NCBI GenBank assembly: GCA_028826165.1
Contig: JAPDFW010000070.1
Span: 1,587,859-1,651,858, forward strand
DNA length: 64,000 nt
Direction of reading: 5' to 3'
From: Anaeramoeba ignava BMAN
Taxonomy: Eukaryota > Protista > Anaeramoebae
The position numbers and the translations under genes are program-made. The notes beneath the pieces are model-generated. The model had not been told where the DNA came from and searched no databases. It saw only the letters and a list, made by a program, of their open reading frames with translations. Position 1 is the first letter of the stretch, and every line of letters begins with the position of its first letter. This document shows, in pieces, positions 1 to 64,000 of this stretch.

Positions 1-133
1 AACTTATTTCATTTAAAAATTAATTATCATTTTATTTTTCAAAATAAAGAAAAATAAGAAACAAATTCAAATTTAAATATTGAATTGAATTGAATTTTAT
101 TTGTTTAGAAAAAAATAAAATTTAAAAAGAAAA

Positions 134-2329
134 TTAATCATATCGATCTAAAGGAATTGCTCCTTTTGGAGGGAAATTTTTGGATCTTCTAAAAACCCAA
201 ATCAAAGCAATAATCACAATAAAACCCATAGAAACACAAACACCAATAATAATACCAGCATTATATTTTTGACTTGAAATATCAACAGAAATAGGAATAG
301 GAGTAGGAGAAGGATTAACATCAGAAACTTCGACTTGAATCACAATTCCAGGTTCAGTATTTGTTCCAAAATAAATATTCAAGTTCTTGTCATCAAAACT
401 TGCAGAAGAAACATAAACTTCACCTTGATCCAAACTAATTGTTGAGTCTATTGAAATATTTGCCAAATCAATTCGATAAATAACTTCATTCCAAGTCATT
501 GACATAGCTGCAAAATAAGCATATCCATGTGAAGAATCAATTAATCCTGTATCAATAAATCTTTCACCAGATGAAAGTGAAATTTGACCAGTTTTTTCTA
601 GATTCATTAGCTCAACTTGTATGATTTTTGAGGTTGAATCATTAACTCCAAAATATCCAAATCCATTCACAGAATCAATTACAGATGAACTAAAAAAATT
701 ATCATCTTGAAATTGTGATCTTCTTGTTGCTATAAAAGTTCCAAGTTCAATTTGAATTATTTGGCCTGGAGAAGTATTTGTTCCAAAATAAACAAATTTA
801 TTAACAATATCAATACTAGCAGTTGTTAAAGAATCTTCGCCTGAATTCAAAGTAATTTTGTTTGCTCTTTGAAAATTAATTAAATCAATTTTGACAATTT
901 GACCTGGAGAAGTATTTGTTCCAAAATAAGCAAATTTATTATCAATATCAATAACAGAGGACACTAACAAATCTTCACCATTTCCAAGTTGGATTTCATC
1001 TTCTTTTTTGAACTGATCAATATTGAATTTGATAATTTTGCCAGGCGAAGTATTTGTTCCAAAATAAGCAAATCTATTTTCATTATCAAAAACAGCAGTT
1101 GTTAAGTAATTATCACCATCGCTCAAAGTAATTTTGTTTTCTCTTTGGAATGTTGTTAAATCAATTTGAATTATTTGACCTGGAGAAGTATTTGTTCCAA
1201 AATAAACAAATTTATTAACAATATCGATAACAGAAGACACAAGATAATTTTCACCAATATTAAGAGTTTTTTCTGAGTTTTGAGACAATGAATCAATATC
1301 AATTTGAATAATTTTTGTTGGTGCTGAATAGGATGAAAAATAAGCGAATCTGTTTGTAGTATCAATTAAACCAGTTGATAAAGGAAGTTGATCCAAACTT
1401 AATTGAACTGAATTTTTAATTGTGAAATTTTGCAAATCAATTTGGTAAAGAAAAGGATTATCAGTATCAGAATCGCCATCAGAATCAAAAGCAAAATAGG
1501 CGAGAGAATTTGGGATATCGATAAGAGAAGTAATAAAATCGCTATTATTTGAAGAAATTTCTAAAGAATCAACTTTTGAAAAATTATCTGTTTTGATTTT
1601 AATAATTTTTTGAGATTTTTTTGTTCCCAAATAAATAAACCCGTTTTGGGAATCGAAAACCGAACAAGCAACATTATTTTCATCAGAATCCAAAGTTATG
1701 ATTTGTGAATAATTAAAAACTGTCAAATTGATTTGGATCAATTTTGAAGGGAAAGTGTCAGTAGCAAAATAAGCAAGAGAATTCAAAGGATCATAAACAC
1801 TTGTTGAAATTTTTGCAATTTCAGTTGGAAGATCAAGAACAGAAACTTTTTGGAATGAAGACAAATCAATTTTGATAATTTTTGCAGGAGATAAATACAA
1901 TCCAAAATATAAAAATTGATTTAATTGATCGATAAAAACAGTATTAAGTGAATATTCTTGTTGATCAAGTTCTAAAGTTTGAACATAAGTAAAATTTAAT
2001 AAGTTGATTTTAATAATTTTTCCAGGTGATATTTGAGTTCCAAAATATGCGAAATTATCATTGCTATCTATTACTCCACTGCATATTTCAGTGATATCTT
2101 TGGGAAGAAATAATACTCCTTCTTTTGAAAAATTTGAAAGTCTAATTTTGATAATTTGTGAAGGTGAAAATTCAGTTATAAAATATCCAAATTTGTTTTG
2201 ATGATCTGAAATTGAGAAAATAATATTATTTTCTCCAGCTTCAAGATCGATTGATGCTTTTCTTATAAATGAAGTTTTATTTTGTTTAATTATTATTAAA
2301 ATGAGAATTAAAGTGAGAAAAATTTTCAT
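134..2329 (-). CDS. Type I membrane protein with 14 x ~46-aa beta-propeller repeats (putative double 7-bladed propeller surface protein)
   Basis: N-terminal hydrophobic signal (MKIFLTLILILIII); 14 repeats of the type F[AV]YFGTNTSPG[QK]II[QK]IDL; P/S/T stalk; TM helix GIIIGVCVSMGFIVIIALIWVF followed by RR; short tail; no introns. Confidence 0.85.
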   Translation of the reverse strand: MKIFLTLILILIIIKQNKTSFIRKASIDLEAGENNIIFSISDHQNKFGYFITEFSPSQIIKIRLSNFSKEGVLFLPKDITEICSGVIDSNDNFAYFGTQISPGKIIKINLLNFTYVQTLELDQQEYSLNTVFIDQLNQFLYFGLYLSPAKIIKIDLSSFQKVSVLDLPTEIAKISTSVYDPLNSLAYFATDTFPSKLIQINLTVFNYSQIITLDSDENNVACSVFDSQNGFIYLGTKKSQKIIKIKTDNFSKVDSLEISSNNSDFITSLIDIPNSLAYFAFDSDGDSDTDNPFLYQIDLQNFTIKNSVQLSLDQLPLSTGLIDTTNRFAYFSSYSAPTKIIQIDIDSLSQNSEKTLNIGENYLVSSVIDIVNKFVYFGTNTSPGQIIQIDLTTFQRENKITLSDGDNYLTTAVFDNENRFAYFGTNTSPGKIIKFNIDQFKKEDEIQLGNGEDLLVSSVIDIDNKFAYFGTNTSPGQIVKIDLINFQRANKITLNSGEDSLTTASIDIVNKFVYFGTNTSPGQIIQIELGTFIATRRSQFQDDNFFSSSVIDSVNGFGYFGVNDSTSKIIQVELMNLEKTGQISLSSGERFIDTGLIDSSHGYAYFAAMSMTWNEVIYRIDLANISIDSTISLDQGEVYVSSASFDDKNLNIYFGTNTEPGIVIQVEVSDVNPSPTPIPISVDISSQKYNAGIIIGVCVSMGFIVIIALIWVFRRSKNFPPKGAIPLDRYD

Positions 2330-2380
2330 ATTTAAAATGAAAAAAATGAAAAATGAAAAATGAAAAAAATGAAAAATGAA
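2330..2380 (-). promoter_or_regulatory. Reiterated TTTTCATTTT initiator-like motif upstream of ATG (representative instance)
   Basis: The same motif lies within ~10-120 nt upstream of most start codons in the window, on the sense strand. Confidence 0.5.
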
Positions 2381-3025
2381 TTTTGAATTTGATTTTAATA
2401 TTGAATTTGATTTTAATTTTGAATTTGATTTTGATTTTGAATTTGATTTTAATTTTGATTTTTAATTTGATTTTGAATTTGATTTTGAATTTAAATTTGA
2501 TTTTAATTTTGATTTTAATTTTGATTATTTTAATTTTGAATTTTATTTTGAATTTGATTTTGAATTTTGATTTTGATTTTGAATTTGATTTTGATTTTGA
2601 TTTTGATTTTGAATTTTGATTTTGATTTTGATTTTGATTTTGATTTTAATTTTGAATTTTGATTTTGAATTTGATTTTGAATTTGATTTTGATTTTGAAT
2701 TTAATTTTGATTTTGATTTTGATTTTGATTTTGATTTTGATTTTGATTTTGATTTTGATTTTGAATTTTTAATTTTGATTTTGATTTTGATTTTGATTTT
2801 GATTTTGATTTTGATTTTGATTTTGATTTTGATTTTGATTTTGAATTTGATTTTGAATTTGATTTTGATTTTAATTTTGATTTTTAATTTTGATTTTGAT
2901 TTTGATTTTGATTTTAATTTTGATTTGATTTTAATTTTAAATTTTAAGTTTTTCAAGTTAATTTTAATTTTGAATTTGATTTTGAATTTTAATTTTGATT
3001 TTGATTTTGAATTTGATTTTGATTA
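2381..3025. repeat. (TTTTGA/TTTTAA/TTTGAA)n hexamer array downstream of metallophosphoesterase copy 1
   Basis: Visible tandem hexamers; they explain the spurious ILILIL, FDFDFD and KIKIK ORFs. Confidence 0.95.
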
Positions 3026-4297
3026 TTAAATTTTAAGTTTTTTCAAAGTTAATTGAATTAAATTTCCACTATCTTTAGAAGGAACTTCTTGAATCATACA
3101 AGAATATTTCCAAGCAATAGAACCAAGATGAAAAGGAGGAATACTTGCAATTTTATCCTTTTCATCAAATTTAAAAATATGAGTATGACCAATTAAAATA
3201 AAATCATCATCTGTAATAAATCTTGAATAAAAATGTCTAAGACCACAAATAAAAGGTTTAACTTCTGTACTTGTTAATTTATAATTATTTCCTCCATCAT
3301 GTGACATAACTAGAGATTTAATTTGAGTTTGAATAAAATTTGTTGATTGAAAAACTCCTTGATTTTTGATTTGATTTTTGAAACTATTTTGATTTTGATT
3401 TTGATTTTGATTTTGATTTTCATTCTCATTTTGATTTTGATTTTGATTTTCATTTTCATTCTGATTTTGATTTTGATTTTCATTTTCATTTTCATTTTCA
3501 TTTTCATTCTCATTTTCATTCTCATTTTGATTTTCATTTTGATTTGTATTTCCAACTGAAATATTATTATGTGGAGTAATTTTCATAAAATAATGTTTTG
3601 TGATTTTAATAAATTTCTTTTGTTCTTTTGTTAATTTTTCTTTTATTCTTAAAACTTTTCTTCTATCATGATTTCCACCAATTATATAAGTTGGAAGTTG
3701 AAATTTTAAAAACTCATTCATAATATCAAGACAATAATTTAAATCACTACAAGTTGAATGGAATAAATCACCCAAAATTATAATTTGATCTGGTTTTTCT
3801 TTTTGGATCATTTCTCCAAGAAATTTAAATGTTGCTGGAATTTTGGAAATAGGAAACCACGACTCTTCTACATTATTCAAATGCATATCAGCAATAACAA
3901 ATGCATTCCATGGTTTATTTCCTTCAGTTTTGATTTCCTTCATTGTGCCTTCATTGAAACGAAGATTCATGATTTTTCCTTCAATTTTTTTCGAACTCGA
4001 TTTTTTCTTTGTTTTTTCTTCTGGTTTTTTTCTTGTTTCCTTTGATTCATGTTTTTTGGATTCTATAGATTTTTTTGCATTTGGTGGATTTGAATTTTTT
4101 CCTTTTGGAGGAGGAGGAATATTTGAGTTTGGAGGTGTACTTTTTTTTGGATTTGGTGGATTTGGAATTTTATTTTGTTCTTCCGTTTTATTTTGTTCAA
4201 TGGATTGTTGTTTTTCTTCTTTTTCTTTTTTGCTAGATGAATTTGTTTTATGAGAATGATGTTTTTTTTCTTTGTTTTTTGAATTATCTGAACCCAT
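3026..4297 (-). CDS. Calcineurin-like metallophosphoesterase, copy 1
   Basis: Motifs ADMH, ILGDLFH, GGNHD, SHD and IGHTH; K/P-rich N-terminus; NQ/NE run inside the domain. Confidence 0.88.
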   Translation of the reverse strand: MGSDNSKNKEKKHHSHKTNSSSKKEKEEKQQSIEQNKTEEQNKIPNPPNPKKSTPPNSNIPPPPKGKNSNPPNAKKSIESKKHESKETRKKPEEKTKKKSSSKKIEGKIMNLRFNEGTMKEIKTEGNKPWNAFVIADMHLNNVEESWFPISKIPATFKFLGEMIQKEKPDQIIILGDLFHSTCSDLNYCLDIMNEFLKFQLPTYIIGGNHDRRKVLRIKEKLTKEQKKFIKITKHYFMKITPHNNISVGNTNQNENQNENENENENENENENENQNQNQNENENQNQNQNENENQNQNQNQNQNSFKNQIKNQGVFQSTNFIQTQIKSLVMSHDGGNNYKLTSTEVKPFICGLRHFYSRFITDDDFILIGHTHIFKFDEKDKIASIPPFHLGSIAWKYSCMIQEVPSKDSGNLIQLTLKKLKI

Positions 4298-4396
4298 TTT
4301 TTAATCAAAAAATAAAAAATGAAAAATGAAAATTGATTTTGTTTGTTCATAAAAAAAATCACAAATAATATTTTGGATTTCTTATGAAATTTTTAT

Positions 4397-5050
4397 TTTG
4401 AATTTGATTTTGAATTTTAATTTTGAATTTGATTTTGATTTTGATTTTGATTTTGATTTTGATTTTGATTTTGATTTTGATTTTGATTTTGATTTTGATT
4501 TTGATTATGATTTTGATTATTTTGAATTTGAATTTAATTTTGATTTTGATTTTGATTTTGATTTTGATTTTGATTTTGATTTTGATTTTGATTTTGATTT
4601 TGATTTTAATTTTGATTTTAATTTTGAATTTGATTTTGATTTTGATTTTAATTTTGATTTTAATTTTGATTTTGATTTTGATTTTGATTTTGATTTTGAT
4701 TTTGATTTTGATTTTGATTTTGATTTTGATTTTGATTTTAATTTTGATTTTGATTTTTTTTAATTTTGATTTTGATTTTGATTTTGATTTTGATTTTGAT
4801 TTTGATTTTTATTTTTGAATTTGAATTTAATTTTGATTTTGATTTTGATTTTAATTTTGATTTTAATTTTGAATTTGATTTTGAATTTGAATTTGAATTT
4901 GATTTTGATTTTAATTTTAATTTTGAATTTGATTTTGAATTTGATTTTGATTTTGATTTTGATTTTGATTTTGATTTGAATTTGAATTTGATTTTGAATT
5001 TGGATTTTAATTTTAATTTTGAATTTTGATTTTGATTTTAATTTTGATTA
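4397..5050. repeat. (TTTTGA)n hexamer array between the tandem phosphoesterase genes
   Basis: Visible tandem hexamers. Confidence 0.95.
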
Positions 5051-6374
5051 TTAAATTTTAAGTTTTTTCAAAGTTAATTGAATTAAATTTCCACTATCTT
5101 TAGAAGGAACTTCTTGAATCATACAAGAATATTTCCAAGCAATAGAACCAAGATGAAAAGGAGGAATACTTGCAATTTTATCCTTTTCATCAAATTTAAA
5201 AAGATGAGTATGACCAATTAAAATAAAATCATCATCTGTAATAAATCTTGAATAAAAATGTCTAAGACCACAAATAAAAGGTTTAACTTCTGTATTTTTT
5301 AATTTATAATTATTTCCTCCATCATGTGACATAACTAGAGATTTAATTTGAGTTTGAATAAAATTTTGTTGATTGAAAAACTCTTTGATTTTTGATTTGA
5401 TTTTTGAAACTATTTTGATTTTGATTTTGATTTTGATTTTGATTTATATTTTGATTTTGATTTTGATTTTGATTTATATTTTGATTTTCATTTTGATTTT
5501 GATTTTGATTTTGATTTTGATTTTGATTTTGATTTTGATTTTGATTTTGATTTTGATTTTCATTTTCATTTTCATTTTCATTCTCATTTTGATTTTCATT
5601 TTGATTTGTATTTCCAACTGAAATATTATTATGTGGAGTAATTTTCATAAAATAATGTTTTGTGATTTTAATAAATTTCTTTTGTTCTTTTGTTAATCTT
5701 TTTTTTATTCTTAAAACTTTTCTTCTATCATGATTTCCACCAATTATATAAGTTGGGAGTTGAAATTTTAAAAACTCATTCATAATATCAAGACAATAAT
5801 TTAAATCACTACAAGTTGAATGGAATAAATCACCCAAAATTATAATTTGATCTGGTTTTTCTTTTTGGATCATTTCTCCAAGAAATTTAAATGTTGCTGG
5901 AATTTTGGAAATAGGAAACCACGACTCTTCTATATTATTCAAATGCATATCAGTAATAACAAATGCATTCCATGGTTTATTTCCTTCAGTTTTGATTTCC
6001 TTCATTGTGCCTTCATTGAAACGAAGATTCATGATTTTTCCTTCAATTTTTTTCGAACTCGATTTTTTCTTTGTTTTTTCTTCTGGTTTTTTTCTTGTTT
6101 CCTTTGATTCATGTCTTTTGGAATGTTTGGATTTATTTTCATTTGGTGGATTTGAATTTTTTCCTTTTGGAGGAGGAGAAATATTTGAGTTTGGAGGTGT
6201 ACTTTTTTTTGGATTTGGTGAATTTGGAATTTTATTTTGTTCTTCCGTTTTATTTTGTTCAATGGATTGTTGTTTTTCTTCTTTTTCTTTTTTGCTAGAT
6301 GAATTTTTTTTATGAGAATGATGTTTTTGATGTTTATGATGTTTATGATGTTTATGATGTTTTTCTGAATCCAT
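5051..6374 (-). CDS. Calcineurin-like metallophosphoesterase, copy 2 (1-nt frameshift near 5365)
   Basis: Near-identical to copy 1. ORFs 5343-6374 and 5051-5332 join if the extra T is removed (aaattttgtt here vs aaatttgtt in copy 1). Has an HHK-repeat N-terminus. Confidence 0.85.
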
Positions 6375-6467
6375 TTTTTTTTTTAATTAAAAATAAAAAT
6401 ATAAAAAGAAAATTAAATTTTTTTTTTTCATTTTTTTATTTGCTTTTTCAAAAATAATAAATTTAAA

Positions 6468-8572
6468 ATGTTTGTTTTTTTCTTTTTTTAAAATTAATTT
6501 ATAAAAGAAATAAACGTTAATTTAATTTAATTTATTTTAATTTAATTTTAATTTTAGGAATCAAAAATTAATTCAAAATTTCTCTCATAAATCAATTTGG
6601 AAAGAAATGTTATCTCAAGAATGTAGAAAACAAATTCAAAATAAAAGAAAAAATTTAATTAATCAATTAAGACAATCTGTTCAATCTCAAGAATCTCAAA
6701 ATATTAAATCTAATTTTTTACAACAAATTGTTAATGATGAAATTTCTAGAATGACTGAAAGCGAAAATTATGGTATTTCTTTTTTTAATTATATATAATT
6801 TTATAAATAATTTTATATTAAATTTTATAAATAATTTTATAAATAATTTTATAAATAATTTTATAAATAATTTAATAAATAATTTTATAAATAATTTTAT
6901 AAATAATTTTATAAATAATTTTATAAATAATTTTATAAATAATTTTATAAATAATTTTATAAATAATTTTATAAATAATTTTATAATTAATTTTATAAAT
7001 AATTTTATTAATAATTTTATAAATAATTTTATAAATAATTAAATAATTTTATAAATAATTTTATATTTAATTTTATAAATAATTTTACTAATTTTAATAA
7101 ATAATTTTATATATAATTTTATATATAATTTTATATATAATTTTATAAATAATTTTATAAATAATTTTATAAATAATTTTATAATTAATTTTATAAATAA
7201 TTTTATAAATAATTTTAATAATAATTTTTATAAATATTTTATAAATAATTTTATAATTAATTTTATAAATAATTTTATTAATAATTTTATAAATAATTTT
7301 ATAATTAATTTTATAAATAATTTTATAATTAATTTTATAATTAATTTTATATTTAATTTTATTATAATAATTTTATAAATAATTTTATAATTAATTTTAT
7401 AAATAATTTTATAAATAATTTTTATAAATAATTTTATAAATAATTTTAATAATAATTTTATAAATAATTTTATATTTAATTTTATATTTAATTTTATAAA
7501 TAATTTTATAAATAATTTTATAAATAATTTTATATTTAATTTTATAAATAATTTATATTTAATTTTATAAATAATTTTAATAATTTTATAAATAATTTTA
7601 TAAATAATTTTATAAATAATTTTATAAATAATTTAATAAAAATTTTTATAAATAATTTTATAATTAATTTAATAAATAATTTTATAATTAATTTTATAAA
7701 TAATTTTATATTTAATTTTATAATTAATTTTATATTTAATTTAATAAATAATTTTATATTTAATTTTATATTTAATTTTATATTTAATTTTATAAATAAT
7801 TTTATATATAATTTTATAAATAATTTTATAAATAATTTTATAAATAATTTTATAAATAATTTTATAAATAATTTTATAAATAATTTTATATTTAATTTTA
7901 TAAATAATTTTAATAATAATTTTATAAATAATTTTATAAATAATTTTATAAATAATTTTATAATTAATTTTATAATTAATTTTATAAAAGAATTTGACAT
8001 TTCAGATGATGAATATTTGGAATTAATGTTACATTTAGAAGAGAGTTTAGAAAAAGAACTTAAAGAAAAAGAAGATTTAATAAAATATCAACAACTTGAA
8101 GAAATGGAAAAAGAAGAAATTGATGCAGCTGTTACTTTTTGGATAGAATCACCTGTAATTTGTCCTTCTTGTAAACAAGGTTATTTAAATGAAGAGAATT
8201 TAAGTTTTAATTGTCAAAATTGTTCATTTTATATTAAAAATTCAACTGGAATTTCTCTTTCTGATTTTCAAAAATCTTTAGAAAATATGATTCAAACTCA
8301 CAGGTTTTAAAAAAATTTCATTTTGAAAATTAAAATTAAAATTAAAATTAAAATTAAAATTAAAATTAAAATTTATTTCAAAATTAAAATTAAAATTAAA
8401 ATTAAAATTAAAATTAAAATTCATTTTGAAAATTAAAATTAAAATCAAAATTATTTATAAAATTGTTTTTATTAGATCAACTAATTGTTCTGCAGAATTA
8501 CAATTTAATGGAAATGAAAATTTAAGAGTTTATTGTCAAGAATGTGGTTTAGATGAAACAATTAATTTTTAA
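6468..8572 (+). CDS. RPAIN: RPA-interacting protein (RIP/RPAIN); exons ~6468-6469, 6558-6772, 7991-8303, 8476-8572
   Basis: N-terminal WKEMLSQECRKQIQNKRKNLINQLR; acidic middle region; C-terminal zinc ribbons CPSC..CQNC..H..C..CQEC; GT-AG introns keep the frame. Confidence 0.8.
6773..7990 (+). repeat. Intron filled with 12-mer satellite (ATAAATAATTTT)n
   Basis: GTATTT...AAAG boundaries with tandem 12-mers between them. Confidence 0.92.
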
Positions 8573-8701
8573 AAAAATTTCAAAAAGAAAAGAAAAGAAA
8601 AGAAAAATTTTATTTTGTTTAAAAAAAAAAAATTTCAAAAATAAAAATCAAAAAAATCATTTTTTTCTGTTTCATTTAATTTAAAAAAAAAATATATAAA
8701 A

Positions 8702-11674
8702 ATGCAAAATGAAATTTCTACAACAATTCCAAATACAAATAAAATGGAAAAAATAATGGAAAATATTTTTCATAATCAAGAAACATCAGATATAAAATTT
8801 ATAGTTGGAAATGAAAAAGAAGAAATATTTGCACATAAATTAATATTATCAATATCAAGTTCATATTGGAAAAATCAATTTTATCCACCAAATTGGGATC
8901 AACAAGAACAAAAGAAAATGATTGAAATATTTATTCCAGATGTTCCAGTTCAATATTTTGTCACAATTTTAAAATTTCTTTATTCAAGAAAACTTGATTT
9001 GGGAGATGAAACAATTGAAGAAATTTTACATCTTGCTGATCGTTTTAAAATTCCTACTTTAATTGAATATTGTCTTGATTTTCTTTATCACAAAACAACT
9101 TTTGATAATTGTTTTAGAAATCTGCGAATTTCTCAAGAATATCATTCAATTAAACTTCATAAAGAAGTGTGTTCTTTTATTCAAAAATATTCTTTGGAAT
9201 TATTTTCTCATCCTCAAGTTTTAATTCCTTTTCCAAAAGAAATTGTAATTGAAATTGCAAAGTTGGATTTTTTAAGGATTAGAGAATATGATTTTTTGGT
9301 TCAAGTTCTTGAATGGGCAAAACAGAAAGCTCAAGCTGTTCCTTTAATTGAAATTGTTTCCCCAATTCTTCCTTTTATTAGATTGGAAATTATGAATTTT
9401 TTTGATTTGAAAAATGTTTTACAACTTGATATTTTTCCTCGATATCAAATTGAAGGTTTAATGAAAGAAGTCGAAAATAAAGGAAATGATTATTTTGATG
9501 GAAGAAGAGAAATTCCTGCGAAGGAACCACATCAAGTACAAATCAAATTACAAATCAAATTACAAATCAAATTACAAATAAAATTACAAATAAAATTACA
9601 AATAAAATTACAAATAAAATTACAAATCAAATTACAAATCAAAATTACAAATCAAATTACAAATCAAATTACAAATAAAATTACAAATAAAATTATAAAT
9701 AAAATTACAAATAAAATTACAAATAAAATTACAAATAAAATTACAAATAAAATTACAAATCAAATTATAAATAAAATTACAAATCAAATTACAGATAAAA
9801 TTACAAATCAAATTACAAATCAAATTACAAATCAAATTACAAATCAAATTACAAATCAAATTACAAATAAAATTACAAATAAAATTACAAATAAAATTAT
9901 AAATAAAATTATAAATCAAATTATAAATCAAATTATAAATAAAATTACAAATCAAATTACAAATCAATTTACAAATCAAATTACAAATCAAATTACAAAT
10001 CAAATTACAAATCAAATTATAAATAAAATTACAAATCAAATTACAAATCAAATTACAAAATTACAAATCAAATTACAAATCAAATTACAAATAAAATTAT
10101 AAATAAAATTACAAATAAAATTACAAATAAAATTTAAAATAAAATTACAAATAAAATTACAAATCAAATTACAAATCAAATTACAAATAAAATTACAAAT
10201 AAAATTACAAATAAAATTACAAATAAAATTACAAATCAAATTGCAAACAAATTAAATTACAAATAAAATTACAAATCAAATTACAAATAAAATTACAAAT
10301 AAAATTACAAATAAAATTACAAATAAAAATCAAATTACAAAAATAAATCAAATACAAATAAATTATAAATAAAATTACAAATCAAATTATAAATAAAATT
10401 ACAAATAAAATTACAAATAAAATTACAAATCAAAAAATTACAAATCAAATTACAAATAAAATTATAAATAAAATTATAAATCAAATTATAAATCAAATTA
10501 CAAATAAAATTACTATAAATAAATTATAAATAAATTACAAATAAAATTATAAATAAAATTACAAATAAAATTACAAATCAAATTACAAATCAAATCAAAT
10601 TACAAATAAAATCAAATTATAAATAAAATTACAAATAAAATTATAAATAAAATTACAAATAAAATTACAAATCAAATTACAAATCAAATTACAAATAAAA
10701 TTACAAATAAAATTACAAATAAAATTATAAATAAAATTATAAATAAAATTACAAATAAAATTACAAATAAAATTACAAATAAAATTACAAATAAAATTAC
10801 AAATCAAATTATAAATAAAATTATAAATCAAATTACAAATAAAATTACAAATAAAATTATAAATAAAATTACAAATAAAATTACAAATCAAATTACAAAT
10901 AAAATTACAAATAAAATTACAAATCAAATTTAAAATTTATAATTTATAATTAATATTAAAATTAAAATTGAAAAAAAATAAAAGATTTCAGTTATTATTG
11001 TTGCTTCAGATGATCGAGATAATTATCTAGAAGATGCAAAAAATTCAATTAAAAGTATGGGAATCAACAAAATAGAAACATATAACGGAAGAATATCTAC
11101 ACCAAATTTAAGCAAATTATTAGATTATGATGTATTATTTTTATATTCAGATTACAATTGGAAAGATAATCAAGCAATAAGTCAAGTAACTCAAAAATTT
11201 GTGGAACATGGAGGCGCATTAGTTTTTGCAGGAGCATTTGCATTATCAATTGAACATCCACTTAAGGATCTTGTTGGAAACATAATCAATGGATTTCTTC
11301 CACTTGCAAAAGAAAGAGTAATTAGACATCATAATTCTTCACTTGGAGAATTTGAACTAAATCATCCACTTATGAAACAAATCAAAGTTTTTGATGGTGG
11401 AAGAGCTAGTTTTTATGTTGATACTGAAGAGGTTTTTGGTGGAAAAGTTATTGCTCGTTGGAAAAATGGTCGTCCTCTTGTAATTGAGAAAAAAATTTCG
11501 CCTGAATTCGGACAAATTGTTGCTTTAAATATTTTCCCCATTTCAGAATCTGCTTTTGGAAATGGTTGGATTCCTGATACTGATGGTGATAAATTAATTT
11601 CAAATTCTGTTATTTATGCTGCAAATCATTCTCCTCATACATTTAGAGAATTTCGAAAGAAAAATATTTTATAA
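8702..11674 (+). CDS. BTB/POZ-BACK protein with C-terminal alpha/beta domain; exons 8702-9535 and 10985-11674
   Basis: SDIKFIVG..IFAHKLILSISSSYW BTB motif. Phase-0 intron GTACAA..AAAG joins EPHQ to ISVIIVASDD, which runs into ORF 11057-11674. Confidence 0.87.
9536..10984 (+). repeat. Intron filled with 12-mer satellite (ACAAAT[AC]AAATT)n
   Basis: Tandem 12-mers between GT and AG. Confidence 0.92.
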
Positions 11675-11884
11675 TCATTAAAAATACAAATAATTTTTTT
11701 TTTTCAATAAATAAAAAGCAAATGAAAAAATTAAGAACAATTTTTGAAAGCAGAATAACTTATAATTTGAAATGAAAAATTATAAGCATTTCATTATTAA
11801 AAAGATATTTCTTTTTATTTTGTTTTGGATTCCAAATTCTTTTTTTTAAAAAAAAAACAAAAAACACTCTATCAAAATTCATAT

Positions 11885-13474
11885 TCAATTTTCCCATTCT
11901 TCTCTTCTCATAACAAAAGGTAATTTTCTTGAAATAGAACCAATAGGTTGAGGAACAGGTTCATGAGCTCCAAGTTGAAAATCCATTTTTACAATAGGAA
12001 CAGAATCAACAGGAAGTCCATATTTATTTGATTTCTTAGGAATCAGCCATCTGACATAACACAAATTCATTGGAGAAGATTTCGCATAAATAATTGTTTT
12101 TATAACTGCAAATATTTCAATGGTTCTTGATATTTTCATAGCAACACAATCACCAGCTGAAACTTGAGGAAAAGCAAAAATATTTTGAAAATTTGGGACT
12201 AAATTCATATTTCCTTGATTTCTTGCCATAGATTGATACTGAGGCATTTGACTCATCAAGAAATTATTCATTGATGTGGTTGCATTTGGTTGCATTTGGT
12301 TTTGTGCCATTTGTTGAAGATATAAAAATGGCATCGGATACATAAATGGTAATCTTTGTTGTTGTTGTTGTTGATTTGTTGATTTGAAATTTCCTCCAAT
12401 AATATTATTAGTTCCAAACAAAGCATTATTTGGATTATTTAAAATATTCAATGTGTTTTGTGGTTTTCTTTGATTCATCATGTTAATATAGTTTATATTG
12501 TTGGTATTTGTATTTTGTGTTAATGTATTTAAATTATTTGGTTGTTTTGTTTTTTTTCGTTTTTCTTCAAAATTTTGAGATGTTTGGATTGGATTATTTT
12601 GTATTGATTGCATTTCATTTACATTTCTTTTTGAATGTAATGCTTCATTTTGGATTTTATTTTGCATCATTTGATTTTGAATTTGATTTCTAATTTGATT
12701 TCTAATTTGATTTCTAATTTGATTTTGATTTTTATTTTGATTTTTATTTTGATTTTTATTTTGATTTTTATTTTGATTTTTATTTTGAATTTTATTTTGA
12801 ATTTGATTTTGATTTTGAATTTCTAATGACTGAAGTTTTTTAATTGTTTGTCCGATATTTTCAACCAAAAAACTCAATTTTAAAGGAAAATAAAATTGTT
12901 GTTTAATTTGGAATTTTGAATTAATTTTAGATCTCAAATCTGGAAAGGAATCTGAATCTGAATCTAATTCTGATTCTGATTCTGATTCTGATTTTGATTT
13001 TGATTTTGATTTTGATTTTGATTCTGAATTTGATTTTGAATTTGATTCTGAATCTGAATCTGAATTTGATTCTGATTCTGAATCTGAATTTGAATTTGAA
13101 TTTGAATTTGAATTTGAATTTGATTCTGAATTTGAATTTGATTCTGAATTTAAATTTGAATTTGAATTTGAATTTGATTTTGATTTTGATTTTGATTTTG
13201 ATTTTGATTTTGAAGATGAAGTTAATTTTTTTCTTTTATTTCGATTTTTATTTCGATTTTTATTTTTGTTTTTATTTTTTTTTTGATTTTTGTTTTTATT
13301 TCTATTTTGATTTCTAATTTGTTTTTCTGGTATGAATACTCTTTCTTTTCCATATGTTTTTAAATATACTGCACATCTATGACAATAAATTCGTTCGTTA
13401 ATTTTTCTCCATGTTTCTGTTTGTTTAGTTAAACAATTTGGATTTGAACATTTATATTTAATTCGTTTTTGCAT
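11885..13474 (-). CDS. GATAD1-like protein: N-terminal GATA-type zinc finger plus C-terminal BAH-like domain
   Basis: CSNPNC-x16-CHRC finger with the conserved W (TETWRK). C-terminus GDCVAM..FAVIKTII..VRWLIP..FQLGAHEPVP resembles the GATAD1 C-terminal domain. Start taken at ATG 13474 (MQKRIK). Confidence 0.7.
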   Translation of the reverse strand: MQKRIKYKCSNPNCLTKQTETWRKINERIYCHRCAVYLKTYGKERVFIPEKQIRNQNRNKNKNQKKNKNKNKNRNKNRNKRKKLTSSSKSKSKSKSKSKSNSNSNSNLNSESNSNSESNSNSNSNSNSNSDSESESNSDSDSESNSKSNSESKSKSKSKSKSESESESELDSDSDSFPDLRSKINSKFQIKQQFYFPLKLSFLVENIGQTIKKLQSLEIQNQNQIQNKIQNKNQNKNQNKNQNKNQNKNQNQIRNQIRNQIRNQIQNQMMQNKIQNEALHSKRNVNEMQSIQNNPIQTSQNFEEKRKKTKQPNNLNTLTQNTNTNNINYINMMNQRKPQNTLNILNNPNNALFGTNNIIGGNFKSTNQQQQQQRLPFMYPMPFLYLQQMAQNQMQPNATTSMNNFLMSQMPQYQSMARNQGNMNLVPNFQNIFAFPQVSAGDCVAMKISRTIEIFAVIKTIIYAKSSPMNLCYVRWLIPKKSNKYGLPVDSVPIVKMDFQLGAHEPVPQPIGSISRKLPFVMRREEWEN

Positions 13475-13699
13475 AATTTTAAAAAAATGAAAAATGAAAA
13501 AATGAAAAAATAAAAAAATTTTTTTTTTCTTCTTTTTTTTAAAAATTAAAAAAAATTGTTTATAAAATAAAAAATCGAAAAAATAAAAAATTGGAAAAAT
13601 TCCAAAAAGAAGAAAAGATCTATTATTTAATCTAAAATCTAAAATCAAAAAATAAAAATAATCAAAAAATAAAAATAATCAAAAAATTTTTTTCTTTTT

Positions 13700-16600
13700 T
13701 TAAATTTGAATTAAAAATAAAAATAAACTTGTAATTGAATAAAATGTTAAATTGGATACTTCGTAAATAATTTTAGGTGAAAAAACAGTCCAAATAAATA
13801 AATGATTTTGTAAAATAAAGATGAATATAAAAAAAAGCATTAAAGTAAGTGAACTTATTTCTGATAGAAAAAAAGGGAAAATAGAATAATTTCCCAATTG
13901 ATTTTCTAAATGATTTTCTAAATGATTTTCTAAATGATTTTGATTTTGATTTTGATTTTGATTTTGATTTTGATTTTGATTTTGATTTTGATTTTGATTT
14001 TGATTTTGATTTTGATTTTGATTTTCATTTTTTAAATGATTTTGATTTTGAATTTGATTTTGATTTTGATTTTGATTTTGATTTTGATTTTGATTTTGAT
14101 TTTGATTTTGATTTTGATTTTGATTTTGATTTTGAATTTGAATTTGATTTTCATTTTTTAAATGATTTTGATTTTCATTTTTTAAATCATTTTGATTTTC
14201 ATTTTTTAAATGAATTTGATTTTCATTTTTTAAATAATTTTGATTTTCATTTTTTAAATGAATTTGATTTTCATTTTTTAAATCATTTTCTAATTTTAAA
14301 TAATTTTGATTTAATTTCGAAATTAAAATCATCATTGAAATAGAAAAACAAAAAAATATTGGTCCAGAAAAAGTTATTAAAAATGTTAAAAATCCAACAA
14401 TTATCTGATTATATTTAATCAATCCTGTATAAGCTCCATTTATATCCAAACTAGATAATGAATTTGTATTTCCAAAAGCAAAAAAAGCAAGTCGAGAAAG
14501 ATAATAAAATATGATCATAATTTCCTTATAATTTTGTTTTGATTGATTTGTTTTTTTATGGAAAAGAATTAATACTTCTTGTTGTAAATAAAATAACACA
14601 AAAAGAAATGAATTTTGAGGTTTATGTATTAGAATCAATAAAATCACTAAAATAGACTGAATATTTTGAATCAAATTCACTTTGATTTTGAGTGTTAAAT
14701 TTGGATCGAAAAATTTTGAATAATAAACCAAATATATATAAATTCCAACAAAAATTATCATGAAAAGAATAACAGTTAAATAATTGAACCAAATTGAAAA
14801 AAATTGAATTTGATAAATTTTTTGGTTTGATGATTGATTATGAAAATTTGCAATGAAAAACTGAATAATTGAGAAAAAAGAACTAATAACAAGTAATAAA
14901 ATAAAGCTTATATAAATTTTTTGCTGTGAAAATTTGCTTTTTTGTTGTTTTAGCAAGTTAAAAAATTGAGTTAATCCTTTTAAATTGATGATCATAACAA
15001 ACAAAATTGTGGAAATATTCAATACAATCAAAGCAAAACTCGAAAGTTTAGACGATGAATATTCAGAAAGCCATTTAGAAATATCTGGATCATTAAGCCA
15101 TTTATCACCTGATTTATTCCATATTCGAAAAACACGAACAAAAATTAAAGGGATAATTGGAAGAAATGAAATGAAATTAAAATTGAAATTATTTTGGAAT
15201 AGATTCTTCAAGAAAAAAATAAGAATTAAAGTTGTTGAAATGTAATAAAATGTTTGGTGTTCTTCTTCTACAAAACTACTTGAACTAAGTGAACAAATGT
15301 GGAACAATTCAAAGAAAAAAATGAATACTTCCATTTTAAGTGAATTGGCAATTTTTTTAATTTCTTGCTTTTTTTCGTTTTTGATAAAATGGATCAAAGG
15401 AGATATTAAATTACTCATTGTTTTTACTAAATAGGCAATAAAAATCCAGTACAAAATACCATATTTCCCAGAATCAACACATAAAAATGAATCAAAAAAC
15501 ACTCTGCAAATTAAGTATTTTTGTGCCAAAACAAGTGAAGATGTGAATAAAAAGAACTTCAAATTAAATCCTTTTGTTGCTTGAATAATAATTTCGAATT
15601 TTGGATCAACTAAAAAATTCATCATTGTGAAAAATATATTGAAAATGATTAAAAAGAGCAATAAAATTGAAGAAAGCATCGAATAAGAATCTGATTGAGT
15701 AGAATTTTGAGTGAGAGTGTCTTGGAGAATATCCAAAGCTTCGAGATATAAATTTTCTGCATTTTGATATGATGCTGAAATATTTTTGGGAAATAAATGT
15801 TCATTTTGAGCTTGTTTAAAAATATTGTTAATGTGGTTCATTTTCTTAGAATCGATTGATTGAAAATTTATGTTCATTTTTTCTGCCAAATTAAGTAATT
15901 GTTGAGTATTTTTTCTCAAAAAATCCAATCTAATTTTTGGTGGATAAATTTTAAAGACTGGCAATATTAATTTTCCCATATTTTTTTCAGGAATTCCCAA
16001 ATCAAACATTAAAGATAAAGTGGGGGAAATATCAAGTTGAGAAATTGATTGTGCTGGAGAAGAAACACCATTTCCATTTGCAAAAATTGATGGACTTAGA
16101 AAAGAAGCAATTGTTGATGTTTCTTGGGCAGAATTTCCGCCATGATTCCCCATATCATTCATTCCATGATCTGAAACAATAAGAATCAATGTATTTTCAT
16201 CATAAATATTTTGAGAATTTTGAGAAGAATTTTTGAGAAATGATGTGTAAATTTTTTGGATGATTTGATCCATTTCTTGTTGTTTTTTTTTCAGTAAATT
16301 TGAGTTTGCTCCTGAAATATGTCCTGCATGATCCAATCCGAGATAGTGAAGAATCATTATATCCCAGGTATTTTTATTTTTTAATTCCTCATCAAGATGT
16401 CTTGTTACATTCCAATCCACTTCAGTTGTATCTTGAACAAAAAAACTTGAGACATCATCTTTTCTTGTGAAATAATTTGGAAATAATTTAATCCAAGTAT
16501 CATCTCCATAAAAAATGATTTTTTTATTTTTTTCATAGAAATTTTTGATTATGTTATCCTCCAAAAACTCTACAGCTTGAAAATTATGAACGATATCTAA

Positions 16601-17261
16601 AAAATTTGGTATTATTCCTGCTGTTATTGATTTTATTCTTGGGAGTGTAACTGTTGGTGATTCGCATTTGGCTTTCATTGTGATTGATGAATTTGAATTA
16701 ATTAAAGAAGACCAAAAAGGCATTAATAAAGATCTTTTTGGATCAAGAATGAAATTTGAACGAAAAGCGTCAATAAGGATTATAATTAATTTATCAAAAA
16801 TTTGATTTTGATTTTTTAATTGATTTTGATTTTGATTTTGAAATTGATTTTCAAATTGATTTTGATTTTGATTTTTATTTTGAAATTGATTTTGATTTTC
16901 TAATTGATTTTCAAATTTATTTTCTAATTGATTTTCTAATTTATTTTCTAATTTATTTTCTAATTGATTTTCTAATTGATTTTCTAATTTATTTTCTAAT
17001 TTATTTTCTGAATTGATTTTCTTGATAATTTTTATCCAAAAACTGATTTTCTAATTTATTTTGAAAAAATTTAGTAAAAAATTGATTTTGAAAACCAATA
17101 AAAATTATTTGATTTTCTAATTGATCAAAAATTTTATTTTCTAATTGGTTTTGATTTTGATTTTGATTTTCAAATTGAAAAAAGAAAAATCCAAAAAAAA
17201 AAATAAAAGAGGAAAAAGGAAAAAATTGAAAAATTATTTGATTTCTTCTAAACCAATTCAT
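13700..17261 (-). CDS. PIGG: GPI ethanolamine phosphate transferase 2 (PIG-G/GPI7); frame break in the repeat at ~16800-17000
   Basis: ILIDAFR (just upstream of the ORF-track start), PTVTLPRIKSI, YGDDTW, LHYLGLDHAGH, SDHGM..GNHGG, SSSFVEEEHQ and HLFIWTVFSPK; N-terminal TM segment lies in ORF 17001-17261. Confidence 0.9.
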
Positions 17262-17339
17262 TTAAAAATTTTAAAAACAGAAAAATGAAAAATGAAAATT
17301 AAAAGAAATTTAAAAGAAAATTGAATTGAAAAAAGAAAT

Positions 17340-19182
17340 TTATTTTTTCTCATAAATCCATTTATCTAAATCAGCTGTTTGATTAACAATTTCATTATTT
17401 TTAAACCAAATTGAAATTTCCTTTTCAGCAGATTCTTTTGTTAAACTTCCATGAATTAAATTTCGAGCTAAATTTTAATAATTATAATTTTAATTTTAAT
17501 AATTTTAATAATTTTAATTTTAAAAATTTTAATTTTAAAAAAACAAACCAATATTAATTCCAAAATCTCCTCTAATTGTTCCTGGTTTACTTTTTAATGG
17601 ATCAGGATCTCCAATTAATTTTAAAGCTGATTCAACAACATTTTTACCTTCCCAAATCATAGCAACAATAAAACTAGAACATAAATAATCAACTAAATTT
17701 TTATATTCTGGTTTTGATTGATCTAATAAATCCATTTCGAAAATTATTTATAAATCCATTATTAAAATTATTATTAAAATTATTAATAAAATTATTATTA
17801 AAATTATTTATAAAATTATTATTTAAATTATTATAATTTATTTATAAATTTATTATTAAAATTATTTATAAAATTATTATTAAAATTATTATTAAAACTA
17901 TAAAATTATTATTAAAATTATTATTTAAATTATTATTAAATTTATTATTAAAATTGTTATTAAAATTATTATTTAAATTATTATTTAAATTATTATTAAA
18001 TTATTATTAAAATTATTAAATTTATTATTAAAATTATTATTAAAATTATTATTAAAAATTATTAAAAATTATTAAAATTATTATTAAAATTATTATTTAA
18101 ATTATTATTAAAATTATTATTAATTTATTTATAAATTTATTATTAAAATTATTATTTATTAAAATTATTATTAAAATTATTATTAAAATTATTATTAAAA
18201 TTATTATTAAATTATTATTAAAATTATTATTTAAATTATTATTTAAATTATTTATAAAATTATTATTAAAATTATTATTATATTTATTATTAAAATTCAT
18301 TATTAAATTTATTATTTAAAAATCATTATTAAAATTATTATTAAAATTATTATTAAAATTATTATTAAAATTATTATTAAAATTATTATTAAATTTATTA
18401 TTAAATTTATTATTAAAATTATTATTAAAATTATTATTAAATTTATTATTAAATTTATTATTATAATTATTATTAATTTATTATTAAAATTATTATTAAA
18501 ATTATTATTAAGATTATTATTAAAATTATTATTAAATTTATTAAAATTATTTATTAAAATTATTATTAAAATTATTATTAAAATTATTATTAAAATTATT
18601 ATTAAAATTATTATTAAAATTATTATTAAAATTATTATTAAAATTATTATTAAAATTATTATTAAAATTATTATTAAAATTATTATTAAAATTATTATTA
18701 AATTAATTTGCCAAGTGATCTATTTTTAGTTTACATTCTAAATAATGTTTTTCTGCTTGTTGTTTTGTTGGTTTTATTAATTTAATGGCTAAAAAAGAAA
18801 AGAAAAGAAAAGAAAAGAAAAGAATTAAAATTTTGATAATTCTTTTAACAAACTTTAAAAAAAAATTTTACAAATTAATTTAAATCCTTTTGCTTCAAAT
18901 CTTGATATTATTGCTCCAATTTTTTTAATTTGAATTCCTTCTGGTTTAATAGCAATAAAAGTTCTTTCATTTACTATAATTTTAATTTATTGATAATTTT
19001 ATTTATAAATTGAAAATTAAAATAAATTGATTTTCATTTAAATTTTTACTTGAATTTTTTTCTTCTTTTTTTTCTTCTTCTTTTTCTTCTTTTTGTTCTT
19101 CTTTTTCTTTATGAATAACATAAGCACTAACACTAACACAAGCAATTAAAGTTGAAAGAAAAACAAATTTTTTAGAATTCAT
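17340..19182 (-). CDS. NDK: Nucleoside diphosphate kinase-like protein with N-terminal hydrophobic extension; 5 exons; divergent active site
   Basis: Spliced product contains [47 protein letters not shown] and [18 protein letters not shown]. Confidence 0.88.
17723..18734 (-). repeat. Intron filled with 12-mer satellite (plus strand TTATTATTAAAA)n
   Basis: Tandem 12-mers inside the NDK intron. Confidence 0.9.
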
Positions 19183-19436
19183 TTTATTTTTCTAATTAAA
19201 AAAAATGAAAATTAAAAAAACCAAAAAAAAATTTTTTTTAAATTAAAAAAAGGAGAAAAAAAAATAATTAAAAAATTTTTTCTCTTTTTAATTTTTAATT
19301 TTATTTTTATTTTTTTCATTTTTTTTTTGGTTGGTTTTTTTCTCTTTTATAATTCTTTATTATTTCTATTATTTTTTTTTTATATTTTTTTTTCCTTTTA
19401 GCTTGTTAAAGTTTTTGTGTTTTTTTTTTTGTTAAT

Positions 19437-23780
<4,344 letters not shown>

Positions 23781-23989
23781 ACATTATTATATTTTTTTTT
23801 TCTCTCTCTTTTATTTTTCTCAATTTTTTTTTACTTTCTATTTCTTTCTTTCTTTCTTTCTTTCTATTTGAATTTCATTTCAAAAAATTTGGTTTCTTTA
23901 ATTTTGAAAAAACAAAATCAGTTTATTTTTCCTTAAATTTATTTTTCTTTTTTTTTTTGCTTTTTTTTTGGAATTGTTTTTTGTTTTTT

Positions 23990-25863
23990 TTAATTAGCAA
24001 ATTTTTCTGCAATTTCAAGTGAAATTTCTTTTGCTAATCCAATATAAGTTTCTGGAATAAGTAATTCTTTAATTTGTTCTTCTGAAAAAATTTGTTTAAT
24101 TGTTTCATCTTCTCTTAAAGCTTTTTCAAAATCTTTTTCAAAACTTAAAACTCTTAAAAGCTAAAAAAATAAAAATTAAATAAAATTAAAATTTAATAAA
24201 ATAAAAAAAATCGGATAAAAATTATTTTTACTTCATGTGCTTTTTGTCTTCCAATTTTTGAAGTTAATTCAATCATTAATCTTTCAGCAAGTTGTTTTCC
24301 TTTTTAAAATTAAATTAAATTAAAAAATTAAAAAAAAAGGAAAAGTTTTTCTTAAATTTTTTCTTTACCTTTTAAAAAATGAAGATTTCTTTCAATAGAT
24401 TCTTTATTAACATAAAGTTTAGAAAGAATTTGAGTTAAAGAAAGTAATTGGAAATGATATAAAATAACAGAAGTTGAAACAGATACTCTTTCAACAACTG
24501 AATTAGTTAAATCCCTTTCATGTTCTAAAGCAATAGTTTCAATTAAAGGATTAAGTTGAGCATGAACCAATCTAGTAATTCCACAAATTCTTTCAGATTT
24601 ATGAGGATTCTAATTAAAAAAAAAATAAATAAAATAAATTAGGGAAAAATGAGAACAATTTTTTTGAACTAGCAAAAAAATTTTTTTACTCTTTTTTGAG
24701 GCATTGTTGAACTTCCAACTTGTTTTGGAATAAATTCTTCAGAAAATTCATCAATTTCAATTCTTTGTAAATTTCTAATTTCTTTTGCAATTCTTTCAAG
24801 AACACAAGAACCAGTTGTTAAAGAAAAAACAAAATCAACAAGATGAAGACGAGTAAGAACTTGAGTTGAAATTGGGGCTGGTTCAAGTCCTAAAAACAAA
24901 TTCAAAAACTTAATATTTTTTTTTAAAAAAAAAATAGAACAAACCAAGTTCTTTAAGAGCTATTGTTTGAACATCTTTTGTTCCTAAAGCTGCGAATGTA
25001 CCAATTGCTCCTCCCAATTTAGCTTAATTTTTTAATTTAATTTTTTAATTTAATTTTTTAATTTAATTTTTTAATTTAATTTTTCAATATAATTTTTCAA
25101 TATAAAATACCAATATTAATTGTTGTTCTTTTAAGATGATTTTCTGCAACACTAATTTCATATAAAAAATTAGCAAATTTAAAACCAACTGTAAGAGGAA
25201 TTGCATGCTAAATTTTAAATTGAATTTTTTAATTCAAATTTTTAATTCAAATTTTTTAATTCAAATTTTAATTCAAATTTTTAATTCAAATTTTTAAATC
25301 GGAATTCTATAAATGTTTACTTGACCATGAGTTCTTCCAATTTGAACAACATCTTGATTTTCTAAAATTAAATTTTTTAAAGTTTTTTTTAAATCTAAAA
25401 TTGATTGTAAAAGAATGTTTTTAGCTTGAACTAATTGCAAAGCTTGAACAGTATCATTAATATCCTGACTAGTGCATCCAAAATGAACATACTCTCCATA
25501 TTTCTCTGATCTTTCTGCAATTGCTTTAACCATTGCCATTATATCTTTTGAGAAAAAAAAAGCAAAAAATTTTTCGATTTTAAAAAAAAAAAAGCAAAAA
25601 TTATTTTTTAAATTAATTTCCGTTTTTTTGTTTTTTTAATTTTTACCGTGATGAATTTCTGATTCAATTTCTTTTACTCTTTCTAATAAAATTGGTTCTT
25701 TTTCAATTAATTCTTTCATAACTGAATATGTTTCTTTTGGAATTTTTCCAATTTCTCCTAATGCTTTTAAAATTGTTAATTCAACTTCAATTTGTAATTT
25801 TAATTTGTTTTCTGCTGAAAAAATTTCACTAATTGGTGTTTCATATCTTGAAATCCAATCCAT
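23990..25863 (-). CDS. purB: Adenylosuccinate lyase (archaeal-type); 8 exons
   Basis: HHDIMA, YVHFGCTSQDI.DT, GRTHGQHA, GGAIGT, QVGSSTMPQKRNP..SE, HERDLTNS, GRQKAHE and PETYIG. Confidence 0.95.
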
Positions 25864-25963
25864 TTTTTTTTATTAAATTTTATTTTTTAAAAAATTTGAA
25901 AAGAAAAAAATGAAAAAATGAAAAAATTTTTGGAAATTAAAATTTGGATTTGGATTTGAACTT

Positions 25964-27429
25964 TCACATGAAAAAACATTTTTTTTCAGAATTTCCAAAT
26001 TCATAAGTGTGAGTAAATGATTGATTCACAAGAAGTTCTGTATCAACATTAATTTTGTTTAACATCAAACACATTATTGGACATCTCAAAATACAATCTT
26101 CAGTTATTTCTCTTGCAACATCAACAGTTTGATCAGTTCCAACATCAAAATGAAAAGACAAATGAGGAATAACCTCATTTTGATTAAGTCCAAATTCAGC
26201 ATTAATATTTTCATCAAGTTGTGATTCAATAGAAAGATGTTCTAATTGAAACCCTCTTAAAGAAGAAGCATAAGCATAATGGGTTAATAAACAGCAACTG
26301 ATTCCGGCAAGAAAATATTGAACAGGAAAAGGATAACTTGATTCACCTCCAAGTAAAATTCTTGAATCAGTAAAAAATTTGTGAGTTTTGCCATTTCCAT
26401 AAGTAATTAATGCTGAAAATTGTGGACCTTCGTTTTTATCACAAATCCATTCTCCTTCAATAATACATGGAACTATTGATTCATTTGGGTTTCTTTTTAA
26501 ATAATCTCTTGATTCCAATACTTGATCCATATTGATGTTATTGATTTTTTTCGTATTTGTTTCCTTTTTGGGTGTTCTTGTTTGAACAGTTGTTTTTGTT
26601 GTAACTGAAATTGAATTTTCTGCCATAAAAGTAATTGGACATCTTTTTTTGGTTAGTTCAAAAATTTCTTCTAATTCTTCTTTTGAATTATGATCGGAAA
26701 AAACTGAAAGGATAATTGAAAAAGAGTTGATAGGCTTTTTGGACATATCAACTCCAGTAACTTTGAGAAATTCAAATTCAAGTGTTGATCTAATTTTTAG
26801 TTTCTTAATTAAGATCCCTTTTAAACTACATAAAGTTGCAAATGTTCTTTTTATTTATTTTTTTTAAGAAAAATTTAAATTTTAAATTTAGAAAAGAATA
26901 GAAAAATAATTTAAAAAATAATTTTACGAAGTAAACATTGCAGCAAATCTAAATATTAAAAAGAAAAAAAAAAAGGAGAACAAATTAGAAAAAAAAAAAT
27001 TTTATTTTTTTCTTTTTTTTTATTTTACGAAAAATTGCAAATATCTAAAGGATTTGGTGCATTTCCTTTTCCTCCAGTCATTTTTGAATTATCAACAAAA
27101 AGATCTTGAGATCCTTTTTCAAAAAAAAGCTCTAAAAAAAAGAAGAAAAAAAAAAAAGCAAAAAATTTAAAATTGAAAAGAAAAATTTTTTTTTTGTAAT
27201 TGAAAAAAATTTTTTAAATTAAAAATTCTTTCAGTTTTAAAAATATAATAAAAATTGAAAAGATTTTTTTGAATTTGATAAATTTACTTGCATTAAATTG
27301 TCTCTTTCCTTTTGTTAACCAATCAAAACTAAGATTGACTTGTTTAATAGAATCATTTTCATTTTGTTTAACTTCTTCAATAGCTTTATTTAATTCTTTT
27401 AAATTAATATGATTTAAAATTGAAACCAT
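25964..27429 (-). CDS. Tandem (two-domain) OsmC/Ohr-like protein with C-terminal CaaX (CFFM), copy 1; 4 exons including a 21-nt microexon at 26928-26948
   Basis: Domain 1: D..MTGGKGNAPNPLD..SFAAM..KRCPI. Domain 2: D..LGGESSYPFPVQYFLAGISCC..LRCPI. Ends KKCFFM*. Confidence 0.82.
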
Positions 27430-27606
27430 TTTTTATTTTTTGAAAGGAAAAAATGAAAAATAAAAAATAAAAAGTAAAAATTAATAAAATTTTTATTAGT
27501 TGGTTTTTTTTTCAAATACAAATTTAATTTACGAAAAACCCCCTTTAGATCTTTTCTCCCATTTTCTCTCTTTTAAAAAAAAAATTTATTTTTTATATTA
27601 TTAATA

Positions 27607-30872
<3,266 letters not shown>

Positions 30873-30964
30873 TTTAATTTAATTATTAAAAAATGAAAAA
30901 AAAAAATGAAAAAAAAAAATGAAAATTTTTAAATTTCATTTTTTTATTTCATTTTAAAAATAAA

Positions 30965-33900
30965 ATGCAAAACGATTCAAAAGAAAATCAAAAAGAAAAA
31001 ACTCAAAGTTTTGATTTTATTAATGAACTTATTAATTTTCAACAAAATTTAAAACAAAGTAAATTTTAATTTATAAATGAATTTTAAATTTTAATTTTGA
31101 ATTTTTAATTTTAAAATGAAAATAAAAAGATTTTGGTGAACAATTTATTAAAATTTTAGAACAAATGGATAATTTATTAAATAAATTTCAAGAAAATCAA
31201 GAAAACCATGAATTAATTATAATTGAATTTGGAAAAAATTTATTGAATATTCTTCAAGATTTAAGAAGAAGGTAAAAATTTTTTTTCATTTTAAATAAAA
31301 AATTCTCAGTTTTTTTTTTTGAAATTCATTTCCTTATTATTTATATTACTAAAAATAGAGTTTTAGATAATTCTGCAAGTTCTGTTTTGATGAAATTTTA
31401 TCAATCAATAATTATTTTTTCAATTAAACATTTAAAAGACTCAAATTATCAAAATATTTTGGAAATTCTTTCTTATTTATTTTCAAACTCTCTTTATTCT
31501 TTTGATAATGTTTCAAATTTAATCAAAAATGATTCAAAATATCAAAAAAAAAGACATAATTATACAAAAGAACCAAATCAAAAAAAAAGAGCAAAAAAAA
31601 AGAAAAAACCAAAATTAGTTATTCTTGGTGTAAATGAATGAATTTTATTTATTCTTTATTATAAATTAATTTTAATTTTAATTTTAATTTGAATTTGAAT
31701 TTGAAATTTAGTCAAAAGATAACAAAACATCTCTTTATTTACTATCAAATATTCAATATTTTGGGGAAAATGAAGGATTTGAAGTATTAATAGAATCTTT
31801 AAAAATTGATGAAAATATATTTTTAAATGAAAATGAAAATGAAAATGAAAATGAAAATGAAATGAATCAAAAAAATAGAATGGAAAAAAATCAAAAAAAT
31901 CTTGAATCCATTTTTAACTATATCAAATTCTTGCAAAACGTAATTATTCCCTTTTTCTTTCTTCTCCAAATCAAATTGAGAGAAGGGAGACAAAAAAAAA
32001 AAAGGAAAAACAATTTATATATTCATTTATAAAAATATTTCAAATTAAATTAAATTAGATTGATGAATTCCTAAATACATTTACTCATGAAAAATATATC
32101 AAGAAATTTATCGATATAGCCTATAATGAATTAGAAAAAATTTTTAAATACGAAATACCTGATTCAAATAACTTCACAAGAACTCTAAATACTTCATTAT
32201 CAAACATGAAAAAACTAATGCAAAAAATACCAAGTTTGAATCATCTTCATATCCTTGAAAAATCAATACAATTTAAAATGGAAATATCAGAAATACTTTT
32301 GGATCATTCTCGAATCGAAGATCAATCTCTCGGATTAACAACAATATCTTCTTTGATAAGAGAGATTAGAGATCTTATGAATGGTTCAAGAAATGACAAA
32401 ATATCGCGTTCCAGACGCAAAATATACTCTTCAGAATCAGAATTGGCTATTAAAACATTTATGAATTGGTTGAAGGAAAAAAAAATTATAGAAAAGGAAT
32501 TCCAAAGAGAAAAAAAAAACACAAATAATTTGAAACAAATGAATGTTATCATCCTGTTTTATGGAACAATCCAAGATTTCCCAAATGATATTCTTGATTA
32601 TATTTGGAAACTCTCACAGCAAAATTGGGATTCAAATCGGCCGTTAAAACAAGCATTACATTCTAATTTATCAGCAGTTTCACAAATTGCAACAACAAAA
32701 CAATTGAAGCAATTTGATGAATATTTTCGCAAAATCCCAAAGGAAAAGTATGATTTTGATTTTTTGGAGGTTCTCAACAATTTCACAATTGCAATGATCA
32801 GAAAAATTCCCAAAAAAGAGGCCAAAAAATCCTTTGGAATTTCAATCATGTGGAAATTAATCCAAGAGAACTCGGGTGTTTCTCCTTCACTATCAACAAA
32901 AGCAACATCAAACCTCAAAAATTTACTCAATAAACCAGAATGCAAATCAATTCGCAGCTTTTATCAAAAATTATGTGTCCAAAATATTGAAAAACACACA
33001 ACAATTTTATTGAGTCTCAATCTTCTGAAAAATATCATTTTTAGAGAAGGAAAAGATGATCATTACGACAAAATTAATTTCAAAGCAATTGAAAATAAAA
33101 TTCATGATTTGGAAAAGAAAAAGCACATTGTGGATATTTTACTCAATGATTTTGATGTTTATCATAAAAATGCAAAGGAACAAGCCTACAAACTTTCGAA
33201 TTTACAGAAGGAAATCTCGTCAGAATTATCATCCAACTCGAAAATCCAGAGTGAAAAAATTGAATCAGATATTTTGGAAATTTCTAAATTAGTGGAAAAT
33301 AACGAAAATATTTGGAATTACAATTCAGATCATTTTTTTGATATTGATATTTCAACAACATATCTTGTTGGAGCACAATCTCATCTCGAAAATATTCAAC
33401 AAAGATTACTTTTCCTCACTTTTATTCTTTCAAATTCCAAAATCACATTATCATTATCTCAATTTAATATCTTGTTTAAAATTCTTGTTTTGGATTCAAT
33501 CGCAAAAACTGAAAAAGATTTACTCATCCAATTTCTTCTTTCATTAAAGCTAAATAACGCTGAAATTGGGGAATCATTTACAACAGAAGATTTGCAGTTT
33601 ATTTCAACCAAAATTATTGCCAAATTGGATTTTAGACATTCTAATATTTCGGAATACAACGTTTTCCAAAAATTCTTTATTGCTTTGAATTATCGTCTTA
33701 AAAAAATTACTTTTAAAAATGAAAAAGTAGAATCCTCCCAACAAGATAAATCGCCTTCCCAAAATCGTCCAAGATATTTTCTCCGCAGAAATCAATCTAA
33801 CGAAGATTTAACAAATCAATATTCCAATATTCCCAAACCAGATAATCTTTTTATTTGTTCTCCAAGCCTTTTTTTGATTGAAAATCTTTGGGATTTGATT

Positions 33901-36900
33901 TTATATGCGACTGATTCTGAAGTGATAGAACAATCTATTAATTTTATGTCAAAACTGCATCTATCTCTTTCTTCTCAATTTTTCAAAACACCAGAATCAC
34001 AAAAGAATTTTTATCATCAATTCATCTCATTTGTAATGGATCGCATTTCACAAATTTTTGAATCTGAGAGTAATTCTAAAGAAAAAGAGCTTGTAAAATC
34101 AAATGAAGATCAAGAAAAAATTTGTCGTTATTTGCAATTATTGCAAAAATTTATTGATTTATACGATGCAAAATATTTTCCCGAAAATATGCTTTCAGAA
34201 TATCTTCAACCTCATCGTTTAAGACTTGGAGCTTCTCAATTAAATTTGGTTTTTAATTATGAGGAAAATCAATTCATGGTTATTATTCACAACACATCAA
34301 AGGCACAAACATTAAAACAAATCATTTCAAAGCAAATTGAAGTGAATATTGAAGAATTAACGTTTTTTGTTGATAAAAAAACTCTTAAATCAGATGACAA
34401 GAAATTATATTCAATCGGAATCAATAATTCATCATCAATTATTGTGAAAAGGAAAACAGTTCCAAAAACACAAACTCAAAATACAACAACACAAAAAGAA
34501 ACAAATGACGAAAAAAATAAGGAAAGTTCTGTTCCAAAAAAGAATGAAACAGAACCTAAAGAAAAAAAAAAGCTCACAAAGGATGAAAAAAAATTGCAAA
34601 AATTAAGGAAAAAATATTACAAAAAGCAAGAAAAACAACAGAAAAAATTGGCAAAAATGGAAAATAAATTGGAAAAAATGGAAAAGAAAAAAGAATTCAA
34701 AAAAAAGAAAAAACAACAAACTGAAAAAGATGAAATTGGGAAGGAAAATGAAAACGAAAAAGAAAATGATGAGAATTCAAAACCAGATCGATTTCCAGCA
34801 ATTTTACTTTCTCAAAAAGATAATTTTGATATTCTGATCAAATTGTTTACTTTATCATTAAAAGTTGGACAAACAACTTGGGAGCTTATTCAAAAACTTC
34901 CAACAAATTCAATTTTATTAATGCAATTAGCATCTTTAACTGAAAATAAACTGAAATATTTTGGAGACCAAATTAAAAATGAAGAAATGGAGAAAAAAGA
35001 GAATGATCTAGATGCTATAATTAGTGATAATTATTATCAATTACTTTACATTTTGGATATTATCCAGATTATGACTATTGTTGATGAATCACAAAGAGAA
35101 GAAAACATATCGAAATTTGGGAATTTGAGAGATGATGAATGGTGTTCTGCTTTTATTGAAAAAAAGGGATTTGCAAGACTTATTAATATTATTACCAAAT
35201 ATTCAGAAAAACTTAACAGCAAAGAAAACAAGAACAATTCGCAGAAAAATCAAAAATTAAACACTGCTTTAATTAGTGTTTTGAATCGATTGATGGAAAT
35301 CATCCTCTTTATCATAAGTGTACAACCTCCTCAAAGGATGGAATCTCCAATACCAAAGATTCTTCACCAAGAATTGCAAGAATCAACAAAATTAGATGAT
35401 ATTCTTTCCCAATTTTTCCTTTCTGTTTGCCAACTTATTTTGTTTTTCTCAATTGAATCAAACAGAACTGATATTTCACAAGAAATTTCCCAAAATTGTG
35501 CGCATTTTATTGAATCATCAATTGTTGTGATTGGGTTATTATTCAGAAACAAGCCGAGTATTATTAGCAAAATAAAAGAGGATTATCTACTTGCAATATT
35601 CCTAAATTTGATTGAGTATTCTGTTTTGAATTCAAACTCCCAAATACGTAGTGCAATTTCTGAGTTTCTTTACATTTTATTAACATATTTAATTTCCATC
35701 AATGATTTCCAAGGATTTGTTGAAAGGCTTTTCAAACAACTTATTATTGAAACACTTCCACAAGTTGAGAAGGCTTCTCAAAAAAGCTCTGAATATTTTC
35801 TTCTGACAACTCGATTACTGAATTACTCGCAAAAACAAGGAAATGAAGAAAAAATGATTTATCCATTTGCCATTTTTATTGAAAAATTTGGAATCGAAAA
35901 GTTTATCGGAGATGTAGTCAGTTATATTAAGAATCATCCCTTGATTGAGAAAAATTCAATATTGGAAAATACAGATTGGACTCTTAAAGGGTTTTTTGAT
36001 TTGCTATATTCATTGATCGTAATTTTCAATTTTGATGCAAATTTTAAAGAAGAAATTGGGATCCAAAAGGGATTAATTGATGAACTTTATGAAAATTGTT
36101 TATTTCCTTCAGTAGAAAAAAATCCAGATGAAAATTCGAATTCAAAATTCGAAGAACAAAAATTTATGGAAAAATTGCAAAAAGAAAATATAAATGAATT
36201 GGAACCTCTTTTTCAAAAACAGGAAATACTCGAAATAAAAATGCCCAAATGTCAAACACAGCATAGCAGAACATCATGTTTCAATCTTTTATTTGGAATA
36301 ATCCATCACTCTTCCAAAAATATTGAGTATTTAATGGAGAAAATGAAAACGCAATTAAGAAATTCAGAAAAAATATCAAGTTGGGATTTTACGCCTTCAG
36401 TTATGGGGACAGAAAAGAACATTGGATATCTGGGACTCAAGAATCAAGGAGCAACATGTTATATGAATTCTGTTTTACAACAACTTTTTCTTGCTCCTGA
36501 ATTTCGAGAAGGAATTCTTGCATCAAATTTAAAGAAGAAACAAGAAGGAGAAGAAATTTCAGACAACGAAAAACTATATGAAGAATTTTATTATTTATTC
36601 CAAATATTACAAAACTCACATAAAACATACCACGATCCAATTTCATTTTGCAAAAACTTTAAAGATTTAGAAGGAAATCCTATTAATTTGCATCAACAAC
36701 AAGATGCAAACGAGTTTTTGAATATGCTTTTCGAAAGAATCGAGGATCAATTACAAAGCAGTGAGCAGAAGAATCTTCTCAAACAAACATTTGGAGGTAA
36801 ATTAATACATCAAGTGATATGCGAAGAGAGTTCTCATCGTTCAGAAAGAGAAGAGCCATTTTTTACAGTGTCTTTGCAAGTGAAAAATAAAACATCATTA

Positions 36901-39066
36901 GAACAATCACTTGATTTATTTATTGCAGGAGATTTACTTAACAATGAAAATCAATATTTCTGCACATATTGTGATAAGAAAGTGGATGCTGTTAAAAGAT
37001 GCTGTTTCTTTTCATTACCAAACACTTTGATACTTCATTTGAAACGATTTGAATTTGATCTTGAATCAATGAAAAACATTAAGCTCAATTCCTATCTTGA
37101 ATTTCCAACAGAAATATGCATGAAACCTTATACACTTGAAGGTATTTTGGAAAAGGAGTTGAATTTAAAAAAGCAAAAGCAAAATCAAAAATCAAAATCA
37201 GAATGAAAATGAGAATGAAAATGAATCAATTAACGAATCAACAAATGAATCAACAAATGAAATTGAAAATGAAAATCAAAATGAAAATGAATCTACAAAC
37301 GAATCTATAAATTCAGAAAAAAGTTTGAAATCAAAAGAGATTGAAATCCAAAATCGAACAAAACCTGATGATTATTATAATTATAAACTAGTTGGGGTTG
37401 TTGTTCATTCAGGATCTTCTGAATTTGGACATTATTATTCTTATATTCGAGAAAGAACATCCAAAAATCAAAGCACATTTTTATGGAACGAATTCAATGA
37501 TACAGCAGTAAGAAGCTTTGATATAAACGATTTATCAAAAGCAACATTTGGATCAAAAAAAAACGCAAATGAATTTGAAAAAAGATATAGCGGATATATG
37601 TTACTATATGAAAGGAAAACAAGATATGATTACGAAACACAAGAACCAAAAGAAATGAAACTCAAACAACAGAATTCATTTGAATTGATGAAAAAAATAC
37701 GCAGACAAAAAATGATGCAAAAAAACAATGAATATCGAATTTATGATCCAAAATATTTCGAGTTTTTAATGACGTTTTTGCAAGATTTTCAATCAATTCA
37801 GGAATTGAAAGACCATCAAATTGAATTGAATACTTTTGATATTGTGAAATTCTTTACAGTTTTTAGTATTGATATTATTCTTCATTCAAAAGCAAGATCT
37901 GAATTTAATATTTGGATGAAATTTTTGGAAAAATTTTATACAAATGAAGAATCATCAAAATGGTTTATTAATAATTGTATTGAATCTTCTTGGATTGAAT
38001 CAATTATTGTGAAATGTCCTTTTATTGAGATTAAGAAAGAATTTGTTCATTTTATTGATTCTGTAGCAAAAGTTCTTTCAAATTTTGAAAAGGAAAAATA
38101 TCATGAATTTGAAAATGAAAATGAAAATGAAATTCCAAAATCATTTTTGATTAGATTAATTAATCATCTTCTTTTAAATGTATAATTTCTAAAAAAAAAA
38201 AACAAAAACAAGAAATGATCTTTATTTAAAAATTTTTAATTCTTTAATTTTATTATTTTTAAATTTTTAGATGGAAAATTTTGAAAGGAAAAAAAAATCC
38301 TTATTATTTTATTCTTATTCTCTCAAATTTTTCACTTCTTGGCGAACAAGAATCAAAATATCTGATTAAAAAACAAACTCATTTCAAAATTATTGATTTA
38401 TATATGAATGAATATTATCATTTTGTTAATCCAAAAAATACTACACGACCAATTAGAACAAATTTAGTCCAAGCAAATCGATTTAAAAAACAAAATATTT
38501 CAGAAGAACAACCTCAAAATATGACTAAAAATTTATTTCCGCTTATTGAATTATTAACTACATTATTTACTCAGTGCAAATTTTCAGATGGAATTGTTGA
38601 ATTAAATGAAGATTTTTTTGAAATACCTTCAAATTTTATTATTGAAAAGAAGAAATTTTTTAAGCAAATTATTGAAATTCCATTGAATATTTTCTCTCTT
38701 TACACATTAATTCGTCATCTTAGTAAAGAGTCAAATCAACTTTCTAATTTCTTTATTGATTTATGTTTGAATGAATTGAAAAATCTTGATCCAAAAAAAT
38801 TTCATTATGAAATTGATTTAAATATTTTAAAAAAAATTTTGGAAATTTCTGATAATTTTCAAGAAGAAAGAACAAATAAAATTCTTTTGGAATTGATTGG
38901 AATTGTTTCTGAAATTGGAAATTCTAATAGATTTATTGGATCTAAAATTGCTTCTGAAATTAAATTACTTTTTAAATTTAATCCATTTACAAAACAATGG
39001 AAAAAACAAAATATTGAAAATGTTGAAAAATTTTATGAAAAATTTCCTTCTCTTCGAAAAAAATAA
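30965..39066 (+). CDS. Large ubiquitin-specific protease (USP34/USP24/USP9-like); several short 5' exons, 1-nt frameshift near 37190, 3' intron ~38180-38270
   Basis: Cys box GLKNQGATCYMNSVLQQLF, QQDANEF, LHLKRFEFD, His box GVVVHSGSSEFGHYYSYIR..WNEFND; internal Ubl-like segment. Confidence 0.9.
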
Positions 39067-39118
39067 GATTTATTTTTCTTTTCTTTTCTTTTCTTTTTTT
39101 TGATTTTCAATTTGATTT

Positions 39119-41991
39119 TCAATTCATTTCAATAAATGGTTTTAAAATTTTAATTTCATTTTCAATTGAAAATATTGTTGATCCAAAAAAATCATTAAAA
39201 TTTTTATTTGAATTTAAAGCTTTTCTTTCTCCTTCTTTCATTAAACACATTTTAATTTTTTCAATAAAAGATTGAGCAGAAGTCCAAAAAATTTTACGAG
39301 CTTCAATACATAATCTTTAAAAATATAAATATAAATAAAAATAAAAATATAAAAATATAAAATTTAAATGAAAATAATTTTTTTTTACTTGATTGATGTT
39401 GTAATTTCTTCAGAACTCCTATTTAAGTTTATAAAAAAAAAAACCAAATATTATTTAATTATTTAAAGATTTATTTATTTATTTACTTATTTATTTACCA
39501 TAAACTACTATTATTATTAATTGAACGTTCAATTACTTCTTGTAAAAAATAAGTTGTTGTACAAAATTGCCAAGAAACACTGCATAATAATTGGATTAAT
39601 TGATAAAGGAACCAATCCAAACTAAATATTTATCAATTTCATATTTTTTTTAAATATTTATCAATTTAATTTAAATATATTTCATGTTTTTTAAATATTT
39701 ATCAATTTCATTTAAATATATTTCATGTTTTTAAATATTTATCAATTTCATTTAAATATATTTCATGTTTTTTTAAATATTTATCAATTTCATTTAAATA
39801 TATTTCATATTTTTTTAAATATTTATCAATTTCATTTAAATATATTTCATGTTTTTTTAAATATTTATCAATTTAATGCTGTTTAAATATTTATATTTCA
39901 TTTTTTTGTTTAAATATTTATATTTAATGTTTTTTAAATATTTATCAATTTAATGTTTTTGTTTAAATATATTTCTTGTTGTTTAAATATTTATATTTCA
40001 TTTTGTTTAAATATATTTAATGTTGTTTAAATATATTTCATTTTGTTTAAATATTTATCAATTTAATGCTGTTTAAATATATTTCATGTTGTTTAAATAT
40101 TTATCAATTTCATTTTGTTTAAATATTTATCAATTTAATGTTGTTTAAATATTTATATTTCATTTTGTTTAAATATATTTCATTTTTTTGTTTAAATATT
40201 TATCAATTTGTTTAAATATATTTCATGTTTTTTAAATATTTATCAATTTAATGTTGTTTAAATATTTATCAATTTAATGTTGTTTAAATATTTATCAATT
40301 TAATGTTGTTTAAATATTTATCAATTTAATGTTGTTTAAATATTTATCAATTTAATGTTGTTTAAATATTTATCAATTTAATGTTGTTTAAATATTTATC
40401 AATTTAATGTTGTTTAAATATTTATCAATTTATTGTTTAAATATTTATCAATTTAATGTTGTTTAAATATTTATCAATTTAATGTTGTTTAAATATTTAT
40501 CAATTTAATGTTGTTTAAATATTTATCAATTTAATGTTTTTGTTTAAATATATTTCTTGTTGTTTAAATATTTATATTTCATTTTGTTTAAATATATTTA
40601 ATGTTGTTTAAATATATTTCATTTTTTTGTTTAAATATTTATCAATTTAATGTTGTTTAAATATATTTCATGTTGTTTAAATATTTATATTTCATGCTGT
40701 TTAAATATTTATCAATTTAATGTTTTTTAAATATTTATCAATTTCATATTTTTTAAATATATTTCATTTTTTTGTTTAAATATTTATCATTTTGTTTAAA
40801 TATGTTTTAAATATTTATCAATTTAATGTTGTTTAAATATTTATCAATTTAATGTTGTTTAAATATTTATCAATTTATTGTTTAAATATTTATCAATTTA
40901 ATGTTGTTTAAATATTTATCAATTTAATGTTGTTTAAATATTTATCAATTTAATGTTGTTTAAATATTTATCAATTTAATGTTTTTGTTTAAATATATTT
41001 CATGTTTTTTAAATATTTATCAATTTAATGTTGTTTAAATATATTTCATGTTGTTTAAATATATTTCTTGTTGTTTAAATATTTATATTTCATTTTTTTT
41101 AAATATTTATCAATTTCATGTTTTTTTTTAAATATTTATAAATTTAATGTTGTTTAAATATATTTCTTGTTGTTTAAATATATTTCATGCTGTTTAAATA
41201 TTTATCAATTTCATATTTTTTAAATATTATATTTCATTTTGTTTAAATATATTTCATTTTGTTTAAATATTTATCAATTTCATGTTTTTTAAATATTTAT
41301 AAATTTAATGTTGTTTAAATATTTATCAATTTAATGCTGTTTAAATATTTTTCATGTTGTTTAAATATATTTCATGCTGTTTAAATATATTTCATGCTGT
41401 TTAAATTTTCATATAAATTTACTCAAAAACAATATTAATTTTTTCTTTTGGACTCATTAAATTTTGTTGTTCATTTTCTTTTTCAGTAAATGTTTCTGAA
41501 GTTGATTCAACCATATCAGATTCCATTTCAATTTTTTCAAATTCACTTTCAGTTTCATTATCTTTTTCTTTTTCTGAATCTTTTTCATTAGTTTTTGATT
41601 TTTCTCTTATATTTGGAGATGAATCTTTTTCAGATTGATTTGATTGGTATAAATACTTTTCTTCTCGTGGAATTTTTTTTGATTGATATTCACAAATTTT
41701 AAAGTTTGATTTAATATGTTGTAAAAGATCTGTAATTAAAATATCAATTCTGGAAAGTTGTTCAATTCCATAATTTGAGAAATCTGTAAATTGTTTAGTT
41801 AATTGTTTATTATTTAAAATTTCCTTAACTTTAAAAGAAGAAGAAAAGAAAAGAAAAGAAAAGAAAAGAAAAAAAATTATTTTAGTTTTTGTTTGATTTT
41901 CAATAAATTATTTTTTTATAAGAAATGCACTTGTTAAACTTTGTTTTTCACAAAAAGAAAATAAATCCACAATAAAATTACGAAGAGACAT
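39119..41991 (-). CDS. Hypothetical protein absent from the ORF track; 5 exons (~41931-41991, 41423-41828, 39499-39621, 39389-39418, 39119-39314)
   Basis: Exons splice in frame through GT-AG introns: MSLRNFIVDLFSF..KEILNNKQL..DLDWFLYQLIQLL..WSSEEITTSIKLCIEARKIFW..EMN*. Confidence 0.7.
39622..41422 (-). repeat. 1.8-kb intron filled with ~26-mer satellite (plus strand TTTAAATATTTATCAATTTAATGTTG)n
   Basis: Tandem ~20-27-nt variants. Confidence 0.9.
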
Positions 41992-42078
41992 AAAAAGAAA
42001 AAAAGAAAGAAAAATGAAAAAAAAAATTTTGAAAAAAAAAAAACACAATTTCATTTTTTCCTTTATTTTTTTTATAAA

Positions 42079-43482
42079 ATGTCAAGAGTAATAAATCAAC
42101 AATTTCAAGTAGTAATTTTAGCAGGAGGACATGGAAGCAAGATGAATCCATTAGCAAAAGATATAGCAAAACCACTTTTAAGAGTAGGAAATCGACCGTT
42201 AATTTCATATGTTTTAGAAATGATGCAAAAAGCACAATTTGATGAAGTAATAATAGTAACTCATTCACAAATGGTTTCTCAAATACAATCCTATCTTGAA
42301 ACTTCTGATATAAAATCTAACACTCGAATTATTACTGTTAAAGAAGATCTTGGAACTGCAGATGTTCTTCGTTCAATTCGTGAGCAAATTAGAAGTGATT
42401 TTATCGTCATTTCCTCTGATTTGATTACTGATGCTCCTTTACATCATGTTGCTGATATTCATCGTATATTTCCAATTATTTTTATATTCAAAAAAAAATT
42501 TTTTTTTTCTTTCTTTCTAAATATTTGATTTGATTTGATTTTAAAATATAAAGGTGTTTTTGATAGTACAGTTACTCTTCTTCTTCATCAAGAAGAAAAA
42601 GAAACTTTAACCCAAATGCAAAAGGATAAATTTTACTATCAAGATTATATTGGTCTTAATGAGGACAATATTTGCTTTTTTGGATCTTCAATTGATTTTG
42701 AAAAAAGAATCAAAACAAAACCTTGGATTCTTAATAAATACGGAGAATTTTCTTTGCATAGAAATCTCACTGATAGTCATATTTATATATTCTCAAGATG
42801 GATTCTTGATCTTCTTTCAATCAAGAAAGAAATATCCTCGATAAAAGGAGATTTAATTCCTTATTTGGTTTCCAAGCAAGCAACTTTACTTCAAAAAGAA
42901 AAATACTCCAAAATATTCAAGAGATTCCACAAACAAGCACCTGTCCAAAAATCCATCAATTGCATTGCAGTTATCGATAGCAAAGAGCCTCATATCTCCA
43001 AATTTAATAACTATGAAAATGTCAAATCAAGCAATATCTTTATTCGTGTTAATACAGTCTCTTCTTACAAAAGAGCAAACTTTGAAATTGCAAAAGCAAC
43101 ATCGGAATTGCTACCGTTTGAGAAAAAAGTGAGTGATGATTTTGTTGATGCAACAACAAATTTGGTAAATGATCCTTTCTTGACTTCTCCTTGCATTATT
43201 GGTCAATGTGTTTCAATCGGTGCAAAAAGTGTATTGATGAAATCTATTATTGGTCCTCATTGCAAAATTGGAGAAAATGTGAAAATCCAAAATTCCATTA
43301 TTATGGATCATGTGACAATTGGAAATGATTGTGTTATTAATGATTCAGTTATTTGTAGTAATTCTCTTATTCAGAATAATTGTGAATTGGTTAGTTGTGT
43401 TGTTGGTTCAACATATTCAATTGAAGAAAATTCATCTTATAAAAACAAACTCTTGAAAAATATGTTCAATTTTTCTAAATGA
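42079..43482 (+). CDS. EIF2B3: Translation initiation factor eIF2B subunit gamma; intron ~42464-42553
   Basis: QVVILAGGHGSKM.P..KPLLRVGNRPLI, LGTADVLR, DFIVISSDLI, DSHIY, SIKGDLIPYLVSKQ and C-terminal hexapeptide repeats. Confidence 0.92.
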
Positions 43483-43627
43483 TTTTTTCACTTTCTAAAA
43501 ATAAAAATTAAAATCAAAATTAAAATAAAAATTTAAATAAATTTAAATTAAAATTATTATTCCTTTTATGTTCCTCTTTTTGTTGTATATTATTATTAAA
43601 AATGAAAAAAAAACATAATAAAAAATT

Positions 43628-45262
43628 CTATTTGTCATCAATTTGATTTGAAACTTCTATATTAATTGTTTCATCTTCTTTTGAATTTTCTTTTGAATTT
43701 TCTTTTGAATTTTCTTTTGAATTTTCTTTTGAATTTTCTTGATCATTTTCAAATTCTCCAACTAAAGATGTTTTCTCATTTGGGAGCGAAGAATCCAAAC
43801 TAGAATAAATTTTTCTTTTTGGAGAATCAATTTTATGGATTTTCGCATCAAAATAAAAGACAGAAAGCATCCCAGTACCAAGAAAACTAAAGAAAATGAT
43901 CAAATTTTGTTGGAGAGTAATTTTATCTCCATAAACAAAAGCCAAACCAGTAGAAAGGGATTGAATCAGTCTGAAAACCGCGAAAGCAGCTTCTTCTTGA
44001 TTCCTGAATAGAAATCCCAACAAAGAGTAGAGTTGTGTGTATGTTGCACCATCACCAACTCCAAAAACTCCCATTCCGAAAAAAAAAAGGTAAATTTTAT
44101 CATTGGAAGCAAACCAAATGATAAGGGCACCAAAAAGCTGATAAAAAGTTGCGAAAATCAATACGATTTTGCGACCAAACTTATCTGAGAGCTTTCCGTG
44201 AAGAAAAGAACTAACTACATCAGCAAATCCAAACACAGACATTACATAGGACACATATTTTTTTTGGATGTGCGATGTAACAGTTCCAAAGTAAATGGTT
44301 TGTGAGATTCCACTAAAAGTCATTAGTAGAAGTAACCATCTCATTTTCTTCTCAACAAAAAGACGAAATGTTTCAGTTAGTCGAGAAGATAATGAAGTTT
44401 GTTGAGAAATGATTTTTTTTTGATCATTTTGATTTTTTTTATTTTCACTTTCAATTTCATTTTCAATTTCATTTTTGTCATTTTCATTTTCAATTTCATT
44501 GTTAATTTCATTTTTGTCATTTTTGTCATTTTCATTGTTAATTTCATTGTTAATTTCATTGTTAATTTCATTGTTATTAATTTCAGTATTTTTGGGAACA
44601 TTTTCAGAATCAACTAAAATTTCATCATTAATAGGGACATATCTTGGACCAGGCTTCCTGAGGAAAAACAGCACAACTAATCCGAAAGTACCCATAATTG
44701 TGAGTATAGTGAACAAGGTAGAATCATTTGCACCACTATTTATAATTCCAGCAGCAACAAGATTTCCAATCATTTGATTAAGTTGAAACAAACCGAAAAA
44801 AATTCCACTTAAAAGACCAATATTATCTTTAGAAGAACATTTAACAACATAAGTTCCGTTACCGCACCAAATCAAAGAAGCACCCAAACCCATTAAAGCA
44901 GAAACGCCAAGATAGATCCATTTGACAAGCTTTATATTAGCAGCAATATAACAGACATAAATAGCTCCTCCAATTATCATTGCTATTCTTGGTTCCATTT
45001 TCCGAACCAAAATTGGAATAAAACAATTCGCTATTGCAAAGCATATATAAAGTACTGCTAAGCTTATAAAACCTAGATCTTTGTTGATTGTTGTCATTAA
45101 ATTTTGTGTTGAATTGAATGCCGAAAATAATATGAAAAATCCAATCCCCATAAATGTAACGTTTGCTATATCATATCTCCATCCACATGTTTTTCTTTCA
45201 TAAAATCCTGGTTTGATTGTTGTTGTTGTTGTTGTTTTTTTTGATTTCTCTTTATTTTGCAT
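43628..45262 (-). CDS. UNC-93-like / MFSD11-type MFS membrane protein
   Basis: GFFILFSAFNSTQNL, GFISLAVLY, GLGASLIWCGNGTYV, GKLSDKFGRK and AAFAVFRLIQS; about 12 TM segments. Confidence 0.88.
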   Translation of the reverse strand: MQNKEKSKKTTTTTTIKPGFYERKTCGWRYDIANVTFMGIGFFILFSAFNSTQNLMTTINKDLGFISLAVLYICFAIANCFIPILVRKMEPRIAMIIGGAIYVCYIAANIKLVKWIYLGVSALMGLGASLIWCGNGTYVVKCSSKDNIGLLSGIFFGLFQLNQMIGNLVAAGIINSGANDSTLFTILTIMGTFGLVVLFFLRKPGPRYVPINDEILVDSENVPKNTEINNNEINNEINNEINNENDKNDKNEINNEIENENDKNEIENEIESENKKNQNDQKKIISQQTSLSSRLTETFRLFVEKKMRWLLLLMTFSGISQTIYFGTVTSHIQKKYVSYVMSVFGFADVVSSFLHGKLSDKFGRKIVLIFATFYQLFGALIIWFASNDKIYLFFFGMGVFGVGDGATYTQLYSLLGFLFRNQEEAAFAVFRLIQSLSTGLAFVYGDKITLQQNLIIFFSFLGTGMLSVFYFDAKIHKIDSPKRKIYSSLDSSLPNEKTSLVGEFENDQENSKENSKENSKENSKENSKEDETINIEVSNQIDDK

Positions 45263-45338
45263 TTTTTAAAAAAGAAAAAAAATGAATTTTTAAAATTAAA
45301 AAAAAAATTTATTTTTTTTCATTTTTTTCTTTTCAAAA

Positions 45339-47024
45339 ATGAATGAAATTATATTCTTTGGTTTAAATCAATATCCAATTATTTTCAAAAATGAATCAAA
45401 TAAAATAATAAAACCAATTCAATTTAAATTTGAAAATGAAAATGAAAATGAAAATGAAAAACAAATTAAACAAATTTCAACAGGTTATTTTGGAACAATT
45501 TTCCTTTTTAAAAATGGAAAAGCAATAGAATATTCAAATGAAAATGATTCAAATCAAAATCCTGAAAAAATCCAAATTGAAAATATTCAAAAAGTAACTG
45601 CTGGTGAACAAAATGAAGCTATTTTAACATTAGAAGGAAATGTATTTGCAAAAGGAAATAAGATTAATTCAAATAATTCATATAAATTTATCAATATTTC
45701 ATCATTAATTGAAGATCCAAATGATAGAATAATTCAAGATATTGTTTCTGGAAATGGTTCAATTTACTTATTAACTTCAAATCAAAATGCTTATGGAATT
45801 GGTTTAAATCAATATGGTCAACTTGGTTTTGATTCTAAAATAATTTATCAAACACAAAAACCAATTTTAATGATGAAAAATGTTTCTAAAATATTTTCAG
45901 GAAATACTTCATTTCATGTTTTTCTTTTAAGTTCAAATCAAGAATTATTTGGATGCGGTTGGAATGAATATAATCAACTTGGATTAGGAGAATCAATAAA
46001 AGAAACAAAAATCCAAAAATTAACCAAAATCCAAAATATTCCAAAAGGCAAAATAATTGATATTCAAAGTGGATATTTTCATTCAATAATGTTGATTGAA
46101 AATGAAAATCCAAAAAGAAAACTTTATTCATGTGGATACTGAAATCAAATCATCTTTATTTGAAAATGATGATAATATTCTTGATTTTTCTGTTGGAAAT
46201 GCTCATACTTTGATTTTAACTCAATTCAAAATTAATAGGATTTGGAACTGGAGATACAAATGATCAATTAATTCCAATTCAAATTGAACTTCCTAAATTA
46301 AGATTTAATGAAAATATTTCTAATTATCATATTTCTTGTGGATATCAAAATTCATTTCTTTATTATTCTCCTCCTTCTTTTTCCAATCTTGAAGAAGATT
46401 TGATAAAATTATTTGAAAGAAAAGAATTTTGTGATATTTCATTTAAAACCAAAAATGGAGAAATAATTGAAGCTCATAAATTAATATTGAAATATAGATT
46501 AAATCAAAATCAAAATCAAATTGAAAAACTTCAAGAAATTATTTCAAAAATCAATTAAAGAATCAAATCAAATATTTGAAATGATTTATTCAAACAGAAT
46601 AATAAATCCAAAATTATATTCTGAAATTAAAGAAATTATAAATTCAAATGAAAAAATTGAAGAAACAATGAAAAGAATTTATTTAAATGAAAATGAAAAT
46701 GAAAAAGATTTTATTATTGAAAGAAAAGAAAAACAATATAAATTTCCAAAATTAATATTAATAATGAGAAGTGAATTATATCGAGGAATGTTTTTATCTG
46801 TAACAGAAGATAAATCAAATAAAGTTACAGATTATAGTGAATTAAGTAATAAATCATTTCAAATATTTGAATATTGGATTTATTCAAATCAAATTAAAGA
46901 TGAAATTGAAATTACACAAGAAATAATTAATGAAATTCAAATTGGAATTGATTATTTTCAATTAAATCAAACAAATCCAAATTTATTTGATTTATTAATT
47001 AACAAATTTAATAATCAAAATTAA
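45339..47024 (+). pseudogene. RCC1-repeat + BTB protein, disrupted by internal deletions and frameshifts
   Basis: Paralogue of 53527-55322. Lacks ~47 nt at ~46136 (giving an early TGA) and ~24 nt at ~46245, with further small indels. Confidence 0.75.
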
Positions 47025-47565
47025 AATCAAAATTAAAATTAAAATTAAAATTAAAATTAAAATTAAAATCAAAATTAAAATTAAAATCAAAATTAAAATT
47101 AAAATTAAAATCAAAATTAAAAATCAAAATTAAAATTAAAATTAAAATCAAAATTAAAATTAAAATTAAAATCAAAATTAAAATTAAAATCAAAATTAAA
47201 AATCAAAATTAAAATTAAAATTAAAATCAAAATTAAAATTAAAATTAAAATCAAAATCAAAATTAAAATTAAAATTAAAATTAAAATCAAAATTAAAATC
47301 AAAATTAAAATTAAAATTAAAATTAAAATCAAAATTAAAATTAAAATTAAAATCAAAATCAAAATTAAAATTAAAATCAAAATTAAAATTAAAATTAAAA
47401 TTAAAATTAAAATTAAAATTAAAATTAAAATCAAAATCAAAATTAAAATTAAAATTAAAATTAAAATTAAAATTAAAATTAAAATTAAAATCAAAATTAA
47501 AATCAAAATTAAAATTGAAATCAAAATTAAAATTAAAATTAAAATCAAAATTAAAATTAAAATTA
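47012..47565 (+). repeat. (AAAATT/AAAATC)n hexamer array following RCC1-BTB copy 1
   Basis: Visible tandem hexamers. Confidence 0.95.
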
Positions 47566-47602
47566 TTCCCTTTTATTTGGTCTTCTTTCTTGATTTGTTC
47601 TT

Positions 47603-49300
47603 TCATTTTAAAAATAATGAATTTCCATAAACAGATCTTTGAAATGGATTATCAAATTGATTTTGTTGAAATTTCCAAATCTTTTTAATCATTTCAGATC
47701 TAATTCTTAAATGATCATATTTTTCAGGAAAAATAATTTTTTTGTTTGTGAAATCCAAAGCATTTGAAACAACCAATTTAGCAAAAAAACACATAAAAAC
47801 AATTGAATCATTTTGAGGAATTTTTAAATCAAAACTTTCATTTTCATCATAATCATCATAATCATTAATTAGATCATCAATTTTTTGATCTTCAGATTCT
47901 TGAGTTGGAACAAGTATATTTTCTCTTTCCAAATCAACTCGAGTTTTCCAATCCCAAATTCCACCACTTTTGAAAGTGTTTTTGGAATATAAATTTGCAA
48001 TGCTTGATAATAATTTATAAACATTATGCAGAGATCTTAAGTCCTCATGATTTGGCAATGAATCGATATTGAAAAATATTCTGTTTCTTATATCAACAAC
48101 AGACAAAGAAAAATGTGAGGTTTCTTGATCAAAAATTGGGAAAATCAATTTTTCAAAATTTAGTAAACCTTTTTGAATCGGAATCAATTTTTTGATTTCC
48201 TGTTTTTTTAATGATTCAAAACTTTTTAAACGAGGATAAAAATTAAGATCAAAAATCCGACAATTTGGATAGTTTTGTTGAAGAATCTTCAAAAAAATGG
48301 AAGCAATTTCCCAAATCAAATGCTTTTTATCGAAAAAATTAATCAATTGAATTCTTGTGATTTGCAATCCAAAAAGATCAATAACAATTTCATCTGGAAT
48401 TCCATCATACAAAATAGAAATGACAAAATCCGCCAATTTTTTCATTTTCAAACTTTCCAAATCCTTTTGGTTTTGATTTTGGTATTTTGATTGAATATTT
48501 TTAAATATTTTGGAAAATTCTTGTTCATCTTGAGTATTTGAATTTCCAAACAAATTTCCAAAATTATTATTATCATTATCATTATCATTACTATAATCCT
48601 CTTTTGTTAAATCTATTGTTGAATTTTGTGGTATTTTTTTTATTGATTGATTTTGAATTGATTTGAATTGAGTATTAAGGAGTTCAAGTCTTTTTTTCTG
48701 ATTTTCTATTAATGAGGATATTTTTTGATCATCGAGAGAGTTATATTCTGTCGTGGATGTTTGATCTGAAGTTGTATTTATTTCTTGACTACTATCATTT
48801 TGATTCTCACTATCTGAATTTTGTGATAAATTATTTTCATTTTGAGAAATGGAAGAAATGGAAATTTTTTGGAAACTATTTTTTGCAATTTTCAGAAAAA
48901 GGAATATTTTTTTTCAATCTTTAATTTTATTGTGAATTTGATTTAGAAAATGATATACTTTCTAATATCAATAGTATCAAGTGGAATATATCCTTCTTGA
49001 CAAGAATTTTCTTTTGAATGAATTATATATTTTCCAAAAACCCAATTAATTTCATTTATTTTTTCATAAAGAATTTTATTTGAACTGAAACATTTCAAGT
49101 AAATTTTTTTATTTTTTAAAGGATAAATTGTTTTCAAGTTTGGGACTTTTAAATGTCTTTTTAAATCTGTTTTTGAGCATTGGAACTCTTTCCATAAAAT
49201 CTATATAAATTTTTATTATTTTTATTATTTTTATTATTTTTATTATTTTGATTTTTGTTTTTACGTTTTGATTAAAATTTTCTAAAATTGGAAAATCCAT
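47603..49300 (-). CDS. Ulp1/SENP (peptidase C48)-like protein, probably catalytically dead; 3 exons, probable homopolymer frameshift at ~48910
   Basis: CRIFDLNFYPRL, KLIFPIF..SHFSLSVVD....IFFNIDSL, and QNDSIVFMC in place of Q.N..DCGVF; SIM-like TIDLT upstream. Confidence 0.7.
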
Positions 49301-49364
49301 TTTTTTATAAGAAAATATGAAAAAAAAAATGAAAAATAAAAAAATGAAAAAAAAAAAACATTTT

Positions 49365-52300
49365 TTATTTGGAATTCAAATAATTTTTCTTAAGAAAATG
49401 AAGTAAATATTCAATATCTTCATAAGTTGAGAAATAACCAAGTGAAACACGAACAACACCAAAAGGTTTTCCATTAATAAAATCAATATTATCACTACAA
49501 CTTTTTTTGGAGTCAGCCATTTCCATAATTTCTTCTGAAGTTATTCCTAATGCTTCATTACATCCACCCTATTTATTTATATTAAATATTTTATTTTAAA
49601 TATTTTGAATATTTTGAATATTTTATATTTTTTGAATATTTTATATATTTTGTATATTTTATATTTTATATTGAATATTTTGAATTGAATATTTTGAATA
49701 TTTTATATATATTGGATTTTTTATATATTTTATATATTTTATATATTTTATATTGAATATTTTATATATTTTATATATTTTGGATATTTATTTTGTATAT
49801 TTTATATTGAATATTTTGTATATTTTATATATTTTATTTTGTATATTTTATATTTTTTGAATTGAATATTTTGTATATTTTATTTAAATATTTTGAATAT
49901 TATATATATATTTTATATTTTTATATTATTTTATTTATATTGTATATTTTATATATTTTTTTATATTTTTATATATTTTTTGAATATTTTGGACATTTTG
50001 TATATTTTATATTTTGGATATTTTTGTATATTTTTATATTTTTTATATTTTATATTTTATATTTTATTTATCTTTATATTTTTATATATATATTTTATAT
50101 ATTTTGTATATTTTTATATATTATATATTTTGGATATTGGATATTTTATTTTGAATATTTTGGATGTTATTTTTATATTATATTTTTATATATTTTTATA
50201 TATTTTTTATTTTATTTATATTTTATATTAAATATTTTTGAATATTTTTTATATATATTGGATGTTTTTTATATATTTTATATATTTTTTTTATATTTTT
50301 TTTATTTTTTATATTTTTATATTTTGGATATTTTATATATTTTGTATATTTTATATATTTTAAATATTTTAGATATTTTGTATTTTATACTTTTTAAATA
50401 TTTTATATATTTTGGATATTTTATATATATTGGATATTTTATATATTTTATATTAAATATTTTGAATATTTTGGATATTTTGTATATTTTATATATTTTA
50501 TATATTTTTATATATTTTTGAATATTTTTGGATATTTTTTTTTTATATTATATTTTATATATTTTTATATATTTTTATATATTGAATATTTTATTTTATT
50601 ATATATATTTTGGTATTTTTTTTATATAAATTTTGAATATTTTTATATATTTGATATATTGGATTTTTATATTTTTTTATATTTTTTATATATTTTATAT
50701 TTTATATATTTTTATATATTTTATATATTTTATATTTTATATATTTTAAATATTTTTGTATATTTTTTGGATATTTTATATTTTTGAATATTTTTATATT
50801 TTTTTATTTTATATTTTTTTTTGGATATTATATTTTATATTTTATATATATTTGGATATTTTTATATATTTTATATATTTTATATATTTTATATATTTTA
50901 TATATTTTATATATTTTATATATTTTTATATATTTTATATATTTTATATATTTTATATATTTTTATATATTTTAAATTTATATTAAATATTTTTGAATAT
51001 TTTTGAATATTTTGAATATTTTGAATATTTTATATTTTATATTAAATATTTTGAATATTTTGGATTTTTTTTTTATATATATTGGATATTTTTATATATT
51101 TTTATATATTTTTATATTTTGGATATTTTGTATATTTTTATATTTTAGTTATTTTTATATTTTTGTATATTTTATATATATTGGATATTTTTGTATATTT
51201 TGAGATTGAATATTTTGAATTGAATATTTTGTATTTTATATATTTTATATATTTTATATAGTTGAATATTTTATATATTTTTATATATTTTATATATTTT
51301 ATATATTTTATATTTTATATTTTTATATTTTTATATATTGGATATTTTATATATTTTATATATATTGGATATTTTATATATTTTATATATTTTAAATATT
51401 TTATTTATATTAAATATTTTGAATATTTTATATATTTTGGATTTTTTATTTTATATATTTTATATTGAATATTTTATATATTTTGAATATTTTATATATT
51501 TTATATATTTTGTATATTTTGGATATTTTATATATTTTATATATTTTATATATTTTATATATTTTATATATTTTATATATATTTTGGATATTTTATATAT
51601 TTTGTATATTTTTTATATGGATATTTTATATATATTGGATATTTTTATATATTTTATATATTTTATATATATTTTATTTTATATTATATTTTTATATATT
51701 TTTACAGGATTGCAATGACATCCTGTTCTTAAATGTATTCCCTCTTTTGCTGAATCTGTTTGTACTTGATAATATCCTATATATTCCCCTAAAGAATTTT
51801 TCAAATTAAATGAAATAATTCCACCTTGTTTACCAGGATCATTCAACTCATGATTTCCATAAATTTCAACAAGTGGTTTATTATTATCATGCTTTAAATT
51901 TTTAAGATTTTGAAATAAATATCGGGTCAAAGACCAAACATGATGATTGATATTATTTATTCCAAATGAACTAAGCATTTCCAATCCATATTTCAAAGAA
52001 ATTATACTAAGAAAATTGATTGTTCCATCTTCAAATTTAGATGATGGTTTTGGATTATAAATACAAAAATTATAATCACAGCACGACAAAATAACTGTTC
52101 CTCCTCCAAAAAAATGTTTTTTCATAACAGAAGTTACTTCATTTCTCACTATCAATGCTCCTATCCCTGTAGGAAATCCAAACATTTTATAAAATGAAAT
52201 GGTAACAAAATCTGCTGGATATTTTGAAAGATCCAATTCGTTTGTTGGAACAAATGCTGCTGCATCAAGCAACACATAGAATTTGTGCTCTTTTGTTGAT

Positions 52301-53166
52301 TGCGAATGAATTTGGTTAATTAAATTCAAATCAAATTTGGATCCATCAAAATTACTTTCAGCTGGATAAGCAATTAAATGAGGAATTCCTTCAATTTCTG
52401 TTTCTTCATTTTCATCCAATTTTGTAAACTGTGTAAATTTTGTAAACTTTGTAAATTTTTCAATATCATCCAAATTTGTGAATTTTTGTTTCTTTTTAAA
52501 TTGTGTAAATTTTTGGTTTTCCTTCATTTGATTGTCTTTAAATGTTTTGTCTATAAAAGATGTTATTTTAAATCTTTTGTCCCACAATTCTTCATCTGGA
52601 ATAACAGCAAATCCGTTTCCATTTTCGATTGAATATCCTCGAATACCAAGAACTGAATTGTGATTAGAACGAGAATAAACAAATTTTGACTCTTCCTTCC
52701 AAGGAAAAGATTCGCCAACTAATTTCAAAGCGCTTGTTGCGCCTGATGTGAAAATGACAGAATATTCCGAAGAATTTGTATGGAAAAAACTGAGGATTTG
52801 CTTTCTAACTTGTTCAATTTCATTTTCTGTTTTTAAAGATGATGGTGATCTTGAATGTGCGTTTGAATACAATGATTTTTGATAATTTTCAAAGCTCTTT
52901 TTTATTAATGATTGTAAATAAACTCCTGCTCCTGTATAATCAAGATATACTTCTCCATTCAAATGGCTTAATTCTTTACTAATTACTGAATCGATTTTTC
53001 TTGTAAATCCATCTTCGAATTCTTTTATATATTTTTCTTTATCTTTTTCATTGAAAATTTGATCTTTTTTTTCTTGCATTTCTGTGTTTATATTTTTATT
53101 GTTGGAATTTTGCTTTAAAACAATGAAATAAATTGAAATGGAAAAAAGAATAAAGAATAAAATCAA
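49365..53166 (-). CDS. Molybdenum cofactor sulfurase-like PLP enzyme (NifS-like domain only); intron 49569-51705; start uncertain
   Basis: VYLDYTGAG, NAHS, FTSGATSALKLVGE.FPW, NHNSVLGIR, LLDAA, SFYKMFGFPTGIGAL, FEDGT and LRTGCHCNP|GGC..GVVRVSLGYFST. Confidence 0.88.
49569..51705 (-). repeat. 2.1-kb intron filled with degenerate ~9-10-mer satellite (plus strand TATATTTT[TA/GA/GG/GT])n
   Basis: Low-complexity tandem array between GTAAAA and ATAG on the minus strand; source of many spurious I/F/Y ORFs. Confidence 0.9.
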
Positions 53167-53526
53167 AAATTTTTTGAAGTTATTTGAATTGCTATTTTGT
53201 TTTGTTTTGTTTTGTTTTTGAAAGGAAATTTAAATCAAAAAAGAAAAAGAAAATTTAAATCTTATTTTAATAAAAATTAGGAAAAAAAATTTGTTTACTT
53301 TCTTCTAACCAACATTTTGAAAAGAAAAAAATGAAAATGAAATAAAAAGAAAAAAAAATTAATAAATAAATTAATAAAAATGTTTGCTGATTCATTTTTT
53401 TCGTTGAGTCCTTGATTATTGAATAAAATCAAAATTAAAATTAAAACTATAATTAAAATTAAAATTAAAATCCAAAATTATTTTTTTCATTTTTTTCATT
53501 TTTTTCTTTTTTTTATTTTTCAAAAA

Positions 53527-55322
53527 ATGAATGATTGTTTATTTTTTGGTGAAAATAATCTTGGTTGTTTTAAAAATAAACCAAATAAAATAACAAAACC
53601 AATTCCAATTCCAATTCAATTTGAAAATGAAAATGAAAATGAAAATGAAAATGAAAACGAAAAACAAATTAAACAAATTTCATCAAGTTTTTTTTCAACA
53701 ATTTTCCTTTTTAAAAATGGAAAAGCAATAGAATATTTAAATGAAAAATATTCAAAACAAAAACCTCAAAAAATCCAAATTGAAGAAAATATTCAAAAAG
53801 TAAAAACCAATTTTGATAATATAGCTATTTTAACAATAGAAGGAAATGTATTTGCCAAAGGAGAAGATATTAATCCAAAAAATCCATATAAATTTATCAA
53901 TATTTCATCATTAATTGAAGATACAAATGATAGAATAATTGAAGATATTGTTTCTGGATATCAAACAATTTATTTATTAACTTCAAATCAAAATGCTTAT
54001 GGAATTGGTTCAAATTATTATTCTCAACTTGGTTTTGATTCTAAAACACTTCCAAAAACAGAAAAACCAATTTTAATGATGAAAAATGTTTCTAAAATAT
54101 TTTCAGGAATTTGCTCAAATCATGTTTTTCTTTTAAATTCAAATCAAGAATTATTTGGATGTGGTGATAATCAAAATGGTCAAGTTGGGTTAGGAGAATC
54201 AAGAAAGAAACAAAAATCCAAAAATTAACCAAAATCCAAAATATTCCAAAAGGAAAAATAATTGATATTCAATGTGGGAATGCTCATTCAATAATGTTGA
54301 TTGAAAATGAAAATGAAGATGAAAATCAAAATCCAAAAAGAAAACTTTATTCATGTGGAAGCTATCGATATAATGGACTTGGCAAAGGTGAAATTACTTA
54401 TGAATTTACTGAAATCAAATCATCTTTATTTGAAAATAATAATATTGTTGGTTTTTCTGTTGGAAATGCTCATACTTTGATTTTAACTTCCAAAGGGAAA
54501 GTGATTGTTTTTGGATCTAACTATTATGGTGAATTAGGAACTGGAGATACAATAAATCAATTAATTCCAATTCAAATTAAACTTCCTAAATTAAGATTTA
54601 ATGAAAATATTTCCAATTATCATATTTCTTGTGGATATTGGAATAATTCATTTCTTTATTATTCTCCTCCTTCTTTTTCCAATCTTGAAGAAGATTTGAT
54701 AAAACTATTTAGAAGAAAAGAATTTTGTGATATTTCATTTAAAACCGAAAATGGAGAAATAATTGAAGCTCATAAATTAATATTGAAATATAGATTAAAT
54801 CAAAATCAAAATCAAATTGAAAAACTTCAAGAAATTATTTCAAAAAAATCAATTAAAGAATCAAATCAAATATTTGAAATGATTTATTCAAACAGAATAA
54901 TAAATCCAAAATTATATTCTGAAATTAAAGAAATTATAAATTCAAATGAAAAAATTGAAGAAACAATTAAAAGAATTTATTTAAATGAAAATGAAAATGA
55001 AAAAGATTTTATTATTGAAAGAAAAGAAAAACAATATAAATTTCCAAAATTAATATTAATAATGAGAAGTGAATTATATCGAGGAATGTTTTTATCTGTA
55101 ACAGAAGATACTTCTAATAAAGTTACAGATTATAGTGAATTAAGTAATAAATCATTTCAAATATTTGAATATTGGATTTATTCAAATCAAATTAAAAATG
55201 GAATTCAAATTACACAAGAAATAATTGAAGAAATTCAAAAAGGAATTGATTATTTTCAATTAAATCAAACAAATCCAAATTTATTTGATTTATTAATTAG
55301 GAAATTTAATAATCAAAATTAA
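53527..55322 (+). CDS. RCC1-repeat + BTB protein (1-nt frameshift in the A-run near 54205)
   Basis: RCC1 motifs GIGSNYYSQLG, GCGDNQNGQVG, VGNAHTLILT and FGSNYYGELGTG; BTB motifs CDISF..IEAHKLIL and KLILIMRSELYRGMF. Confidence 0.85.
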
Positions 55323-55730
55323 AATTAAAATTAAAATTAAAATTAAAATTAAAATTAAAATTAAAATTAAAATTAAAATTAAAATCAAAATTAAAATCAA
55401 AATTAAAATTAAAATTAAAATTAAAATTAAAATTAAAATTAAAATTCAAAATTAAAATTAAAATTAATTGGAAAACAAAATTAAAATTAAAATCAAAATT
55501 AAAATTAAAAATCAAAATTAAAATTAAAATCCAAATAAAAATCAAAATTAAAATTAAAATCAAAATTAAAATTAAAAATCAAAATTAAAATCAGAATTAA
55601 AATTAAAATTAAAATCAAAATTAAAATTAAAAATCAAAATTAAAATCAAAAATTAAAATCAAAATTAAAATTAAAATTAAAATTAAAATTAAAATTAAAA
55701 TTAAAATTAAAATTAAAATTAAAATTAATT
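55310..55730 (+). repeat. (AAAATT/AAAATC)n hexamer array following RCC1-BTB copy 2
   Basis: Visible tandem hexamers. Confidence 0.95.
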
Positions 55731-55908
55731 GGAAAACAAAATAAGAGAAAATAATAAAAAAGATCAGAAAATGGGGGTCAAAATTCTTTGCGAAAAATTC
55801 AATTTTTTTTCATTTCATTTTTTTTTTTCTTTCTTTTTTTGAGTTTTTTTAATCAAAAAATTTCATTTTGGCTTTTTTTTTTTGCTTTTTATTTTTTCAA
55901 TTTTAAAA

Positions 55909-57747
55909 ATGTTTTCAACACTTAATCACATTCATGTAAATGAATTAAAAAACACATTTGAAAAATTAAAAAAAAATGAAAGGAGTTCAATTAAAAAAGT
56001 AAACCTTTCTTTTGATTGGTTAACAAAAGGAAAAAAACAATTTAATGCAAGTAAAATAATTTTCTTTTATTTTTCTTTTACAATTTTTTTTTTTTGATTA
56101 AAAATTATTTAATCTCTTTTTTTTTTAGCACTTTTTTATGAAGAAGGATCACAAAATCTATTTGTTGATAATCCAAAAGTAACTGGAGGAAATGGAAAAG
56201 CACCAACTCCTTTAGATATTTGCAATTTCTCGTAAATTTTTAGAAAATTCAAATCAAAATAAAAATCAAAATTAAAATTAAAATTAAAATCAAAATCAAA
56301 ATCAAATTCAAAATCAAAATTTAAATTAAAATCAAAATTAAAATAAAAATCAAAATCAAAATCAAAATCAAAATAAAAATCAAAATCAAAATCAAAATCA
56401 AAATCAAAATCAAATTCAAATTCAAAATCAAAATAAAAATTAAAATTAAAATTAAAATCAAAATTTAAATCAAAATCAAAATCAAAATCAAAATAAAAAT
56501 CAAAATCAAAATCAAAATTAAAATCAAAATTAAAATCAAAATCAAAATCAAAATCAAAATTAAAATCAAAATCAAAATCAAAATTAAAATCAAAATTAAA
56601 ATTATTAAAATCAAAATCAAAATCAAAATCAAAATCAAAATCAAAATCAAAATCAAAATCAAAATTAAAATTAATATTTTCATTTTATTTTTCTTTGTTA
56701 GTTTTGCAGCAATGTTTACTTCGTAAATTTATTTTCAATTTAATTTCAATTTATTTTTAATTTATTTTTAATTTATTTTCAATTTAATTTCAATTTATTT
56801 TTAATTTATTTTCAATTTAATTTCAATTTAATTTCAATTTATTTTCAAAAAAAAAAAAAAAAAGAACTTTTGCAACTTTTTGTAGCTTGAAAGGAATTCC
56901 ACTTAAAAAATTAAAAATTAGATCAACACTCGAAATTGAATTTGCTAAAGTTACTGGTGTTGATATGTCTAAACCTCCAATAAACTCTTTTTCAATTATT
57001 CTCTCAGTCTTTTCAGATCATAATTCAAAAGAAGAATTACAAGAAATTTTTGAACTAACCAAAAAAAGATCTCCAATTATGTTTATGGCTCAAAATTCAA
57101 TCCCAGTTACAACAAAAGCATCAATCCAAATGAAACCCTCAAAAAAGGAATCAAATTCGAAAAAAATCAATAACATCGATATCGAAGAAATATTGAAAAC
57201 GAGAGAATATTTCAAAAAAAACCCAAGTGATTCAATAATTCCCTGTATTATTGAAGGAGAATGGATTTTTGATAAAAATGAAGGTCCACAATTTTCTGCA
57301 CAAATTGGATATGGAAACGGAAAGAATCTTAAATTGTTTACTGATTCAAGAGTTTTCCTTGGAGGTGAATCAACCTCACCTTTTCCTATTCAGTATTTTC
57401 TTGCAGGAATTAGTTGCTGTTTATTAACTCACTATGCTTATGCTTCTTCTTTAAGAGGTATCCAATTAGATCATCTTTCTATTGAATCACAAATCGATGA
57501 AAATATTACTGCAGAATTTGGACTCAATAAAAAAAGTATTATTCCAGAAATCTCTTTTCATTTTGAAGTTGGAACTGATCAAGGTATTGATGTTGTTAAG
57601 GAAATAACTGAAGATTGTATTTTGAGATGTCCAATCACCTATCTTTTGTTAAACAATTTTAATGTTGATACAGAACTTCTTGTGAATCAATCATTTGCTC
57701 ATACTTTTGAATTTGGAAATTCTGAAAAAAAGTGTTTTTTGATGTGA
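55909..57747 (+). CDS. Tandem OsmC/Ohr-like protein with C-terminal CaaX (CFLM), copy 2; 4 exons including a 21-nt microexon at 56702-56722
   Basis: Paralogue of 25964-27429 with the same intron positions; LAGISCC..LRCPI in domain 2; ends KKCFLM*. Confidence 0.82.
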
Positions 57748-57839
57748 ATTTCTTTGAGACTAATTGATTCTTCTTTTTTTTTTCATTATTTCATTTTGAT
57801 TTTTTTTCTTCATAATTTCAAATAAACCTTTCTTTTTTC

Positions 57840-58901
57840 TTGATTTTAAGATTGATTTATTAATTGATTTTAAGATTGATTGATTGATTGATTTATTGAT
57901 TGATTTTAAGATTGATTAATTGATTGATTAATTTATTAATTAATTGATTGATTTTAAGATTTATTTTAAGATTGATTAATTGATTGATTGATTGATTAAT
58001 TGATTGAATTATTGATTGATTAATTGATTAATTGATTGATTTATTTTAAAATTGATTATTGGTAATTTTGATTGATTTTATTGACAATTAATTTTAAAAT
58101 TAATTATTAGTAATTTATTATTATTTTTGATTAATTTTTAGTATTATTGATTAATTTTATTAATTAATTGATGATTAATTATTAATTAATTGGTGATTTT
58201 TAAAATTGATTTTAATTTTTAATTATTTTAAATTTTTTGAATTTTGATTGATTAATAATTAATTTTTATTAATTGTAATTGGTAATTGATTAATTAGTAA
58301 TTATTGGTAATTTAGTAATTTGTATTAATCAATTATATTGTGGTAATTGGTGGTAATTATTTGTGGTTGGTAATTAGTAATTGGTGGTAATTGCCAATTG
58401 GTGGTGGACAATTGAGCCAATTGGTAATTAGTAATTATTATTATTAATTGGTAACAATTGGTAATTGATTAATTAGTAATGGTAATTGGTGGTAATTATT
58501 AGTAATTGGACAATTAGTAATTGGTAATTGGTAATTGTAATTATTGTATCGCATTTTAAATTTATTTAATTGCCAATTGATTTAAAATTGGTAATTTTAT
58601 TGAAATTACCAATTTTAGGTGATTTTAATTAGTTAGTAGTAATTGGTATTGGTAATTATTATTGCAGTGGTAATTGATTGATGGTGATTGGTAATTGGTA
58701 ATTATTAATTGGTAATTGGTGGTGGTAATTAGTATTTCATCATTAATTGGTGATGGTGGTTTGGTAATTGGTATTTTATTTATTTGGTATTGCATTTACC
58801 AATTTATTGGTAATTATTGATTGGTTATTGATTGATTAATGATTGGTCATTGATTAATTGGATTGATTGGTATTGATTGATTGATTGGATTGATTGATTG
58901 G

Positions 58902-58933
<32 letters not shown>

Positions 58934-58935
58934 TG
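57840..58935. repeat. Degenerate (GATT)n / (GGTAATT)n low-complexity tract
   Basis: GATT arrays at both ends with a scrambled G/T-rich, C-poor centre; no ORF. Confidence 0.8.
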
Positions 58936-58954
58936 AATAAACAAAAAATAAATA

Positions 58955-59630
58955 AATAAATAAATTAAATAATAAATAATAATAATAAAAATTATTTTTA
59001 AATATTAATTTTATATTAATTTATTTATTAAAACTTATTTAATTTAATAAAAATTAAATAAAAATTAATAAAATATTTGATTTTAAAATATAAATAAATA
59101 GATAATAAATTAATAATAAATAATAATAAAATTATTTTTAAATATTAATTTTAAATTAATTTATTTATTAAAAACTTATTTAATATAATTAAAAATTAAA
59201 TAAAAATTAATAAAATATTTAATTTTAAAATATAAATAACTAAATAATAAATTAATAATAAATAATAATAAAATTATTTTTAAATATTAATTTTATATTA
59301 ATTTATTTATTAAAACTTATTTAATTTAATTAAAAATTAAATAAAAATTAATAAAATATTTAATTTACAAAATATAAATAAATAATAAATTAATAATAAA
59401 TAATAATAAAATTATTTTTAAATATTAATTTTATATTAATTTATTTATTAAAACTTATTTAATTTAATTAAAAAATTAAATAAAAAATTAATAAAATATT
59501 TTATTTATAAAATATAAATAAATAAATAATAAATTAATAATAAATAATAATAAAATTATTTTTAAATATTAATTTTATATTAATTTATTTATTAAAACTT
59601 ATTTAATTTAATTAAAAAATTAAATAAAAA
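58955..59630. repeat. ~140-bp tandem repeat, about 5 copies, almost pure A/T
   Basis: ATTATTTTTAAATATTAATTTTA recurs at 58991, 59131, 59273, 59411 and 59555. Confidence 0.9.
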
Positions 59631-59841
59631 ATGTAATTTTCCGATTTTTAATTATTTTTAAAAAACAAAAACAAAAAATTTTTTATTGAGGCAAAAATAG
59701 ACAAAAAGCAAAAAGAATTTAATTAAAAACAAAAACAAATTTTATTTTTTTATTCTTTTTATTTTTTTATTAATTTTAATTTTAATTTTAAAATTCAAAA
59801 AAAAACCATTTCATCACAATAAAAATACTCAAAACAACAGA

Positions 59842-62800
59842 ATGAACAATAAATTAAGATACAATCAACCCATAAAACATAATTCACAAAATCAATATCT
59901 TAATAATTCAAATTCAGAAAAACATAAAGAAAGAAAAAAAGAAGAAACAAATCTTATAAATGAAATAACTTCCTTTTTTGATAAACAAAAAAAAGAAGAA
60001 TTAAACTCTTTCCTTTCTGAAATTTTTTGTTCTTTTTTCCTTCATAATGAAAAATCTCCAAATCTTGTTTCTCTTGATACTTTTATTGATTTCTTTTGTT
60101 TAATTATTAATCAAATTCCTCAACAATTTCAAATCTTAAAAGAAAAAAAAATTTATCAAAAATTTAATTTACTCAAAAAAAGTAAATCAATTCCTTCTCA
60201 AATTCTTCTTGCTGAATTGAAAGAATTAGATTCTATTTATATTTTTGATAAAAGAAATCGAGATATTTCAAAACCAATTATTTATGAAATTGGAACTAAT
60301 TCTCAAAATCAAGATTTTATTAACATTTTCAATTTTTATTCTTATGATAAAAATCATCCTTTTACTTATAAAACTATTGAAAGAGAAAATGTTTTAGAAA
60401 GAAATAAGAAAAAGAAAATAATAATCAAAAAGAAAATTATTCCAATTCTTCATATTCAAGAATCAAAAGAAAATTTATTAAAAGAAGAATGTTTAAGAAT
60501 TTTAGAAATTGCTGAAACTCAACAAAATTTGAAAGATCTGATTTTTATAATACATTTCTATTTCGTAATAAATCTCATTCAATTCAAAAAATGTTTGATT
60601 CAAATAAAATGATGAATGTTGCTAAATCAGAAAATAGTTTAATTTGGAAAACATTACTTTCTATTTTCAGAAATATTTTTGATAGCAAAATTATTTATCA
60701 AGAATTTAAAGAATTTATTTATTTTTTGATTTTTTCCTCAATCCTTAATTTTATTCAAAAAGAAGAAAACAAAACAATTTCTTTCAAATTTTATCAAATT
60801 TTAGAATCAAGTTTACAAAAATATTCAAATTATATTTGTAAAATTTTTCAAAAACAATCAACAAAAATCGGAAGTAGATGGGAAATAATTAAAAAATTAA
60901 AAAATGAAATGAAAAAAATTCAATTTTTCAAACCAATTCCAATAAATATTGAAGAATTTAAACAAGAATATAATGTTTATTTCAAAAATTGGAAAGAAAA
61001 TACAAATAATCAAATTCAAAAATTCAAAAATTCAATTATATTTTACAAAACCAAAATTCAAATTTATCTCTTTCAAAACAAGAAGAAAATAAAACAAAAT
61101 ATATTATTGATACTTTCAAATTTCAAAAAAATAATTTCACATTAAAAGAATTATTAAATGAACTTAATCAATTTCAATCTTTTCTTGATAATTTAAATTC
61201 AAATCAAAATCAAAATAAAATTTCAAATTATTTTATTGCAAATCTTTTAATGATAATTCCAACTCCAAAAATAGAAAAACCTTATTCATTTTATCAAATT
61301 CAAAATTCAATTAAAAATGAAGAAACAAGAAATGAATTATTTTCTCTTATTAATCATTTTCAAAATTTTTTGAAAAATCTTATTGAAATTGAAATTGGAT
61401 CTTCTTTTTTTGGATTAGCTGTTTTCAATAATTTAGCAATTTTAATTAGAATTATTCAAATTTATGATGAAATTTTTGAAACACATATTGATCAAAGAAT
61501 TGATAAATTTAAAATTCATTCTGAACCTTTTTATCAATTTTATTATCAAGGAAATTTATTCTTAAATATTTTAGAAGCAAATAAAATTTCAGAACTTAAA
61601 CAATTTTATGATAAATTTGGAACAAAACAAAATGGATTTGGATTTAGAGTAACAAAAGTATTTTCATTAAATATTCAAGAAGAAATTCAATTTCTTACTT
61701 CATTTGTTGAAAATGAATTTTCAGATGATGAATTAATTTCAAATTTTCAAATTATTATTTCTCCTGAAATTAAAAAAGATGGTTTTATCAAAAAAGAGAA
61801 ATTTTATGAAAAACATTTTAAAAAAGAAATTCATTCTTTTCTTAAAACACAAATTGAAGAAATTAAACAAAAATGGGAAAAAGAAAAAAAATATTTACAT
61901 TTAGGATTATTTTATGAAACTCAAATTTCTGAAGGAGAACAAGGAGTAAATACATTGAAAACTTGTGAATATTATTTAAAATATTTTGAACAAAACAATC
62001 AATCAATTTCAGATCAATCAATTTTTGAAAAAGCTAAAAACAATTTAGAAAAAAGAGGAAAATTTGATAAAAACAAAAATCTTTACACAATTCAAAAAAG
62101 TTTGAAAAATTTCCAACAAATTCTTCCAAAAAATGAAGTTGAACAAATCAAAAATGAATTAGATTTCCTTAAAATTTCTGCTTTTCATCTTCATAATTCT
62201 TCATCATATTTACATAAAAATACTATTAATTTATATCAAAAATGTATTAAGAAAAGTGAAAATAAAGAAGAAAAAATTATTTTTAGTGCATTTATTTCTG
62301 ATTTAGCAATGGAAAGAAAATATTGGAAAACAGCATTCAATTTCTTAGATTATTTACTTGAAAAATCATTTTCAAATGAAGAATTAATTAAAAAATATCA
62401 AGATCTTTTTATTTATAATAGAAAAATATGTTTAATTGAATTAGGAAAATTTGATGAAATTATTGAAGAAATAAAAGATTCAGATTCAAATCCTTATTAT
62501 TTATTTCTTAAATTATGGGCATATTTCCAAAAGAATCAATTTAATGAAGCTATTAAAATTGCTAATATTTTAAGAAATAAATTTAATGAAAAACCATTTA
62601 GTTCAAATAAATTAAAAGAATTAGAAAATAAAATGAAATTATTTGAAGCTCAAAAACAATTTAATTCCAAAAATTATTCAAAATCATATGAATTATTTTC
62701 ACAAGTTTATTCAGAATATCCAGATTCTTCAATTCTTAAAATTTTTCTTTTCAAATTAAAAAGATTACAAAATTCAAATGAAATTAAATTAGATTTTGAA

Positions 62801-64000
62801 TTGAAAAGAAATTTCCAAAAATTAATTATTTATGAATTATTTTGTCAACAAAAAGAAAAATATTCTATTCAAATTGATTCCAAATTTTATTCTGTTCAAA
62901 ATTTAATAAATTTTGAAGAAGAAATTAAAAAAAGAAATGGATTAAAAATTTATAAAATTATTTGTGATTCAATATTTCAAACTTCAAAATTTGTTTTTAA
63001 AATTGTTCAAAGAAAAGAACAACAAAATCAATCAAGAAAAATTATTGAAAGTATAGAGTCATTATATCAACCTAATTTATCTCCTTATATTTCAAATCTT
63101 AAACCCAAAGAAAATTTTATTATTGATTCACAAAATCATAATCCACCAATAGGAAGAATGAAAGAAAATAGTTTTTCTTTTCATTTCACAAAATATCAAA
63201 ATTTTGAAATTAATCCTTTTTTCAATCCATTTATTTCAAATCAAAATCAAAATCAAAATCAAATATTAATTGAAGAAGAAAAACAAGATTATTTTTCTGA
63301 AAGTATTTCTCAATCAATCAAAATTATAAATGAAAAAAGAAGAGAATTTGAAGAAAATGAAAATGAAAAATATATTCATGAAAATGAAATAATTTCAAAT
63401 ATTCAATCAAAAAGTAGTTTAGAATTAATTGATGAATTTTGTTTAATAAGAACTAAACCTTTAATTCAAAGTTCATTATTAATTGAATATTTATTATCAG
63501 ATATTTCATTATTAGAAAAAGAATCATTTCGTAATTTTGTATTACTTACATTTTTTGAAAAAGATTATTTATTTAAACAAATTCAAATAGAATCAGAAAT
63601 TATCAAACAAATTGATAAATTATTAGAATATTTCAAAAATTTTATTGAAAGTTCTCCTCATTCAATTCAACCTCTTCTCAAATTTTTTTATTACTTTTTA
63701 AAAATTTGTTTCAATGAATATTTATTCTTTTCAAACAACAAAAACAAAAACAATTCAAATTCACAAAATGAAATTGAAAAATTGAAAAAGAAAATGAAAA
63801 TGAAAATGAAAATGAAAATGAAAATGAAAATGAAAAAGAAATGCAAAAAATCGAAAAAGAAATTGAAAAAGAAATGCAAAAAATTGAAAAAGAAATGAAA
63901 ACAAAAACCGAAAATGAAAAATGGAATTGAAAATAGTCAACTTTTTGTTATAGTTTTTGTATCATCAAGCAATCCGAAAATTGCAAAAGAATCACCAAAT
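59842..64000 (+). CDS. Large uncharacterised protein with a TPR-like helical region; frame breaks at ~60550, ~61050 and ~63780; probably continues past the window
   Basis: Three consecutive same-strand ORFs with coding-like composition; TPR-like segments KICLIELGKFDEIIE, LWAYFQKNQFNEAIK and FNSKNYSKSYELFSQVYSEYPDS. Confidence 0.6.

Follow-up and report, generated by a model that had tools for sequence, protein, structure and literature searches.

The window analyzed here, a stretch of 64,000 nt from the nuclear genome of Anaeramoeba ignava with a G+C content of 18.9%, contains two related genes which code for proteins with two OsmC domains. Their features are listed in Table 1. Copy 1 corresponds to a public A. 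ignava protein of 382 amino acids, annotated as 'hydroperoxide reductase' (P0001, 100% identity in a word search with the last exon). Copy 2 corresponds to another public protein of 382 amino acids from the same contig (P0002), with 76–77% identity to P0001. The in-frame translation of copy 1, exon by exon, gives residues 1–47, 49–81, 83–88 and 90–382 of P0001, and the codons split by introns are those of K48, S82 and S89. The translated exons of copy 2 are likewise found at residues 1–47, 49–81, 83–88 and 90–382 of P0002. Exons were searched singly, and the public P0001 sequence was the query in all whole-protein analyses.

Table 1. Features of the two double-OsmC genes, with their positions in the window.
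Feature	Position	Strand	Description
Copy 1 exon 1	27288..27429	-	Residues 1-47 and first base of K48
Copy 1 exon 2	27029..27131	-	Residues 48-82; GG-x-G-x-x-P-x-P loop of unit 1
Copy 1 exon 3	26928..26948	-	21-nt microexon; Met86 (26936-26938) at the peroxidatic Cys column
Copy 1 exon 4	25964..26846	-	Residues 89-382 and stop: rest of unit 1, linker of ~10 residues, unit 2, tail
Copy 1 Cys158	26639..26641	-	Second Cys position of unit 1
Copy 1 OsmC unit 2	26024..26551	-	Residues 188-363; catalytically intact half
Copy 1 Cys274	26291..26293	-	Peroxidatic Cys column of unit 2
Copy 1 Cys344 in R-C-P	26081..26083	-	Resolving Cys column of unit 2
Copy 1 CaaX box C-F-F-M	25967..25978	-	K-K upstream; disordered tail of ~19 residues
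Copy 2 exon 1	55909..56050	+	Same intron positions as copy 1
Copy 2 exon 2	56129..56231	+	Same intron positions as copy 1
Copy 2 exon 3	56702..56722	+	21-nt microexon; Met at the peroxidatic position
Copy 2 exon 4	56865..57747	+	Contains OsmC unit 2
Copy 2 CaaX box C-F-L-M	57733-57744	+	End of exon 4

The introns of both genes interrupt identical codon positions, and all of them (6/6) have GT-AG ends. Their lengths are different, 156, 80 and 81 nt in copy 1 vs. 78, 470 and 142 nt in copy 2, and so are their sequences. The duplicated stretch extends little beyond the gene. When both copies are compared, dN/dS is 0.32 for exon 4, 0.16 for the unit 1 part and 0.43 for unit 2. Therefore, both halves are under purifying selection, which is stronger on unit 1, the 'dead' half as described below. 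Judging from their sequences, we consider both copies as real, selected genes, because of the shared GT-AG intron positions, the dN/dS values and the match to public annotations.

Other features are also found in the window. A long microsatellite of the AAAATC type fills intron 2 of copy 2 (56236–56680), and a similar array is located 9 kb upstream (46882–47348). Further segmental duplications link 45313–47437 with 53499–55742 and 2379–4350 with 4419–6431 (87% and 91% identity). A stretch of about 1.8 kb (39623–41421) is internally repetitive. Downstream of copy 1, exon open reading frames outline an intron-rich gene on the minus strand (23990–25863). The tRNA and Rfam searches of the 64-kb window gave no match.

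Two OsmC units per protein had been proposed from the sequence. In fact, the Pfam OsmC model (PF02566) matches twice in each of the proteins P0001–P0004, and the two halves of P0001, scored singly, reach 43.0 and 38.1 bits, both above the cut-off of 27.5. According to a profile built from 77 single-domain relatives, the units of P0001 cover residues 3–177 and 188–363. The best NCBIfam model for this protein is NF041052, 'OsmC-related (seleno)protein', with 89.5 bits over two stretches, under the cut-off of 95 bits; a Promethearchaeota tandem protein (P0017) scores 101.1 bits with the same model. We know of no member of this OsmC subfamily whose activity has been measured.

The two units have different cysteines. 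Among 93 single-domain relatives, the peroxidatic column contains Cys in 92% of the sequences, and at the second column, in the R-C-P motif, 71% of them have Cys and 26% have Ser. Unit 2 of P0001 has a cysteine at both family positions, Cys274 in ISCC and Cys344 in RCP, as anticipated by the original prediction. Unit 1 departs from the two-Cys pattern, again as anticipated: Met86 is found at the peroxidatic column, and the second position is variable, as copy 1 has Cys158 there and copy 2, like two further paralogues, has Ser. None of the 12 Anaeramoeba representatives has a peroxidatic Cys in unit 1.

The fold was predicted by AlphaFold2 from an alignment of 67 rows, 20 of them tandem proteins. 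The mean pLDDT is 94.2 and the pTM is 0.93, and all five models reach a pLDDT of at least 93.6. This job supersedes an earlier one with a four-row alignment, which was mediocre (pLDDT 69.6). The model consists of one compact body followed by a disordered tail, only residues 374–382 have a pLDDT below 50. Unit 1 superimposes on GSU2788 from Geobacter sulfurreducens (2opl_A) with a Z of 12.6 and an rmsd of 2.0 over 171 residues. GSU2788 is the best structural match for unit 1 and also the best PDB sequence match for unit 2. Proteins of the GSU2788/NF041052 group share with P0001 the N-terminal helix, the GG-x-G-x-x-P-x-P loop, the peroxidatic Cys column and the R-C-P motif. Unlike P0001, they are single-domain prokaryotic proteins, with neither a tail nor a CaaX box.

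Canonical OsmC/Ohr proteins are obligate intertwined homodimers. Such chains, represented by E. coli OsmC, Xylella and Pseudomonas Ohr and Trichomonas vaginalis OsmC, share the fold and the two-Cys logic with P0001, but they have only about 140 amino acids and form homodimers with two sites. They align with a Z of 8–10 to pieces spread across residues ~22–363 of the model, in both halves. Such an alignment requires that one canonical subunit be reconstituted from parts of the two halves, as happens in intertwined dimers. Residues 3–363 as a whole match a cluster of 69 bacterial proteins in the ESM Atlas, which are tandem OsmC proteins of 363 amino acids (TM 0.83/0.87). The predicted structure is thus a pseudo-dimer, an intertwined fold of two units within one chain, where the relative placement of the halves comes from the prediction and from the structural matches. 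The fusion into an asymmetric pseudo-dimer which had been suggested agrees with this fold, with the alignment of canonical chains to both halves and with the presence of a single complete cysteine site. The OsmC protein of Trichomonas is located in the hydrogenosomal matrix (PMC10648710).

The original prediction considered only two paralogues. A six-frame scan of the A. ignava genome with PF02566 finds seven double-OsmC loci: two in contig C60, one in C114, two in C127, one in C75 and one in C55. The last exon begins at the same residue in all seven cases, therefore the last intron is older than the family. The two genes in C127 (49471–57504, L010 and L011) are about 8 kb apart in opposite orientation. 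Each of them is 98–99% identical to P0004, so they are nearly identical to each other: This pair is a very recent inverted duplication.

The genome also contains single-OsmC genes, four adjacent loci arranged head to tail in contig C87 (G000:C87:251344–257371, L001–L004). An exon has been read out for one of them, it codes for a single domain with no CaaX box. The seven double and four single loci add up to eleven, the same number of PANTHER 'hydroperoxide reductase' genes listed in a table of the A. ignava genome paper (PMC11550330). In articles on Anaeramoeba, OsmC is mentioned only as an enzyme which detoxifies peroxides and has a putative presequence for the hydrogenosome, and the single genes in C87 are probably the ones discussed there as hydrogenosomal. 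No such presequence is found in P0001: Residue 1 of copy 1 is already the start of the N-terminal helix of unit 1, and P0001 aligns from residue 1–3 with the start of bacterial relatives of 173 amino acids, with no targeting extension or signal peptide.

An exhaustive profile search among 1.84 billion representative sequences gave only 323 matches with E ≤ 0.001. The full-length double matches are those of the A. ignava representatives and of six proteins from A. flamelloides. In these six, the double module is placed behind a long N-terminal extension. In two of them, P0015 (956 aa) and P0047 (892 aa), the extension contains an RGS domain (83–88 bits). The Cys pair is retained in P0015, whose last residues are CSLM, and P0047 has lost both the peroxidatic Cys and the box. 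The extensions of P0014, P0018, P0041 and P0056 have about 165–190 residues and look like coiled coils; the one in P0014 gave no match in Pfam or NCBIfam. Among these four proteins, only P0014 has a CaaX box (CDIM). Altogether, four of the six A. flamelloides proteins have no box, and three of those also lack the peroxidatic Cys of unit 2. Another candidate, P0177 (765 aa), which combines Rheb with a double OsmC, was rejected as a merged model of two neighboring genes, probably an annotation artefact. An A. flamelloides gene coding for a Rheb GTPase which ends in CVIL (P0178) directly adjoins the double-OsmC gene of P0056, and the joint model of 765 amino acids comes from one assembly. Finally, P0019, P0106 and P0119 were considered as possible poly-OsmC proteins, but Pfam finds no OsmC domain in them, they are bias hits.

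The C-terminal ends predicted for the two copies, K-K-C-F followed by F or L and a final M, are indeed KKCFFM in P0001 and KKCFLM in P0002. In the predicted gene model, the codons of the CaaX box and unit 2 belong to the same exon. All seven A. ignava loci have a C-x-x-M end: CFFM, CFLM, CNLM, CNMM (twice), CSMM and CRLM. With the two A. flamelloides proteins mentioned above, P0014 and P0015, nine carriers are found. All nine have Cys at position -4, a hydrophobic residue (F, L, M or I) at position a2 and a terminal Met, as in CaaX substrates. Lys or Arg is present just upstream of the box in eight of them, the exception is P0015. The C-terminus is also accessible, being part of the disordered end of the model. 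A terminal Met in a CaaX box selects farnesyltransferase. Considered as a sequence, the tail has the signature of farnesyltransferase substrates, and its basic patch is short. It resembles K-Ras4B, which ends in C-V-I-M, in its Cys at -4, hydrophobic a2, terminal Met, upstream lysines and disordered linker. The cargo is different, a laterally acquired peroxidase and not a GTPase, and the basic patch is short, with only 2–3 residues.

All carriers descend from a single fusion, so their nine boxes are not independent occurrences. C-x-x-M might then be a chance inheritance from one ancestor, with no function, in a soluble cytosolic OsmC protein. We consider this highly improbable. The 15 residues before the box have diverged to a mean identity of only 14%, but Cys(-4) and Met(-1) do not vary among eight distinct representatives. 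Besides, the carriers belong to two species and their units are only about 20–25% identical. Selection on the box is the reading we prefer, and the enzymes required to process it are encoded in the A. ignava genome, which agrees with the CaaX box as it was first proposed. The prenyltransferase beta subunit (PF00432) is found at three loci, the best one with 330 bits, together with PPTA alpha repeats (PF01239), Rce1-like proteases (PF02517) and the ICMT methyltransferase (PF04140), all of them above cut-off. Farnesyltransferase alpha and FPP synthase are listed for A. ignava in the tables of the genome paper (PMC11550330).

The presence of the box goes along with an intact unit 2: The peroxidatic Cys of this unit is kept in all nine proteins with a box and has been lost in three of the four without it. 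This pattern might also be expected if the cysteine in the tail were a third, mobile redox cysteine, which would reach the active site of unit 2, pass the disulfide to a reductase and not be a lipidation site. In some thiol oxidoreductases, the tail at the C-terminus does act as such a relay, and the tail of these proteins is long and disordered. Such a relay seems very unlikely to us, as it leaves unexplained why the terminal Met is invariant, why the Cys is placed exactly three residues from the end, and why there is a hydrophobic a2 and a basic patch. No tail of this kind is found in the prokaryotic relatives or in independent tandem proteins either. We therefore keep lipidation as the preferred role of the tail.

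The nearest relatives of these proteins are OsmC-like proteins with 171–181 amino acids from Thermodesulfobacteriota ('Deltaproteobacteria'), Nitrospinota, Chloroflexota and several archaeal MAGs. The subfamily is also present in MAGs of Thermoplasmata, Bathyarchaeia and Nitrososphaerota. In the tree, the shortest paths to outside sequences lead to proteins of 173 amino acids from uncultured Thermodesulfobacteriota/'Deltaproteobacteria'. From these comparisons, the putative donor is resolved to the 'prokaryotic' level. The symbionts of Anaeramoeba include Desulfobacteraceae. The lateral acquisition which had been suggested agrees with the prokaryotic nearest relatives, and the genome paper already lists the OsmC genes of Anaeramoeba as lateral transfers, with a total of six or more acquisitions (PMC11550330, Supplementary Note 2 and Fig. 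S17M). Both the lateral origin and the size of the family are already published.

We have also built trees with the separate units. In a mixture-model tree with 135 rows, unit 1 was split into two groups. In a reduced LG+G4 tree with 83 rows, where the longest branches were left out, the unit 1 sequences of the two species group in a single clade (SH-aLRT 97.8) and their unit 2 sequences in a second one (97). Since each of these clades spans both species, the fusion and the loss of Cys in unit 1 predate the split between A. ignava and A. flamelloides. When the 23 Anaeramoeba units are forced into one clade, the likelihood is better than that of the free quick search by 23.5 log units, with a p-AU of 0.81. 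The best tree found therefore favors one acquisition from a prokaryote, followed by one internal duplication before the species split.

The original prediction also considered this architecture as possibly new. This has to be divided: Tandem OsmC proteins have arisen independently elsewhere, and what appears to be new is limited to the conserved CaaX tail and to the dead half being always unit 1. Tandems of the same subfamily are found in Promethearchaeota MAGs (P0016 and P0017, with 455–581 amino acids; a cluster of 11), in a Chitinophagales MAG (P0104), in metagenomic sequences (P0065, P0145, P0101 and P0085) and in a marine eukaryotic transcript (P0127, 414 aa). Like the Anaeramoeba proteins, they have two units of one subfamily per chain, and the ESM Atlas cluster resembles the Anaeramoeba proteins in overall shape; unlike these, none ends in CaaX. 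When the units are placed separately in the tree, those which belong to one protein are sisters, with a support of 100 for Promethearchaeota and P0127, 99 for P0101, 98 for P0145 and 96 for P0065. They are therefore the result of separate duplication events. In the Promethearchaeota tandems P0016 and P0017, the peroxidatic Cys has been lost in unit 2, not in unit 1, which looks like a convergent reduction to one site. The N-terminus of P0127, M-G-S-L-I-S-T-M-G-C, has a pattern (M-G-x-x-x-S and a nearby Cys) of N-myristoylation and palmitoylation, which may represent convergent membrane anchoring of a double OsmC by a second route.

Our searches of the literature have found no description of tandem OsmC domains and no paper linking OsmC with CaaX or prenylation, the co-mentions being unrelated. 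The text and supplements of the genome paper mention no CaaX box on OsmC (PMC11550330). The CaaX box on OsmC and the conserved dead half appear to be undescribed.

The explanation we favor, with moderate confidence, is that copies 1 and 2 are two of seven genes coding for a cytosolic thiol peroxidase of the OsmC family, derived from prokaryotes, with a single chain, one active site and a CaaX anchor. A prokaryotic OsmC-like gene coding for about 173 amino acids, of the 2opl/GSU2788 family, would have been acquired. It would have been duplicated head to tail in the stem lineage of Anaeramoeba, would have gained introns and would then have multiplied. The two halves would fold as the intertwined dimer which the OsmC fold normally makes from two chains. 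Only the site in unit 2 (Cys274 and Cys344) would have been kept, with unit 1 as a structural partner. The flexible tail of about 19 residues, with its basic patch and C-x-x-M end, would be farnesylated, then cut by the Rce1-like protease and methylated by ICMT. The farnesyl tail would hold the enzyme at the cytosolic face of a membrane, where organic hydroperoxides, probably those of lipids, would be reduced with thioredoxin-type or dithiol reductants.

Not all parts of this explanation are equally firm. Peroxidase chemistry is what we infer, given the conserved Cys pair and the superfamily to which the protein belongs. Its conserved lipid-anchor signal makes a site of action at a membrane probable, and the hydroperoxides of membrane lipids are a reasonable guess as its substrate. 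We have also considered whether the enzyme might fill an empty niche, in a cell with no other enzymes against lipid peroxides. This is not borne out: Several peroxiredoxins and a GPx-like gene are also present in the A. ignava genome, so an unfilled niche or a special need for a membrane peroxidase is not apparent.

The presence of these other peroxidases also fits a different role, in which the protein would be prenylated and bound to a membrane but would act as a redox or peroxide sensor, as a relay or as an enzyme for other thiols, rather than as a bulk scavenger. The subfamily is biochemically uncharacterized, the double module of A. flamelloides is found behind RGS domains (P0015, with CSLM, and P0047) or behind long extensions which look like coiled coils, and the peroxidatic Cys is missing in several of these fusions. 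Nevertheless, we think this role rather unlikely for the A. ignava proteins, in which there is no signalling domain. A set of seven genes, each with its Cys pair intact, suits a detoxifying enzyme whose dosage matters, and the characterized members of the OsmC/Ohr superfamily are peroxidases. A membrane-bound peroxidase is still our preferred reading. A more daring proposal, to which we give little credence, is that the double OsmC with a farnesyl tail is also a membrane sensor of peroxide or oxygen, and that its fusion to RGS in A. flamelloides couples the oxidation of the one Cys pair left to heterotrimeric G-protein signalling. If it were true, a strict anaerobe could sense oxygen and flee from it, and the stand-alone forms of A. 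ignava would represent the ancestral, enzyme-like state of the module.

In summary, these genes are a clean case of a prokaryotic gene made eukaryotic: It has gained introns, with a 21-nt microexon among its exons, it has been doubled, it has lost one of its two sites, it is present in seven copies and it carries a lipid-anchor signal. The CaaX signal is a purely eukaryotic feature on a gene which came from prokaryotes, and no prenylated peroxidase of the OsmC family has been described in the literature we have searched. Tandems with one dead half have arisen repeatedly and independently, in Anaeramoeba and in Promethearchaeota, which suggests that a dimer needs no more than one site. Anaeramoeba houses oxygen-sensitive symbionts in membrane pockets which are open to the outside. 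If the double OsmC is prenylated, peroxides would be removed right at the membrane of an anaerobe which has only occasional contact with oxygen.
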